NCBI GenBank assembly: GCA_965242725.1
Contig: CBDESZ010000020.1
Location: forward strand, 1-64,000
Source of the DNA: Alkalispirochaeta sp.
GTDB lineage: Bacteria; Spirochaetota; Spirochaetia; DSM-27196; Alkalispirochaetaceae
Direction: 5' to 3'
DNA: 64,000 nt
This document shows positions 1 through 64,000 of the stretch, one piece after another. Numbering within the stretch: the first letter of the stretch is position 1; each line of letters opens with the position of its first letter. A model generated the notes under the pieces. The model was not told the DNA's origin. It did no database searches and was given only the letters and a program-made list of their open reading frames with translations. The position numbers and the translations under genes were made by a program.

Positions 1-1
1 C

Positions 2-517
2 GTCGGCAAGACGACACTCCTCGCCCTCCTTGCGGGTGTAATCGTTCCACAGGCGGATCTATCGGTCGGAGTGAACGGGACTCCCGTCCGCCGCGAATGG
101 TATTTCAGGAACCGCGCCTTCTCCCGTGGCGGACGGCATATGAGAATGTTTCCATCGTCGGGCGCCGGTGGAGCGAATGATGTACTCCACATGGTTCACC
201 TTGACGGCGTCGGCGACTCCTATCCCGACCAGCTGAGCGGCGGTATGCGCCAACGTCTCAATCTGGCACGGGCGCTCCACTACGGTTCCGGAGTACTTCT
301 TATTGACGAGCCGTTGTCGGGAGTAGACCAGGCGCATCGGTCGGAGCTGTCGGCAATGCTTGGAGACGTTATCCGTGCCCAGGGACTTACGACGATTATT
401 TCCTCCCACGACCTGGACCTCGTCTATGCGGTCGCGGACAGAATCGTCCTACTTGAAGAACAGCCGGCGGTGATCGCCCTGGATATTGTCCGGGGCGGGA
501 AAGGTTTGGGACGATGA
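2..517 (+). CDS. NitT/TauT-type ABC transporter ATP-binding protein (5' partial, internal compensating frameshifts)
   Basis: Walker A remnant VGKTTLL at window start, signature YPDQLSGGMRQRLNLARAL, Walker B LLIDEP, SSHD H-loop; the Q-loop segment MVFQEPRLLPWRTAYENV (from 97) lies in another frame. Confidence 0.85.
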   Translation, partial: VGKTTLLALLAGVIVPQADLSVGVNGTPVRREWYFRNRAFSRGGRHMRMFPSSGAGGANDVLHMVHLDGVGDSYPDQLSGGMRQRLNLARALHYGSGVLLIDEPLSGVDQAHRSELSAMLGDVIRAQGLTTIISSHDLDLVYAVADRIVLLEEQPAVIALDIVRGGKGLGR

Positions 518-627
518 AGCACGTCGCCAGGTTAAAGAGAGGCTTGAGTCGAGTCGACACACCTTGCGACGCGCCGACACCGGTATCCGTTAGGACCTAT
601 CGGTTCCGTGGAGTCGGCGTAATTCCC

Positions 628-1601
628 TTACCTTCCGGCGGCGATGCTCCATGCCTGGTGAATGTGGGTACCCTGGAAGTCCTCGGGCATCGTCAGTTTG
701 GTAAGCTTCTTGATCTCCCCCCGAGGGGATAGCGGAGCGATTGAAACTGGAAGCGACGTTTGTTTGTGGAAAAGATTATATGTCCGCCGGGGGCCAGCAG
801 TTCCAGAGAGCGGGAAATAAGGGGGACGTGGTCCCGCTGGACATCGAGGGTTCCGTCCATATTCTTTGAGTTTGAAAAGCTCGGAGGATCGAGAACGATT
901 ATGTCAAATCGACGTTCTGATCGCGAAGTCTGTCTATCGTTTCGGTTACGTCACCGCGAAAAAACTCGTGTTCTCCCCCCTGAAGGGCGTTGAGGGCCAT
1001 GTTTTCCTTTGCCCATGACAGATAGGTGTTGGACAGATCGACGGTCAGGGTGGATCGCGCGCCCGCCGCGGCGGCATAGACGGTAAAGCTGCCGGTATAT
1101 GCAAAAGAGATTCAGGAGCCGTTTCCCCCCGTCGCCCCCTTCGCAACGTAGAGCCGGAGATCCCGGTGGTCGAGAAAGAGCCCCGTATCGATATAGTCCG
1201 AGAGGTTCACCTTGAAGAGGAGCCCCCGTTCCTCTACGGTGATTGTGTAGTTTTTCCCGGGTCCCACCGCTTCGTACTGGGACTTTCCCCGTTGCCGCTC
1301 CCGTCGTTTAAAAAAGACGCGTTCCCGCGGCACCGTCAGGGTGCGGGCGGCGGTATCCACCATTCGTTCCAGCCACAGCTCATGCTCTTCATCGGATCTG
1401 TCATGGGGACGTGCGTATTCGGCGATATGGAGGTGTCCGTCGTACCAGTCGACCGCAAAGGGGAGTTCAGGTATGTCCCGGTGGTAGACGCGAAAGGGCC
1501 GTCGTTTCCACCCGTTTGGCGTATTTCCAGAGGTGTTTGAACCGCTTTTTCAGACGGTTGGCGAAAAACTCCTGCTGCTCCCGTGTTTTTGCATCATTCA
1601 T
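628..1601 (-). pseudogene. RlmK/RlmI-like class I SAM-dependent rRNA methyltransferase, frameshifted (likely sequencing errors)
   Basis: Fragments YHRDIPELPFAVDWYDGHLHIAEY, FKVNLSDYIDTGLFLDHRDLR and C-terminal MPEDFQGTHIHQAW spread over several frames. Confidence 0.8.
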
Positions 1602-2289
1602 ACAGAGGCAGGTCCATCACTGTTCGTCGCGGAGGCTCTGGAGTGCGACAAAGCGCTCGTCCTGAAAGCCTCATCTTTACGGAGAGGACGGCATATCCCG
1701 AGGAAAGATCCTCTTTCTGTACCCGCCACGGTCTTGGGAACTTTCAGTTTTACATTGGTGAAGTTCCAGATCGCGGTGATACGCAGGCAACAAGGCGGTC
1801 GGCGATTTCCTGCGCCTCCGTGGAAGGAACGGTCAGCACCGCCAGATCGATCTTTTCTCCTTCAAAATGGTCGGCCAGATTGTCGAGATGAAAAACGGGT
1901 ACCCCGTTTACCTCTCCGCCTATTTTGTCGGGGCTTGTATCAAATGCGGCAACAAAATGAAGTCCGCGACGGGGAAATTCGGCATATCCGATGAGCGCCG
2001 TCCCGAGATGTCCCGCCCCGACAATGACCGCGCGGTGTATGCGATTCCAGTGAAGGAATGTATTTATCGACTCTATCAGATCCCGGACGGGAAAACCGAT
2101 GCGCGGTTTTCCGATGATCCCCGTTATCGCCAGGTCTTTCCGTACCTGAATCGGCTCCAGACCCAGTTCTTCAGCGATAACCGTACCGGAGATAAATTCC
2201 CTGCCGTCATGTGCGGCAGCCTCCACAATATGGAGATATGAGGGTAAGCGCTTTATCGTGGGCAGGCTTGCGAGCTTCATTGGCTTCAT
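1594..2289 (-). pseudogene. rex: Redox-sensing transcriptional repressor Rex, frameshifted near the C-terminus
   Basis: PTIKRLPSYL, IQVRKDLA, VGAGHLGTAL, AVLTVP; AIWNFTNVKL and EDLSSGYAVL continue in other frames. Confidence 0.9.
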
Positions 2290-2347
2290 GTACGATTCTC
2301 CCGGTAAAGTAGCTTTGGGTTAAAAAGTATAGCCCGTGGCGTAGGAA

Positions 2348-3549
2348 ATGGAAAGTGACTCTTCTGTGTACATAGAAAAACTCGTCTCCGGCGGTGAGGG
2401 GCTGGCTCGTGTCGACGGGCGGGCGGTTTTTGTTTCAGGACGTCGTGCCGGGTGATACCGTTACGGGACGACTCGTCCAGGCCAGCCGGAAACGGACAGT
2501 TTCTTACCCGACGTCGTCGTCCACGAACCGGCCGAGGGTCGCCGGAAACCTCCCTGCCGGTATGTTCCCGAATGCGGCGGATGCCGGTGGCAGCACATTG
2601 AAGACGATCTTCAGCGGGTATGGAAACGACGGGATCGTCGGAGAAAAACATCCGTCGTCTCGGGGGAATTGAGATTCCCGACGAATCCATTGCCGTCATA
2701 TGGGGATCTCCCTTTTCCTATCGAAGCCGTATCCGCCTCCATCGCGACGGAAGGGATGTCGGTTTTCACCGTCGTCGGAGTAACGCCGTCATTCCCGTTG
2801 AGGATTGTGCAGGTTGCGACGGAACCCCTGAACGAGGGCGATCGCGGCGATCCGGGACGAGGTCGACCGGGGGTGAGCTGCAACACGTATCGGAAATTAC
2901 ACTCATTGACTCCGGCAACGGCGTGTATCGCAGTGATCGGGACGGTACGGCGGAGTTGATCGTCGCCGGACGGGTATTCAGGTTTGCCTCGGACGGGTTA
3001 TGCCCAGTCAAATCAGTGACCTTCTTGAGCCGATGGGAAGACTGCTTCAGGATGCGGTCAGACCGGGCCGGATTAATCGATCTCTACGCGGGAGCGGGGC
3101 TTCTGCCCTTCCTCATCCTTTCCGGAGCGGGGGAAATAACCTCCCGCCATGTGTGTGGAACCGAGTAACGCCAACGCGCACTATATCGCGGTGAATCTCG
3201 GGAGTGTCGCCCCGGGCGTGGTGGATGTGACGGTACGGGCGACCACCGCGGAGGTTGCGCCTTGCAGGAACCTCTCGACGTGACTCCTCCTCCGGGCGGC
3301 ACGACGACGCTGCTTCTCGATCCTCCCCGCGGCGGATTGAGCAGAAAACGCCCGTGCGGCGCTCATGGGGGTGCTGAAGGAAGCGCCGACCCTTCCCGAT
3401 ATCGTATACCTCAGCTGTGACTCTCCGCCGCACTGGCGAGGGATCTTGCCTTCCTGGACAGCCGGTACACCATAGAGTCCTGCCGGATTCTCGATTTCTT
3501 TCCGCAAACGGCGCATATTGAAGTGCTGACCGTCCTTCGCGGCAGATGA
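2348..3549 (+). pseudogene. rlmD: 23S rRNA (uracil-C5)-methyltransferase RlmD/TrmA family with TRAM domain, multiply frameshifted
   Basis: IEKLVSGGEGLARVDG (TRAM), YRSRIRLH, IDLYAGAGL, YLSCD and LDFFPQTAHIE in different frames. Confidence 0.8.
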
Positions 3550-3557
3550 AGGAGACT

Positions 3558-5131
3558 ATGCGTCGCAACCCGCCCTGTTTGGGCCACACTGGTATTCTTG
3601 TCCACATTTCTGCATTCCCCCGCTTCTCAGGAGTTCAATCGCCCTTCCGGCGTGTCCGCACCGATCTACGTTTCCGGCGTAACGGCGGGAGAACTGACCT
3701 CTCGTCCCTTTGAGTATCGATACGGCGACGGAGAGATCGGTATTGTCACCAACCACGGAAGACCGTCACCTGCGCATTATTTCAAAGAGCGGTGACGTTC
3801 TTTATGAGAAACGGACGGGGATACGATTCCCCCGGGCGGTCTTTCCCGGATCGGGACGGCGTGATCCATATCTACGGCCCTGACGGGGAACATGTGCTCC
3901 TCGGGTGGGGGGAGGAAACACTTCATCTCCGCAGGACGGTCCGGCGAAATCCACCGGCGGTTTCGGACGACGCCGTTGCGGTTACCGCCGATTATCTCGG
4001 CAACGTCTATTATCTGGCACCCCCCACGCGGGTCGGGTACGGCAGTGCCGGTGGATTGCGTCTCTGGGAACGGAGCCTTCCGGCGCCGATTGAGGCGTAC
4101 GTTTCCGACGGAGAGATCCTCTACGCCGCACTCGGAGACGGAGCGCTCTTCGGTTTTTTCCCGGGAGGGGGAAGGGGAGTTGCTTATCCGCCTGCCCGAG
4201 AAGGTCACCGACTTGATCGCCCCCCGGTCCGGAACTTGTTGTCTCGGGGGAATCGGGACGGCGGTATCATCTCGTCTTCAACTCAAGGGCTGCGGGGCGG
4301 CGGGACAGCCTCACCATTGAATCACAGACCGGCGGGGAAGGGCGGAGCCGGTCGGTCGTTGACGAAGCCCGGGAGCTGCCTGCCCGACGGTTACCCCCAT
4401 GACGTTGTCGAAGCGTATGTGATGGATGAGCTTGAATGTGATTTTTGTCGTCCATCCGGAATGGCGCTTTACCATCGTCGAGATGAGAGACACGGTGATG
4501 GACGTCCCCTCCGCGGTCTTCCCGGACGAGCTGGTGAGGGAGTCGTCCCGTTCACCTTCCGCCGGCGGAAGCGCCCTTGAGGCGTACGCGGACACGGTGC
4601 TTGCGGGTATGTCCCGGAACGACCGGAGAACTCTGCTGGAATCTCTTGAGTCGCGAATCCGTGAAGGAAGGATGTACGGGAATGTGGCGGCGGTACGATC
4701 GGTCCTGATCGATCTGGTCGGCGAGAGTCTGGATCGGTCCGGACGATTCGACGACCCGGCAATACGAAGGGACGCGGCACGTCTCCTTGGATTGATTGGT
4801 GACCTTCCCAGCCGCGACGCGCTGTCCCAAGCGGTCCGGTATGACCCTGATGCAACGGTCGTCGCCGCCGCGCTCACCAGCGTGACGTCGACGGGGAAGG
4901 ATGCGCCGGATACCATCATCCACGGATTGCGTCGGTTTGAAACGGGAACGGCCGCGGAACGGCGGGTCATCGGCACGGCTCTGCTCCAGGGCGTTGTCAG
5001 GGTCGTCCCGGACAGGCGGGGGAGGGGACCTTGAAACGTATCGGCGCGTCCTTGCGACCCTTTCCACGGCGGACCTTCCCCGTGAAATTCGGGACCGGGC
5101 GCTATCAATCGGGCGAAGCTGGAACGAATAG
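3558..5131 (+). pseudogene. Exported protein with PQQ-like beta-propeller N-terminus and HEAT-repeat C-terminus, frameshifted
   Basis: AGGAG SD before ATG 3558; propeller-like pieces (DYLGNVYYL, LWERSLPAPI) and HEAT-like IRRDAARLLGLIG in ORFs 3792-4580, 4426-5034 and 4901-5131. Confidence 0.55.
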
Positions 5132-6018
5132 GTCCGTTAGTTCGTTCTCCTGGAACACATAGGTTGTGTTGCAGTTATGACACGTCGTATGGAGCGGCAG
5201 CGGACCGTTCTCGAGGATATCGTCCTTTCTCATTTTGCGGCAGGGCGGCGAGGAACCTGCCGAATCGCTCCTTTGTGCAGCTGCAATAGAACTCCGTTGG
5301 GCGCGTGGAAACGAGGCGGGGCTGCCACGGCGAGAGACAGCGACGGACGAGCTGTACCGCCGTGGATCCTTCAGACAAGTGTCTTCCCATGGGCCGGATC
5401 GCCGTCAGTTCTTCCGCCAGCTTGTCGATCAGCGATAGTTCAGCACCTGGTAAGGATTGCATGATGATACCCGCGGCACCGGTGACCGTTCCTTCTTCGT
5501 TGAAGTGGATATTTATGTCCAGAAATGTCGCGATCTGTTCACTCTCCGCGTAATAGGCGGCGACGTTGTTCGCAAGTGTTCCCGGACGCAGCTCGATTTG
5601 TCCCTGGGCAGGGTGGCGCATCGTTTCGGCATATTTCAGGACGGTTAGCGTCCCCGTACCCCAGAGTCGGGAAAGGTCCTTCCACATCGGTCAGCGGCAC
5701 TTCACCGTTTTTCAGATATCCCCGTACCCGGCCGAGGGCGGTCGGCGTCGACGGAGAGACCCTGTACTATTCCCGAACAATCCACGGACAAACCGAGACG
5801 CTCATCGTTTTTCAGCGTGTTTGCCGCGAGAACCGTCAGCAAATAGGCGTGTCCGAGGACGAGGGTGCCTCCCGGGCCGAGGTGGTGATTGGCGCGCATA
5901 CGATTGACCATTTTCCGTACCGTGGACGATGCTGAGCCGGAATGTACCGTCTGCCAAGCAGAAATGTATCCATGCCGTCGGCGGCAATTTCGGGAGTATT
6001 GTAGGGTTGCTGAATCAT
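5105..6018 (-). pseudogene. hslO: Hsp33 redox-regulated chaperone, frameshifted
   Basis: YYAESEQIATFL, GAAGIIMQSLPGA, zinc motif FYCSC and TCHNCNTTY (frameshifted). Confidence 0.88.
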
Positions 6019-6084
6019 TTTCGATCTTTCCTTCCGTCCGCGTCGATGGTTGACCGCAAGGGCCCTCCCCTTTAGGGTAACAGC

Positions 6085-6665
6085 GTGAAAGTGAGCTCGG
6101 CAAGAGATGGACTGATAAGGCAGGATGGAAGGGTATCGTCGACGATTTCCCGATGAGTCGGCGACAATTGATGATTTTCATTCCCTGAATATCGGCGTGG
6201 CCCGATGCGCTTGACCGGTCACACCGGCCGGGACACCTTACCGCGTCGGCGTGGATAATTGCACCAGCCTATCGCCGGGTTCTTCTATTGCACCACCGGA
6301 AACTCGGAAAATGGCTGCAGCCCGGTGGACATGTCGACGGGGACCCGGATCTGCCCGGGGCGGCTCTCAGGGAAGTGCGCGAAGAGACGGGACTCGTCGA
6401 TCTCGCCGTCGAGGCGGACCTCTTTGATGTGGATATACACCGAATTCCGGCGTATGGAGATACCGACGAACATCTGCACTACGATATCCGGTATCTCATT
6501 ATTCTGGAAAAACTTCGAATGCCGCAGAGAAATGACGAGAGCCACGATGTGCAGTGGATTTCCGTCGATACACTTTCAGGTTATACGACAGAAGAGTCCA
6601 TCCATCGCATGGTCCGGAAGAGCTATCCCCTCTTCCCGTCCTCGTCCGCTGACTCTACGTCGTGA
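6085..6665 (+). CDS. NUDIX hydrolase (N-terminal part frameshifted)
   Basis: Nudix box GGHVDGDPDLPGAALREVREETGL, HHRKLGKWLQPGG, HLHYDIRYL; upstream GHLTASAWII in another frame. Confidence 0.88.
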
Positions 6666-7504
6666 ATCGTTTTGCCGCCGCGGTTCAGTACGGTGGTCGT
6701 CAGGCCCGGTGACAGGCGGTGAAAGAGGTCCAGGACGACGCCTTTCCACACGGTAATCGCCCGTTTCTTTCGTGATACCGATGCCTCTATTATTTTCACG
6801 GCTGCGACGTCCTGGGATTGCATCGCCTTGCGTGAGTGGTGGAAGAGACGTCCGTCGGCGGTGAGGATCTCCTTGTCCGGATCGTTTTCCACAAATCCGA
6901 GATAGACGACACCGGCGGTCCACTCCCGAGGCCGCGTATTCCGCGTTAAATGATTCCGCAAAACGTTCCAGCGCGGCTTTCGCTGCGGAAATAGACTGAA
7001 AATATTCGGAAATCCGTGGAGCGCTCCGACGGTGGAAATAAAGGTGACGTGACCACCGCTTCCCGTCAGAAGGGGCAGGCACGAGCGGGTTATCTGCAAT
7101 GCCGAATGCAGATTGGCGGACACCATCGTAGTGATCGTGTCGGCCGAGAGCTCCCGAATACCACCGCGCATGGAAAGTCCGGCATTGTTGATGAGGATGT
7201 CCAGGCTGCCCCATGTCTCCCGTATGTGGCGGGCAAGTTCGTCCGCCGCGTGAGGATCCGCCACGTCGGCGGGAAAGGCGGACAGAGAGGCGTCGGGGAA
7301 CTCCTCCGCCAGGCGACGCCGGGACTCCGTGAGACGTTCAGGAGACCGGCCGTTGAGAATGACCGTTGCGCCGGCGGAGAGGAGTATACGCGCCGTTTCA
7401 CGACCGATCCCGCGGCTGCTGCCGGTGATCAGCACACGCTTGCCCGACAATCGAGGGAGGTACTTCTTTGGAAGAGTGCGGCGGGATCTGCTGGTTTCAG
7501 TCAT
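6623..7504 (-). CDS. SDR family NAD(P)-dependent oxidoreductase (compensating frameshift over the catalytic region)
   Basis: TGSSRGIG, LINNAG; the SAAKAALERFAESF segment is in the alternative frame (ORF 6576-7214). Confidence 0.85.
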   Translation of the reverse strand: MTETSRSRRTLPKKYLPRLSGKRVLITGSSRGIGRETARILLSAGATVILNGRSPERLTESRRRLAEEFPDASLSAFPADVADPHAADELARHIRETWGSLDILINNAGLSMRGGIRELSADTITTMVSANLHSALQITRSCLPLLTGSGGHVTFISTVGALHGFPNIFSLFPQRKPRWNVLRNHLTRNTRPREWTAGVVYLGFVENDPDKEILTADGRLFHHSRKAMQSQDVAAVKIIEASVSRKKRAITVWKGVVLDLFHRLSPGLTTTVLNRGGKTIHDVESADEDGKRG

Positions 7505-7774
7505 CTTCGCCGCCGTCGGTATAGCCGCTTCTATAGTCTGCGAGCACCTCTTCCGCAAGAACTCGATATCGTCCGACCACGACGCCTCCGTCTGTCATGA
7601 CAATTTCATACTGGGTGAGGGTGCGGTCCCCTTCAACTCGTGATTCTCCCCTGACCTTGACCGTCTCCGTCCCGTTCTGGGATAGAGTCCTGGAACGGGG
7701 TTTCCGTATTTGAGAGTGTGCCATTCATTGTCCAGTTCACTGATCAGCTCACGACGCTGTTCATCAGTTGCCAT
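7497..7774 (-). CDS. Small hypothetical protein (one frameshift joins ORFs 7595-7852 and 7497-7724)
   Basis: GGAGGGG SD before ATG 7774; stop overlaps the SDR start. Confidence 0.5.
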
Positions 7775-7820
7775 AGAGAAGTCCCCTCCGGAGAAACCGA
7801 ACGACCCGACGAATCGGGCG

Positions 7821-8297
7821 TTATAACTCGCCATCGAGATCGTATATATCACTGGGCAGTTCTTCGGTGTTCATCATCGCGGCAATGCGCTGAATCGATG
7901 AGAGAATGAGTGTCTGTTCCCACTCTTCCAGCGCGTTGAATCGTCGCACAAAGGCTTCCTGGAGAAAATTGGGGTGAGATTCAAGGATGCTCCGCGCCTT
8001 GTCGGTAATATCAACATAAACCCGACGTTTGTCCTTTTTGTCACGATTCCTCTGGGCGAGTTCCTTCAATTCCAATCGGTCAAGTATCGTCGTGACCGTT
8101 GCCTGGCTGAGACTGATCCGACGGGCCAGGTCTCCGATCGTCATGGGGCCGTATTGGCCGATTTCACTTATCACGATCAGCTGAGGGCCGGTGAGACCGA
8201 ACTGTTTGGATAGTTTTCGGGAATGAATATCGATTGCCCGTATGATCTGTCGGAGCGTAGACAGAACGTAGGTGCTTGCATCTTGTTTATTCATCAT
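7821..8297 (-). CDS. MarR family transcriptional regulator
   Basis: LRQIIRAIDIHSRKL, GLTGPQL, LSQATVTTILDRLE, DKRRVYV. Confidence 0.92.
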   Translation of the reverse strand: MMNKQDASTYVLSTLRQIIRAIDIHSRKLSKQFGLTGPQLIVISEIGQYGPMTIGDLARRISLSQATVTTILDRLELKELAQRNRDKKDKRRVYVDITDKARSILESHPNFLQEAFVRRFNALEEWEQTLILSSIQRIAAMMNTEELPSDIYDLDGEL

Positions 8298-8595
8298 CTT
8301 GCTCCTTCTTGGTCCCAAAGGGAATCACCTTCCCGGTTTCCACGCCGGCCCCCTCTGTCTTTTTCTTTTGGTATTCTTCAATGAGTTGTACACTTTGAAA
8401 GGGTATCATGAGGTGGTCGGCCCCACCAAATTCCCGCCGCAGCTCGTCACCATCGGGGTCAATAATGACGGCACTGCGCTCTGGAAATATAAGTCCCTTT
8501 ATAGAAACAAAATAGGGATGTGTCATATCCAGCGAACGGGACTCGATAATACGTGTTTTGTCTTTCCAGCTAAAATGAACTCGGTACATTGCCAC
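8287..8595 (-). CDS. DUF1820-like family protein
   Basis: YRVHFSW, VIIDPDGDELRREF and HLMIPFQSVQLIEE pattern; 102 aa. Confidence 0.7.
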   Translation of the reverse strand: MAMYRVHFSWKDKTRIIESRSLDMTHPYFVSIKGLIFPERSAVIIDPDGDELRREFGGADHLMIPFQSVQLIEEYQKKKTEGAGVETGKVIPFGTKKEQDDE

Positions 8596-8653
8596 CCTGT
8601 AACACCTTCATACGTTTGTATATGACACTAAATAATTGTCCGAATATCCCATC

Positions 8654-8688
8654 TTGAAAACTTAACAAATGTATAGTACATTGAGCAC
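8654..8688 (+). promoter_or_regulatory. Sigma70-type promoter of imuABC with overlapping palindrome (operator candidate)
   Basis: TTGAAA(8654-8659)-17 bp-TACATT(8677-8682); palindrome AATGTA-TAG-TACATT (8668-8682); ATG 6 nt after the -10 element, no SD. Confidence 0.65.
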
Positions 8689-9321
8689 ATGCCGCCTCTA
8701 CCGTCACCGGTATCGCCATCGGTTCTGGACATCTCTTCCCGTTTCTTCAGGAGTCCTCCGGCGGGAGGAGACGCTTTTCCCGCCTCCGTCGCGCTGTTTT
8801 CCCGGGCAACGACGCTCTTTGCGGGTGTACTCACGGAGTTGTCCGGCATTGGCGCCAAAAGCGTGGCCGTTGCGGTGGCACGTCAGTTCCTGCGGCGCTA
8901 TGAATCGCCGTTGCCATGGGTCCTCTCAAGAGCCGCCGTTCCCTATGCACCCGATCTGGAGGAGAGCGGTATCGATCTCAATCGCGTTATCTGGATTTCC
9001 CCGGATAATGCGGCGGATATGCGTTATACAATCGACACCCTTCTCGGAAGCGCTCTCTTTCCCGCCGTCTGCGTTGAACTCCGCAACTTTACCGCCCTGA
9101 CGCCGGGGATAATTGCCCGTTTCATGCACCGGGCCCGACATACCGGTACTGCGGTGTTTTTTGTTCTTCCCCGATTTGTCCCGACGCCATCCCCGGCGAT
9201 AGGGTACCACTTTGAAGTGGGCGGAGATACGCCGTTTCAGCGAGATATCATTGTTCATCGCTGCCGCAATCCCATATGGAACGATGAGTGTCATGTCAGT
9301 GCCCCCTCTTTTCTGCTGTAG
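8689..9321 (+). CDS. imuA: ImuA, RecA/SulA-like accessory protein
   Basis: GVLTELSG, PYAPDLEESGIDLNRVIWI; first gene upstream of imuB-dnaE2. Confidence 0.8.
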   Translation: MPPLPSPVSPSVLDISSRFFRSPPAGGDAFPASVALFSRATTLFAGVLTELSGIGAKSVAVAVARQFLRRYESPLPWVLSRAAVPYAPDLEESGIDLNRVIWISPDNAADMRYTIDTLLGSALFPAVCVELRNFTALTPGIIARFMHRARHTGTAVFFVLPRFVPTPSPAIGYHFEVGGDTPFQRDIIVHRCRNPIWNDECHVSAPSFLL

Positions 9322-10864
9322 CATCGCCGATCTTTCGCTGCAGCTGCTTCAGCGCCAAAAGGAGACGAGGAGGGAACACCCCCTGCTCGTTGTCAGTGCC
9401 GACCGCCCCGGTGGGAGAGTGACGGCGTGCAATCTCCCGGCCAGGGAACTCGGGGTGCAGGTGGGAATGCGGTACTCCGAGGCGTTGTCCCTTTCGGAGC
9501 GGATCGTTGCAGGTGTTGTGTCGGCACACGCTCGGAGATACGCCATGGCGGAAATTCGATCAATGCTGGAATCCTTTCTTCCGGCGGTTGAGGCGTGGGA
9601 GCTGTGGGAGAGCGTGTTGTGGGGGGACATGCGCGGCATGGCCCGCCTGGGTGGCGATGCCGCGCAACTGTCACGACGCATAGGGGAGGCGTTGCGGGAC
9701 GGCGACTGGATATGCGGCACCGCCGTCGGATGGACCCGCCCGGGCACCCTTTTTGCCGCACACGCCGTGTGGGACGTCCGCCGGAACGGACGCATTCGAG
9801 CCAGTCGTATCTTTTCTCGCCGGCACGATGAGATTCGATGGTATATGGAGCAGGATGCGGGCACGCTGCCGTTGGACGGCAGGGATCGGGAACGTCTCGG
9901 ACTGCTCGGGATTCGTACCGTATCGGATCTTCTCACGTTGGGTGAAGAGACGTTGTCGGGACGGTTTACCCCCTCCCTTCGCCGGTTTTTTCGTTTTTTG
10001 CGACGTACCGACGACTCCCTTCCCGTGGCAACGTCGCACACAGGTGTCGTTCCTGTCACCATCGCGCGGAGGTATGAGCCGCCGCTCCGCAGCGTGCAGG
10101 GACTCATGGAACGGATAAGAGAGCTTGTCCGGGAAGGGATGAAAGAGATAATCCCGAATGGGTGGTGGGTACGGGGAATTTCCATAACCCTTACCGATGA
10201 TCACGGTGGCGAGGTGCATGAGGAAATTGCCTGCGGACATCCTTCGCGGGACGAGATCTACCTCCTTCGCCTTATCGGGGCGCGTCTGGAGAACGCCCGA
10301 TGGTCGGCTCGGGAAATTCAGAACGTCACCCTTCTTCTGCAGCCGGAGACGCCGTCCTTTCGCCAGGGTACGCTGCAGGGACTCCTGTCTCGCTCCGAGG
10401 AAGCGTCGTTTTCCCTCTCTCCCGATTCCCTGTCGCGTATCCATGAGGTGTTTGCCCTGCTTGGCGCCCGTCTCGGAGAGCACAACGTCTTTCGCATTTT
10501 GCTGCAACCGGCGCGTATTCCGGAGCGCCGCTTCACCCTTGAGGGGGGCGCCGGTACGGGAAGCGAAGGGTGCGGTGTTACGTACCGTCCACAGGAAGGG
10601 GAGGATGAGTCCGCAGAAGCCGGGGAGGACGGCGGAGAAAAGGAAATTGTCGGTGTGCGTACCATACTCACCGGGGGGCCGCAGGTGTGGACCGGGGCGC
10701 TTCCCCCCCGTCTCCGGGGACCCTACGTCCTGACGTCGGAGTGGTGGAACGGGGATATGATGGACCGGCTGTACACCTATAACCGGGAGCGTTCCGGACG
10801 GACGGCATGGCTCTTTCGGCCCGTTGACGGAAAGGAATGGATGGTGCAGGGATGGCTGACCTGA
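9284..10864 (+). CDS. imuB: ImuB, catalytically inactive Y-family polymerase
   Basis: ACNLPARELGVQVGMRYSEA, LGLLGIRTVSDL, C-terminal GPYVLTSEWW and WMVQGW; lacks the Y-family catalytic acidic motifs. Confidence 0.88.
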   Translation: MSVMSVPPLFCCSIADLSLQLLQRQKETRREHPLLVVSADRPGGRVTACNLPARELGVQVGMRYSEALSLSERIVAGVVSAHARRYAMAEIRSMLESFLPAVEAWELWESVLWGDMRGMARLGGDAAQLSRRIGEALRDGDWICGTAVGWTRPGTLFAAHAVWDVRRNGRIRASRIFSRRHDEIRWYMEQDAGTLPLDGRDRERLGLLGIRTVSDLLTLGEETLSGRFTPSLRRFFRFLRRTDDSLPVATSHTGVVPVTIARRYEPPLRSVQGLMERIRELVREGMKEIIPNGWWVRGISITLTDDHGGEVHEEIACGHPSRDEIYLLRLIGARLENARWSAREIQNVTLLLQPETPSFRQGTLQGLLSRSEEASFSLSPDSLSRIHEVFALLGARLGEHNVFRILLQPARIPERRFTLEGGAGTGSEGCGVTYRPQEGEDESAEAGEDGGEKEIVGVRTILTGGPQVWTGALPPRLRGPYVLTSEWWNGDMMDRLYTYNRERSGRTAWLFRPVDGKEWMVQGWLT

Positions 10865-13800
10865 TACCCTGGGTACCGCTGTGGGTCTACAGCAATTACT
10901 CATTTCTCACCGGCGCCAGCCATCCGGAAGAACTGGTGAACGCCGCAATCGACGCAGGGCTGCCTGCAATGGCCATTACCGATCTCGACAGTTTTTCCGG
11001 GGTGGTACAGGCGTGGGATGCGGTGAAAACCTATCGGGAGGGATCGTCGTCGGAACGGCGGGCCGGGGCACCCTTTCAGTTCATCCCGGGCGCTCAGATT
11101 ACGGTTATTCCCGACACTGTCGGGTCCGTTCCCGCCGGATCTCCCCCGTCGATTCTTCTTTTTGCCCTCAATGAAGGGGGCTATGGCAACATGAGTGAAC
11201 TCATAACGCTGGGACGGCTGCGCGGACCGAAGGGGTACGGAGGAGTCACACCGGATGAGGTTGCCCGGTATGCCGGGGGAGTGGCGCTCATCTGGACCGA
11301 AGAGAGCGAGGGATTCGGTCCGGCGGCGAAATCACCTTGTCATCAGCAAGACGTGCCGGAGATGCGCGGTCTCATTGATGCATTTCCCGATCGCTGCTGG
11401 GTCGGTATCTCACGACACTTCCGTCCCGATGAACATATCCGGGAAGAGGTACTGTTGCGGACGGCCGAGCGCTTCCGTCTGCCCCTGGTTGCCGCACCGC
11501 GTATGTACTACCACACCGTCGAACGACGTCGCCTCCAGGATGCGATGACGTGCATCCGTCACGGTGTCACCATCGACGAGGCCGGTACAAGACTTCTCCC
11601 CAACGGCAGTTTCGGTATCGTATCCGCGGCGACGATGGCGCGACGGTACACAGACCATCCCGAGTGGTTAAGGGAAACGGCATCCCTCCCGGGACGGACA
11701 ACATTTGAGCTTTCCCAGTTGGAGTACCGTTATCCCGGTGTTCAGGGTGTGAACGGTGAGGATGAGGAACATCTTCTGTTCCGTCAGGTATGGGATGGAG
11801 CCCGTCGGCGATATCCCGACGGAGTGCCCTCTGAAGTAACGCGGCAGCTTGAGAAGGAGCTGTCTCTCATAACGGACCTGCGGTACGGCGGCTACTTTCT
11901 CACCATGGCGGAGATTGTCGATTTCTGTCGGGCACAGGGAATCCTGTGCCAGGGCCGCGGTTCTGCGGCAAATTCGGCAGTCTGTTTCTGCCTGGGCATC
12001 ACTGCCGTTGATCCGGTACGCATGGAACTGCTCTTTGAACGCTTCATTTCCCGGGAGCGGGCGGAACCGCCGGATATCGATCTGGATATCGAGCACCGAC
12101 GACGGGAAGAGGTCATTCAATATGTCTATCGCCGGTACGGGAGGGAATACGCCGCCATGATTTCCAATACCGTGCGGTTTCGCCGACGCTCCGCGGTACG
12201 GGAGCTGGGAAAGATCTTCGGATTTTCCGAAGTGAATCTCGACCAGGCGGCACGACAGGTGGGCCATCACGGCTATGAACTGAAAGAGGCGCTCGAGGCA
12301 AGCGGTTTTGACCTCGCTCAACGGCGGGTCGCCTGGTTTGCTGATCTGGCGGAGGAGATCGTCGACATGCCCCGTCATCTCTCCATCCATCCCGGAGGAT
12401 TTCTCCTTGGACGGGACCCGGTGGCCCGTATCGTACCGATGGAGAACGGTGCGATGGAGGATCGAACGGTCATTCAATGGGACAAGTATGCCGTGGAGAG
12501 TATGAACCTCTTCAAGCTGGATCTTCTCGGTCTTGGGGCACTGACACACCTTGACTACGCCTTCCGGCTGATGGCGGACCATCTTGGAGTAGACCTTTCC
12601 ATGGCGATGATTCCGCCGGACTGTTCCCGGACATTCGCCATGCTGTGGCGGGCCGACACGGTGGGGGTCTTTCAACTGGAGAGCAGGGCGCAAATGGCGA
12701 TGCTTCCCCGCATGCGTCCCCTGAAGTTCTACGATCTGGTGATTCAGATCAGCATCGTCCGTCCCGGTCCCATCACCGGCGGCATGGTACATCCCTATCT
12801 CCGTCGCCGTCACGGTGAGGAGCCGGTCTCGTATCCGCATTCCTCTCTCGAACCGATCCTGAAGCGGACGCTGGGTGTTCCTCTCTTCCAGGAGCAGGTG
12901 ATGAAGCTCGCCGTGGCGGCGGCACGGTATACCCCCGGTGAAGCTGATCAGTTGCGCAGAGATATGGCGGCGTGGCGCCATCATGGACGGATAGAGCAGC
13001 ACCACGATCGCATCACTCGACGAATGGTGGAAAACGGTATTGATGAGGAGTTTGCGGAACAGGTCTTTGAACAGATTCGGGGCTTTGGAGAGTACGGTTT
13101 TCCCGAAAGCCACGCCGCCAGCTTTGCCCTCATCGCGTATGCCACGGCATGGGTGCGCGCGCACTACCCGGTCATCTTCACATGCGCTCTTCTGAATGCA
13201 TGGCCCATGGGTTTTTACTCTCCATCAACTATCGTTCACGACGCCAGAGGAAAAGGGATTGAAGTGCGACGGGTCGATATTCTCCACAGCGAATGGGAGT
13301 GCACCCTGGAACGGCGGGAGTCCACAGGATACACCCGCGGCGATGTGAAGGTGCGACGGCACTCCGGCGACGATGTAGAGGCACGTCCACCGGGAGATAC
13401 GGGCACGAAAGACGCGCACCTCTGTGTGCGCCTGGGCTTTCGTTTCATTAAGGGACTCGGTATTTCCGACTGGGAACGAATACAGGCTGTTCGCGGCAGG
13501 CATGTACTTCACGGCGACGACAGTGACGGGATCGTGCGGTTTCTGCGTGCTCTCCGTCTTCATCGTGACCGGGCGATACGTCTCGCCGAAGCAGGCGCCT
13601 TTGACGGGATCGGCATAGACCGGCGACGGACGCTGTGGATGGCGATGGGAGCAGGCGATGCACAGAGGGACGAAGGAGACGACGACGGGATCGAGACTGA
13701 TTCGTTGATCCTTCACCCCTCATCGGTACCGGCCTTCGCTCACCTGGATCACTTTGAGCGCCTTGTGTGGGACTATCGAGCCGGTGGGCACAGCACCGAG

Positions 13801-14166
13801 TCCCATCCCATGGAACCCTATCGGCAGTGGCTCTCCCGCCGCTCCTATCCCGCCGCTGCCGATGTTCAGCGCGCTACCGACGGCGACTCCATTTCATATG
13901 TCGGAATGGTTATCTGCCGGCAGCGCCCGTCGACGGCCAGGGGCACCGTCTTTATGACACTTGAAGACGAGACCGGTTTTGTGAACCTCATCGTCTGGCG
14001 CCGCCGGTACGACCAGCTTCGATCAGTCCTGTTGACGACGACTATTCTTGGTGTTCGCGGTACACTACAGAAAAGCGACGGCGTGGTGCACCTCGTCGTC
14101 GATATGGTGTGGAAGCCGCGTCTTCCCTGTCCACACGGCATAGTGGAAAGCAGGGATTTTCGGTAA
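10852..14166 (+). CDS. dnaE2: Error-prone DNA polymerase DnaE2 (ImuC)
   Basis: SNYSFLTGASHPEEL, QGRGSAANS, PPDIDLDIEH, YGFPESHA, C-terminal SRDFR. Confidence 0.97.
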   Translation: MADLIPWVPLWVYSNYSFLTGASHPEELVNAAIDAGLPAMAITDLDSFSGVVQAWDAVKTYREGSSSERRAGAPFQFIPGAQITVIPDTVGSVPAGSPPSILLFALNEGGYGNMSELITLGRLRGPKGYGGVTPDEVARYAGGVALIWTEESEGFGPAAKSPCHQQDVPEMRGLIDAFPDRCWVGISRHFRPDEHIREEVLLRTAERFRLPLVAAPRMYYHTVERRRLQDAMTCIRHGVTIDEAGTRLLPNGSFGIVSAATMARRYTDHPEWLRETASLPGRTTFELSQLEYRYPGVQGVNGEDEEHLLFRQVWDGARRRYPDGVPSEVTRQLEKELSLITDLRYGGYFLTMAEIVDFCRAQGILCQGRGSAANSAVCFCLGITAVDPVRMELLFERFISRERAEPPDIDLDIEHRRREEVIQYVYRRYGREYAAMISNTVRFRRRSAVRELGKIFGFSEVNLDQAARQVGHHGYELKEALEASGFDLAQRRVAWFADLAEEIVDMPRHLSIHPGGFLLGRDPVARIVPMENGAMEDRTVIQWDKYAVESMNLFKLDLLGLGALTHLDYAFRLMADHLGVDLSMAMIPPDCSRTFAMLWRADTVGVFQLESRAQMAMLPRMRPLKFYDLVIQISIVRPGPITGGMVHPYLRRRHGEEPVSYPHSSLEPILKRTLGVPLFQEQVMKLAVAAARYTPGEADQLRRDMAAWRHHGRIEQHHDRITRRMVENGIDEEFAEQVFEQIRGFGEYGFPESHAASFALIAYATAWVRAHYPVIFTCALLNAWPMGFYSPSTIVHDARGKGIEVRRVDILHSEWECTLERRESTGYTRGDVKVRRHSGDDVEARPPGDTGTKDAHLCVRLGFRFIKGLGISDWERIQAVRGRHVLHGDDSDGIVRFLRALRLHRDRAIRLAEAGAFDGIGIDRRRTLWMAMGAGDAQRDEGDDDGIETDSLILHPSSVPAFAHLDHFERLVWDYRAGGHSTESHPMEPYRQWLSRRSYPAAADVQRATDGDSISYVGMVICRQRPSTARGTVFMTLEDETGFVNLIVWRRRYDQLRSVLLTTTILGVRGTLQKSDGVVHLVVDMVWKPRLPCPHGIVESRDFR

Positions 14167-14168
14167 TA

Positions 14169-15443
14169 TTCACAAGCGTGTTGAAAAAGCGATAGTAGTC
14201 ATTGGTGTGTAGGGAGTTATGACAGGAACCCAACTTTGCGGGTTCCCGATCCGTCCCCCGGAGGTATCCCTCATGCCCATTCCGACCCATTGTTCCAATC
14301 CTGCCTGTCGCCATTTCCACCATCCGCCGCCCCGTTGGCGCGTCCGCTTCGGCTCCTACGATACAGTGGCCCACGGAACCGTCCCGCGCTATCGCTGTAT
14401 CGCCTGCGGCAAGACCTTCAGTGATCAGACCGAATCCATGCACTACTACGCCAAACGACGCCTCCCCCTCAAGGCGATCTCCACCACCCTCACCGGCGGC
14501 GCCTCCATGCGCGAAGCGGCGACTCGCTATCACGTCTCTCCGGCAGCGATACGAAACGCCGTTCTGCGCCTCGGTCGTCAGGCAATGATCGGGCACATCC
14601 ATCTGCTGGATACCATGCCACCCCTCCGGAATGTCGTCTTCGACGGCCTGCGGTCATTCGTGACCTCCCAGGACTACCCCTGCGATATCACCACGGTGGT
14701 CAGTCGAACCGGTGAGATGATCCTGACCATGACCCATACCATCACCCGTCGGGGCGGTACCATGACATCCCGACAACGACGACGACGGCGACGAAAGTAC
14801 GCCGTATGGTCCCCGACGAAGGGGGCGGTGGGGAGCGCTATCTCTCTGTTGTGTCGTGAAATACTCGACTATGTCCGATATACCTGCACGGCACCGATTG
14901 TTATCGACACCGACGAACACCCGGTGTATCGATCGGTTCTCCGGTCGAACGACTGTTACCGGCATCTCCGGACGGCGGGGCAGCTGACGCATATCCGGAC
15001 CGCGGGGAGTGCCCCGCGGACGATGGAGAACCGGTTGTTTCCGGTAAACTATGTTGACCGGCTGTTGCGGCACCGGGAGAAGGAACATACCCGGGAGACG
15101 ATCGCCTTCGGGCGTCATGGAACGATCCAGATGCATCGGGCGTGGGTATTCGGGTGGAACCATAACTGCGTGCGGCCGTGGCGGGAGAAGCGGGCAGAGA
15201 TGGGAAGTCACGCCTCTGCGGCGGGGATCTCGTCGGAATTGATCCGCGGGTTGAATGAACGGTTCTATACCCGACGATACCGGGTGACCCGGCAGGCGAT
15301 ACCGGAATCGATCCGGGAGGTCTTTCTTGCACAGGTCGCGACGCCGCCGGTGCGGTGGAAGAAGGGGCAGAAAGGTACGACCGTCAGGGTTCCCGGGTAT
15401 GCGGCCCGGGATCTCCTGGCGGCCGTATCAACAGGCTTGTGAA
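14169..15443 (+). mobile_element. Insertion-sequence-like element (1275 bp) with 16-bp terminal inverted repeats and probable TA target duplication
   Basis: Left TTCACAAGCGTGTTGA (14169-14184) and right TCAACAGGCTTGTGAA (15428-15443) match at 15/16; TA at 14167-14168 and 15444-15445; single transposase ORF inside. Confidence 0.8.
14273..15442 (+). CDS. IS1-like transposase (zinc ribbon + HTH + atypical RNase H/DDE domain)
   Basis: CSNPAC and RYRCIACGKTF, HTH SMREAATRYHVSPAAI, VVFDGL, IDTDEHPVY, VNYVDRLLRH and RETIAFGR; GGAGG SD before ATG 14273 (alternative start 14219); stop lies in the right IR. Confidence 0.78.
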   Translation: MPIPTHCSNPACRHFHHPPPRWRVRFGSYDTVAHGTVPRYRCIACGKTFSDQTESMHYYAKRRLPLKAISTTLTGGASMREAATRYHVSPAAIRNAVLRLGRQAMIGHIHLLDTMPPLRNVVFDGLRSFVTSQDYPCDITTVVSRTGEMILTMTHTITRRGGTMTSRQRRRRRRKYAVWSPTKGAVGSAISLLCREILDYVRYTCTAPIVIDTDEHPVYRSVLRSNDCYRHLRTAGQLTHIRTAGSAPRTMENRLFPVNYVDRLLRHREKEHTRETIAFGRHGTIQMHRAWVFGWNHNCVRPWREKRAEMGSHASAAGISSELIRGLNERFYTRRYRVTRQAIPESIREVFLAQVATPPVRWKKGQKGTTVRVPGYAARDLLAAVSTGL

Positions 15444-15447
15444 TACT

Positions 15448-16278
15448 TCACAGATGTTGGCAGTGGGGGCAGATATGGGTACTCCGTTGTCCGACAACGA
15501 TACGTACAATCGGAGTAGTACACCGAGGACAGGAAGCTCCGGTACGCCCATAGACGGAAAGGTGTATCTGGTTTGTCGGCGGAAAAGCCCCGGAATGGGC
15601 GACAAAGTTCCCCTTTCCATTGCCGAGGCGTGTTCCGTAATTGCGGATGCCCTGAAAAAGGACGTATCGTATTGCTTCAAAGAGGTCGTCCGATTCATTT
15701 CTGGAGAGGGAAGTCGCCTCCCTCCCGGGATGAATGGCCGCGCGCCACAGCGCTTCGTCGGTGTAAATGTTGCCCATGCCTGCAATGACGCTCTGGTCGA
15801 GGAGAAGAGCTTTAATGCGCCTTCTTCGCACGGAAAGCGTCTCCCACAGAAAAAGAGGCGAAAACCCATCCGAAACGGGATCGACTCCCAACCGATCGAG
15901 GAGTGGATCGAGTGATTCGTGAAAGAGAAAGCGACCAAACTTGCGGGGATCGTAAAATCGGATCTCTCGAGAGTCATCAAGGGTCAACAGGACGCGCTCA
16001 TAGCCCGAGAGCGGCTCATCATCGGTGGCGACGTAAAGCCGTCCACTCATGCGTAAATGAATGGAGAGAGCCTGCACGGCTCCCAGACTGAGAAAAATGT
16101 ACTTTCCATGACGGCTGACAGCGGTGATACCCTTTCCAACCACCGCCGATCTGAAACGGTCAGGGTCACCGCCAACGGTATTTGCCCACCGTACCTCCAC
16201 GGCGGTGATGCGGCGTCCGACGATACCGTCCCCTTGAAGGACGGTAACCACCGTTTGGGCTTCGGGTAGTTCCGGCAT
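15448..16278 (-). CDS. mutM: Formamidopyrimidine-DNA glycosylase
   Basis: MPELPE, HLRMSG, DPRKFG, GMGNIYTDEAL, zinc finger CPRC and CPHCQ. Confidence 0.97.
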   Translation of the reverse strand: MPELPEAQTVVTVLQGDGIVGRRITAVEVRWANTVGGDPDRFRSAVVGKGITAVSRHGKYIFLSLGAVQALSIHLRMSGRLYVATDDEPLSGYERVLLTLDDSREIRFYDPRKFGRFLFHESLDPLLDRLGVDPVSDGFSPLFLWETLSVRRRRIKALLLDQSVIAGMGNIYTDEALWRAAIHPGREATSLSRNESDDLFEAIRYVLFQGIRNYGTRLGNGKGNFVAHSGAFPPTNQIHLSVYGRTGASCPRCTTPIVRIVVGQRSTHICPHCQHL

Positions 16279-16286
16279 CGATCCGC

Positions 16287-17150
16287 CTACCGGGGCATAA
16301 GGGTGGCGCGGTCCAGATCGGGGAACCAGTACTCCAGGAGGCGTTTCAGCGTTCCGTCGGCGATGATCGATTCCAGGGCGCGATCAATCGCTTCCTGCAA
16401 CTCCTCCCGTTCCATATCTATCGCAAACGCATATTCCTCCACAGCGTAGGGAGAGCCCGCTACCCGGAGTATGTCACGATATCGGGGATGGGAAAGGACA
16501 AAGTACTGAATGATCGCCGTATCGGCGACGACACCGCCGAGTTTCCCCTGGGCCAGGTCCTCCACCGCCAGCCCGAGGTCGTCGTAGGACCGAACCGTCA
16601 CATCCGGCGTTGCGGCCACGAGGCGTGAACCGGTCGTTCCAATCTGGGCACCCACATCCATGCCGGCCAGATCAGACAACGATCGGGCGTCGTCATTCTC
16701 CCGTGGAACAAGGAGAAACTGGGCGGCCCTGAAATACGGGCGGGAAAAACGCATGACCCGCTTTCGCTCTTCCAGGAGCGTCACCGATGAAGCGATCATT
16801 TCGTAGTGCCCCGCCATGAGGCCCGCAAAAATCCCGTCCCAGGGAACGGTGGTAAAGACGGGGTGAAAACCGCTGCGTCTGCCGATTTCCCGAAGTAAAT
16901 CGATATCGAAACCGACGAGTTCGCCTTCACGGTTGATGTACTCCATGGGAGGCCACGTCGAGTCGGTGGCGACCGAAACGACCGGCAGCGCCTCAAACGC
17001 CGACTCCTCGGCAGCACTCCACGACAGGGCTGACTGAGCATGTGCCGACTGAAGGGGAAACCCTGCGATCAGAAACACCCAAAGGATCAGGTTGGAACGA
17101 CAGAGAGACCTGCTGTTTCCGGACAATTGAACGAAACTCATCTGTTGCAC
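16287..17150 (-). CDS. Polar amino-acid ABC transporter substrate-binding protein
   Basis: DSTWPPMEY, GFDIDL, WDGIFAGL, FSRPY, GAQIGTTG. Confidence 0.92.
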   Translation of the reverse strand: MQQMSFVQLSGNSRSLCRSNLILWVFLIAGFPLQSAHAQSALSWSAAEESAFEALPVVSVATDSTWPPMEYINREGELVGFDIDLLREIGRRSGFHPVFTTVPWDGIFAGLMAGHYEMIASSVTLLEERKRVMRFSRPYFRAAQFLLVPRENDDARSLSDLAGMDVGAQIGTTGSRLVAATPDVTVRSYDDLGLAVEDLAQGKLGGVVADTAIIQYFVLSHPRYRDILRVAGSPYAVEEYAFAIDMEREELQEAIDRALESIIADGTLKRLLEYWFPDLDRATLMPR

Positions 17151-17162
17151 CGTATCAAAAGT

Positions 17163-19124
17163 TTACGATCGTTTCAGCACGGTGAGCATGTAAAGTTGCA
17201 GGTACGTCTCGAAGGGTTTTCTTCTGGTGATCCGATTGAAGGTTGTATCCCCGGCAATTCGTTTTGCCAGTTCCGTTATTGCACCACGGTCAGGCGGTTG
17301 CAGCGTCTTTACAAAGCTCGATCTTCGCAGAACGTCCCGGCAGAGGGAATTGACGTCTTCCGTCAGGTTGTCCCGTTTGACCGGGTCCAACAGAGGATTC
17401 CACTGATCCCGCAGCTTTTTCAGTTTCTGCTCCGCCGACTCGTCGCTGTTCACAAATTCTTTCTGGAGAGCACCGATCCGTTTCAGGAACTCCTGCCGTC
17501 GTTCCTCCCGGGGATTGTGATTGCTCCGTGACGACGGCTTCGCCTCCGATCGTTTCGTCTTTCCCCTGGCGTCGGCGGCACGCGCCGGTTTCTGCCTGGC
17601 TTTCGCGGTACCGGTCGTACCGGTGCTGAACATCTTCCGGAGAATTCGCACGATCCCGCGTACGACGGGAATGAGCATCCATATGGGCAGATGAAGCCGG
17701 GCATCACGATAAATTTCCTCCCGGTCGAGGCGCAGGATCTCCGTCCACGGTCGCATCCCCTTTTTTGTCGGATCGATAAGATCCATGGCGGAGGTCCGTT
17801 GTCCTTCCGGAAGTTCCTGGCCGTCGATAACGAGAAAGAGCGTCTGAAACGTACACAATCCGTACAGGAGGCCAAACTCGGCCTCCACCTTTTCTGCAAC
17901 AACCGCTTCAAACGCCTCGGCGTCTTCCAGCCACTTTTCCTTTTTCTCGGCCATCATCACGGTAAACATATCAGCCGAAAGTTCATTGGATATTACCGTC
18001 GCCGCAGCCTTGACGTGCCGAAGGAGGAGGGGGATGTACTGTCCGGTGTGAACCATAAGACCCGACTTTTCAGGGGTGTTTATCGTTACCAGTTCTGATA
18101 TCCGGCGTTCTCCCGGGCGTTTGAGCATTTCGTCAAGCCACGCATTGACCTCTTCCTTCCTGACCTTTTTGGTGAGGGGGATCCCCCGATCATCGGGAAG
18201 GGCATACACGTCCTGAACGGTAAAAACGTAGGGCGGCTTTTGCAGCGCGTTGGTTAGAAATCGGTGAATCTCCTCGCGCTTCTTGGACTGCTGGTGACGG
18301 CCCTTGTAAAAGACACTGTAATACCCGAGAAGAAACGACGCCTGACAGTATCCATGTTCGGGACGCAGCTTTTCCGTCTTCTGGGAAAATTCCTTGATAA
18401 TAAGGCTGGAAAACTGCGTCCAGAAGTGAAACTGAAACTCCGTCGGTTCCCGAATGGTCTTTATCGCTTCGTCTGGACGGCTATGTGCATTCTCAATGAG
18501 CTCCCGTACCATCATCTCCCGGTTTGCAAAAATCCCTCGCATTTTCGTTTCCATATAGCCGGCGTTCTGGCCGGTGCGCAAATAGTCGCGAATCTTGGAA
18601 ACTGAAAGGGCGAGCATCGTGTTCTTGAGGAGGGTTGTCGTCGTCACGACGTTGTACACGCCATAGGGAAATTTCAGAAGGAGAATCTCATCGATCTCTC
18701 CCTCGTCCCCCTCTATGTAGTGCATGAGATTTTCCGTTACCTCGACGGGCTGCATCTTTTCCGCAGGTATGGTGATGTCGAAACTATCTTCCCCGGGGAA
18801 GGGAAGATCCTTGCTGTCAAGCATCTTTTTATACCACCGGGTGATCTCGGTGGCGTAAAACGCAGCGTAGTATACGGAAGCTATTGAGCCGTCATCGTGG
18901 TGTTCCAGCTCAACCTTGCGCGCCGATTCCAGTTCAGACAGTGCCGCGGCGATGTCCGAATTGCTTTTCGGATCGAGAAGAGAGGCCATTTCCGGGCGCT
19001 CGTCGATGAAACGTTTTGCATAGCGTCGAACAAAGGTGAGAAAGTTGCCCCATGAAAAACGGGGGCTGCCGGTATGTTTCGCGTACGCGTGGAGAATTTT
19101 ATGAATATCCCGCACTAAAGCCAC
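17163..19124 (-). CDS. Hypothetical protein (about 653 aa, spirochaete-type)
   Basis: Long ORF with GGAGG SD 5 nt before GTG 19124; the upstream part of ORF 17163-19901 is antisense to the lipoprotein gene. Confidence 0.8.
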   Translation of the reverse strand: MALVRDIHKILHAYAKHTGSPRFSWGNFLTFVRRYAKRFIDERPEMASLLDPKSNSDIAAALSELESARKVELEHHDDGSIASVYYAAFYATEITRWYKKMLDSKDLPFPGEDSFDITIPAEKMQPVEVTENLMHYIEGDEGEIDEILLLKFPYGVYNVVTTTTLLKNTMLALSVSKIRDYLRTGQNAGYMETKMRGIFANREMMVRELIENAHSRPDEAIKTIREPTEFQFHFWTQFSSLIIKEFSQKTEKLRPEHGYCQASFLLGYYSVFYKGRHQQSKKREEIHRFLTNALQKPPYVFTVQDVYALPDDRGIPLTKKVRKEEVNAWLDEMLKRPGERRISELVTINTPEKSGLMVHTGQYIPLLLRHVKAAATVISNELSADMFTVMMAEKKEKWLEDAEAFEAVVAEKVEAEFGLLYGLCTFQTLFLVIDGQELPEGQRTSAMDLIDPTKKGMRPWTEILRLDREEIYRDARLHLPIWMLIPVVRGIVRILRKMFSTGTTGTAKARQKPARAADARGKTKRSEAKPSSRSNHNPREERRQEFLKRIGALQKEFVNSDESAEQKLKKLRDQWNPLLDPVKRDNLTEDVNSLCRDVLRRSSFVKTLQPPDRGAITELAKRIAGDTTFNRITRRKPFETYLQLYMLTVLKRS

Positions 19125-19211
19125 TTTTTCCTCCAGCCCCATTGTAGGAATTGGAGGGGGAGAGCGCAACATAAATTGACAGCTATTCATACACGCCGCT
19201 ACACTGTCTCT

Positions 19212-19883
19212 ATGAAGACGGCAATTTCCCTGTATCTCGGTGGGATGATTTTTCTGGTTACCTTCATGTCCGGGTGTGCCACCACCGATGATACCATCGG
19301 GGAAGACATATTGACGGTTCCTGAACAGGATGTTACCGAAGACGAGGAACAGCCTCAGGTCGATCCCGTCCCGGAGGAAACTCCCACGGCTGAAGAAGAG
19401 ACGCAAGAAGAGATCGAAGAAGAGACGGATGAGGAAGTTGCGCCGGTAGAGGAAACAGTCCCGCCGGACGTACAACCTGAAGGCGAGCAACCGGGACCGA
19501 TCGAGGTTTCCGAGGAACTCTATGACCAGACTTTCGCGGAGGTTGAAGCTACCATATCCGAGCTCAATGAGATCATCTCCGACCGCGATTTCAGGGAATG
19601 GCAAAGTTATCTTACCGACGACTATCGTCGCACCTATTCCGATCCGGACGTGCTGGAACAGAACTCTCAAAGCACTGTTCTCACGAGGAACAATATCACC
19701 CTCCGAACCCTTGAGGACTATTTCAATTTCGTCGTCGTCCCGAGTCGTTCCAATGCCCGCCTTGATGATCTGGTATTTCTCGACGAAGAGACGGTTGAAG
19801 CGATCATGGAGGTCGGCGAGCGCCGGTATCTCCTGTACCTGCTGAAAAAAACGGGTAATCGCTGGAAGATCGATACATTTTAA
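19212..19883 (+). CDS. Putative lipoprotein with acidic linker
   Basis: Signal peptide ending in lipobox-like MSGC; E/P-rich linker; C-terminal YFNFVVVPSRSNARLDD. Confidence 0.85.
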   Translation: MKTAISLYLGGMIFLVTFMSGCATTDDTIGEDILTVPEQDVTEDEEQPQVDPVPEETPTAEEETQEEIEEETDEEVAPVEETVPPDVQPEGEQPGPIEVSEELYDQTFAEVEATISELNEIISDRDFREWQSYLTDDYRRTYSDPDVLEQNSQSTVLTRNNITLRTLEDYFNFVVVPSRSNARLDDLVFLDEETVEAIMEVGERRYLLYLLKKTGNRWKIDTF

Positions 19884-19912
19884 GATATAGTCTTCGTACA
19901 TAAAAGGGAGCG

Positions 19913-20635
19913 ATGATGAAGTATATTTCCATATTGTTATTGATATTTACGGTAGTGATCCCTGTATTCGCCCAGGACGGACAGGCCGCCGAGGAGGATG
20001 CCCAGGCGGAACGGACTATCGAAGAGTTGTACCTCAGTCAGGATCTTGAGTTACAGATCATGCGCAGCCAGGCGTTGTCAAACGACAGGGAAATGAAACA
20101 GCTTGCCCTGAGAAATATGCGCGCCATGATTGAAAACGGAAATCAGTCTCAGGGAATGTACGTAATTCTTGAGTCCCTTGCCACCGAAGGCGTTGCACGG
20201 CAGGTGCGTTCTGAAGGTGCGATTATAAACAACTTCCCTGAAATCCGTCGGGAGGCGACGGAACTTCTCGGTCGGGTCGGCGGTGAAACGGCGAAAACAA
20301 CGCTCATCACCATCATTCGGGATGATCCGGAACCGATGGTCCTGGCTGAAGCGGCGTACGCCCTCGGTCAGATCGGATTGAATCCAAACAACGAGGTCTC
20401 CGATTACCTTGCCCAGACGCTTCTGCGGGAAAATGCGCGTCCCACGCCGGACAATAATCTCGCCTTTTCTCTCATACTTTCCTTGGAGCGGTTGTCGGCG
20501 CAGAATGACGGCATTGCCGATCCGGAAGTGCTCGGAGCGCTATTGGAAGCGGCGTCCAGCCCCTATATCCGCGCCGTTCGTCGCAGGGCGATCGAGGCAA
20601 TCATCAATATGCGTGAACACGGCAAGGAGAACTAG
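19913..20635 (+). CDS. Exported HEAT-repeat protein
   Basis: Signal peptide ending VFAQ; NNFPEIRREATELLGRVG, DPEPMVLAEAAYALGQIG. Confidence 0.85.
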   Translation: MMKYISILLLIFTVVIPVFAQDGQAAEEDAQAERTIEELYLSQDLELQIMRSQALSNDREMKQLALRNMRAMIENGNQSQGMYVILESLATEGVARQVRSEGAIINNFPEIRREATELLGRVGGETAKTTLITIIRDDPEPMVLAEAAYALGQIGLNPNNEVSDYLAQTLLRENARPTPDNNLAFSLILSLERLSAQNDGIADPEVLGALLEAASSPYIRAVRRRAIEAIINMREHGKEN

Positions 20636-20741
20636 AGACAGGACAACGCCGTGAGACGTGGATTTGTGTTCGTGACGGGATAGACCGTCGCGGACCTTCC
20701 TCGCGGCAGTCGATTGTTCCCATCGTCATTCCAGATATCAG

Positions 20742-21398
20742 GTGAAACGTTTCCGCTCGTTCCGGTATATATTGCGTATTGCCGCGCTTTTCGTGGCCCT
20801 TCTCGTATTCTTTTCGCACGCCGTGGTTCACAACGCGGCGGAAGGAAAACTCTATTCCCGTATCGGAGAGACGCCGTACCGGAGGGCAGGGCTGTTGCTG
20901 GGAACGAGTCCCTATTTCCGCACGGGAGCACCCAATCAGTTTTTCCGGAACAGAATAGAGGCGGCGGCGGCACTCATTGCGGCGGGCCGTATCGAAGTTA
21001 TTGTCGTGAGCGGCGACAACAGACATCAGAGTTACAATGAGCCGCGTTACATGAGGGACGCTCTTATTGACCGGGGCGTACCACCGGAGCGAATTGTAAT
21101 GGATTTTGCGGGTCTTCGCACCCTTGACTCGGTGGTTCGCATGAACCGGGTATTTCTTCAGGACCGATTCGTCATTATCAGTCAGGAGTTCCAGGTGGAA
21201 CGGGCCCTTTTTCTCGCCGCCGAGCACGATATCGACGCGATCGGATTCATCGCCGCCGACGCAGAAGGTATTGCCCAGACAAACGTCCGTATCAGGGAGT
21301 TTGCCGCCCGGGTCCAAGCGGTTCTTGATGTCTACATACTCGGTACCTCGCCCCGACATCTCGGCGATGCCGTTCCCATTGTCTTCCCCGATGATTAA
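20742..21398 (+). CDS. sanA: SanA/YdcF (DUF218) family protein
   Basis: LLLGTS, VSGDN, YNEP, DFAGLRTLDSVVR, IREFAAR. Confidence 0.88.
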   Translation: MKRFRSFRYILRIAALFVALLVFFSHAVVHNAAEGKLYSRIGETPYRRAGLLLGTSPYFRTGAPNQFFRNRIEAAAALIAAGRIEVIVVSGDNRHQSYNEPRYMRDALIDRGVPPERIVMDFAGLRTLDSVVRMNRVFLQDRFVIISQEFQVERALFLAAEHDIDAIGFIAADAEGIAQTNVRIREFAARVQAVLDVYILGTSPRHLGDAVPIVFPDD

Positions 21399-21413
21399 CC
21401 GTACAATCACCAC

Positions 21414-22133
21414 ATGAAACGGGTGTTACAGCTTCCTTTCGGTTCCGGGACATATGAGATCCAACCCCGGAAAATCATCGCATTGGGTATGAACTATCGC
21501 TCCCATATCCAGGAGAGCGGCACCGTCAATGTCCGCGGATTCGACAGCAATGAACCGGAAGAACCGATTCTCTTTCCCAAGCTTTCAACGTCCATCATCG
21601 GCCCCGGTGATCCTATCATCCTGCCCGCGATCCTGGCGGACTATCGCTTTCCCGACGAGCGTACGGATTACGAAGGGGAGCTTGCCGTCATCATCGGCCG
21701 GGACGGTACAAATATCTCCGTCGGGAACGCACTTGACCACGTACTCGGCTATACCTGCGCCAATGATGTGAGTCAGAGAAACATTCAGAACAACGACCGG
21801 AGCGGCTGGTTTCGGGGAAAAGGGTTCGACACGTTTCTTCCCCTCGGGCCAAGGATCGTCGCCCCCGACGAGATCGGTGATCCTGGCGATCTGACGATCC
21901 GGACCCGCCTTAACGGCGTGGTTGTTCAGGAAGGAAATACGGGACAGATGATTTTCCCGATACCCGAGACGATCGCATTCATTTCACGAAATTTCACTCT
22001 CCAGGCGGGAGATATTATTCTCACGGGTACGCCCGCCGGCGTCGGTCCGATCGGCCACGGCGATATGGTGGAAGTTGAAGTTTCGAAGATCGGAACCCTC
22101 ACCAACAGCGTCATCGATTTTCGCCGGGAATGA
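21414..22133 (+). CDS. Fumarylacetoacetate hydrolase family protein
   Basis: GMNYRSH, DYEGELAVIIG, ANDVSQR, GKGFDTF, TGTPAGVG. Confidence 0.95.
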   Translation: MKRVLQLPFGSGTYEIQPRKIIALGMNYRSHIQESGTVNVRGFDSNEPEEPILFPKLSTSIIGPGDPIILPAILADYRFPDERTDYEGELAVIIGRDGTNISVGNALDHVLGYTCANDVSQRNIQNNDRSGWFRGKGFDTFLPLGPRIVAPDEIGDPGDLTIRTRLNGVVVQEGNTGQMIFPIPETIAFISRNFTLQAGDIILTGTPAGVGPIGHGDMVEVEVSKIGTLTNSVIDFRRE

Positions 22134-23275
22134 GCAGTAAAAGCATCATCGACGGCGGAAACGAGAGCTTCTATCGTACGATAGGTATTCCCCGGATACA
22201 TGTTCACCATCCGGTCAACCACTTCGATTTCACCCGTCCGGGACGACGGATTCTCGTCGTCGGTCCCATGGGTTCGGGAAAGACCGGCTTTGCGGCGCAG
22301 ATATGGCGGGATTCCCGCGTAGCCCGTGCCAAGGCGGACCGGATTCCCGCCTGTTTTACTCCCGATGGGGCCGATTTAAGGAAGGTCTTTTTCGTCCGTT
22401 CCAGACTCGATACCCGGCGGTTCCAGGACTACCCTTCAGATGCGCTTGCGTATCGTGGGGGGTATGAACAACTGGGGAGCTCCATAGCCGGAATATCCTC
22501 CTCCTTTGAATTGGAGGAGCTTGTCAGAAAACACCGTGACTATGGAACGTGGGTAGTGGACGAGGCGTCTTTCTACGATGAGCGCATTGCCTACGTGATT
22601 CAGCGTCTCTCCGATGCGCGGGGACTTGTCTTCGTACTTCCGACGCTTATTCTCAATTTCCGAAACGCCGTATTCAATACGACGGCGGGACTTCTACTTG
22701 AAGTCGCAACCGACCTCTTCCCCCTGACCGCCTACTGCGAACATCAGACATGTCTTGTCGATTCCAGTTACACCTACCGCTACTACACCGTCAATGGGGA
22801 AGAATGTCCCGCCCTCTATTTTGATCCGCTTATCATTGTGGGCGGAGACAAGCGGCATGACGACGGCAGGGAGCCCAATTACGGTACCCGCTGCGAGGAA
22901 CACCACCTGTTGCCCGGGAAAGACTATACGTTCCTCGTTTTGAAACCGCTTGGAGAGCGTGCCGCCGCCGGAGATGCGGCGGAGCTTGAAGAAGAGTTGT
23001 CCCTCCTGGCGCACAGGCCGGAAGATTCCCGTCTCGGTGAGATGCTTCTTACGGCGGGGGACGATGAACGGTCCCGACTCATGAAAAACGCCTTGAACGT
23101 ACCGTGCCTCGCCGAACGGGCGCTGGCATATCTCTTTGCGGAGCAGAATCTCATCAGTGAGGTCCTTCTGCGACGGATCGTCCGCCGTCTGCAACTGGAC
23201 TCGGATTTTCTCTCCATGCGGCTTGCGGACAATCGCCGGCCCGTTGATTTCTCACAGGACGAATTGTGGAGCTGA
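22130..23275 (+). CDS. tdk: Thymidine kinase (type II) with long C-terminal extension
   Basis: GPMGSGKT, VVDEASF, LTAYCEHQTC, IIVGGD, YGTRCEEH. Confidence 0.85.
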   Translation: MSSKSIIDGGNESFYRTIGIPRIHVHHPVNHFDFTRPGRRILVVGPMGSGKTGFAAQIWRDSRVARAKADRIPACFTPDGADLRKVFFVRSRLDTRRFQDYPSDALAYRGGYEQLGSSIAGISSSFELEELVRKHRDYGTWVVDEASFYDERIAYVIQRLSDARGLVFVLPTLILNFRNAVFNTTAGLLLEVATDLFPLTAYCEHQTCLVDSSYTYRYYTVNGEECPALYFDPLIIVGGDKRHDDGREPNYGTRCEEHHLLPGKDYTFLVLKPLGERAAAGDAAELEEELSLLAHRPEDSRLGEMLLTAGDDERSRLMKNALNVPCLAERALAYLFAEQNLISEVLLRRIVRRLQLDSDFLSMRLADNRRPVDFSQDELWS

Positions 23276-23277
23276 GT

Positions 23278-23964
23278 ATGAGTAACGAAATTCTGTGGCT
23301 GCTGCTGCTGTTGGCAAACTTCATAGGCATTATCATTGCCCACCGTTTTTTCGGACGGACCGGGCTGTACGTATGGATCGCCATCGCGGGAATAATAGCC
23401 AATCTGCAAGTCACCAAGACGATTGAACTGTTTGGATTGACGGCGACCCTGGGTAATATCGTCTACGCCGGGTCATTTCTCGCAACGGATATCCTCAATG
23501 AGCTTCAGGGACCGAAAGCTGCCCGCAGGGGGGTGTGGATCGGATTTTTCGCCATTATCATTCTGACCGCCTTTATGACGATGGCGTTGTGGTTTGCACC
23601 GGCTCCGTCGGATACGATGCATTCTCACCTTGTCGCGGTATACAGCGTACTTCCCCGCATCACCGCGGCGAGTCTCATCGCGTATCTCGTGAGTCAGCAG
23701 CACGACGTCTGGGCATTCCAGTTCTGGAAAGTCCGTTTCCCCGGTCCCCTGTGGCTGCGCAACAACCTGAGCACCCTGGTGAGTCAGCTTATCGACAGTG
23801 TGGTTTTTGCATTTGTTGCGTTTATCGGCGTCTTCCCATTCGGTACGGTTGTGGAAATTGTCATTACCACCTACCTCCTCAAACTTGTCGTCGCGATTCT
23901 GGATACGCCGTTCTTCTATCTCTCAGTCCGATACATTCCGGCCGGGAACGAACCGGAGGAATAA
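23278..23964 (+). CDS. Queuosine precursor transporter (YhhQ/VUT family)
   Basis: FLATDILNE, RITAASLIAYLVSQQHDV, WLRNNLSTLVSQLIDS, DTPF. Confidence 0.9.
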   Translation: MSNEILWLLLLLANFIGIIIAHRFFGRTGLYVWIAIAGIIANLQVTKTIELFGLTATLGNIVYAGSFLATDILNELQGPKAARRGVWIGFFAIIILTAFMTMALWFAPAPSDTMHSHLVAVYSVLPRITAASLIAYLVSQQHDVWAFQFWKVRFPGPLWLRNNLSTLVSQLIDSVVFAFVAFIGVFPFGTVVEIVITTYLLKLVVAILDTPFFYLSVRYIPAGNEPEE

Positions 23965-23968
23965 CACC

Positions 23969-24745
23969 CTATTCCTTCCAGGGAAAGATCATCCCCCGCA
24001 ATGTCCGCGGGCCGACGCGTTCACGGTCATCAAATATCAGGGCATCCCAGGGTATGTCGCTGCGGGACGCTTCGGGGTTTTCCTCATAGTAGTCATATTT
24101 GTAGAGGCGCAGCTTGACCGCTCCATGGTGCCATATGGCAAGCCCCATAATTCCCGGAAAAAGCAGCGCCGTAAATACGGAAATGGCGATAATTACGACG
24201 CTTCCCAACGCAACGGCGACGGAAAACAGGACGTTGTCAAAGCTTAACAGGAAACTTTTTTTCAGGACCTTTTTCAGATTGCGGTCGAGACGTCCCCGTA
24301 CGGGAAGGACGTACTGTGCCGTGACGACCCAGATGACGGACATCCAGAAAAGGAATGCCACGGCAATCAGGCCGACGGCGTTATTCATTGCCAGATAGAC
24401 CGGTATACCCACGGTGATGAGAAAGACGTGGGCGATCGCGATGCCGCCGAGCGTCACCGTTACGGGCAGGTACGTCTTGACGCCGGTGATGAAGGTGCCC
24501 CACGTCGGCGTTGCGTAATTCGTAATCTCTCCGGCAATGGAGTACACCCCGCCGAGAAATATGAACACGATGAAAACGCCGGCACAGAGGACCGCAATGG
24601 CGGCAGCCGTACCCCCGCCTGCGGCGACCGACGGGAGGAGCAGGGGGATCGACAACAGAACGATACATCCAAGATTTACAATTATTGCGGGAAGGAAATG
24701 GTCCCAGAGATCAAAAAAGGTCTTCTTGATGAGGAATCCGAACAT
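23969..24745 (-). CDS. Hypothetical integral membrane protein
   Basis: Multiple TM helices; MFGFLIKKTFFDLWD start and GPRTLRGMIFPWKE end. Confidence 0.85.
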   Translation of the reverse strand: MFGFLIKKTFFDLWDHFLPAIIVNLGCIVLLSIPLLLPSVAAGGGTAAAIAVLCAGVFIVFIFLGGVYSIAGEITNYATPTWGTFITGVKTYLPVTVTLGGIAIAHVFLITVGIPVYLAMNNAVGLIAVAFLFWMSVIWVVTAQYVLPVRGRLDRNLKKVLKKSFLLSFDNVLFSVAVALGSVVIIAISVFTALLFPGIMGLAIWHHGAVKLRLYKYDYYEENPEASRSDIPWDALIFDDRERVGPRTLRGMIFPWKE

Positions 24746-24810
24746 GGGAGGAGTATACGCGGAAACCGTTCTTCTGTGCAGGTCCCCCGTTTTGGTCTAT
24801 AATTTTTGTC

Positions 24811-26418
24811 ATGATGAAGCTACCTGTCCTGCCGATGATTTTTTTCGTTCTTATCAGCGCCATTGCCGTACCGGCGCTGGAGATCGACCGTGAGGAGCTT
24901 ACGGATATCCCGGAAGCGGATATCGATTTTGAAAATTATGAAGGACCGGTCGACCGGATTGACAGTCGTGACGCCATTCGGGGAATCGGACGATTTCTTG
25001 GTGACGGAGTGACGGCATCCGGGAGCGCCGCATACGGCGATCGATATTCTGTGCGTCGTATTGTAGGTGATCCCGACGATCCCCGCCGGGGGGCCGATAT
25101 TATGGAGCTCTCGCCTACCGCGGGAGTGGATCATATCGTCAACCTCCGGAGAATCATCGCGGGATATCTTGAGACGGGCTGGGACTACGGGAGTGACGAC
25201 GCAGACCTCATAGCCCGTTTTATTACCATTTACAACGCCGTCCACAGGGGCAGCGTCGCCTTTTTTGACGAGCGATATCGCAGCGCCGTTGTCGACGTCC
25301 TCCGGCCCGACGCCGTCGGACTTGCCATTTCCTTCCGGGAATGGCCGGGTCGGACGCAGCTGGTGATCCCCATTCGGGACGACCGTGCGCCCGGCGACCT
25401 GGACGCCGTCGATCCCCGTCAGCTCATCGACTCCGATGTTATAGCCGAACTGCGCAGCAGGGCCGACATGGGTATTCAGGATCGGAAGGCGATTATTCAG
25501 TTCATAGAGCGCGTCATCGAGGAGCGAACGGCGGCGATTGAAGAGGAACGGGAGGCCATTGAAGAGGAACAGGTCGCCATTGACCGTCGTCGTGAAGAAC
25601 TCGCGGCAGAGGCTCCGCAAGAGGAACCCGCGGTACAGCGTGATTCAACTCCGTCGGAGGAGACGCCGGGACCGGAAACCGACGTCGAAGAGGCAGACAC
25701 TGCACGGGAAGATCGACAACCCGCCACAACAGCCACGACCACCACAACGACCCCGACGACAACGCCCGCCGCCACATCGGACGGTGCCACTGAAGAGGAT
25801 GAGACGGTCGCTGAAGAAGAGGCCCAACTGGACCGCCGACAGGAGGAGCTGGATCAGCGACGGGAGGATCTGGCCGAGGAAGAAGAGGAACTCGCTGAAT
25901 TGACGGAAGAGGTGGAAACGCTCTACCGGGAGACGGCGGAGGACCAGGCGATTCCCGAGGAAATCCGCGGTGGCGGAGAACGGGTGATTTTCCTCATTGC
26001 ATCGGAAGGCGGCATGTATGAACTCGCTGTGGTTGATGCCGAGACACTGGAACCGACGGGAGAACAGACGATTCCCCTGGCGTCACGGGACGTCGTGAGT
26101 TATCGGGGCGGTCTGATCGTAGCCCACGGCGAAAGCGGACGCCTCCTCTTTCTGGACAGCACTTCCCTCGCGATTCGCGCGGAGAGTGACGTCCCGGTTG
26201 AACGGGGAGCGCGGATTCGTATTGTCGACCAATCGGTGGTGACCGTCATTCCCGAGGATGGCGGATTCTACCTCGGTCAGTTTGATCCACAGCTCGTACT
26301 CCAGCGACGGTCCACCGATGAAGTCCGCCGGAACACGGACATCGTGCAGCTTGGAGAGCGTCTTATCGTTCAGGGCAGGGGAGGAGCACTTCTGCTGATT
26401 GAACTTCAGGACATGTAA
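24811..26418 (+). CDS. P83/100 family exported protein
   Basis: Signal peptide; IDFENYEGP, VDHIVNLRRIIAGYL, FITIYNAVHRG, EWPGRTQLVIP; acidic coiled-coil and Thr-rich middle. Confidence 0.85.
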   Translation: MMKLPVLPMIFFVLISAIAVPALEIDREELTDIPEADIDFENYEGPVDRIDSRDAIRGIGRFLGDGVTASGSAAYGDRYSVRRIVGDPDDPRRGADIMELSPTAGVDHIVNLRRIIAGYLETGWDYGSDDADLIARFITIYNAVHRGSVAFFDERYRSAVVDVLRPDAVGLAISFREWPGRTQLVIPIRDDRAPGDLDAVDPRQLIDSDVIAELRSRADMGIQDRKAIIQFIERVIEERTAAIEEEREAIEEEQVAIDRRREELAAEAPQEEPAVQRDSTPSEETPGPETDVEEADTAREDRQPATTATTTTTTPTTTPAATSDGATEEDETVAEEEAQLDRRQEELDQRREDLAEEEEELAELTEEVETLYRETAEDQAIPEEIRGGGERVIFLIASEGGMYELAVVDAETLEPTGEQTIPLASRDVVSYRGGLIVAHGESGRLLFLDSTSLAIRAESDVPVERGARIRIVDQSVVTVIPEDGGFYLGQFDPQLVLQRRSTDEVRRNTDIVQLGERLIVQGRGGALLLIELQDM

Positions 26419-26430
26419 CCGAATGGATGG

Positions 26431-26844
26431 TTATTGATTGCCCCGGAATCGTATTCCGATCTTTTCAAGGAGTCTTCGCAGCCACTGAAGGAATGATTGC
26501 CACCAGCCGGGGTTCTTCAGTTTGTCCAGGCGCAGGAGTGCGTCTGCCATTTCGTCGCTGGTAAAGTCTTTCCGGGTGGAGTTCTCGTCGATTTCAATTT
26601 CAAGCAATCGCTGCTTGTCGTCACCGGCGACAATTCTGCATTGTATGGTGGTCCAGCCCAGGCGGCGGGCGGCTTCAAGTCGGCGTTGACCGGCGACGAG
26701 GCTGTAGCCGTCGGTGACGGTGATCGGATTGAGGAGACCCAGACGGCGCATGCTGTCCATGAGCTCCGATAAATCGCCTTCTTCCTGACGAATACGATTG
26801 CGCGTCCGAATTTTTGAAATCTCCACGGTTTCAATTCGTCTCAC
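26431..26844 (-). CDS. ParB N-terminal (CTPase/Srx-like) domain protein without HTH
   Basis: LGLLNPITV, LVAGQRRLEA, EIDENSTRKDF; AGGAG SD before GTG. Confidence 0.88.
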   Translation of the reverse strand: MRRIETVEISKIRTRNRIRQEEGDLSELMDSMRRLGLLNPITVTDGYSLVAGQRRLEAARRLGWTTIQCRIVAGDDKQRLLEIEIDENSTRKDFTSDEMADALLRLDKLKNPGWWQSFLQWLRRLLEKIGIRFRGNQ

Positions 26845-26873
26845 CGCCTTCTCCTTCCGCTCCCCGCCACTGT

Positions 26874-29459
26874 TCAGTCCAGCAACGGATTCAGTCCGAA
26901 ATCACCATTTTCAATTTGGTCGTCCATGTCCTCTTCGCGATCGTCGCCGTTTTCAGAGTCTCCGCCGTCCTGACCCGTCGCATCACCGGTCGTCCCGTCG
27001 GAGAGCCCCCCCAGGTCAAGCTCAAGGGAGAGGTCCAGATTATTGGATACGGGAAGCGTCGGTCCATCCAACGAGTAATTTGTCTGCTGAAGGTTTGACC
27101 TGAGCCGGTCGACGAGGACGGGAGTCTGTTCCCGCTCAAACTGGTCGCGTCTGTCAAACTCCGTCGGTTGACTGCCCGCAATGAAGACTTCCCTGATGGT
27201 AGAACCGGTGTAGTCTGCAGGGGGAAGAAGGCCCGAACGCTCGGTGACGGTCACTTCAACGATTCCGTCGGGTCGGACAAACTCGCCGGGGGGAAGTCCG
27301 GTGTGTATCTGTTTCATGTATTGTGCCCAGATCGGTCCTGTGGTGATCGCGCCGGTCTGGTTGACGCCGAGACTGTTGCTTCCGCCGCGGTCAAAACCGA
27401 TCCAGACGGCGGTTGTATAGTAGGGGGTAAACCCGACGGTCCACGCATCGGACCAGTTATCGGTGGTTCCCGTTTTCCCAGCCGTCGGCTGCTCGAAGTC
27501 ACCTGCCACGGTACGGGCATAGCGAAGGGTACCGCTCTGCACCGTCGTTTGCAGCATGTCCGCGATGATATACGCCGCCTGGGGGCTGACGATCTGGCGC
27601 GGTCCCCCTGCGCGCCGCTGCTCCCGCCGGAAATCCGCTTCCGGTTCAAGAATGACCCGTCCCGTTTGATCCTCGATATAGCGGATGCTGACGGGAGTAA
27701 CCTCTCGACCGCGGTTCGCGAGGGTGGCGTAGGCTTTTGCCATTTCCAGGGGATTGGTCTGAACGATACCCAACCCGACGGGATACTTGGAAACGAGATT
27801 CCGCTGGGTCATGTTCTCTTCGGGAATACCCAGAAGGGCCGCTGCCGTACCCAATGCGCTGTCAAAACCCACCCAGTTGAGAACTTTCAACGCCGGTACA
27901 TTCATGGAGTGGGCGAGGGCGTAGCGGGCGAGGACGGGGCCTTTCCACTCGCCGCGATAGTTGTTGGGGGCGTAGGGAGTGCCGTCGTCGCTTGTAAAGA
28001 CGACGGGCGAGTCATATATCATCGTCGCCGGGGTGATCACCTGGTCCTCGATTGCGGCAACGTAATAAAGGGGCTTGAAGGATGAACCCGGCGTAATCCG
28101 CCCGTCCACGGCGCGGTTGAACTGGTTTCGGGATTCAAAGTCCCGTCCCCCCACCATGGCGAGGATGTGGCCCGTGTCGTTTTCCAGGGTGATCAGCGCT
28201 CCCTGAACGGTGGTCCTCTGTGCCTGTTCTTCCGCCTGGGAATAGGCAATCCGCGTCGCCTGTCGTATGCCCTCCTGCTCGTTGGTACCGAGCATCATCG
28301 TCACGACATCCAGAACGGGGTTTATGGATTGCTGAAAGTGCTGACGGCCGCGCTGACGCTGTTTCGCATCGCCAACACGCAAATCGGGGAGGTTGAACCC
28401 AAGGGAGAGGAGATCGATGACGGGCACGAGCTCGTCTCCGTATCCGATTCTCGTTCTCGTGTTCTGCTGGTAAATGCTGTTAGCCCGGGTAATTCCCGTC
28501 CTGACATAGCGATCCGCCGCTTCCTGGTAATTCAGGTCGAGGGTAGTGTGGACGACAAAGCCGTCCTTGTTTATATCGAGGGTACCGAGAAGGTATCGAT
28601 TTTCAAGCTGATATCGAATGTATTCGGAAAAGAACGGCGCCCGGTCTTCCCGTTCGTAAAATGCGGTGGATGTATTGGATCTGGTAAAGTCGTAGTTGTT
28701 CCAGTACTCGTCAAAACTGAGGTCCACCTGGTCCTGGGTTGCATATCCGAGGTCGACCATTTGATTCAACACCGTCCGCTGCATTTCACGCGCCTCATTT
28801 GGCCGTCGGATCGGCGTATAGAGTGACGGGTTTGCAAGCTGGATAACGAGCATAACCGACTCGGCGACGGTCAGCTCCCGCGCGGAGTGTCCAAAGAAAA
28901 ACTGGCTGGCCGCTTCCACGCCGTAGTTGCCGTGGCCGAACCACATGCGGTTGAGATATTGCTCGAGAATTTCGTACTTGGTGAACTGCCGCTCAAGCTG
29001 GTAGGCCCACCACAATTCCTTGAGTTTTCGTGTTATCGAAATTTCCGTACGGTCGGTATACAGATTTCCCGCCAGCTGCTGGGTAATTGTAGACCCGCCT
29101 GAAAAATAGCTGTTGGTAAGGACATTCCACGCCGCCCGCGCCGTTCCACGAAAACTGAATCCGTTATGCTCAAAGAACGTCTGGTCTTCCCGCGTGATGA
29201 GGGCGTATATGAGGTGACGGGGAAGTTCATCTATGGAAACGAGCTCCCTGTTCTCGTCGGAAAAGAATTCCGTAATGAGACGTCCGTTTCGATCCAATAT
29301 CTGCGAAGGTAGTGCGGAGGTCCGTGTATCGAGCTCACGCAAATTGCCCGTGTTCTGTACCGACGCTATCGCGACGCCTGTTGCAATTCCAAGCCCGACA
29401 ACTGCAAGACTCAGGACCACAAACAGCGTCCAGAGTATAGCACGCCATCGTTTCGTCAT
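26874..29459 (-). CDS. Penicillin-binding protein 1A (class A PBP)
   Basis: TM anchor; EDQTFFEHNG, GGSTITQQL, RKLKE; transpeptidase SSFK, SMN, KTGT. Confidence 0.95.
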   Translation of the reverse strand: MTKRWRAILWTLFVVLSLAVVGLGIATGVAIASVQNTGNLRELDTRTSALPSQILDRNGRLITEFFSDENRELVSIDELPRHLIYALITREDQTFFEHNGFSFRGTARAAWNVLTNSYFSGGSTITQQLAGNLYTDRTEISITRKLKELWWAYQLERQFTKYEILEQYLNRMWFGHGNYGVEAASQFFFGHSARELTVAESVMLVIQLANPSLYTPIRRPNEAREMQRTVLNQMVDLGYATQDQVDLSFDEYWNNYDFTRSNTSTAFYEREDRAPFFSEYIRYQLENRYLLGTLDINKDGFVVHTTLDLNYQEAADRYVRTGITRANSIYQQNTRTRIGYGDELVPVIDLLSLGFNLPDLRVGDAKQRQRGRQHFQQSINPVLDVVTMMLGTNEQEGIRQATRIAYSQAEEQAQRTTVQGALITLENDTGHILAMVGGRDFESRNQFNRAVDGRITPGSSFKPLYYVAAIEDQVITPATMIYDSPVVFTSDDGTPYAPNNYRGEWKGPVLARYALAHSMNVPALKVLNWVGFDSALGTAAALLGIPEENMTQRNLVSKYPVGLGIVQTNPLEMAKAYATLANRGREVTPVSIRYIEDQTGRVILEPEADFRREQRRAGGPRQIVSPQAAYIIADMLQTTVQSGTLRYARTVAGDFEQPTAGKTGTTDNWSDAWTVGFTPYYTTAVWIGFDRGGSNSLGVNQTGAITTGPIWAQYMKQIHTGLPPGEFVRPDGIVEVTVTERSGLLPPADYTGSTIREVFIAGSQPTEFDRRDQFEREQTPVLVDRLRSNLQQTNYSLDGPTLPVSNNLDLSLELDLGGLSDGTTGDATGQDGGDSENGDDREEDMDDQIENGDFGLNPLLD

Positions 29460-29546
29460 CTTAGTGACTGTACGGATGTCTACGCGTATTTGTCAACGCC
29501 CGCCGGGTTCCGGGAGCCTGAAAGGACGCCCCGTTGGAGGGCGGAC

Positions 29547-29577
29547 AAAAAAAGAGGCCGGTTCGGCAGAACCGGCC
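29547..29577 (-). terminator. Rho-independent terminator
   Basis: Minus strand GGCCGGTTC-TGCC-GAACCGGCC followed by TCTTTTTTT. Confidence 0.85.
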
Positions 29578-29634
29578 AAAAAGTATCGGCACAGAATAGT
29601 GAACTGGGAGGGGAACTATTTCCGCCGCCGATAC
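29547..29634 (-). ncRNA. Candidate small RNA or structured 3' UTR with C-rich loop
   Basis: Hairpin closed by GTATCGGC/GCCGATAC with inner GCGGAAATAGT/ACTATTCTGT and loop TCCCCTCCCAGTTC, then U5 and the terminator. Confidence 0.45.
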
Positions 29635-29663
29635 ATTATTTATCGTCTCTTCGTATTCAAGGT

Positions 29664-30644
29664 TTAATTCTGTTTGAATAAAATATCAAGATCAACGCCC
29701 AATTGGTAGTCTCCGTTGGGTTCCAGGGTAATCTTTCTGCTGATCGTGAAATCTCCAAGCCGGATGAGAAGCGTATGTTCTCCCGGCTCGACGGACATCT
29801 CCGACCGGGAAATGAGTTCTCCGTTCCAGAATACCTGCGCAACCGTCGGTACATTGATGTGAACCGTTGCCCGCGGGCGGACAACGGTGAGGGTGACCGT
29901 CCTGATACGCCCACGCTCGATTCCGATGTTGGCCGTGTGGGTGAGAAGATTTCCCGCTTCGGCCCGGAGGCGGTAAATCCCGGGAGTAAACTCCGCGATC
30001 TCACCGGGGGTGATTCTGACGTCGTCGAGGTAGACCTCGGCAATGAGTTCCGCTTCAGAGACGACCTCGTCCTCACCGTCAAACCGGACGATGACTCCCC
30101 CCTTAGGGCGTAAAATAGGCGTCAATTGGAGCGTGAAGGTCGTATCCAGATGTTCCTGGGACATGCCTTTTGCCGCCGGTACCAATTGAATGCCCACATT
30201 GCCGATCGACGGATCCACGTCCGAAATGAGTGCCGTACCGGCGGGGACGCTTTGACGCGGGGAGCCCGCGAAGGTAACGACGGCGGATATCGGAGAGGCT
30301 GCCGTTACGGGAATGCGCTCCTTCTGCATCCCCCCGAGGGTGACGATACCGTCGCCGCCCGGCGCATCCACGGCGTCATATATGACGACGGTGAACATCC
30401 CCGGTTGAATGCCGCTGTCCCGTTGTGGAAGGACCCGAATATCAACGCCCGCGATAAAGCGTCGATCCCCGGGAATTGCAACGACGGCGACATCACCGCT
30501 GCGAAGGGTTGTTTCAGACGGTTGGTCGGGCTCGGGAAAGGGAAGGGGCACCACGTGACCGCGAAAGCTCTGTGCGCCCAGAGGTACAATGGAAACGACG
30601 AGGGCGACAAGAAATATGGAAGAAGACTTTTTTATATCTTTCAT
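29664..30644 (-). CDS. Exported hypothetical protein with PEGA-like beta domains
   Basis: Signal peptide; PGIYRLRAEAG and PGEHTLLIRLGD repeats. Confidence 0.78.
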   Translation of the reverse strand: MKDIKKSSSIFLVALVVSIVPLGAQSFRGHVVPLPFPEPDQPSETTLRSGDVAVVAIPGDRRFIAGVDIRVLPQRDSGIQPGMFTVVIYDAVDAPGGDGIVTLGGMQKERIPVTAASPISAVVTFAGSPRQSVPAGTALISDVDPSIGNVGIQLVPAAKGMSQEHLDTTFTLQLTPILRPKGGVIVRFDGEDEVVSEAELIAEVYLDDVRITPGEIAEFTPGIYRLRAEAGNLLTHTANIGIERGRIRTVTLTVVRPRATVHINVPTVAQVFWNGELISRSEMSVEPGEHTLLIRLGDFTISRKITLEPNGDYQLGVDLDILFKQN

Positions 30645-31604
30645 CTACCGTCTTTCTCTCAAAAGGTACCTGACGGGATCCTGATGTAATCCACGGTGGA
30701 GAACCTCAAAGTGGAGATGGGGACCAGTGGAAAACCCCGTACTTCCGACAGCGCCTATTGTAGCACCTCTTTCTACATATGTCCCCTCCTGAACAAACAC
30801 CTCCTGCAAATGGGCGTATCGCGTTGAGTACTCCCCTGCGTGTTCCAGCGTCAGGGACAGACCGAGCCAGGGATCCCGTTCTATGGCATGTACCCGTCCG
30901 GCGGCGGCAGCATATACGGGCTGCCCGAAGTCGCCGGCAAAATCGGTTCCGTAATGAAATGACCAGATCCCGGTGATTGGATGTGTGCGATATCCATACG
31001 CAGATGAAACGGCCCCTTCCGGAAGGGGGTCGGTGAAAACGATGCGCAGAAAGAGTTGGCGCTCATCGGGGGAAAAGTCTGTACCGGGATACTGGATCGC
31101 TTCCGTCCGGGAGTCGAAGAGGCGGACCGGCTGTGACACTCCCTCGCCGACGGGAGCGTCGGAAAAACGGGCTTCAAGCAGCTCCTCGAGAGGGGAACGG
31201 GGAGTCGGATACACGAACAGGCCGGGCCGGGTGGGTATGAGCAGGGGGGTATCGGCGGGTAGACGGGCATCATCCAATCTGTTAAGGGTGCTGATTGAGG
31301 AGTAGGGCAGCATCAGGCGTGCGGCGATATCGAAGAGCGTTTCTCCCTCTTTGGGGAGATAGGTCATGATCATAAGGGGCGGGGACGGATCCCTGCCCGA
31401 AGCCGCCGCGTAGTGGCCGGCAACGAGAGTCTGATGCTGTTGATATATGGGATCGGTGTGGGCGAGGGTTTCTATACGACTCTGGCCGTATCCGCCCTGA
31501 ACGACGAGTGTACACAGGACGGCCATGACGACGGTAATGGCCGTGGAATGAGGACTATGCAGGATATGCACGCCACGCAAGGAGGCCGGTAAAAAGCACG
31601 ACAC
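30645..31604 (-). CDS. LysM/M23 family metallopeptidase (start uncertain)
   Basis: ETLFDIAARL LysM-like segment; FHYGTDF, TRYAHL, STGPHLHFEV. Confidence 0.92.
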   Translation of the reverse strand: MSCFLPASLRGVHILHSPHSTAITVVMAVLCTLVVQGGYGQSRIETLAHTDPIYQQHQTLVAGHYAAASGRDPSPPLMIMTYLPKEGETLFDIAARLMLPYSSISTLNRLDDARLPADTPLLIPTRPGLFVYPTPRSPLEELLEARFSDAPVGEGVSQPVRLFDSRTEAIQYPGTDFSPDERQLFLRIVFTDPLPEGAVSSAYGYRTHPITGIWSFHYGTDFAGDFGQPVYAAAAGRVHAIERDPWLGLSLTLEHAGEYSTRYAHLQEVFVQEGTYVERGATIGAVGSTGFSTGPHLHFEVLHRGLHQDPVRYLLRERR

Positions 31605-31917
31605 CGATCACCGCGATCGCGATACTGTGTACCAGCAGGGCAATTATGATAACGGACAGATTCGCCGCCGCCGTCCACAGGTACAGCCGTGAAGCGGTCC
31701 GCTTCGTCCGCTTTTGAAGCACCCAATAGACTGCAGCCGCCAGAATCGATACCCCTACGAGAATATTGAAGAGGGTGGGCGTCCGGGTGGCGAGAAACCA
31801 CAGCGGTACGCTGACAAGAGCCGAGACGCAGAGCAGTATAAGAATGGCCGCCGCCGTACGGACCAATCGTATCATGAGCTCGCCATACCCCCGAATGATT
31901 CTTCCGATTACCGTCAT
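31555..31917 (-). CDS. Small hypothetical membrane protein
   Basis: About 4 TM helices; promoter TTGCTA-17-TACTAT 7 nt before ATG 31917. Confidence 0.65.
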   Translation of the reverse strand: MTVIGRIIRGYGELMIRLVRTAAAILILLCVSALVSVPLWFLATRTPTLFNILVGVSILAAAVYWVLQKRTKRTASRLYLWTAAANLSVIIIALLVHSIAIAVIGVVLFTGLLAWRAYPA

Positions 31918-32012
31918 CGCTCTCATAGTAGCCAATCGAAATACCGGTAGCAACCGCGTCGCTTGATTTTTGCGTAGTTAGTGGATACGATTGGTTGAGG
32001 AGTCCGTTAGTC

Positions 32013-32990
32013 TTGCCGAAACCAGTGCGTTTTAAAACCAATTCGGTCGTTTATTTCCAGGGCGACGTAGATGAACGGATCTACATACTCAAATCAGGGC
32101 GTATCGTTCTCCGCTCGCGGGATATCGAAACGGGCCAGGAAATTACCGATCTGATTCAGACCGGTGAGTTCTTCGGGGTGAAAAGCGCCCTTGGACGTAC
32201 TCCGCGGGAGGAAGATGCCGTCGTCCTCTCCGATGCCGAAGTCGTTCAATTCTCCGTCGCGGAATTTGAGCAGGTGGTGACGTCGAATACCCGGATTATC
32301 ATAAAAATGCTGAAGGTCTTCTCAAATCAGCTGCGACGAATTCATTCAAAAGTTTCATCAATGTTGAACCAGCAGGACCAGATCGATCCGGCCGAGGGAC
32401 TCCACCACAGCGCGACCTTTTATTTCCGGAACAGGCAGTTTGACCACGCCGTGTACATCTGGAATCGATATATCGAGCTGTATCCCGAGGGACGTCACAT
32501 CGAAGAGGTGAAGCAGCAACTCTCGCGGGCGCAACAGTCCGCCGGGGGCAGGGAGGGGGCAGGTCGAAAGAGCGGCGACTCCGTAACCGCGCAACCCCGT
32601 GCGGAACTGTCCGATTTGGGGCGCACCTTTTTTGAAGCGGAAAGCGCCTATGCCAACGACAAACTGAAAGAAGCGATTACGGGTTTTCAGAAGGTTCTGT
32701 CGATGCCCGACAATGACGAATATCGATTCAAGGCGCAGGTCCAGTTGGGTCGCTGTTACTTTGACAACGGGGAGCCGGGCAAGACGATACGCCATTTCTC
32801 CCAGGTATTGAAAGAAATCCCCCGTCATCCTCAGATTGGAGAAATTCTCTACTATATCGGTTCGAGCTACCTTAAAAACGGAGACGAGAAAAAGGGCGCA
32901 ACCTTTCTCAACAAAGCCCGTGCGAGCGCGAACGACGAACCGGCGTTGCGGCGAAAGATCGACAAGGCGCTGTCGCAGGCTGGAGGCTGA
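32013..32990 (+). CDS. Cyclic-nucleotide-binding domain + TPR protein
   Basis: YILKSG, GEFFGVKSALGRTPREE; TPR-like helices; GAGGAG SD upstream of TTG 32013. Confidence 0.9.
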   Translation: MPKPVRFKTNSVVYFQGDVDERIYILKSGRIVLRSRDIETGQEITDLIQTGEFFGVKSALGRTPREEDAVVLSDAEVVQFSVAEFEQVVTSNTRIIIKMLKVFSNQLRRIHSKVSSMLNQQDQIDPAEGLHHSATFYFRNRQFDHAVYIWNRYIELYPEGRHIEEVKQQLSRAQQSAGGREGAGRKSGDSVTAQPRAELSDLGRTFFEAESAYANDKLKEAITGFQKVLSMPDNDEYRFKAQVQLGRCYFDNGEPGKTIRHFSQVLKEIPRHPQIGEILYYIGSSYLKNGDEKKGATFLNKARASANDEPALRRKIDKALSQAGG

Positions 32991-32991
32991 A

Positions 32992-33624
32992 ATGGGTGCG
33001 TTTGACCGATTTGCCAAGACCATTCCCAAGGGTCGCATGATCTTCTGTGAGTACGAGCCGGGAAACAGTTTTTACCTCATCCAGGAGGGGCGCGTACAGA
33101 TTACGAAAGTCATGGGAGAGATTGAAAAGGCGATCGACATTCTCCGTCCCGGTGAGATTTTCGGGGAGATGGCGATTCTTGAGGAAGCGCCCCGAAGCGC
33201 GAGCGCCGTCGCCATTGACGACGTCACATTGCTTGAGTTCAACCGCGCCAATTTTGAAATTCTCCTGCAGGGCAATCCGCAGATCGCGTTGACCCTCCTG
33301 AGGACGTTTGTAAAACGAATTTACGACCAGCGCCGGCGCTTTATGATTCTTCGGCTTAACGACGTACAGGCCCGTGTTGCCGATGTCTTTCTCATGCTCT
33401 ATGAAGGCATGGCGTCAAAGGATGTGGACAAGGACCGGTGGGAGTTTCAGGTCACCGCAGACGATGTCGCTCATTGGGCGGGCATTGCGCCGGAGAAAGC
33501 GCGGACGGTGATCAACCAGTTTGTCAATCAGCATCGTATTGAGATGTATCCCGATAAGATCGTTGTGCTGAACATCCATGATTTACAGCGTCTCGTAAGC
33601 AGTCGTAGACGGGACGAGGAATAA
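32992..33624 (+). CDS. Crp/Fnr family transcriptional regulator
   Basis: GEIFGEMAILEEAPRSASA, RVADVFL, HTH DDVAHWAGI. Confidence 0.93.
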   Translation: MGAFDRFAKTIPKGRMIFCEYEPGNSFYLIQEGRVQITKVMGEIEKAIDILRPGEIFGEMAILEEAPRSASAVAIDDVTLLEFNRANFEILLQGNPQIALTLLRTFVKRIYDQRRRFMILRLNDVQARVADVFLMLYEGMASKDVDKDRWEFQVTADDVAHWAGIAPEKARTVINQFVNQHRIEMYPDKIVVLNIHDLQRLVSSRRRDEE

Positions 33625-34542
33625 GTGCCCCTTCCCGTCGTAGCGCGGGCCGACCGCGCACTCCTCGGAATCTTTCGGTATCTTCAACGTCTCCGGAACG
33701 GCGCCCGGCTTCGTTATGTCACAACCGACGACGGACGCGAATGGCCTGTCTATCACTCCAGGCCGGAACAGACAAATATGGGAGAAGGCGTTCCCATCGT
33801 ATTTCTCCACGGATTCGGCAACGACGGCGCAACGTGGCTGCCCTATTTCCCCCTCCTCGGGGTTCGCCGGGAGCTGGCCAGCCCCGATCTTCCCGGATTC
33901 GGCCGTCACATTCTGGCCGACAACGAACAGCTTTCACCACGATGGTACAGTGCCGTCGTATCCGAATTACTTCGGGAGTTGACGGTACGGTGGGGACAGC
34001 CGCCGATTGTGGTGGGAAAGTCGATGGGCGGACTCGTCGGCGGACTCGTCGCGGGAGAGGTTCCCGCTCTGGTTCGGGCACTCGTTCTCATTTCTCCCGC
34101 CGGACTTGAAGCACCGGTCGTCTCCGACTTCTGGAAAGAGTGGAGCGAGGGAAAAAACCGCCTCCTCCCGGAAAACCACGGTGAATGGGATGAGATGACG
34201 AGACTCATGTATCACCGACCGCCGCGGATTCCTTCGTTCATGGCGCGGGTGGCATTACAGTCGATCGCATCCAACCGGCGCCGGTATGAACGCATTTTTG
34301 ACGGGCTCATGTCGGAGGGATACAACCCACTCGGTGATGCCCTTCATCGCGTAACGTGCCCGGTAACGGTCATCTGGGGAGAAGAGGACCGTGTGATGGA
34401 TCCCTCGGGAGCGACAATTATCTCGGAACGCATCCCGTCGGCGGATATACATTTCATTCCGGAGTGCGGACACTCGCCGACACGGGAGACGCCGGGCGAG
34501 GTAAACCGCATACTCCTTCGCGTACTAAGCCGCTGGGGTTGA
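33625..34542 (+). CDS. Alpha/beta fold hydrolase
   Basis: FLHGFG, DLPGFG, GKSMGG, WGEEDRV, CGH. Confidence 0.92.
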   Translation: MPLPVVARADRALLGIFRYLQRLRNGARLRYVTTDDGREWPVYHSRPEQTNMGEGVPIVFLHGFGNDGATWLPYFPLLGVRRELASPDLPGFGRHILADNEQLSPRWYSAVVSELLRELTVRWGQPPIVVGKSMGGLVGGLVAGEVPALVRALVLISPAGLEAPVVSDFWKEWSEGKNRLLPENHGEWDEMTRLMYHRPPRIPSFMARVALQSIASNRRRYERIFDGLMSEGYNPLGDALHRVTCPVTVIWGEEDRVMDPSGATIISERIPSADIHFIPECGHSPTRETPGEVNRILLRVLSRWG

Positions 34543-35877
34543 TTCTCCCCTTCGGCGATCGATGAAAAGCCCCAGAACAAACAGCAGGAAGACGCCTCCC
34601 AGCGTGATCAGCGAACTGAACGCCGGCAGTGTCATGCCCGCGATCAGCGTCAGGGCAAATCCCCCCAGCAGTGTCAGGAGTCCTGTGACCGATCCCGCCC
34701 GGGGCAGGTGAAGGACTCCGAATAACAGCGGCAGGAACACGAGAAGAATTCTCGAGGACGCCACCGACAGTTCGACAAGTGCATTCGGCCGGGTGAGGGC
34801 GAAGAGAGCGACGATAAGGGTCAACACGACGACTGCGACTCGTCCCGACGTTGCCGAGGTGCGGCGGCGAAAGATATCGCGGGAGACGGTGCTTGCAAGG
34901 GTGAGCAGGATTGAGTTGGCCGTGGAGACGGAAGCAAAGACGATGCTGAGGGCCAGCGGCAGTGCGAGGGCGCGTCCCATCCGGCCAAGGAGATGGACGA
35001 TCACCTGGTCACGATTGTCGGGCACCGGGAATATGCCGATAGCGGTTCCGTGCTGCGCGGCAAACCCGATAAAGGTCACGATCAGGGTATAAAGCGCGCC
35101 GAAAACGGCGAAAAGAATGATCATTTTCTTCAAGTCCCGCCGCTTTTCAAGGATGAAAATCCGCTGCAGCACCTGAGGGTTGGTGAGGGCAAAAAACATC
35201 CACGGGAGCGTGAGGTTCATAAAAAAGAGGGGAGTCCACATCGCGTTGGGAAACCGGGACAGTTCAAAGCCCTGAAATTCGTTATTGCTCCACATAAAGG
35301 CGGCAATGGCGACGACGATCATGAAGACGCCCTGCAGCGCGTCGGTGATTGCCACGCCCCGCAACCCCCCGAGGAGTGCCCAGGTGGCGATCACAACGGC
35401 GGCAAACACGACGCCTCCCGTAAATGAGAAGCCGTACCCTTCCAGAATGACCGCCAGACCAATGACCTGGACGGATGTGTACGGTATGAGTGCGATAGCT
35501 GCGACGACTGCCGCCGCGGAGGCGGTGTATGATCCGTAGTGTGATTTCAGCAGTTCCATCGGCGATACGACGTTCCGGGTCCTGGCCAGATCCCAGATTT
35601 TCCCGCCGTAGACGGAGAGCAGGATCACCGTGGCAACGAGATAGACGAGCTCGAAGATCAGGGCGCCCACTCCGCCGGCGTATGCGAGGCCCACAAGCCC
35701 GACCATCATGAAGGCTGAATAGGTTGTTGCGGCGTAGGTCATGGCTGAGATTCCCCAGCCGATCGTCCCGCCGCCGACAAAGTATTCCTTCTGTCCCGAA
35801 CGTTTGCGCATGACGGCGATGGAAACGCCCGTGCCGGTGACGGCATACAGACCCAACAACAGGTAGAAATCGTTCAT
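34525..35877 (-). CDS. Sodium:solute symporter family protein
   Basis: ATTYSAFMMVGLVG, GGLRGVAITDALQG, ASVSTANSILL; many TM helices. Confidence 0.92.
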   Translation of the reverse strand: MNDFYLLLGLYAVTGTGVSIAVMRKRSGQKEYFVGGGTIGWGISAMTYAATTYSAFMMVGLVGLAYAGGVGALIFELVYLVATVILLSVYGGKIWDLARTRNVVSPMELLKSHYGSYTASAAAVVAAIALIPYTSVQVIGLAVILEGYGFSFTGGVVFAAVVIATWALLGGLRGVAITDALQGVFMIVVAIAAFMWSNNEFQGFELSRFPNAMWTPLFFMNLTLPWMFFALTNPQVLQRIFILEKRRDLKKMIILFAVFGALYTLIVTFIGFAAQHGTAIGIFPVPDNRDQVIVHLLGRMGRALALPLALSIVFASVSTANSILLTLASTVSRDIFRRRTSATSGRVAVVVLTLIVALFALTRPNALVELSVASSRILLVFLPLLFGVLHLPRAGSVTGLLTLLGGFALTLIAGMTLPAFSSLITLGGVFLLFVLGLFIDRRRGESTPAA

Positions 35878-35973
35878 GTTTCAGGAGGGTATCAAAGTTA
35901 CCGACCATGTACCAGCTTTTTCACGGGAAGGGGACGTTGAACAAATGGTGGGGGAGGCGTATTCTGTATATTT

Positions 35974-36933
35974 ATGGGAGAGCGGACTCCTGAACGTATT
36001 CAAATCATCACGCGCGGCGGGAGGACTCCCCAGTGTACCCTTGACAGGGCGTGGAATATTCATCGATGTAACGATGAGTTTCTCTCGTGGTGCGGCGGTG
36101 CACGTCGCGGACCCGCGGCAGCGGGGAGCTCTCTCGAGAAAATATTGCCTTCCGCCGTATGGGATCCGTTGCAGGAGATCCTCCTCCAGGGATTCCGCGG
36201 CGAGGTATCCTACGCCATATTCCGGGACTATCGCCCGTCCGCCGGCGAAGATCCGCAGATCTTCGAGCTGTTTATGGTCCCCTCGGACGGACAGGTACTT
36301 CATATAACCTTGCGTAACATCACCGAAAATCATACCGCCCAGCAACGAATGGTGCAGCTCGCCGGCAGATATCAAGCCGTCCTGGAGTCCGCCGTGGATC
36401 TGAACTCGTCCATTCAGGAACTTGAATCGGTCTACCGGACCACTCTTGAAAAGCTGGCAGGGGCGATCGACTTCGAAACGGGGACGATTCAGATTCTCGA
36501 GAACGATATTCTGCGCGTCGTGGCTCACCACGGATTCACGCTTCCACGTATTCTGGATACCCTTCGCTTCCCTCTGGATTCGCGTTTTCCGAATGTCATG
36601 GTGGTGCGCAGCCGGCGTCCCCTGGCGCTTACCGATATTCGTCACGATTTTCCCCACTTCCTGACGGAGAAGGATCAGTTCGGATCGGGACACATACGGT
36701 CGTGGATGGGAGTTCCGATCATCGACCGCGGTGAAGTGTGGGGCATGGTTACCCTTGACCGGTCTGAGGTGCGTCCTTTTGACGGAGAAGACATCGAGCT
36801 GGCGACGGCCATCGCGAACCATGCAGGCGTCGCAATTTCAAACGCCCGGCTCTACGCGACGCTGCAGCAGGCCCTTCTGGAACGGGAACGGCTGGCTGAC
36901 GAACTCGACCGCCGGGGCGGCGACGGTCGATAG
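35974..36933 (+). CDS. PAS-like/GAF sensor protein lacking an output domain
   Basis: GAF motifs IRSWMGVPII and AIANHAGVAISNARLY; ORF stops right after the coiled coil. Confidence 0.82.
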   Translation: MGERTPERIQIITRGGRTPQCTLDRAWNIHRCNDEFLSWCGGARRGPAAAGSSLEKILPSAVWDPLQEILLQGFRGEVSYAIFRDYRPSAGEDPQIFELFMVPSDGQVLHITLRNITENHTAQQRMVQLAGRYQAVLESAVDLNSSIQELESVYRTTLEKLAGAIDFETGTIQILENDILRVVAHHGFTLPRILDTLRFPLDSRFPNVMVVRSRRPLALTDIRHDFPHFLTEKDQFGSGHIRSWMGVPIIDRGEVWGMVTLDRSEVRPFDGEDIELATAIANHAGVAISNARLYATLQQALLERERLADELDRRGGDGR

Positions 36934-37002
36934 GTCCGCGGATTCCGGGGAGCTCTCATTTTTCGTGCCAATTATCCCATTGTGTGATACTCTTCCTCCG
37001 TC

Positions 37003-38286
37003 GTGAAAAGAGTAATTCCTCAAGCCGAGAAGAGGCTGTATTGGGTGTTGTGGATACTCCTGTCGGGGGTATTTCTTTCCGCCGTTGTCGCCGACGGAAT
37101 GCAAGCACTTGTCGGTGCGTGGCGCCTTCAATTTCATCCCGCCCGGCTGGTGAATGATTTTACCGCGGTAGCCGGGGCAGGGGCCGCGCTTGTAAACGCC
37201 GTGGTTGTCGCGGTACTGGCCCTTGTCATCGTGTGGCGATCGAATATTTCCCTCTCGGGACCGACGATAGCGGCGATATTTACCGTTCTCGGGTTTGGAC
37301 TCTTCGGCAAGACGGTTATAAATACGGTTCCGATTGTCGTCGGTGTTGCCGTTTCGGCGCGGCTTGTGGGCAAGTCCTTCGGGGAGTATATCCTTATTGC
37401 CCTGTTCGGTACGGCCCTTGGACCGGTGGTGACTGCGGTTATCGTGGAGACGGGTCTTTCCGGGAGCAGTGCACTCGTCCTGGGGGTGCTATCGGGTGTG
37501 GCCGTTGGACTTCTTCTGCCGCCGGCGGCGATGGCGATGCTTCGTCTTCACCAGGGATTCAGTCTCTACAACATCGGCCTGACCAGCGGGTTCCTCGCGA
37601 TTTTCATCGCGTCGCTCTTCAAGACCGGCGGCATCGTTCTCTTTTCCGGCGGCGAGTGGAACCGGGAACCTGCGCTCCTGTTGCAGTATTTGATTCCTGC
37701 CGTGGGAGTCTATTTTCTCGTCGCAGCTTTTCTCCTTGACGGAAAAAAGATCTTTGCGCAACAGAAAAAGATTCGCGCCATGTCCGGACGGTTGCCTTCC
37801 GACTTCGTCAGTTCCGTCTCAGCCGGCGCCACCCTTCTGAATATGGCCATTCTCGCGCTCGCGTTCTGGCTCTATGTGGTGGTGATCCGCGGTGACTTGA
37901 ACGGTCCCGTACTGGGGGGGATATTCACAATTATAGGATTTGCCGCCTTCGGGAAGCATCCCCGTAATTGCTGGCCCGTGGCGGCGGGGATCATCACGGC
38001 GGCGCTAGTCTTCAACCATCCCCTCGCATCGGCCGGCCCGATACTCGCTGTGCTCTTCGGTACAACCCTCGCTCCCCTTGCCGGGGAGTTCGGAATTCCC
38101 ATCGGTTTTTTGGCGGGAATAGTCCATCTGGTAATGGTCATGCAGACCGGGGCGTGGCATTCGGGTATGACTTTGTACAATAACGGCTTTGCCGGCGGTT
38201 TGACGGCGGCCCTGATCGTATCGGTTATTGAGTGGTGGCAGACAAATCGACGCCAGGATCCCATGGCGAGGAGCAGAAAGACATGA
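37003..38286 (+). CDS. DUF1576 family membrane protein
   Basis: GFGLFGK, LFGTALGP, HQGFSLYNIG, GFAAFGKH, LFGTTLAP, LYNNGF (duplicated domain). Confidence 0.88.
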   Translation: MKRVIPQAEKRLYWVLWILLSGVFLSAVVADGMQALVGAWRLQFHPARLVNDFTAVAGAGAALVNAVVVAVLALVIVWRSNISLSGPTIAAIFTVLGFGLFGKTVINTVPIVVGVAVSARLVGKSFGEYILIALFGTALGPVVTAVIVETGLSGSSALVLGVLSGVAVGLLLPPAAMAMLRLHQGFSLYNIGLTSGFLAIFIASLFKTGGIVLFSGGEWNREPALLLQYLIPAVGVYFLVAAFLLDGKKIFAQQKKIRAMSGRLPSDFVSSVSAGATLLNMAILALAFWLYVVVIRGDLNGPVLGGIFTIIGFAAFGKHPRNCWPVAAGIITAALVFNHPLASAGPILAVLFGTTLAPLAGEFGIPIGFLAGIVHLVMVMQTGAWHSGMTLYNNGFAGGLTAALIVSVIEWWQTNRRQDPMARSRKT

Positions 38287-38666
38287 ATCGACGTGACTTT
38301 ATTTTACATCTCATAAGCGAAGTGGGACATTACGTTCTCGATGCCGATCCCAACAGGATGGTGGTCTCCCTTCATCAGGAAACCGATGGTTTACATCTTG
38401 CGGTCCTGGACGACACAAAACGGAGCTCCGAAGAACTGGACGGTATACGCAACTCCCTGAACGGTACCGCCCGACCGGAGCTGGCCGGATATTACGGGAG
38501 TATGGCGGGCTACGATTTCCTCGGTTCCGCCAGGCTGGACCTTGTCGGATGGCAGGTGAAGCACGCCGACGTATCCGCCACGGACAGCGGAACACGTATT
38601 GATCTGTGGTTGGGAGGGGACCGGTTCAACCCGGCGGATTTCAACATGCCCGACGGGTGCGATTAA
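38283..38666 (+). CDS. Hypothetical protein
   Basis: ATGA overlap with the DUF1576 stop; GAGGAG SD; 127 aa. Confidence 0.75.
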   Translation: MNRRDFILHLISEVGHYVLDADPNRMVVSLHQETDGLHLAVLDDTKRSSEELDGIRNSLNGTARPELAGYYGSMAGYDFLGSARLDLVGWQVKHADVSATDSGTRIDLWLGGDRFNPADFNMPDGCD

Positions 38667-38691
38667 AGGCGGCGCGGCGGGCAGGAATACC

Positions 38692-38781
38692 ATATTATTC
38701 CTTACAGAAACTGTAATAATTAATATACTTGACATTTTTAGAAAACGCTTCAATACTTCATTAAGTGACGTCAACGCTTAA
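38692..38781 (+). promoter_or_regulatory. Promoter of the MBX-Nfn operon with two palindromes
   Basis: TTGACA(38729-38734)-17-AATACT(38752-38757); ATATTA-N4-TTACAG-AAA-CTGTAA-N4-TAATAT (38692-38726); TTAAGTG-N7-CGCTTAA (38761-38781). Confidence 0.7.
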
Positions 38782-38826
38782 CTGTTGTGGCTGCGACGTT
38801 ATCAACAATCCGACAGAGGGGGAAAA

Positions 38827-39324
38827 ATGAAGTCCTTTCGGCAGCGGGGAACCCTTGCGGTCATCCTCGTACTCTTTTGGGTTATCCTCGCGCACCCATT
38901 GTCGGCGCAGGAGATCGGGGTCGGTATCATTGTGGCCCTCATCATCGCGGCGCTACCGCTGCCGGGAATAGACCTGTTCGGTGAACTGAAACCGTTGCCC
39001 CGTCGTATCGGTGCTGCCGGGCTGTTCATTCTCGTCTTTCTCCGCGCCGTCGTTCGATCCAACCTTGACGTCGCCTTTCGCGTCCTGAGTCCGCAATTGC
39101 CGATCAACCCGGGAATCGTGCGGGTGAAGACGCGTCTCAAGAGTCGTATCGGTCGTCTGCTCCTGGCAAATTCAATCACCCTCACGCCGGGAACGATCAG
39201 TGTTGCCATAGACGGTGATGACTTCTACATCCACTGGATCAGCGTAGGAGCGAAGGACGTGGAAGGAGCGACACGACAGATCGTTTGGGAGTTTGAGAAA
39301 TACCTGGAGGTGAGTTTTGGCTGA
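38827..39324 (+). CDS. mnhE: Mrp/Mnh antiporter subunit E (MbxA-like)
   Basis: SNLDVA, PINPGIV, LANSITLTPGT, YIHWI. Confidence 0.93.
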   Translation: MKSFRQRGTLAVILVLFWVILAHPLSAQEIGVGIIVALIIAALPLPGIDLFGELKPLPRRIGAAGLFILVFLRAVVRSNLDVAFRVLSPQLPINPGIVRVKTRLKSRIGRLLLANSITLTPGTISVAIDGDDFYIHWISVGAKDVEGATRQIVWEFEKYLEVSFG

Positions 39325-39577
39325 CACGATTCTCATGGCGGCGGGATGGATCGTCCTCGCGTCGATGGTCGTATCCTTTATCCGCTTCGTACTCGGACCC
39401 GATTATCTCAACCGGCTGGTTGCCTTTGACGCAATGACGATCATGGCACTTTCCCTGATCGTCCTGCTTTCGTGGTACCTGGAGCGGATGATTTACCTCG
39501 ATGTGGCGCTGGTCTACGGACTGTTGAGCTTTCTCGGCGTCGTCGCAGTTGCCCGATTCGGGGAAGGGGAGCTCTGA
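39317..39577 (+). CDS. mnhF: Mrp/Mnh subunit F (MbxB-like)
   Basis: RFVLGPDYLNRLVAFD, YLDVALVYGLLSFLG. Confidence 0.92.
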   Translation: MADTILMAAGWIVLASMVVSFIRFVLGPDYLNRLVAFDAMTIMALSLIVLLSWYLERMIYLDVALVYGLLSFLGVVAVARFGEGEL

Positions 39578-39578
39578 C

Positions 39579-39932
39579 ATGTTTGAACTGATCGGCGCAA
39601 TCGTCGCCCTTATCGGATCGCTGTTTCTGCTTCTGGCAGCGCTCGGTTTGATCCGCATGCCTGACGTCTATAACCGTATGCAGGCGGGAACCAAGGCGAC
39701 TACCCTGGGAAGTATCCTCATATTCACCGGTGTCGCCTTTTTTGTACCCCTCCATTGGACGAGACTGCTCATCCTTATCGTTTTCATTTTCCTGACCAAT
39801 CCTCTTTCTTCCCACGCCCTGGCACGATCGGCCCATTTTCAGGGAATACCGGTGGTTCTGCCGGAAAAGGCCGCTTCCGGGAACGGTGCGCGGGACGATC
39901 TCGCCGAGGCACAAAAGGAGTCCGCCCTATGA
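39579..39932 (+). CDS. mnhG: Mrp/Mnh subunit G (MbxC-like)
   Basis: GLIRMPDVYNRMQAGTKATTLG, TNPLSSHALAR. Confidence 0.93.
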   Translation: MFELIGAIVALIGSLFLLLAALGLIRMPDVYNRMQAGTKATTLGSILIFTGVAFFVPLHWTRLLILIVFIFLTNPLSSHALARSAHFQGIPVVLPEKAASGNGARDDLAEAQKESAL

Positions 39933-40204
39933 TGATGACCGTATTGATCACCCTGGGGGTGATGATGGTTGTCTCCGCCCTTGTCGCCCTGTACACCAAC
40001 GACATCGTAGGAGCCATCGTCGCCGCGGGAGCCGTTTCTCTCCTGGCCAGTGTTGTCTATCTGATGTTCGGAGCTCCCGACGTGGCCATGACCGAGGCGG
40101 CCATAGGGTCGGCGCTTACGACGGTGGTCTTTCTTTTCGCCTGGAGCCGTATCCGGGGGATCACGTCCGAACAGGAGGAACATGACGGGGAGGTGGATTC
40201 ATGA
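39929..40204 (+). CDS. DUF4040/MbhD-like subunit
   Basis: GAPDVAMTEAAIG. Confidence 0.9.
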   Translation: MMMTVLITLGVMMVVSALVALYTNDIVGAIVAAGAVSLLASVVYLMFGAPDVAMTEAAIGSALTTVVFLFAWSRIRGITSEQEEHDGEVDS

Positions 40205-40905
40205 TCAAAAGACTCGTATCGCTGGTAACCGTCATCGTACTGGCCGTCTTCAGCGCTCCTCTGTTCCTGACGGTTGCGGAACGGAGCGAGGTCGGCGACG
40301 TTGCGGGACGGTACCTTTCCCAGGCACCGGGAGAGCTTGGTGCCGCCAACGTTGTAACCGCCGTGGTCGTCACATATCGGGGGTTGGACACCCTCGGTGA
40401 GGTTACCGTCCTTTTTGCCGCGTCGGCGGGCATCGCCCTCGCCCTGGCACATTTCGGCGGCGCGCGACGCAAGCCCTCAACGATGCGCCGGCAGCCGCCG
40501 TCGGAGCTGATCGTAACCGGAGCGGGGCTGTTGCTTCCGCTGATCGTGATGTTCGGAGTGTACATCTTTGTGCACGGTCATCTCACTCCCGGAGGTGGCT
40601 TTCAGGGCGGCGTCGTCATTGCCGCCGGCGTACTTCTTGTCTTTCTTGCCGGAACGGTCCGTGAATTTGCCCACGAGACGATGCATCTCCTTGAAATACT
40701 GTCGGGTGCCGGCTATGTGGCCATAGGTCTCCTCGGCATATGGGGCGCCGCAGGCTTCCTGGATCCGCGGTTTCTTCCAGTCGGAACGACCGGTGAGCTT
40801 CTGAGCGCAGGCGCGATTCCGGTGATTTACAGCCTGGTAGGTGTCAAGGTCGGAGCTGAGCTTTCGGGAGTATTGGACGCCATGCGTGATAGGGGGAGCC
40901 GGTAA
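40201..40905 (+). CDS. mnhB: Mrp/Mnh subunit B (MbhE+MbhF-like)
   Basis: NVVTAVVVTYRGLDTLGE, HGHLTPGGGFQGG. Confidence 0.92.
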   Translation: MIKRLVSLVTVIVLAVFSAPLFLTVAERSEVGDVAGRYLSQAPGELGAANVVTAVVVTYRGLDTLGEVTVLFAASAGIALALAHFGGARRKPSTMRRQPPSELIVTGAGLLLPLIVMFGVYIFVHGHLTPGGGFQGGVVIAAGVLLVFLAGTVREFAHETMHLLEILSGAGYVAIGLLGIWGAAGFLDPRFLPVGTTGELLSAGAIPVIYSLVGVKVGAELSGVLDAMRDRGSR

Positions 40906-41261
40906 TGGCACAGACGCTGGGTATTTTTGCCTTTCTCTTAATGGGAATCGGGATCTGGGGACTTGTGAGTCGCAGACATCTTATCAAAATCATCATCGGC
41001 TTTTCCCTGCTCGACACGGGAATTCACCTGCTTCTGGTAGCCCTCGGGTATCGGAAGGGAGGAACGGCGCCAATCGTGAGCGACGGGTTAACCCCGGAGT
41101 CTCTCATTGAAGGAGCCGTCGATCCGGTGCCTTCCGCGCTGGTTCTGACCGCAATCGTCATTGGTCTTGCCGTAACGGCACTGATGCTGACCTTTGCCGT
41201 CCGCATGTATGACCGCAACAGAAGCATATACGTCGAAAATAACAAGGAGCTGAAATGGTAA
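40905..41261 (+). CDS. mnhC: Mrp/Mnh subunit C
   Basis: DPVPSALVLTAIVIG. Confidence 0.93.
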   Translation: MAQTLGIFAFLLMGIGIWGLVSRRHLIKIIIGFSLLDTGIHLLLVALGYRKGGTAPIVSDGLTPESLIEGAVDPVPSALVLTAIVIGLAVTALMLTFAVRMYDRNRSIYVENNKELKW

Positions 41262-44200
41262 GCCCCGTCATTCTTCTCGTTGTGGCCCTCCTGTCGGCCT
41301 TTCTGTATCCCCTTGTTGAACGCATAGGCCGTCGCGTCGCGTTTCTCGCCACGCTCCTGTTGTCGGCGTCATTCGTAGCCGTCGCGCTCTCATGGGTCGT
41401 CGGACTTAGTACGACGGACGTGGAGCTGCTCATCGCGGATACCGCCGGGTTTCCCGCTCCCCTGTCCATAAACCTCGCCGTCGGGCTTACCGAGGCTCTC
41501 GTACTTACGGTCATTGCCCTCATCGGTACCCTCGGTGTGATCAGCGGCATGACCCGGGAGGACGAACCATGGAAGGGCAGACAGATTGTCCTCTTCTTTG
41601 TACTCATGCTCGGTGCATTCGGACTGCTGATGAGTCAGGATCTCTTTAACATCTTTGTCTTCATGGAAATCAGCGGTATCAGCGTCTTCGGGTTGTTGGG
41701 GACTTCACGGGACACCCGGGCATTTGAAGGAGGCTTTAAGTACATGATCGCCTCCGGTCTCGCATCGGCATTTTTCCTCGTCGGAGTTGCCTTTATCTAC
41801 TATACGGTGGGTTCTCTGAACATCGCCGATATCGTCTCCGGTTCCAACCTGATCGTCGGTATGACCGGCGTGATGGCACTGGTCTTCCTTGCCGCGGGTA
41901 TCCTGATTGAGCTGAAGCCGGCTCCCGCCAACGGGTGGGCCCTCGATACGTATCAGGCCGCGGATCCCGCCCTCGGTGCATTGATATCCGGTGTCAACGC
42001 GACGGCGATGGCAGTTGTTTTCTCCCGGCTCATGCCGATCTTTACCGGCGCAGCCGGCGCGGTATTTACGCCGCTCTTTCTGATCGCCGGGGTCCTCGCA
42101 TTTCTGATACCCCAGTTTCAGGGACTCATGCAGGACAATCTGCGTCGCATGCTCGGGTACTCGTCGGTTGCCCAGATCGGTCTGGTGGTCATTGCCCTGA
42201 GTGTACTTCCCGAGGATGTCCGTTTCGGGATGGTAGTGCTGCCGGCGGCGATTGTGCTGCTCCTCAATCACGCCCTTGCCAAGGCGGGGCTTTTCTGGGT
42301 GGTCAATGTAATCGGCGATGAGAAGACGGGGTTTGATGGACGGTGGCCGCATTCGATTCGTATGCGAAAGCGGCTCTCCGTCTTCATCGCGCTTCTCGTC
42401 TTCGCGCTGTTGGGTCTTCCTCCCTTCCCCGGATTCTGGGCCAAGTGGAACCTCGTGCAAAGTCTGGGTGGAACGGGTATGTACGCCGTCCTTGCAGTTG
42501 TTCTGGCAGGCAGTCTTCTGGAAGCGGTATATCTCATGAGGTGGTACGTAGGTCTCGTCCGTGGGGAGGGAGACGATGTATCGGTGACGGGCGAACACAT
42601 ACCCGCAGATTTTTCGACAGGAGAAGACGAGACATCCGTCGAGGGCGGCGGCTGCCCCGACAGCGGGTGTAAACCCGCTCTGGCGTGCGCGGGAATGTCG
42701 ACGCTCCTCCTCGTTGTCGGTGGCCTCTCCGTCGCCTGGTCCGCCGGATTTGCGGCGCCCTCGCTGTTGCTGATACCGGTGATACTGCTCCTTGCGATTG
42801 TAGATGCAGTACAGGTGCCCATGAAGCTTCAAACTGCGGCGTCTATTGCGGTTGTCGCGGGCGCTCTCTATATGCTTGCACCTTTTGTCAGCGGAATCAG
42901 ACTGTTGTTCGCCGGACTCTTCGGAATCGGCGGGGCGGTTCAACTCGTCGCCTTCTTCAATAGGAGCGAGCGAGCCCCCGGACTCGTACCGCTCACGGCG
43001 GGACTCATTCTTACCCTCATGACCCTCACGGCGGCGCCGGCGATGAACGGTGCGACGGGTGGTCTCGAACTTTTCTTCCTCTGGGAACTCCTGGCGGTCA
43101 TCTCCTTCGCCCTCGTTCTTCAGGGCAGAAAGGGCGGTGCGGCGGCGTTGCGGTTCATCATATTCAGTCTCGGTGGGGCCTATCTGATGCTGGCGTCCCT
43201 GGCGCTTCCCGACAATCCCCTGATGGCAGGTCAGGCGGCGTCCGGTACGCTTCCGACGGCGCAGGGAGTATGGGCGATCGTGCTATTTGCCGGTGCGCTC
43301 CTTACAAAGCTCGGAAGCGCAGGAGTTCACGTGTGGCTGCCGCCCTCCTACGCCGAGACGGCGGATGACGTATCCGCCATTGTCAGTTCCGTATTGAGCA
43401 AGGCAGCGGTTTTCCTCCTCTTTGTCGGCGGAACTGCCTTCACGGCGCCCCTCTTCGGGTCGGTACAGCTCATGACGCTTGTCGGCTGGCTCGGTGTCGT
43501 AACCGCCGTCGTTGGTGCAATGATGGCGCTCTTTCAGGAGGACGCCAAATACCTCCTGGCCTATTCTTCAATGAGTCAAATCGGATATATCGTGCTCGCC
43601 TTTGCGGTGATGAGTCACCTCGGCTGGGTCGGGAGCCTCTATTTGACGGTAACCCACCTCCTGTTCAAGGGGATACTCTTTCTCGCTGTGGCCGGTGTGA
43701 TACACCGGACGGGGACGCGGCTCATGTATCAAATGGGCGGGCTCATAAAACGCATGCCCTGGTCATTTGTTTCGGTACTGATCGGTATTATCGCCGTATC
43801 GGGGGTTCCGCCGCTCACCGGATTCGGCGGAAAGTGGCTGCTCTACACGGCCCTTCTGGAAAAAGGGTGGTACCTGCAGGCGGCGCTGGCGATGTTCTCT
43901 TCAGGTGTCGCGTTTCTGTACCTCTTTCGTCTCATTCACACGATATTTCTCGGTCAGAGAAAGGCGAAACACCACACCCTGCGGGAAGCGCCTCTTGCCC
44001 TGCTCATTCCGCAGTACCTCTTCATCGTCATCATCATGGTTTTCTCCATGTTTCCCAATATGATCATCCTCCCCCTTCAGGCGGTAGTTGAATCGGTCTT
44101 TCCCTCCACCGTTGCCTGGGACGGCTACAGCGTCATTTCGGCGTTGGGATACTGGAACGGGAACGCCGTCATGTACGTCACAATGGGTGTATTCCTCGCT

Positions 44201-44512
44201 CCGCTCCTGTGGCTTCTTCTGGTGAAAGGACGGGTCTACCGGGTAGAACAGTTCAATATTGTCTACGCCGCGGAGCGTCCCCATACACCGGAAAGCACAC
44301 ACTACGCATTCAACTTCTACGGCCACTACCGGAAAGCCTTCGGTCGAGCCCTTGATCCCTGGGCGGAGCGCTTCTGGGCTTCAGTCTCCGCGACGGGCGC
44401 ATCCATAGGACGGGGACTCCGGGGGTGGAACACGGGCAATCCCCAGACCTACGCGCTGCAAATCATTCTGTACGTTCTGCTTATCGTCTTTATCGCTCAG
44501 GGAGGAGTGTAA
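41255..44512 (+). CDS. Fused double antiporter-like subunit (MbxH+MbxH', MrpD/NuoM-N-like)
   Basis: Two proton-antiporter modules: DLFNIFVFMEI and RRMLGYSS; FFLWELL and KYLLAYSSMSQIGY; 1085 aa. Confidence 0.92.
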   Translation: MVSPVILLVVALLSAFLYPLVERIGRRVAFLATLLLSASFVAVALSWVVGLSTTDVELLIADTAGFPAPLSINLAVGLTEALVLTVIALIGTLGVISGMTREDEPWKGRQIVLFFVLMLGAFGLLMSQDLFNIFVFMEISGISVFGLLGTSRDTRAFEGGFKYMIASGLASAFFLVGVAFIYYTVGSLNIADIVSGSNLIVGMTGVMALVFLAAGILIELKPAPANGWALDTYQAADPALGALISGVNATAMAVVFSRLMPIFTGAAGAVFTPLFLIAGVLAFLIPQFQGLMQDNLRRMLGYSSVAQIGLVVIALSVLPEDVRFGMVVLPAAIVLLLNHALAKAGLFWVVNVIGDEKTGFDGRWPHSIRMRKRLSVFIALLVFALLGLPPFPGFWAKWNLVQSLGGTGMYAVLAVVLAGSLLEAVYLMRWYVGLVRGEGDDVSVTGEHIPADFSTGEDETSVEGGGCPDSGCKPALACAGMSTLLLVVGGLSVAWSAGFAAPSLLLIPVILLLAIVDAVQVPMKLQTAASIAVVAGALYMLAPFVSGIRLLFAGLFGIGGAVQLVAFFNRSERAPGLVPLTAGLILTLMTLTAAPAMNGATGGLELFFLWELLAVISFALVLQGRKGGAAALRFIIFSLGGAYLMLASLALPDNPLMAGQAASGTLPTAQGVWAIVLFAGALLTKLGSAGVHVWLPPSYAETADDVSAIVSSVLSKAAVFLLFVGGTAFTAPLFGSVQLMTLVGWLGVVTAVVGAMMALFQEDAKYLLAYSSMSQIGYIVLAFAVMSHLGWVGSLYLTVTHLLFKGILFLAVAGVIHRTGTRLMYQMGGLIKRMPWSFVSVLIGIIAVSGVPPLTGFGGKWLLYTALLEKGWYLQAALAMFSSGVAFLYLFRLIHTIFLGQRKAKHHTLREAPLALLIPQYLFIVIIMVFSMFPNMIILPLQAVVESVFPSTVAWDGYSVISALGYWNGNAVMYVTMGVFLAPLLWLLLVKGRVYRVEQFNIVYAAERPHTPESTHYAFNFYGHYRKAFGRALDPWAERFWASVSATGASIGRGLRGWNTGNPQTYALQIILYVLLIVFIAQGGV

Positions 44513-45445
44513 ATGACCAATCCCATACTCATCAAAGCGTTGTACACCGTCATTTCCCTGGCGGTCATAACGATCTATGCGTTGCTGCTCATAGGCACGA
44601 TGGCCCGGGTCCGTGCGAAGGTACAGGGCCGTATCGGTCAACCGGCGTATCAGCCGTTCATCGATATCATCAAAAGCAATGCGAAACGGACCGGAATCAG
44701 CCACGGGGTGATGTTCTTTCTTGGCCCGGTATTCCGGCTTGCCGGGGGGCTGGGAACGTATCTCTTCATTCCCGTCATCTTCGGTTCCGCCGTCTTTTCC
44801 AACTTCAGTTTTTCCGGCGATCTGCTCCTGGTGATGTATTTCATCTTCTTCGGTCAGCTCGGTATGGCGCTGGGTGCCGGTGAAAGCGGGCATCCCGCCT
44901 CCGCCATCGGCGTGGGACGCGGTCTGGCCCAAATGACGGCGTTTGAACTTCCCTTTGCACTCTCAGTGATCGCCGTGGCGGCGCAACACGGAACGCTCTC
45001 CATTACGGATATCGTCGCCGCCCAGCAGGGAGGAGTTGGTAACTGGGTTGCCTTTACCAACCCGCTGGCCATGATTGCCGGAATGATCGCCTTTCTCGGT
45101 ATGAGCGGAGCAAACCCCTTTTCGGTGGTGATCGCTCCCCAGGAGATCCCCATCGGTCCTCCCACTGAGATGCAGTCGAGTTTCCTGGGGATGTTGCAGA
45201 CCAACCGTGCGATTTTCAACGGCGCCAAAATGGTTCTCTTCATGAACCTCTTCTGGGGAGGTGCCGCCCATGAAAATATCTTCGTTGCCCTGGCGATCAT
45301 GATCGCCAAGACATTTCTCATCTATCTCTATGTGACGATCGTGGGGGCAAGTTTTCCCCGGTTCCGGACGGAACAGTCGATCAGGTTTTTTCTCGGGATA
45401 CCCACGGCGATTGGTATCGGCGCGGTGATTCTGCAGATGGTGTAA
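44513..45445 (+). CDS. NuoH-like membrane subunit (MbxM)
   Basis: AKVQGRIGQPAYQPFIDIIK, APQEIPIGPPTE, FPRFRTEQ. Confidence 0.92.
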   Translation: MTNPILIKALYTVISLAVITIYALLLIGTMARVRAKVQGRIGQPAYQPFIDIIKSNAKRTGISHGVMFFLGPVFRLAGGLGTYLFIPVIFGSAVFSNFSFSGDLLLVMYFIFFGQLGMALGAGESGHPASAIGVGRGLAQMTAFELPFALSVIAVAAQHGTLSITDIVAAQQGGVGNWVAFTNPLAMIAGMIAFLGMSGANPFSVVIAPQEIPIGPPTEMQSSFLGMLQTNRAIFNGAKMVLFMNLFWGGAAHENIFVALAIMIAKTFLIYLYVTIVGASFPRFRTEQSIRFFLGIPTAIGIGAVILQMV

Positions 45446-45470
45446 TGAATTGAAGAACAGAGGAGTTTTT

Positions 45471-46214
45471 ATGGCCGATACGATGACGCGAATATACGGC
45501 GAAGTCGATGCGCCGGAAGGGTCGCCGGTGAAAAACCCCGATCCCCGCACACTGGCCCCCGGGGATGTCGATACGGTCGACGGGCAGCTGAGGATCTTTA
45601 CGGAGGAACTCAAGCTCTCCAACAGCGGCCTTGCTGCCCACGACCGGCCCAACTTTTGCGACCATCCTCCGGAAGTGATTAAGCCCTTTCGCGGTTTCTG
45701 GGAGGACTTTGTCAACTGGGCACGGGCGGAGAGCCTGTGGATTCTCGGATTCGGCACCGGCTGCGGTGCCATAGAGCTGCGCCCCCTGATGACGAGCCGA
45801 TTTGATATGTACCAGTACGGTATACAGGCACGGCCCACGCCAAGACAGAGTTCGGTCTTTGTCATCGGCGGCTACGCGTCGGTAAAGACGATGAAGCGTA
45901 TCGTCCGCAGTTATGAGCAGATGCAGGGACCCAAGTTCGTGCTCGGTCTCGGCAGTTGCACGATCAACGGCGGTATGTACTGGGACAGCTACAATACCGT
46001 CAACCGTCTGGACCACTACATACCCGTAGACGTCTACATTGCCGGATGCATGCCACGGCCGGAGGCGTTGCTGGCGGGATTCATGGAGTTGAAGCGAATG
46101 ATCAAGGCAGGGGAATGCCAGGGCGCAAACAGGTATGCCGAGCACTTTGAGTGGTACAAGGCAAACCAGAAGCGCATCATCAAAGACTGGAACATGCCGG
46201 ATTACAACTGGTGA
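45471..46214 (+). CDS. NuoB-like Fe-S subunit (MbxJ)
   Basis: GTGCGAIE, GSCTINGG, PVDVYIAGCMPRPE. Confidence 0.93.
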   Translation: MADTMTRIYGEVDAPEGSPVKNPDPRTLAPGDVDTVDGQLRIFTEELKLSNSGLAAHDRPNFCDHPPEVIKPFRGFWEDFVNWARAESLWILGFGTGCGAIELRPLMTSRFDMYQYGIQARPTPRQSSVFVIGGYASVKTMKRIVRSYEQMQGPKFVLGLGSCTINGGMYWDSYNTVNRLDHYIPVDVYIAGCMPRPEALLAGFMELKRMIKAGECQGANRYAEHFEWYKANQKRIIKDWNMPDYNW

Positions 46215-46224
46215 GGGAGAAGCA

Positions 46225-46851
46225 ATGACCGACAAACAGCCGGAATCCATACAATCGTCGACTCCTGCCACGTCGCGGGACGTGCACGGCGTATTCAAGG
46301 AGATACACCTCCGTTTCCAGGTGCGGGAACTGGAAGAGAAAAGAGCCGACCAGGCGTATCTGCACGTGGAGAAGGAAGACCTGGTACCACTTCTGACCTA
46401 TTTGAGAGATACCGCCGGGTATACGCACCTCTCGTTTTTCACCGCCGTCGACCACATCGAGGAAGGGACGTTCGATCTTCTCTACATGCTCCACAGCTAT
46501 GAAAAGCGACACGATCTCGGAGTGATGGTACGCATATCCCGGGGAACGGGGCGAACAGACGGAGATGATCCTGAGGCGGCAGTCATGGATTCCATTCACC
46601 ACCTCTGGCCCGCGGCGGAGACGTATCAGCGGGAGTTGCGGGAAATGTTCGGAATCACTTTTCCCGGAAGCCCCCGGCTCCACGAGAACTTCGCCCTTGA
46701 AGGGTGGGAAGATATTCCCCCCATGCGACGGGAGTTCGACACACGGGAGTACTCGGAGCGCGTCTATTATGCCCGACCGGGCAGGACGACGAACGACACC
46801 CGTCAGCATATGAAAGACAAACTCTATCCCAGCGAGGCAGAATCATGGTGA
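46225..46851 (+). CDS. NuoC-like subunit (MbxK)
   Basis: SIHHLWPAAETYQRELREMFGITFPG, PPMRREF. Confidence 0.92.
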   Translation: MTDKQPESIQSSTPATSRDVHGVFKEIHLRFQVRELEEKRADQAYLHVEKEDLVPLLTYLRDTAGYTHLSFFTAVDHIEEGTFDLLYMLHSYEKRHDLGVMVRISRGTGRTDGDDPEAAVMDSIHHLWPAAETYQRELREMFGITFPGSPRLHENFALEGWEDIPPMRREFDTREYSERVYYARPGRTTNDTRQHMKDKLYPSEAESW

Positions 46852-48083
46852 GAAACGTAATGCCCACCCGATCGTCCGCCCGGGGCGTGCCCAATCTGGC
46901 GACCCGGAGTCAGGAACACATAAATGATAACCCGATCATGCCGCCCATCGTCCGCGGAAAGGCGAAATTTGACCTGGACAGCGGCAAGTACCTGAAGGTC
47001 TGGCAGGGGCCGCAGCATCCGGGAATCACCGGCAACATGAGTCTGGAACTCGTCGTCTGTGGTGACGAAATCGTGGAATGCAAGACCCACGTGGGATATC
47101 TCCACCGGGGATTTGAAAAACTCATGGAACGGCGGAAATACATTCAGTGTTTTCCCATCGTCTGCCGCATCGCCGTACCCGAGCCGGACTTTAATGAATA
47201 CCTCTTTGCCGCCACGGTGGAAGAATTGCAGGGCATAGAGGTCCCCGAACGGGCACAGTGGATAAGAAATCTCAATCTGGAAATGGCACGGCTTGCGAGT
47301 TTCTTTATGTGGCTCGGCGGACAGGCGGGAGCGTTCGGACTGGGAACGCAGGGTCAGTGGACCGTCACCATGCGGGACTACATTCTCGACCGTTTTGAGG
47401 AGCTCACGGGGGGACGGATCTACCACATGTACATGATCCCCGGCGGCGTGCGCAGCGACTTCCCGCCGGGATTCGCGGGGCGCCTGCGGGAGACGATGGA
47501 TACCTGTGAAAAAACGCTCGACGACGTTGAGCGAACGCTCTTTCATAACGCCGTCTTCAAGAAACGGGCAAAAGGGTTGGGTGTGCTCCATCCCGACATC
47601 ATCGATCAGTTCGGGGTGACCGGGCCCAATGCGCGGGCCGCAGGGTTTGCACGGGATGTTCGCAAGGATCACCCGTATCTCGTCTATGATCGGCTGGACT
47701 TCGAGGTGATCACCCATACCGACTCGGACGCCTACGCCCGTGCGTGGGTACGGCTGCAGGAGATGTACCAGAGCATCGATCTGATCAGACAGATACTTGA
47801 TCGAATGCCCAAGGACGGTCCGTTCTTCACCAAACTGCCCAACGTTCTGCACTGGCGTGTCCCGGAAGGCCATACCTACCAGCGGGCCGAATGCACCCGC
47901 GGTGAATACGGCTACTACCTGAACAGCGACGGCAGTGACAAACCACGGCGCATTTACGTCCGGGGGCCGAGTTACACCCACGCGGTGACGCTTATGGAAC
48001 ACCTGGCGATCGGGGTGAACATCGCCGACACGGCGGGACTCATGGTGAGTCTCCATACCTATCCACCGGAAGTTGAGAGGTAG
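46845..48083 (+). CDS. NuoD-like subunit (MbxL), no NiFe ligands
   Basis: GPQHPG, GYLHRGFEK, CRIAVPEPD, ECTRGE, PPEVER. Confidence 0.93.
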   Translation: MVRNVMPTRSSARGVPNLATRSQEHINDNPIMPPIVRGKAKFDLDSGKYLKVWQGPQHPGITGNMSLELVVCGDEIVECKTHVGYLHRGFEKLMERRKYIQCFPIVCRIAVPEPDFNEYLFAATVEELQGIEVPERAQWIRNLNLEMARLASFFMWLGGQAGAFGLGTQGQWTVTMRDYILDRFEELTGGRIYHMYMIPGGVRSDFPPGFAGRLRETMDTCEKTLDDVERTLFHNAVFKKRAKGLGVLHPDIIDQFGVTGPNARAAGFARDVRKDHPYLVYDRLDFEVITHTDSDAYARAWVRLQEMYQSIDLIRQILDRMPKDGPFFTKLPNVLHWRVPEGHTYQRAECTRGEYGYYLNSDGSDKPRRIYVRGPSYTHAVTLMEHLAIGVNIADTAGLMVSLHTYPPEVER

Positions 48084-48086
48084 AAA

Positions 48087-49883
48087 ATGAGTCTGAGAGA
48101 TATTGCCGCCCCCTTTACCGTATGGAAGCGGGCACTTGAAAAACCATATACCGACCGGAAACCCCTGGTGAATCGACCCGGTGCGGACCGCTATCGCGGT
48201 TTTCACATTAACGCCGTGGACAAGTGCATTGGCTGCGGAACCTGTGAGTCGGTATGTCAGAATGAAGCAATCGATCTCGTCCCGGTGGAGAGCCGGAAAA
48301 CGAAGCACGGCGATTCCGGATTGCGACCCAAAGTTGATTACGGTCGCTGCTGCTGGTGTGCCCTCTGTGTCGACATCTGTCCCACCGGCAGTCTGGGCAT
48401 GAGCAACGAGTATGTGTGGGTGGACAGGGACCCCGAGGTCTTTCGGTTCGTTCCCGGTGAGGATATCAAACCGTGGAACGGCAGCGAGAAGGGGTACCGC
48501 CGTTCGCCGGGATATGATCTTCTGGAACCGAAGCGCGTGGAAATGCCCATGCTCGACTTTGAAGAGAGCAGAAAGAGCTTTGTCGAGATGGTTCAGGGGT
48601 ACAGCAAGGAACAGGCCCAGGCGGAAGCGGACCGCTGTATTGCCTGCGGCATCTGTATCGCCACCTGTCCCGCCCACATGGACGTCCCGGCATACATCGA
48701 CGCGATCCGACGCGACGATATGGGCGACGGGCTGCGTATCGTCTATGAAGCTAATCCATTACCGGCGTCATGTGGTCGCGTCTGTTCACACGCCTGTGAA
48801 TACGTCTGCGCCATGAAGCACAAGGGGGAGGCGATCAGCATTCGCTGGCTGAAACGGTACATCATCGACCAGATCTATTCACAGGACTATCAGAAATTCC
48901 TTGAAAGCGCGGCCGAAGAAAACGGAAAACACATCACCATCGTCGGGTCGGGTCCTGGCGGTCTGGCGGCGGCGTATTACCTCAGGCTGTTGGGGTACGG
49001 GGTAACCGTATATGACGCCAACGAGCGCGCCGGCGGTATGCTGCGGTACGGTATTCCCGAGTACCGTCTGCCCTACGACCAGGTTGACAAGGATATCGAA
49101 TACATCCGGTCCCTGGGTGTAACAATTGAACAGAACGTCCGGATCGGTGTGGACCGCTCTTTCCGGGAGATTTACGACGGGAGCGACGCGATCTTTTTCT
49201 CGACGGGACTTTCCGATCCCTTTGCCCTGGACATACCGGGGGAGGAACTGAAGGGGGTCATTCCGGGACTGAAGATACTCGACGATGTGACCAACGGCAT
49301 CACCCCCGACATCGGCTCCTCCGTCGTCGTCGTGGGCGGCGGAAATGTCGCCATGGATGCGGCCCGCACGAGCCTCCGGTACAATGCGGATGTGACGATT
49401 CTCTACCGCCGCCGGGAAGAGGATATGCCCGCCGACGCGGAGGAAATCGAAGAAAGCCGCGGCGAGGGATGCGCAATTACCACCCAGGCGATACCGCTCC
49501 GTATTGAAAAGGGCGACACGACGCGGTTGAAGCTCTACTGGGGCAGGGCGGAAATGATTCCCGATGAAAAGGGCGGTCGCCCCCGGCCGCAACTCATTGA
49601 GGGAAGTGAAGAGGTCATTGAATGCGACACCGTCATTCCCGCCATCGGGCAGGGCGCGGACTACCGGTTCCTGCCGGAAGAAATAACTGATAAACTCGAT
49701 TTTTCCCGGGGCATGGTAGTGGTGAACGAGTTCAAGCAGACCGGCGATACGAAGATATTCGCCGGGGGCGACATCACCAACAGGACCCGTGATGCCATTT
49801 CGGCGATCGCAAACGGTCACTCCGCCGCCAAGGGAATCGATATCTATCTCACAAACTTTTCACAGAATGGGGAGCAACGATGA
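48087..49883 (+). CDS. NuoI/MbxN-like 2[4Fe-4S] domain fused to GltD-like FAD/NADPH oxidoreductase
   Basis: YRGFH, CIGCGTCESVC, CCWCALCVDICP; CGRVCSHAC, GSGPGG, GGGNVAMDAAR, YRR. Confidence 0.92.
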   Translation: MSLRDIAAPFTVWKRALEKPYTDRKPLVNRPGADRYRGFHINAVDKCIGCGTCESVCQNEAIDLVPVESRKTKHGDSGLRPKVDYGRCCWCALCVDICPTGSLGMSNEYVWVDRDPEVFRFVPGEDIKPWNGSEKGYRRSPGYDLLEPKRVEMPMLDFEESRKSFVEMVQGYSKEQAQAEADRCIACGICIATCPAHMDVPAYIDAIRRDDMGDGLRIVYEANPLPASCGRVCSHACEYVCAMKHKGEAISIRWLKRYIIDQIYSQDYQKFLESAAEENGKHITIVGSGPGGLAAAYYLRLLGYGVTVYDANERAGGMLRYGIPEYRLPYDQVDKDIEYIRSLGVTIEQNVRIGVDRSFREIYDGSDAIFFSTGLSDPFALDIPGEELKGVIPGLKILDDVTNGITPDIGSSVVVVGGGNVAMDAARTSLRYNADVTILYRRREEDMPADAEEIEESRGEGCAITTQAIPLRIEKGDTTRLKLYWGRAEMIPDEKGGRPRPQLIEGSEEVIECDTVIPAIGQGADYRFLPEEITDKLDFSRGMVVVNEFKQTGDTKIFAGGDITNRTRDAISAIANGHSAAKGIDIYLTNFSQNGEQR

Positions 49884-50818
49884 ATCGGGTCGTAGAAAAA
49901 CAACGGCTATCGGACGACGTCTTCCGGATGACCTTTGAGGCGCCGTATATCGCCGAGGCGCGTAAGCCGGGACAGTTCATTATCATACAGTTGGATGACA
50001 ACTTCGGTGAGCGAATTCCTCTCACCATTGCCGACGCGGACGCGTCGGCGGGGACGGTGACGATCATTTTTCAGGCCGTCGGAAAGACGACGATCAACCT
50101 CGCCGGCAGGGAGGTGGGAGAGTCGATAGCCAATGTCCTCGGCCCGCTGGGAACGCCGACGGAAATCGAACGGTGGGGAACTGTTGTCTGTGTCGGCGGC
50201 GGAATCGGCGTCGCTCCGCTCCATCCCATCGTCCAGGCGGTGAAGGAAGCGGGCAACAGGGTTATCACCATCATGGGCGCCCGCAACAAGGAGCTGTTGA
50301 TTCTCGAAGATGAAATGAAACGATGGAGCGACGAGGTCATCGTATGCACCGACGACGGCAGCTACGGACGGAAGGATCTCGTGACCGCGCCGTTGAAGGA
50401 GCTTTGCGAAGAGGGCGTTCCCGACAAAGTCTTTGCGATCGGTCCGCCGATCATGATGAAATTCGCCGCGGAAACGACGCGGCCCTATAACGTATCTACC
50501 ATGGTAAGTCTCAACACCATCATGGTTGACGGTACGGGAATGTGCGGTGGGTGCAGAGTGACCGTGGGTGACGAGACGAAGTTCGTCTGTGTGGACGGGC
50601 CGGAATTTGATGGCCACCTTGTGGACTTTGACAACATGATGTCCCGACAGCGGGCCTACCTGGACCAGGAACGACATGCCAAAGAGGCGTGTCGCATCGG
50701 CCTTACTCCGAAGCCTGGCGCGACGTCGGCTGCAAAGACGGCGCCCGCTGATGCGCCGAAGCCCGCTGGAAAAACGGCACCGGTAGAAAAAACAACAACG
50801 GAACGGGGAGGCCGGTAA
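49880..50818 (+). CDS. nfnA: NfnA-like subunit (FAD, [2Fe-2S]) of electron-bifurcating transhydrogenase
   Basis: ERIPLTIAD, GGGIGVAP, MVDGTGMCGGCR, CVDGPEF. Confidence 0.9.
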   Translation: MNRVVEKQRLSDDVFRMTFEAPYIAEARKPGQFIIIQLDDNFGERIPLTIADADASAGTVTIIFQAVGKTTINLAGREVGESIANVLGPLGTPTEIERWGTVVCVGGGIGVAPLHPIVQAVKEAGNRVITIMGARNKELLILEDEMKRWSDEVIVCTDDGSYGRKDLVTAPLKELCEEGVPDKVFAIGPPIMMKFAAETTRPYNVSTMVSLNTIMVDGTGMCGGCRVTVGDETKFVCVDGPEFDGHLVDFDNMMSRQRAYLDQERHAKEACRIGLTPKPGATSAAKTAPADAPKPAGKTAPVEKTTTERGGR

Positions 50819-50819
50819 G

Positions 50820-52331
50820 ATGGAAGGTCATCAAAGTGTTGAAGAACTGAACGCCCAGGCGCATCAGCTGTGGGAAGAGTTTGGTCCCCGGGAGCTCGAC
50901 GGGACGTTGAAGAACAAGGATAGACGACAGATTCCGCAAATGGATATGCCCGCTCAGGATCCCTCCCTTCGACGGTGCAACCAGTCGGAGGTCGCCCTGG
51001 GATATACGATGGAACAGGTGCAGGTTGAAGCGCTGCGCTGCCTGAACTGTCCCACCGCGCCGTGCATCAAGGGTTGCCCCGTATCAATCGATATTCCCAA
51101 GTTTGTCAAGCTTGCCGCCGTGGGGAAATTCCAGGAATCGGTGAACGTCATCAAGGAGTCCAGCCTCCTTCCGGCGATATGCGGTCGCGTCTGTCCCCAG
51201 GAAAGTCAGTGCATGCTTGAATGTACCGTCGGAAAGGCGGCCCGGGATCCCATGCAGTCGGTCGCCATCGGGCGGATTGAACGGTATGTAGCGGACCGGG
51301 AGAGAGAGCAGGGCGCTATAGAAGTTCCCGCAGTTGCATCGGACTCCGGTTTCAAGGTGGGTGTCATCGGTTCCGGTCCCGCCGGACTCACCGCGGCGGC
51401 GGACCTGCGCAAGGCGGGTCACCACGTGGAAATCTTTGAGGCCTTTCACAAACCCGGTGGCGTCATGATATACGGCATCCCCGAATTTCGGCTGCCCAAG
51501 AAAATCGTTGAACAGGAGATTGCCGGTCTGAAACAGATGGGCGTCGTATTTCGGACCAACTTCCTCATCGGCCGGACACGGACGATCGAAGAGCTTCTGG
51601 AAAAGGACGGGTTTGACGCGCTCTTCATCGGAAGCGGGGCGGGCCTTCCCAGATTCATGGAAATTCCCGGAGAAAATCTCGTCGGTGTGTTCAGCGCAAA
51701 TGAATATCTGACCCGGTCAAACCTCATGAAAGCGTACGACAGGGAAAACGTGGATACACCCATTTACAATTCCAGGGTCGTCGCCGTTCTCGGTGGGGGA
51801 AATGTCGCCATGGACGCGGCGCGTATGGCATTGAGACTGGGTGCCGAGGAAGTTCACGTCATCTACCGCCGGACCCGCACCGAGATGCCCGCCCGTGTCG
51901 AAGAGGTGGACCACGCCGAGGAAGAGGGAATCATTTTTCACTTTCTGAGCAATCCCGTGGAAATCCTTGGTGACGAGACCGGTCGCGTCCGGGCAATCAC
52001 GTGCCAGCGGTATGAACTCGGGGAACCGGATGACTCGGGACGTCGCCGGCCGGTCCCGATCGAAAACGATTATTTCGAGATGGATGTGGACACCGTCATT
52101 CCCGCCCTGGGGAATGTCTCCAATCCGCTCATTCGAAAGACCACCGATAATCTCGTGACCAATAAATGGGGAAATATCGAGGTGGATGAGCAGAATCGAA
52201 CGAGTCTCCAACGGGTATATGCCGGGGGCGACATCGTCCTTGGCGCGGCGACGGTCATCCTCGCCATGGGTGAAGGGAGGCGTGCTGCCGCGGCGATCAC
52301 AGCCGATCTCGCAACCGGACGATGGAAATGA
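50820..52331 (+). CDS. nfnB: NfnB-like large subunit (GltD family)
   Basis: RCLNC, CIKGCP, ICGRVCPQESQC, GSGPAG, YGIPEFRLPK, GGGNVAMDAAR; directly follows nfnA. Confidence 0.9.
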   Translation: MEGHQSVEELNAQAHQLWEEFGPRELDGTLKNKDRRQIPQMDMPAQDPSLRRCNQSEVALGYTMEQVQVEALRCLNCPTAPCIKGCPVSIDIPKFVKLAAVGKFQESVNVIKESSLLPAICGRVCPQESQCMLECTVGKAARDPMQSVAIGRIERYVADREREQGAIEVPAVASDSGFKVGVIGSGPAGLTAAADLRKAGHHVEIFEAFHKPGGVMIYGIPEFRLPKKIVEQEIAGLKQMGVVFRTNFLIGRTRTIEELLEKDGFDALFIGSGAGLPRFMEIPGENLVGVFSANEYLTRSNLMKAYDRENVDTPIYNSRVVAVLGGGNVAMDAARMALRLGAEEVHVIYRRTRTEMPARVEEVDHAEEEGIIFHFLSNPVEILGDETGRVRAITCQRYELGEPDDSGRRRPVPIENDYFEMDVDTVIPALGNVSNPLIRKTTDNLVTNKWGNIEVDEQNRTSLQRVYAGGDIVLGAATVILAMGEGRRAAAAITADLATGRWK

Positions 52332-52687
52332 TATCTCAGGATCGCATGGCGATCATCGAAGATCTGAAAAACGATTACTCGGAGAAACGCTGCACCGATG
52401 TGCAGCAGCTCCTCTCGACGATGGCCAATCCGATCCGTTTTCGACTCCTTTGTGCCCTCCGGGGCCGTTCTTTTACCGTGACGGAACTTGTGGAGCTTAC
52501 CGACTCCAACCTTCCCAATGTGAGCCAGCATCTCAAGATGATGTGGATGGGGGGGTATATAAACAAGGAGCGTCACGGGAAGCAGGTCTATTACAACCTC
52601 TCGGACAAAAAGATCATCGACGTTCTGGAAATGGTCGAGCAGGTCTTCCCGGCCGGTTCATATCGTGAGGACGGCGGCTGCGATTGA
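52328..52687 (+). CDS. ArsR/SmtB family regulator
   Basis: MANPIRFRLLCAL, VSQHLK, RHGKQVYY; ATGA overlap with the nfnB stop. Confidence 0.92.
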   Translation: MISQDRMAIIEDLKNDYSEKRCTDVQQLLSTMANPIRFRLLCALRGRSFTVTELVELTDSNLPNVSQHLKMMWMGGYINKERHGKQVYYNLSDKKIIDVLEMVEQVFPAGSYREDGGCD

Positions 52688-52715
52688 CCGGCGGCGCAGT
52701 CGGAAATGCCGCATT

Positions 52716-54182
52716 TCATCGGTGTCGATTTGTCGTCCCATCGGCACCGTCGGGAGCGGACATATATGCGTCCAGTGCCGCTGCGAGCTCCTCGGGGGCA
52801 AGTCCCCAGGTACGACCGAATCGGCGCCAACAAAAGCCGGAAAAGTCGTAAAAGCGATAAAAAGGTGAAATCTCGCGGTCCAGAAGCCGTGCGACGGGAC
52901 CGGGAAAACGGCCGCGATTGACGACGAGTTCCCAGTATTTTGCGAACCTTTTCAGATGTTCAATTTCCGACTCCGTCATGCGGTCCGTCTCGAGGACGTC
53001 GTACGGCGGATCGGCACTGTACCGCATTCGAGCGTCGTGAGCGGCGATCGGTGCACCGGGAAGGCGCTTTAATATCCCCACCTGTATTTCACCGGGACGG
53101 TATCGATAGAGGCGATCAAAACCGGTGGCGAAGCTTTCAAGTGATTCCCCGGGAAGACCGACGATGAGGTCGGCGTGGACGACCGCAGCGGTCTCGTTCG
53201 ACAGGAATGCCATGGTTCTCTCCGTCTCCACGTGGTCGCTCCGTCGTTCTATCGATGCTGCAACTTCTTTGTTGAAGGTCTGAACGCCAACCTCCAGTCG
53301 CAGCGTATCCGGCGGGAATCGGCGTATCACATCCCGCAGCTCCCGGGGAAATCGATCGGGTACCGTCTCAAACTGAACGGTCATTCCCGGTCGTACGCGA
53401 TTCAGCCAGAATTCCAGCACCGCCGCGGCGCGGGAGTAGTCGAGATTGAAGGTCCGGTCGATGAATTTGAATCGCGTCGCCCCGCGGCGTATGAGATGAT
53501 CGCTCATGTCAAAGAGTTGATCCAACGGAGCCGGCCGTATCTTCCGATCCAGGCTGCTCAGGCAGAACTGGCACCGGAAGGGACATCCCCGGCTCGCTTC
53601 GAGGTACATGAACCGCCGCTCAATGTCGTGGTCAGAAAAGAGGTGATGGGGTAACCGCACGGTCGAGAGGTCCGGAGGAGGCGCGTCGACGACCCAGTGT
53701 CCCCGACCGGTTACACGCGCTTCCCGGGGAACCGCTTTTTTCTCCCCGTCTCTTCCCGTCAGCAGCTCGGCGGCGATAGGCGGAAAGACCAGCTCAGCTT
53801 CACCACGGACGACACCGTCGACTCGGCCGAATATGGGGTGTGATACCGGCAGATGTGACGCTTCCGGCCCTCCGAGGATGATAAATGTGTCGGGAAGGTG
53901 GTTGCGGACCGCCTCGAGTACCGGAAGGGTGTCGAGATGGTTCCAGATGTACAGACCGACTGCGAGAATTCGCGGTCGCCGTTTCAGAACTTCTGCGACT
54001 ATATAATCATTCCCGGCGCGACGGGTGACTTCAAGAATATCAACTGAAAAGCCTTCGAGTCCGCCCTGGGACTCCATGTTCGCCCGAAGATACCACAGAC
54101 CCATTGCGGGATGGACGTATCCGGCGTTAATGGTGAAGAGGAGAATATCCGGCCTGGAAGGATCTGCATTCAACGCGTTCAT
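52716..54182 (-). CDS. B12-binding domain radical SAM protein (DUF4080-type)
   Basis: YIWN, LGGPEAS, EASRGCPFRCQFC, FKFIDRTFN, HADLIVGLPGE. Confidence 0.92.
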   Translation of the reverse strand: MNALNADPSRPDILLFTINAGYVHPAMGLWYLRANMESQGGLEGFSVDILEVTRRAGNDYIVAEVLKRRPRILAVGLYIWNHLDTLPVLEAVRNHLPDTFIILGGPEASHLPVSHPIFGRVDGVVRGEAELVFPPIAAELLTGRDGEKKAVPREARVTGRGHWVVDAPPPDLSTVRLPHHLFSDHDIERRFMYLEASRGCPFRCQFCLSSLDRKIRPAPLDQLFDMSDHLIRRGATRFKFIDRTFNLDYSRAAAVLEFWLNRVRPGMTVQFETVPDRFPRELRDVIRRFPPDTLRLEVGVQTFNKEVAASIERRSDHVETERTMAFLSNETAAVVHADLIVGLPGESLESFATGFDRLYRYRPGEIQVGILKRLPGAPIAAHDARMRYSADPPYDVLETDRMTESEIEHLKRFAKYWELVVNRGRFPGPVARLLDREISPFYRFYDFSGFCWRRFGRTWGLAPEELAAALDAYMSAPDGADGTTNRHR

Positions 54183-54250
54183 CACGGCGCGCAAAGTATA
54201 CCCGGCGACAACGGATTGATATACCGTCGACATTTGGTGCATATAGAGGT

Positions 54251-54646
54251 ATGGCACGATTTGCATTTGAACATGTAGCTCTCAACGTTCCCCGGAAAGC
54301 GGAAATGGCCGATTGGTACGTCGCCAATCTCGGTCTCCATATCGTCAGAGAAGTCCCCGGCAGGATGGTATTTCTTGCCGATTCCGAAGGTGTCGTCGTC
54401 ATGGAGTTGTATACCAATCGGGACGCCGCGCAGTTGGAACTGCAAAAGGTGGAGCCCCTTTCGCTGCACATCGCGTTTGAGGTATCCGATCCGGCGACGG
54501 CTGCGGAAGAACTGGTTCGCGCCGGTGCCTCCATTGAAGTTCCTGTGGAGCAGGTCGGGAATGATACGATGGTGATGCTTCGTGATCCCTTTGGATTACC
54601 CCTCCAGCTCGTGCGTCGGGGAGAGAAAATGCGCCGGAATTCCTGA
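54251..54646 (+). CDS. VOC/glyoxalase family protein
   Basis: FEHVALNV, HIAFEV, LRDPFG. Confidence 0.9.
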   Translation: MARFAFEHVALNVPRKAEMADWYVANLGLHIVREVPGRMVFLADSEGVVVMELYTNRDAAQLELQKVEPLSLHIAFEVSDPATAAEELVRAGASIEVPVEQVGNDTMVMLRDPFGLPLQLVRRGEKMRRNS

Positions 54647-54654
54647 ATGTCTTA

Positions 54655-54688
54655 TTGACAATATATTATAAAAACATAATATATAGTA
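54655..54688 (+). promoter_or_regulatory. Promoter with perfect 9-6-9 palindromic operator
   Basis: TTGACA(54655-54660)-16-TAATAT; ATATATTAT-AAAAAC-ATAATATAT (54661-54684). Confidence 0.75.
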
Positions 54689-55201
54689 GTGACACTACAT
54701 GAATTCAACACAATAGCCTCGGATACGGAAAAAGCGACAATAATCGATCTCTGGGCTTCCTGGTGCGGACCATGCAAGATGATGAAGCCTCATTTCGAGG
54801 CGCTGGCCCGGGAATACGGTGACCGTATTCGCGTCCTTGCGGTAAACGTAGAGGAGAGTCCGGAGATTGCAGAAGAGTTGAAGGTCTTCTCCATTCCAAC
54901 CGTCGTTGTCTTTCGTGGCGGCGGGGAAGTAGCACGCCGCAGCGGCGCCCAGTCTGAGGCCGACCTGCGTACCCTCTTTGATGCGGTGGCCGACGAGCGG
55001 GAAATACCGGCAATGAGCGGTAAAGCGCGGCTTGTTCGCATCGTCGGGGCGGTTGTACTCTCGGTCATAGCCGGTCAGGTTCAACCGGGTTGGCCGCTTC
55101 AGATCGCGTCGGCGTTGCTCTTTGTCTCAGCCATACACGATCGCTGTCCGATTATTCAGGCGTTGAAGCGTCCCTTCCTCCGTTCCTCTTCTGAGACATA
55201 G
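54689..55201 (+). CDS. Thioredoxin fused to a C-terminal two-TM DUF2892/YgaP-like domain
   Basis: WCGPC, SIPT; C-terminal hydrophobic hairpin ending HDRCP. Confidence 0.88.
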   Translation: MTLHEFNTIASDTEKATIIDLWASWCGPCKMMKPHFEALAREYGDRIRVLAVNVEESPEIAEELKVFSIPTVVVFRGGGEVARRSGAQSEADLRTLFDAVADEREIPAMSGKARLVRIVGAVVLSVIAGQVQPGWPLQIASALLFVSAIHDRCPIIQALKRPFLRSSSET

Positions 55202-55313
55202 GACCCGCGCGGTTTCCGTCCCTCGTCGGTCCTCCGCCCGAGAAAATTTGACCTTCGCTGAAAATCTTTTTATCGTTAATGTATAGAACCCAAAACGTCG
55301 AAAGGAGGCCAGA

Positions 55314-55622
55314 ATGGCACAACAGCGAAATATTTTCCAGGAAGGAATCTACGCGGGGCTAGGAATTGCTCTTCGGACGAAGGATCGGATTGAAGAGTTT
55401 GCAAAGAAAATCACCAGCGAATATGAAATGAACGAAGAAGAAGGAAAGCGGTTCATGGATGATCTGGTGAAGCAGTCGGAGGAGACGCGGACACGTCTCG
55501 ACGAAATCATCGAGAAACGTATGGAGTCCTACATTAAGGATGCGGGACTATCCACGAAAGCCGACACGGATAAGCTGATGAAAAAAATCAGCGAACTTGA
55601 AAAGAAACTCGATCAGAAATAA
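55314..55622 (+). CDS. Phasin-like small coiled-coil protein
   Basis: IYAGLG, EEGKRFMDDL, KISELEK; AGGAGG SD; precedes the UbiB-family kinase. Confidence 0.8.
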   Translation: MAQQRNIFQEGIYAGLGIALRTKDRIEEFAKKITSEYEMNEEEGKRFMDDLVKQSEETRTRLDEIIEKRMESYIKDAGLSTKADTDKLMKKISELEKKLDQK

Positions 55623-55692
55623 CCGACACACATCAGGCCGTACTTTAAGGATTTGAACCATCATTAAACGCAAGCTTCGCAGAGGCGCGGTT

Positions 55693-57360
55693 GTGTCCCG
55701 GTACAGTGAAATCATCGCTGTGCTGGGTAAGTACGGTTTGGCTGAATTTGTCAGCCATCGACCGCTCCTGCGCCGCATTTCCACACGGCTGACTCGCAGC
55801 GGTGGAAAATACCGGCCTCCCCGGCTGGTCCGCGAGACCTTTGCCCAGCGTCTTCGGCGCGCCCTGGAAGAACTGGGACCCACGTTCATCAAATTCGGAC
55901 AGATTCTGGCGGACCGGGGCGACATCGTTCCCAAAGAGGTTGTCCGGGAGCTGAAACGGCTTCAGGACGAAGTTGCGCCCTTTCCCGCCGACGAGGCGCG
56001 CCGGCTGGTTGAAAAAAACCTTGGAAAACCGATAGATCACCTCTTTCTCCATTTTTATGATGAACCCGAGGGGGCAGCCTCTCTCGCACAGGTGCACCGG
56101 GCAATTCTGCCTACGGGGCAGGCGGTGGCGGTGAAGATCAAGCGTCCGGAAATCGATGATCTGATCTGGGCCGACCTGGAGATCATGCGACAACTGGCAG
56201 GGTTCCTCGACGGGTATACGAGTTACTTCAAGGTCGTTACTGCAACGGAAATCATTGACGAATTCGCGGTTCAGATCGAGAAGGAACTTGATTTCGTCGA
56301 AGAGTTTCTCAGCATCACAAAGTTTTCCGCCGACTATGAGGACGACGAAACCGTCGCCGTGGCGCGTGTTTTCAATGACTATGTGACCAGGGACGTGCTT
56401 GTACAGGAGTTCATGTACGGCAAGAAGGTTTCCGAAGTCATCGAAATGGAGAACACCGGCCGGTACGACAAGAAGGAAATAAACCGACGGACCGCGGACT
56501 TTATCATGTCTCAATTGTTCATCAACGGTTATTTCCATGCCGATCCCCATCCGGGCAACTTCCTCGTGCTGGAAGACAACGTCATCTGTTTTATCGACTT
56601 TGGAATGGTGTACTCCCTGCGCCCCTATGAGCAGGAGAATCTCAATCTCATGATGATCGGCCTTTCACGGCTCGACCCGGCACTGGTGGCACGCTCGCTC
56701 CTGCGGATGGGATACGCCGAGGGTGCCGTCGATGCTGAACGCTTTGAGTCGGTGGTTCACGATTACATTGAAGCCCATCTCGCCCGGCCGTTGGAATACA
56801 TCGATATTCCCGCGGCGCTGATGCAGTTGCTTCAAATGGTCGTCAACTACGGGATCAAACTTCCCCCGCGGCTCATCTATGTGGCAAAGGTGCTGGGGGG
56901 ACTTCAGACTATCGGTGCCGGTCTGGATCCGGAGTTTCAGCTGCTGAAGTATTTGAGGGACTTCTCTCCCCGCATCTGGGCAAATCAGGTTGCCTCGGAC
57001 CGCGCCGGGAACCGCGTCCTCAACGCAGCCCTCAACTGGAATGACGCGTTCCTCGATGCGCCGGTCCTCGTCCAGGACTTGCATCGCCTCCTCCGGGATC
57101 GGCGGTTGGAGATACATGTCCCGGAAGCGGAGTACCTTGCGGAAACATACGACCGGGTAGGCTTTCGCATGACCTTTGGACTCGTGCTTTCGGCGCTGCT
57201 CATGAGTTCAGCCGTCGTCGTTCTGGCAGATATTGAACCCCAGATCAACGGAATACCGATTTTCGGAATCATAGGGTTCGCCGTCGGCGGGGTGATGGGG
57301 CTTGTCTTCCTCTTTATGGGCATGATGAGCTTTTTCAGATGGCACCGCCACCACCGCTAA
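55693..57360 (+). CDS. UbiB/ABC1 atypical kinase family protein
   Basis: LGPTFIKFGQ, AASLAQVHRA, VAVKIKRP, FHADPHPGN, IDFGMV. Confidence 0.95.
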   Translation: MSRYSEIIAVLGKYGLAEFVSHRPLLRRISTRLTRSGGKYRPPRLVRETFAQRLRRALEELGPTFIKFGQILADRGDIVPKEVVRELKRLQDEVAPFPADEARRLVEKNLGKPIDHLFLHFYDEPEGAASLAQVHRAILPTGQAVAVKIKRPEIDDLIWADLEIMRQLAGFLDGYTSYFKVVTATEIIDEFAVQIEKELDFVEEFLSITKFSADYEDDETVAVARVFNDYVTRDVLVQEFMYGKKVSEVIEMENTGRYDKKEINRRTADFIMSQLFINGYFHADPHPGNFLVLEDNVICFIDFGMVYSLRPYEQENLNLMMIGLSRLDPALVARSLLRMGYAEGAVDAERFESVVHDYIEAHLARPLEYIDIPAALMQLLQMVVNYGIKLPPRLIYVAKVLGGLQTIGAGLDPEFQLLKYLRDFSPRIWANQVASDRAGNRVLNAALNWNDAFLDAPVLVQDLHRLLRDRRLEIHVPEAEYLAETYDRVGFRMTFGLVLSALLMSSAVVVLADIEPQINGIPIFGIIGFAVGGVMGLVFLFMGMMSFFRWHRHHR

Positions 57361-57416
57361 ACCTGCGCCGCCGACGGCAACCGGCCTCCGGCAACTGCCG
57401 CCGACCGAAATAGCCG

Positions 57417-58361
57417 TTACATAATGTGCGCTTCCGAAAGGACCGACCGGGCCCACATCCTGGATTCCTCGTCTTCCTTCCAGATCTCGTCGAGAGCGGC
57501 GTGAATCTCCGGCGTCAACCGACCCGTTTCACGGTACGCCATAACGCCTTTCGCGGCGTCCGCGGTGAGGACGGAATATGAGTTCCCGTGTGTTTTCAAC
57601 GCGCTTGACGGAATGGAATCGATAACCTCGTCGTTCCCGTAGGACGCAAGGACTGAAAATATCTTTGACCGTTGCGGGACGAGATCCACGATCGTGCCGG
57701 CCAGCAGGAAGAATCCCACCGTTGCCGTGGCGGCATAGTCGGGCACGTCGGTAACTTCGGGAAAGTACTGCGGCCAGTCTATGGTCTGTTGAATCCTGTT
57801 CTGCCTGTTAATGGGAACGCGAATCATCTCCGCCGGATGGTCCAACGGCGTCTCCCGGCCGTGAAATCCCCAGTGACCATCCATCCCGATTCCCTTGACC
57901 TCGATAACGTGGACTCCCGGGTCATCGAGAGTCGCACGGAGAGATTCACCGTAGTTCTTGAGACGTTCGTCGTCACCGTCGCTCCCGTCGATCTCCAGGG
58001 GGTGTATGTTTTCCGCCGGAGGTGCAGCGTCGCCGAGACGGCGGTACACTTTGTCTTCAAGAAGGTGGCGGAACGTGACGGGAAAACGCGGGTCCGACCG
58101 GGCAATCGGATAGTCGTCAAACTGAAAGAAGTGCGACCTCCGTACAACCCTTGCGAAATCCGCATCATCCCGGCAGTCGGCAATGAAGGCGTCGTACCAC
58201 GCCAGTGCGCTCGGTGCAGCCATGAGCCAGAATACGACATTCTTTCCCTCATCCGCGGCCTCGAGGGCACGGGCCTTCACGATCTTCTGTGCCGCCCGTC
58301 CCATGGACCGTTCGTCGGGGACGACGGTTATGCGAGTTTTTCCTGCATTGAAATTGCTCAT
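57417..58361 (-). CDS. Divergent NagB-like (glucosamine-6-phosphate deaminase/isomerase family) protein
   Basis: LMAAPS, FQFDDY, GIGMDGHWGF, IPSSALKTH. Confidence 0.75.
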   Translation of the reverse strand: MSNFNAGKTRITVVPDERSMGRAAQKIVKARALEAADEGKNVVFWLMAAPSALAWYDAFIADCRDDADFARVVRRSHFFQFDDYPIARSDPRFPVTFRHLLEDKVYRRLGDAAPPAENIHPLEIDGSDGDDERLKNYGESLRATLDDPGVHVIEVKGIGMDGHWGFHGRETPLDHPAEMIRVPINRQNRIQQTIDWPQYFPEVTDVPDYAATATVGFFLLAGTIVDLVPQRSKIFSVLASYGNDEVIDSIPSSALKTHGNSYSVLTADAAKGVMAYRETGRLTPEIHAALDEIWKEDEESRMWARSVLSEAHIM

Positions 58362-58366
58362 AGCAG

Positions 58367-59131
58367 TTATCCCAGATGGCGTACGCGGGGTATATAGCGA
58401 CGTTCGTTTTCCCTGTTTGCCTCATCACCGCCGGGGAGATTTGCACTCATCCACAGGGGCGGTTCCACACCCAGATCAACCAGCTGTTTCACCGTCTCAA
58501 TCATGAGGAGGTTGATCGCAAAGACGTTGCACAGCGTCGCGGTAGGCCCTGTCTTCTGGGGAGAACCTTCAATTTCCACGACGGCGTCTCCGTAGGGAAG
58601 ATGACAGTTAATGAAATGGTCAACTTCCTGATAGAGATTTTTTCCGCTCGGGTGGCGGGAAGGGTGGTCCGCCGGAAGGCGGTCTGCAAACTCCCGGGAC
58701 GTGATTCCGATCGTCGTCATCTCCCGTTCCCGTGCCGACAGCACCGTATCGATAACCATTGAATTGATGCCGTATGCGTTGGCGATCACAATGACTTCTC
58801 CCGGTTCCCTGCCGACACCGTATGCGTTGAGCACACTCTGGGCGTATCCGGGGGTGCGTTCTATGACGTTTGATCGTTTTGCCCCGTGGATGAGGTTGGT
58901 ACCGGCGTCGAGAATGGCGTTAATCGGCGCAAGTCCTCCCGCCCGCCAGAGCACCTCTTCGGCCACCATATTGGAATGGCCCCCCGGGCCGATGACATGC
59001 ACCAGGCGGTCGTCGGCGATCGCCCTCGCGATCGGTTTGGCCGCCAGCTCTATCGATTTCCGTTCCTGCATAATGGCGTCAAACGCCGAGCGTACTGCGC
59101 TGTTGTACTGGTCAAAGTGGTCATGCATCAT
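58367..59131 (-). CDS. SIS domain sugar isomerase family protein
   Basis: GPGGHS, WRAGGL, SRHPSGKNL, WMSANLPGGD. Confidence 0.9.
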   Translation of the reverse strand: MMHDHFDQYNSAVRSAFDAIMQERKSIELAAKPIARAIADDRLVHVIGPGGHSNMVAEEVLWRAGGLAPINAILDAGTNLIHGAKRSNVIERTPGYAQSVLNAYGVGREPGEVIVIANAYGINSMVIDTVLSAREREMTTIGITSREFADRLPADHPSRHPSGKNLYQEVDHFINCHLPYGDAVVEIEGSPQKTGPTATLCNVFAINLLMIETVKQLVDLGVEPPLWMSANLPGGDEANRENERRYIPRVRHLG

Positions 59132-59594
59132 GTACTTCCTTTCGTGTTTTTGCGAGTCGTTCAATGTTGACAAGGAGCATTAGAGCCGCAGCGACGGGAA
59201 GTGCCAGATAGGCGTATCCCGTCGGAAAGTTCCACGTCTCGTAGGATATTCTCATACGGACCGATGTTATTCGCGCCCCGTTTATGATTATCAAGACGAA
59301 AAAGGGCAGGGTGAGCGTATCCATTGCGGAACGAACGATTCTTCGTACCCTGTCACCCATCTTCTGGACGAAGTAATCGACCATCAAATGGTCGTCCCGC
59401 CGATAAAGAATCACCGCCGACATGAGAACCGACCATATAAAGGTCATTCTGATCATTCCCGGTACCCATTGAATGGCGACGCCGCCGAGATTGCGGCTTA
59501 CGATATTTGTGATGGTAAAGACGAAGACGGCGGTAAAGAGAACGCCGCTTACCGTTTCAAGGATCGCCTCCACCCGGTCAAGCAGGTATTTCAT
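59121..59594 (-). CDS. dctQ: TRAP transporter small permease
   Basis: 4 TM helices; FIWSVLMSA, HLMVD, YLALPV. Confidence 0.9.
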   Translation of the reverse strand: MKYLLDRVEAILETVSGVLFTAVFVFTITNIVSRNLGGVAIQWVPGMIRMTFIWSVLMSAVILYRRDDHLMVDYFVQKMGDRVRRIVRSAMDTLTLPFFVLIIINGARITSVRMRISYETWNFPTGYAYLALPVAAALMLLVNIERLAKTRKEVHDA

Positions 59595-59610
59595 TTCGCG
59601 CTTCCCCTCC

Positions 59611-60888
59611 CTAAAAGAGCAGATTGGGTACCCACAGGACGAGCTGGGGGACCCATGTGATGAGTATGAGAACGGCAAAGAGTGCTACCGTGTATGGCCA
59701 GAGGGCGTATACCAGATCACCGAATTTCATTCCCGAAATCTTGGTCTGTACAAAAAGAAGCGCTCCGATCGGCGGCGTCAGGAGGCCGATCATCAGATTG
59801 AGAACGGTAATGACCCCGAAATGGGTGGGATCGATACCGAGATTTATCGCGATGGGCAACAGTACGGGGAAAAAGATCAGCATCACCGGGACCGCGTCGA
59901 GAATACACCCCATGAGGAGAAAGAAGATTGTCGTCAGCGCGAGAAAACCGTTCCTTCCCAGATTGAGATTGGTAATGAGGGTAAATACCTGCTCGCCGAG
60001 TTGTTCCGACGCTACAATGTACTGGTAGAGGCCCACTACGGCAAAAATGGCCATAATTGAAGCTGAAAAGACGGCAGTATTGCGAATGATCGGAAATATC
60101 TCCGTCACCTTGATCGATCGGTAGACGATGAGGCTGAGGACGAGAATGTAGACATTGGTCAGTGCCGCGACCTCCACCAGCGTGACAAAACCGAAGACAA
60201 CTCCGCTGATGACAAAAAGCGGCGCAAGTACCGCGAGGAACGTATCCCGCAGGAGCATGAGAAACTCGGAGAAATTGCGTTTCCCCTCGATGCGGGGATA
60301 GCCCTTCTTCTTCGCCTGAATCGTTGAAACGACCCATAAGAACGCGGCCATGAGGAGCCCCGGCACGAGGCCACCGAGGAAGAGTCGGCCGATGGAAATG
60401 CCGCTGATCACGCCGATGAATATCATCGGTACGCTCGGCGGAATGATCGGTCCGATCACGGCGGAACTGGTGTTTATCGCCGCTGCGTATCCGTCGTCAT
60501 ATCCCCGTTCACGCATAATCGGATGGAGCACCGAGGAGACTGAACTGGCATCCGCGACGGCGGATCCCGATACGCCGGCCATGATGACGCTCACCACGAT
60601 TGATACATACGCCAGTCCCGCACGAAACTGACCGACGAAGAAGTCGGCAAATCGCGTGAGCCGCCTCGTAATTCCCGTGGTGTTCATGAGATTGCCTGCG
60701 AGAATGAAAAGGGGAATTGCAACGAGTGTTGTCGAATCGATTCCGCCGACCATCTGGGAGGCGAGGACACGCAACGACACCTCTCCCTTGAGGAGAATGA
60801 AGACCATGCCGCTCACCCCCATAGCCAGCCAGATGCTGACGCCGAGACCGATGAGCGTGAAAAGCATTGCGAATAAGAGTAAGACCAA
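59611..60888 (-). CDS. dctM: TRAP transporter large permease
   Basis: AIPLFILAG, SGSAVAD, IIPPS, GLLTPP; AGGAG SD 8 nt before TTG 60888. Confidence 0.93.
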   Translation of the reverse strand: MVLLLFAMLFTLIGLGVSIWLAMGVSGMVFILLKGEVSLRVLASQMVGGIDSTTLVAIPLFILAGNLMNTTGITRRLTRFADFFVGQFRAGLAYVSIVVSVIMAGVSGSAVADASSVSSVLHPIMRERGYDDGYAAAINTSSAVIGPIIPPSVPMIFIGVISGISIGRLFLGGLVPGLLMAAFLWVVSTIQAKKKGYPRIEGKRNFSEFLMLLRDTFLAVLAPLFVISGVVFGFVTLVEVAALTNVYILVLSLIVYRSIKVTEIFPIIRNTAVFSASIMAIFAVVGLYQYIVASEQLGEQVFTLITNLNLGRNGFLALTTIFFLLMGCILDAVPVMLIFFPVLLPIAINLGIDPTHFGVITVLNLMIGLLTPPIGALLFVQTKISGMKFGDLVYALWPYTVALFAVLILITWVPQLVLWVPNLLF

Positions 60889-60906
60889 AATTGCCGCTCC
60901 TGGTAT

Positions 60907-60931
60907 GGTCGCCCGCACACGGCGGGCGACC
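60907..60931 (-). other. Intercistronic 10-bp GC hairpin after dctP (putative mRNA stabiliser or attenuator)
   Basis: GGTCGCCCGC-ACACG-GCGGGCGACC with no U-tract. Confidence 0.6.
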
Positions 60932-60945
60932 TCTCATGTGTTCAT

Positions 60946-61944
60946 TCAGTCAAGATTCCGGATCTGCTCAAGCATGCCGGCAGGCCACTTGTCGCCGTCC
61001 CAATCCTCAAATACACCTTCAAGTTCAGCTCGTATCGCCGGGAGGTTCAGTTCCGGTTCTTCAATGACCGTCATATTCTCCCGAAGCGTCTCGTACGCCT
61101 GTGCGAGCTGCTGTTCCGTGAGCATCGTAACCAGTTCTCCCGCCTCTTCCGCGGCGTTCCTGATCAGCTCCTGATCCGCTGCCGGGAGGCTGTCCCACAT
61201 TGCGGGGCTGGCGTAGAACGTCTCGATATCGCGAATGTAATCGGTACGCATATAGTAGTCCTGAACTTCGTAAAAGCTCATGTTTGCCACCGTGATGGCG
61301 CCGTTTTCCTGGGCATCGACGACGCCGGTGCTCAGGGCGACATAGAGTTCACCGAATGCGATCTGCTGGGGAACCGCCCCAAGGCGTTCCATAACGCGAA
61401 GAACAACTTCACTTGCTGCGGTACGAATCTTCAACCCCTCAAAATCTTCGGGTTCCCGGATTGCACGGTCTGCCGTCAGGCCGCGGGGAGCGGTGTCGCC
61501 GGCGATAGTGACGATGCGTACACCCGTGTTTTCCTCGGCTTCCGCGATGACCGGTGCGAAGAAATCGGATGTCAATGCGGAGCGCATGTGCTCATAGTCG
61601 CGATAGAGAAAGGGGATGGCCGTGATTTCAAACGCTTCGCCTCCGTCGATGAATGCAAGCGTGTTGATACCGCCGTAAACCATATCGAGATCTCCCGTCT
61701 GGAGTTGGGTGAACATTTCCTGGATATTACCCATTTGACTGTTTGGAAAAACCCGGACGGTTATTCGTCCGTCACTCGCCTCATTGACCAGCTCGGCAAA
61801 ACGAAGAGCCCCCAAATGAGTGGGATGGGCGGTATCCCGGATATGTCCCATGCGAATGGTCATTGTACCGTCTTCCGCCACTCCCGACGCAAAGACCACA
61901 GTTGCGACAGCGAAAAGCAATGCCGCTACGAATGTTCGTTTCAT
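60946..61944 (-). CDS. dctP: TRAP transporter substrate-binding protein
   Basis: Signal peptide; VFPNSQMG, GLKIRT, ELYVALSTGVVDAQEN; GGAGG SD. Confidence 0.93.
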   Translation of the reverse strand: MKRTFVAALLFAVATVVFASGVAEDGTMTIRMGHIRDTAHPTHLGALRFAELVNEASDGRITVRVFPNSQMGNIQEMFTQLQTGDLDMVYGGINTLAFIDGGEAFEITAIPFLYRDYEHMRSALTSDFFAPVIAEAEENTGVRIVTIAGDTAPRGLTADRAIREPEDFEGLKIRTAASEVVLRVMERLGAVPQQIAFGELYVALSTGVVDAQENGAITVANMSFYEVQDYYMRTDYIRDIETFYASPAMWDSLPAADQELIRNAAEEAGELVTMLTEQQLAQAYETLRENMTVIEEPELNLPAIRAELEGVFEDWDGDKWPAGMLEQIRNLD

Positions 61945-61993
61945 AAAAACCTCCTTGAAAAGATTGAAAAAACAAAACCGCCAATATTTTCTG

Positions 61994-62722
61994 TTACTGA
62001 TACACCTCCTTTGCCAGTTTGCCTTTGGTGGAACTCCAGCTGATGACGTCCTTGAAATGCTCCTGCAGACGCCGTTCCGCAAGTTCCACATCCTTCATTT
62101 CCAACGCATCAACGAGCTCCCTGTGGAGGCGTATAAACTCTTCAGTGTCCGAGGTGTGATACTCCCGCAGGTGCGTCATCGACCGCTGAAGGGTTGAAAA
62201 CATCTCAATGAGGTGAACCAGCAGGTGGTTGTTCAGAGGCCGGTAGAGGGTGCTGTGAAATCGGGTGTGTATCGAAATGAGTCTGTCTTCGTCTTCATCA
62301 TCGCCATCATCTGCGGCGACTTCCGCCATTTGGGAGAGCAGATGGCGGAGATCGGAAATATCCTCGTCGGTCAACAGGGGAATGACCCGGGCGATAAAGG
62401 TATGTTCCAGGGCCATACGGACGGCGATGACGTCGGCGAAGTTCTTGACGCTTATTTCCGTCCCGTAGGCTATGCTCGATACGAGCGCATCATAGTTGAA
62501 CCCGCGGACAAACCGTCCCACCCCGTGGCGCGTCTCGATCGCGCCTATCGCCTCAAGGGAGCGTAGTGCTTCCCGTATCGACGTGCGACTGATTCCCAAT
62601 GCATCGCCCAGGGCCTTCTCCGTGGGGATCATGTCGCCCTCTTTGAGACCCTGTGTCGCGATGTACATCCGGATCTGTGTTTGAGCGCTTTCGGTGAGAC
62701 CTGCAGATCTGAGATTTTTCAC
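61994..62722 (-). CDS. GntR/FadR family transcriptional regulator
   Basis: PTEKAL, ISRTSIREAL, HGVGRFV; FCD-type FH, N and H motifs. Confidence 0.93.
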   Translation of the reverse strand: MKNLRSAGLTESAQTQIRMYIATQGLKEGDMIPTEKALGDALGISRTSIREALRSLEAIGAIETRHGVGRFVRGFNYDALVSSIAYGTEISVKNFADVIAVRMALEHTFIARVIPLLTDEDISDLRHLLSQMAEVAADDGDDEDEDRLISIHTRFHSTLYRPLNNHLLVHLIEMFSTLQRSMTHLREYHTSDTEEFIRLHRELVDALEMKDVELAERRLQEHFKDVISWSSTKGKLAKEVYQ

Positions 62723-63987
62723 GAAACCACCTCCATCGATTTGTCCCGATATACGACGACACCGTCCCGTATTGCGTGGGTGACGTGCAGCTCCCGATCG
62801 CCTTCACGCCACTCAAATCGCACCAGGTCTCCGAACATTTCGGCTCCACCTTCGGTTTTCTCCGTTTGGGACGGATCGGAGGTGATGTATCCGGGCAGGC
62901 GGAAGTGGTCCATTGTGCGTAGGGTGCACGCCTCAACCGCCTGGGACAGGGATAGATCTGTATGCCGCACCGCCTGGGCGATATTGTGATTGAGGAGGTG
63001 GCCTGCTCCGGCAAGAAAGGGAGTACCGGCAAGGGAGACGTGTCCGTCGTGGTGCACCTCTACCTCCATATTGCCCCACCGTTTACGCCCCGGCGCGGTA
63101 CCTGCCAGGGGAGCGACATCACTGACGAGGATAATGCGGGATCGCTCCTTGCCGCGGACGATGCTCCGAAGCGCGTGGGGGGGAAGATGAAAACCGTCGG
63201 CGATAATTCCGGCGGTCAACCGGTCTTCCGCAAGCTGGGTCCATAGATAGTTGTTCAGACGCGGAAGGGATGCGTGGCTGCCGTTTCCCAGGTGGGTGGA
63301 CATGGACGCGCCGGCATCGACGGCGGCGAGAATCTCGTCATCCGTCGCGGCGGTATGACCGATGGATACAACGACCCCTTCCGACACCAGCCGTTCTATG
63401 AGTTTAATCGAGCCGGGTCGTTCCGGCGCGAGGGTAACCATCGCGAGGTCACCCCCTGCGGCGGCGAGCCATTCAGATACTTCCGCCCAATCGGGATTGC
63501 GCACATATCGCGGATCGTGGGCTCCCCGGGGTCCGTCTTCCGAAGAAATGTAGGGCCCCTCCACATGCAATCCGGCGAGAGCCGCCCGTCGCTGTGGCAG
63601 GGAGTCGGCAATCCCGTGAAGAATCTCGAGGTTGCGACATATCCGTTCCTGGCTGTTGGTAATCACCGTGGGTACGTGCCGTGTCGTTCCGGTGACGGCG
63701 AGTGCGTTGATCACACGGTCGACATCGTCCTCGCACAGATCGGGTCCGCTGTAATCAACGCCGTTGTAGCCGTTGACCTGAATATCCACAAAACCGGGGG
63801 CCCACCATGTGTGGTCCCGTCCCTGCCGGTACGTATCCGACGCCGATAGCGCCTGACCGGCAACAACGGCGGAAGATGCCACGATACTGGTGTCATCGGA
63901 GTATACATAGACGAATACGTCGCCCCCGTCCGCTATCCATCGACCTGAAACGGCCGAATTTTCGGCATGTAGGTCATCTGTTGTCAT
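62719..63987 (-). CDS. nagA: N-acetylglucosamine-6-phosphate deacetylase family protein
   Basis: PGFVDIQVNG, HVEGPYIS, TLAPE, GHT, THLGNG, IADGFH, SD. Confidence 0.9.
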   Translation of the reverse strand: MTTDDLHAENSAVSGRWIADGGDVFVYVYSDDTSIVASSAVVAGQALSASDTYRQGRDHTWWAPGFVDIQVNGYNGVDYSGPDLCEDDVDRVINALAVTGTTRHVPTVITNSQERICRNLEILHGIADSLPQRRAALAGLHVEGPYISSEDGPRGAHDPRYVRNPDWAEVSEWLAAAGGDLAMVTLAPERPGSIKLIERLVSEGVVVSIGHTAATDDEILAAVDAGASMSTHLGNGSHASLPRLNNYLWTQLAEDRLTAGIIADGFHLPPHALRSIVRGKERSRIILVSDVAPLAGTAPGRKRWGNMEVEVHHDGHVSLAGTPFLAGAGHLLNHNIAQAVRHTDLSLSQAVEACTLRTMDHFRLPGYITSDPSQTEKTEGGAEMFGDLVRFEWREGDRELHVTHAIRDGVVVYRDKSMEVVS

Positions 63988-64000
63988 ACAACATACATGT

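What the first reader, a model, noticed from the sequence alone, without database searches (positions are those of the whole stretch)
14273..15442. Symmetric C-to-G skew flip inside the transposase gene
Seen (hand counts per 60-nt line): the 5' half is C-rich (14281: 27C/11G; 14461: 30C/14G; 14581: 20C/14G). The 3' half is G-rich (15001: 15C/22G; 15181: 13C/26G; 15361: 16C/24G). Synonymous codons appear to shift from CGC/CCC/ACC to CGG/CCG/ACG/GGG at about 14800-14900. Each strand is therefore C-rich at its 5' end. Inference: an element-centred strand asymmetry, for example copying or ssDNA exposure inward from both ends during mobility, or selection for end-to-end pairing. Simple cut-and-paste would not predict this.
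Basis: partly seen in the sequence, partly recalled or inferred. Interest (0 to 1): 0.7.

Follow-up and report, generated by a model that had tools for sequence, protein, structure and literature searches.

The report
Insertion sequence with mirrored C-to-G gradient
A small jumping gene that lands right behind host genes' stop codons has its spare codon letters arranged so that both DNA strands start C-rich and G-poor, most likely to make transcription running in from either neighbour stop inside it.

Summary
In this 1.28-kb insertion sequence (14165-15447), fourfold sites go from 62C/30G to 23C/65G (z 5.6; 0 of 20000 permutations), turning at 14810 against a midpoint of 14806. All 7 of 1270 similar-sized genes with a shift this large belong to this family. 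69 of 78 homologues share the sign; pooled, it is a gradient rather than a flip. The transposase is an unclassified spirochaete DDE-fold enzyme. 35 of 49 copies sit at host stop codons, mostly without target duplication; this one lies between converging dnaE2 and mutM. End-to-end pairing is not supported and cytosine deamination has the wrong sign. Best reading (0.45): selection for C>G Rho-loading tracts on both strands, stopping read-through from either flank; inferred, untested. Main rival (0.3): strand-asymmetric guanine mutation from both ends. Against a Rho-only rule: Rho-less Halobacterium elements show a weaker same-sign trend. Actinobacterial IS1182/IS4 show the mirror image (9 of 9). 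No paper found in ten searches; the scan earlier noted a same-sign pattern in fungal genes.

The parts
14165..15447 (+). Insertion sequence, about 1283 bp; ends uncertain by 2-3 nt because no empty site was found. Four more copies at 98.8-99.5% identity in the genome.
   Evidence: no empty-site joint
14165..14184 (+). Left terminal inverted repeat; abuts or overlaps the dnaE2 stop codon TAA (14164-14166)
   Evidence: (I5, 18 nt, 94%)
15428..15447 (-). Right terminal inverted repeat; directly follows the mutM stop codon (15448-15450 on the minus strand)
14273..15442 (+). Transposase, 389 aa: N-terminal Cys zinc-binding motif, HTH, RNase H-like core with invariant D124, D214, N259 (D262 nearly invariant)
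14260..14275 (+). Shine-Dalgarno-like GGAGG and ATG; predicted base-paired in a read-through RNA that starts at the left end (no control run)
14199..14822 (+). Uninterrupted C>=G 'bubble' on the sense strand (547 consecutive 78-nt windows)
14920..15447 (-). Uninterrupted C>=G 'bubble' on the antisense strand (451 consecutive 78-nt windows), starting at the right end
14777..14810 (.). Turning point of cumulative GC skew; element midpoint 14806
10837..14166 (+). Host dnaE2-type polymerase gene reading into the left end; intact C-terminus
15448..16278 (-). Host mutM/fpg gene reading into the right end; intact C-terminus

Best explanation
This is a DDE-type insertion sequence of an unclassified spirochaete family that ends up at gene 3' ends, often right at the stop codon. 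Host RNA polymerase therefore runs into it from either side. Its synonymous sites have been selected so that whichever strand is read first gives C-rich, G-poor, untranslated RNA, which is what Rho loads on, so read-through is terminated inside the element. This keeps transposase from being driven by host promoters, limits antisense RNA, and gives the interrupted host gene a terminator. The two opposite pressures weaken with distance from each end and cancel at the middle, giving a gradient centred on the midpoint. Shown: the gradient, its centring, its spread in the family, the stop-codon association, the two bubbles and a rho gene. Inferred: read-through itself, Rho action and selection.
For: Gradient in all 8 fourfold codon boxes (dlog G/C +0.54 to +1.46) and at twofold sites, where only transitions are silent (C/T -0.40 +- 0.06, G/A +0.34 +- 0.10; host +0.07 and +0.05; by amino acid C/T falls in 6 of 7 and G/A rises in 2 of 3). 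That fits one ranking C>U>A>G at the 5' part of each strand whatever the mutation path. C>=G bubbles of 547 and 451 windows begin at each strand's 5' part; 0 of 3000 random genome windows match. In PMC6144790 (passages) all tested templates with bubbles over 78 bp gave Rho termination with E. coli Rho. 43 of 98 ends (35 of 49 copies) have the stop of an ORF of 150 codons or more within -15..+6 nt, against 5.1% of 3000 non-genic positions of the own genome. rho is in the host and in 90 of 99 genomes of the order. A crude perfect-stem scan finds intrinsic terminators behind only 1-7% of host genes and inside none of 9 element types. The 5' halves of both strands fold less stably than the 3' halves (-30.1 vs -32.9 and -31.1 vs -34.6 kcal/mol per 100 nt). 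No gradient in 5 cyanobacterial transposases (cyanobacteria recalled as Rho-less, Synechococcus negative in the control).
Against: No expression or termination data. Rho-less Halobacterium elements show the same sign: 8 of 11 transposase genes (several are near-copies) have z 2.4-3.5, against a host mean of 0.84 and 5 of 33 host genes at 2.4 or more. Actinobacterial IS1182/IS4 show the opposite sign (9 of 9) although these hosts are recalled to have Rho. No YC or CC junction enrichment beyond composition in the 5' third, and the 5' halves are no less structured than host genes or than synonymous shuffles. Host convergent genes show no extra 3' G-richness over tandem genes (p 0.46). By inspection, gradient strength does not follow stop targeting across 9 subfamilies: L121 has 5 of 8 ends at stops and shift 0.12; L151 has 2 of 16 and 0.62; own C33 follows an intrinsic terminator and has 0.95. 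The host Rho has about 100 extra N-terminal residues, and such insertions can remove the C>G preference (PMC13650167 section 20). Singleton changes between copies are skewed toward G loss in the 5' parts (17 of 293 G sites vs 12 of 509 C sites for G>C/G>T vs C>G/C>A, p 0.019), which mutation also explains. 9 of 78 homologues have zero or negative trend.
Confidence: 0.45

Rival explanations
1. Mutational footprint. The 5' part of each strand is exposed as single-stranded DNA from both ends, by strand displacement during mobility or repair between copies, or as the non-template strand in read-through R-loops. Guanine lesions give G>C and G>T there, and the gradient is neutral.
For: Singleton transversions from G exceed those from C in the 5' parts (p 0.019) while transitions are even (p 0.84). 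The equilibrium skew implied by differences between copies (-0.26/+0.36) matches the present one (-0.26/+0.31). Copies are unusually diverse (1 identical pair of 164) and mosaic (2 of 15 up to 398 of 741 informative site pairs fail the four-gamete test). Halobacterium elements show the gradient at fourfold sites (+0.78 +- 0.15) but not at twofold sites. Actinobacterial elements show a clean deamination-type signature (5' G>C, T>A, twofold T>C and G>A), so an end-inward mutational geometry exists in some hosts.
Against: Twofold sites in this family shift in the selection direction, which transversion damage cannot cause. Polymorphism density is flat along the element (0.10-0.14 per sixth) and so is divergence in 19 close pairs (0.33-0.36). 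The differences between copies are already filtered by selection (singleton syn 177 vs nonsyn 75), so they are not raw mutations. The counts are small and polarised by majority.
Confidence: 0.3
2. Selection on nascent RNA but not through Rho: C-rich, G-poor RNA avoids R-loops or long pauses when untranslated read-through enters from either side.
For: The same base ranking and geometry, and it would also work in Rho-less archaea. That purine-rich RNA favours R-loops is recalled; PMC12360218 (passages) links Rho, antisense transcription and R-loops.
Against: It does not explain the mirror image in Actinobacteria or the absence in cyanobacteria. It cannot be separated from Rho by sequence alone.
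Confidence: 0.12
3. The element behaves like a tiny replichore pair: each strand's 3' part takes on the host's leading-strand bias (for example by resection and repair from the ends), so the sign follows the host's replication skew.
For: The sign reverses in Streptomyces, whose chromosomal skew is recalled as inverted; PMC2031905 (passages) reports negative leading-strand G skew in two unnamed Actinobacteria.
Against: In this host the strand contrast at fourfold sites is about 0.03-0.1 in most of 10 contigs shown (C4, 0.35, is an exception), and A/T mostly moves the opposite way, whereas the element shifts 0.8 with A/T in the same direction. Rhodococcus also reverses (z -4.2). I did not measure any actinobacterial chromosomal skew.
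Confidence: 0.07
4. Selection for the C-rich half to pair with the G-rich half as a rod-like RNA or ssDNA.
For: The whole-element folding energy is lower than in shuffles (-544.9 vs -514 +- 12; 1 of 35 as low) and one 30-nt, 70% inverted repeat joins the halves.
Against: The real sequence has fewer long-range pairs than gradient-preserving shuffles (85 vs 137 +- 26; 34 of 35 shuffles have as many or more) and fewer cross-midpoint pairs (75 vs 159; 35 of 35).
Confidence: 0.03

Closest known systems
IS1 / IS1595 / IS6-type DDE insertion sequences
   Same: Single ORF with zinc motif, HTH and RNase H core; weak NCBIfam IS1, ISL3 and IS1/IS1595-Zn hits on the N-terminal part; Atlas neighbours with DDE_Tnp_IS1 or IS240 at 0.90-0.92; short terminal inverted repeats.
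   Different: No model reaches its cut-off (best 31.8 of 180 bits); PF12762 finds nothing in 99 genomes of the order; the third catalytic position aligns to an invariant Asn; no consistent target duplication; strong association with stop codons.
Rho-dependent polarity and terminators in IS1, IS2, IS3
   Same: Insertion sequences are reported to carry terminator or rut-like sequences near their ends (PMC12095673 passage and reference titles).
   Different: Those are local sites; here about 620 and 530 nt of coding sequence on opposite strands are skewed through synonymous codon choice, symmetric about the midpoint.
C>G bubbles / rut sites
   Same: Both strands meet the published 78-nt-window definition over hundreds of windows (PMC6144790 passages).
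   Different: Defined for E. coli Rho; bubbles are common and not sufficient; no YC enrichment beyond composition here; the host Rho has an N-terminal extension.
Opposite GC skews at 5' and 3' ends of fungal genes (McLean and Tirosh 2011, PMC3315797)
   Same: Same sign on the coding strand, also at fourfold sites, cause unresolved (abstract).
   Different: Genome-wide in fungi; here absent from host genes and confined to one element family, much larger, and centred on the element.
Actinobacterial IS1182 and IS4, enterobacterial IS4 (measured here)
   Same: Element-long G/C gradients in unrelated DDE families. IS1182 is over-represented between convergent genes (PMC9208149 passage).
   Different: Actinobacterial elements have the opposite sign and a deamination-type spectrum; enterobacterial IS4 has the same sign, mostly in the 3' half, with twofold sites not following.

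Membership tests
DDE-type insertion sequence (general) | RNase H-like catalytic fold with conserved acidic residues | tested here: met
   Model pLDDT 85.9; the top 34 structural matches are DDE transposases or integrases, best ISCth4 Z 9.9, rmsd 5.7 over 222 residues, tied with integrases; D124 and D214 invariant in 16 of 16.
DDE-type insertion sequence (general) | Terminal inverted repeats and dispersed copies with different flanks | tested here: met
   5 copies in the genome with unrelated flanks; inverted repeats also in most homologues.
DDE-type insertion sequence (general) | Target-site duplication | tested here: inconclusive
   38 of 49 copies have no direct repeat of 4 nt or more at the junction, 8 have 4 nt, 3 have 7-12 nt; 2-3 nt repeats and the exact ends cannot be settled without an empty site.
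IS1 | NF033558 above cut-off | tested here: not met
   24.1 bits vs cut-off 100; at most 31.3 in 13 homologues.
IS1595 | PF12762 DDE domain match | tested here: not met
   0 Pfam families for the protein; 0 of 99 genomes of the order at E<=1e-10.
IS1595 | Zn finger-HTH-DDE/DDN order with Asn allowed at the third position (recalled for some subgroups) | tested here: inconclusive
   The order and invariant N259 with R266 at +7 are seen; the subgroup motif is recalled, not from a call.
IS256 / ISL3 | Family HMM above cut-off | tested here: not met
   ISL3 31.8 vs 180 on residues 6-106 only; PF00872 matches in the genome lie elsewhere, on C5.
Rho-dependent terminator | C>G bubble longer than 78 nt on the transcribed strand | tested here: met
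   547 and 451 windows; 0 of 3000 random windows.
Rho-dependent terminator | YC-rich and unstructured beyond what composition gives | tested here: not met
   Junction Y|C obs/exp 0.99 in the 5' third; local folding no weaker than shuffles or host genes. Antisense-side G|R is 1.075 vs host 1.047.
Rho-dependent terminator | Termination that depends on Rho | not testable with these tools
   No RNA holder listed.

The most novel reading that the evidence does not exclude
Insertion sequences that live at gene 3' ends record read-through from both flanks in their synonymous sites. Where Rho prefers C>G RNA they evolve a gene-long, two-way Rho insulator written in codon choice (this spirochaete family, partly enterobacterial IS4). 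Where Rho has lost that preference the bare deamination footprint shows with the opposite sign (actinobacterial IS1182/IS4), and where Rho is absent little shows (cyanobacteria). The gradient's sign would then read out a host's termination code from sequence alone.
Probability: 0.25. Interest if true: 0.82.

Novelty: new variant of a known kind. Interest (0 to 1): 0.63.

Why it matters
How insertion sequences shield themselves and their hosts from read-through is known from a few local signals. A gene-long, mirror-symmetric signal in synonymous codons would be a second code laid over a transposase gene, testable by recoding. The family itself (no Pfam model; 333 homologues; found in 60 of 99 genomes of the order) is an unclassified element that sits at stop codons without breaking genes. 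The reversed sign in Actinobacteria shows the pattern is wider than this window and depends on the host. If the mutational rival is right, it marks an unrecognised single-stranded step in mobility or repair.

Tried and rejected
Chance, amino-acid composition and a 5' ramp: rejected. A general property of all elements: 13 distinct IS256, IS110 and IS4/5-type transposases from the same order have median z 0.3 and none above 3 (32 loci tried, 16 gave a complete ORF, 3 were duplicates); the own IS21, IS3 and other multicopy transposases lie between -1.8 and +0.9. End-to-end pairing: rejected. Deamination of either half as the sole cause: wrong sign. End-linked hypermutation: flat profiles. Overlapping antisense gene: only 4 of 78 have a long antisense stop-free frame. 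Gradient versus GC content: no correlation (rho -0.03). Sigma-70-like site at 14169-14196: at chance level. Empty site or circle junction: none in four assemblies of one sample; the single internal joint has a 29-nt side and probably comes from a relative. No RNA holder listed. No homologue in the plasmid collection. A Rho-less control inside the order was not possible. The 11 copies in G496 were poorly parsed by my script (5 of 11 gave an ORF, z 1.2-1.8, 1 end at a stop) and are not in the 49; the 2 copies L135/L136 were dropped from end counts because their ends were mis-anchored. Literature: ten searches found no paper on an element-centred G/C gradient in insertion sequences or on this family; most subscription papers and ISfinder are not in the library. 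PMC2266710 had no hit for terminator, Rho or skew; PMC4670077 passages were uninformative.

Full report
Observation. The six hand counts are exact. At fourfold-degenerate sites the transposase gene has 62 C and 30 G in its first half and 23 C and 65 G in its second. The trend z is 5.55, Fisher p 2.7e-8, and 0 of 20000 within-box permutations reach it; A versus T shows no trend in this copy. The turning point (14810) is 4 nt from the element midpoint (14806). Among 2774 ORFs that I called in the genome, z averages 0.02 with sd 1.22. Of 1270 ORFs of 300-500 codons, 7 shift by 0.8 or more: the five copies of this element and two homologues at 52% and 31% identity. Other multicopy transposases of the genome show nothing.

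The element. It spans about 14165-15447, with roughly 20-nt inverted repeats and one 389-aa ORF. Pfam has no match and NCBIfam gives only sub-threshold N-terminal hits. The predicted structure is an RNase H-type DDE transposase/integrase fold, with invariant D124, D214 and N259. Named homologues are mostly Spirochaetota, and 60 of 99 genomes of the order carry one. I file it as an unclassified DDE element resembling IS1, IS1595 and IS6, not as a member of any.

Where it sits. This copy lies between the stop codons of converging dnaE2 and mutM, both intact; in one of the relatives examined these two genes meet tail to tail with no element (L287). Across 49 copies of 9 subfamilies in 5 genomes, 43 of 98 ends and 35 of 49 copies have the stop of an ORF of at least 150 codons within -15..+6 nt; 8 copies have it at both ends. 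The null is 5.1% of non-genic positions, measured in the own genome only. Some other copies follow T-runs, one of them a canonical terminator. 38 of 49 show no direct repeat of 4 nt or more. Targeting and survival bias cannot be told apart.

The family. From 121 loci, 99 were full length and 78 remained below 85% identity. 69 of 78 have a positive trend, 45 exceed z 2 and 35 exceed z 3; pooled skew climbs from -0.41 in the first tenth to +0.31 in the ninth and +0.20 in the last. In the 17 elements with z of 4 or more and clear ends, the turning point is at a median 0.47 of element length. Strong gradients are scattered over the tree (16 changes for 28 rows) and are most common in hosts of the own genus, in separate lineages, which suggests a host effect. 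Relatives share ancestry, so these are not independent trials.

What the spectrum says. All eight fourfold boxes shift. From first to last third, log G/C rises 0.98 and log A/T rises 0.33; at twofold sites log C/T falls 0.40 and log G/A rises 0.34, while host genes stay within 0.07. These four numbers fit one ranking, C over U over A over G, at the 5' part of each strand. Cytosine deamination of either half gives the wrong sign for C or for A/T. Transversion damage alone would leave twofold sites flat. Folding shows no pairing between the halves beyond shuffles.

Best explanation. Both strands begin with a very long C>=G tract (547 and 451 windows; 0 of 3000 random windows), the feature tied to Rho termination in PMC6144790 (passages). 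The host has rho and few intrinsic terminators by a crude scan. RNA entering from the right is antisense and so presumably untranslated. RNA entering from the left has its ribosome-binding site and start codon predicted paired (uncontrolled). I infer selection for a two-way Rho-dependent insulator, at 0.45. Every functional step is inferred.

Results against it. There is no YC enrichment or extra lack of structure and no matching signal in host convergent genes. Gradient strength does not follow stop targeting across subfamilies. The host Rho has about 100 extra N-terminal residues. Singleton differences between copies lose G by transversion in the 5' parts more often than C (p 0.019). Halobacterium, an archaeon without Rho (recalled; two archaea are negative in the control), shows the same sign in 8 of 11 transposase genes over a host mean of 0.84.

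Beyond this family. All 7 E. coli K-12 elements tested have positive z (0.1-3.0; IS4 highest), but so do 8 of 9 host genes nearby, up to 2.1. Two more enterobacterial IS4-family genes give 4.2 and 3.2. Six of 6 actinobacterial IS1182 (z -3.6 to -8.2) and 3 of 3 Streptomyces IS4 (-1.1 to -5.1) give the mirror image, with a deamination-type spectrum on the 5' parts, while 14 host genes of one Streptomyces plasmid are flat. In the same IS1182 group, 3 cyanobacterial genes, 3 alphaproteobacterial genes and one each from Bacteroidota and Chloroflexota lie between -0.6 and +1.7, and a broken Deinococcus copy gives -2.2. These were hand-picked from hit lists (14 of 60 listed; 7 of 50), so they are a probe, not a survey. 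PMC13650167 (section 20) reports that full-length M. tuberculosis Rho sites lack a C>G bias, which would let a mutational footprint show in Actinobacteria; this link is post hoc.

Literature. Seen: passages of PMC12360218, PMC6144790, PMC9208149, PMC3971601, PMC2031905, PMC4670077 and PMC12095673; passages and section 20 of PMC13650167; the abstract of PMC3315797; a null term search of PMC2266710. No supplements were read; the tables of PMC9208149 and PMC3971601 might cover this family under another name. Ten searches found no report of this gradient. The scan's own notes held one related item, on fungal genes, and nothing on this sequence or genome.

Verdict. A real, strong and family-wide feature in an unclassified stop-codon-associated insertion sequence. 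The mechanism is most likely selection on read-through RNA, with a mutational rival still alive. New variant of a known kind; interest 0.63.

Noticed in passing
L298:25175-26908 (-), L299-L303, L292-L294: Actinobacterial IS1182 and IS4 transposase genes carry the mirror-image gradient (G-rich start, C-rich end; z down to -8.2) with a deamination-type spectrum; host genes flat.
   Followed up: partly
G000 C20, C27, C17, C3, C30; L121-L134, L139-L162: Copies within one genome are nearly all different (1 identical pair of 164; mean 0.8-3.4%), mostly at silent sites, and mosaic by the four-gamete test. IS256 and IS4/5 copies in the same genomes give near-identical scores. Suggests old copies under purifying selection with frequent gene conversion.
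   Followed up: partly
G000, nine family copies: 8 of 9 copies have a positive flanking GC skew in element orientation (one only +0.001), i.e. transposase apparently on the leading strand; orientation bias is described for other families in PMC3971601.
   Followed up: no
window 14165-14193 and 15436-15447; L125-L134 ends: Differences between copies cluster in the terminal 40 nt in some subfamilies (12 of 32 in the own group, partly flank bases; 24 of 152 in L126) but not in others (4 of 118 in L139).
   Followed up: no
window 8689-14166: An imuA-imuB-dnaE2-like mutagenesis cassette (names recalled; dnaE2 domains) ends exactly at the element's left end, and the oxidised-guanine repair gene mutM ends at its right end. 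Probably coincidence, since other copies have other neighbours.
   Followed up: partly
L215, L216, L218: IS110-type transposase genes from this order are G-rich at fourfold sites along their whole length (+0.5 to +0.6), so their antisense strand is C-rich throughout.
   Followed up: no
G000:C8:35194-36438 (L120): The host Rho has about 100 extra, charged, low-complexity residues before the conserved core; open frames in the order run up to 689 aa.
   Followed up: no
G000:C4: Contig C4 has a much larger strand contrast at fourfold sites (+0.09 vs -0.26) than the other nine contigs shown, with several unusually skewed genes near 355-396 kb; possibly foreign DNA or a binning error.
   Followed up: no
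L142, L145, L149: Three copies in G380 share the same 14-nt flank and an altered terminus at one end, suggesting tandem or composite rearrangement.
   Followed up: no
L187 (G380), L240 (G406), L225 (G408): Single elements of other families with sizeable gradients: IS256 z +2.9, an IS1634-like gene (name recalled) +2.7, an IS4/5-type gene -3.3.
   Followed up: no
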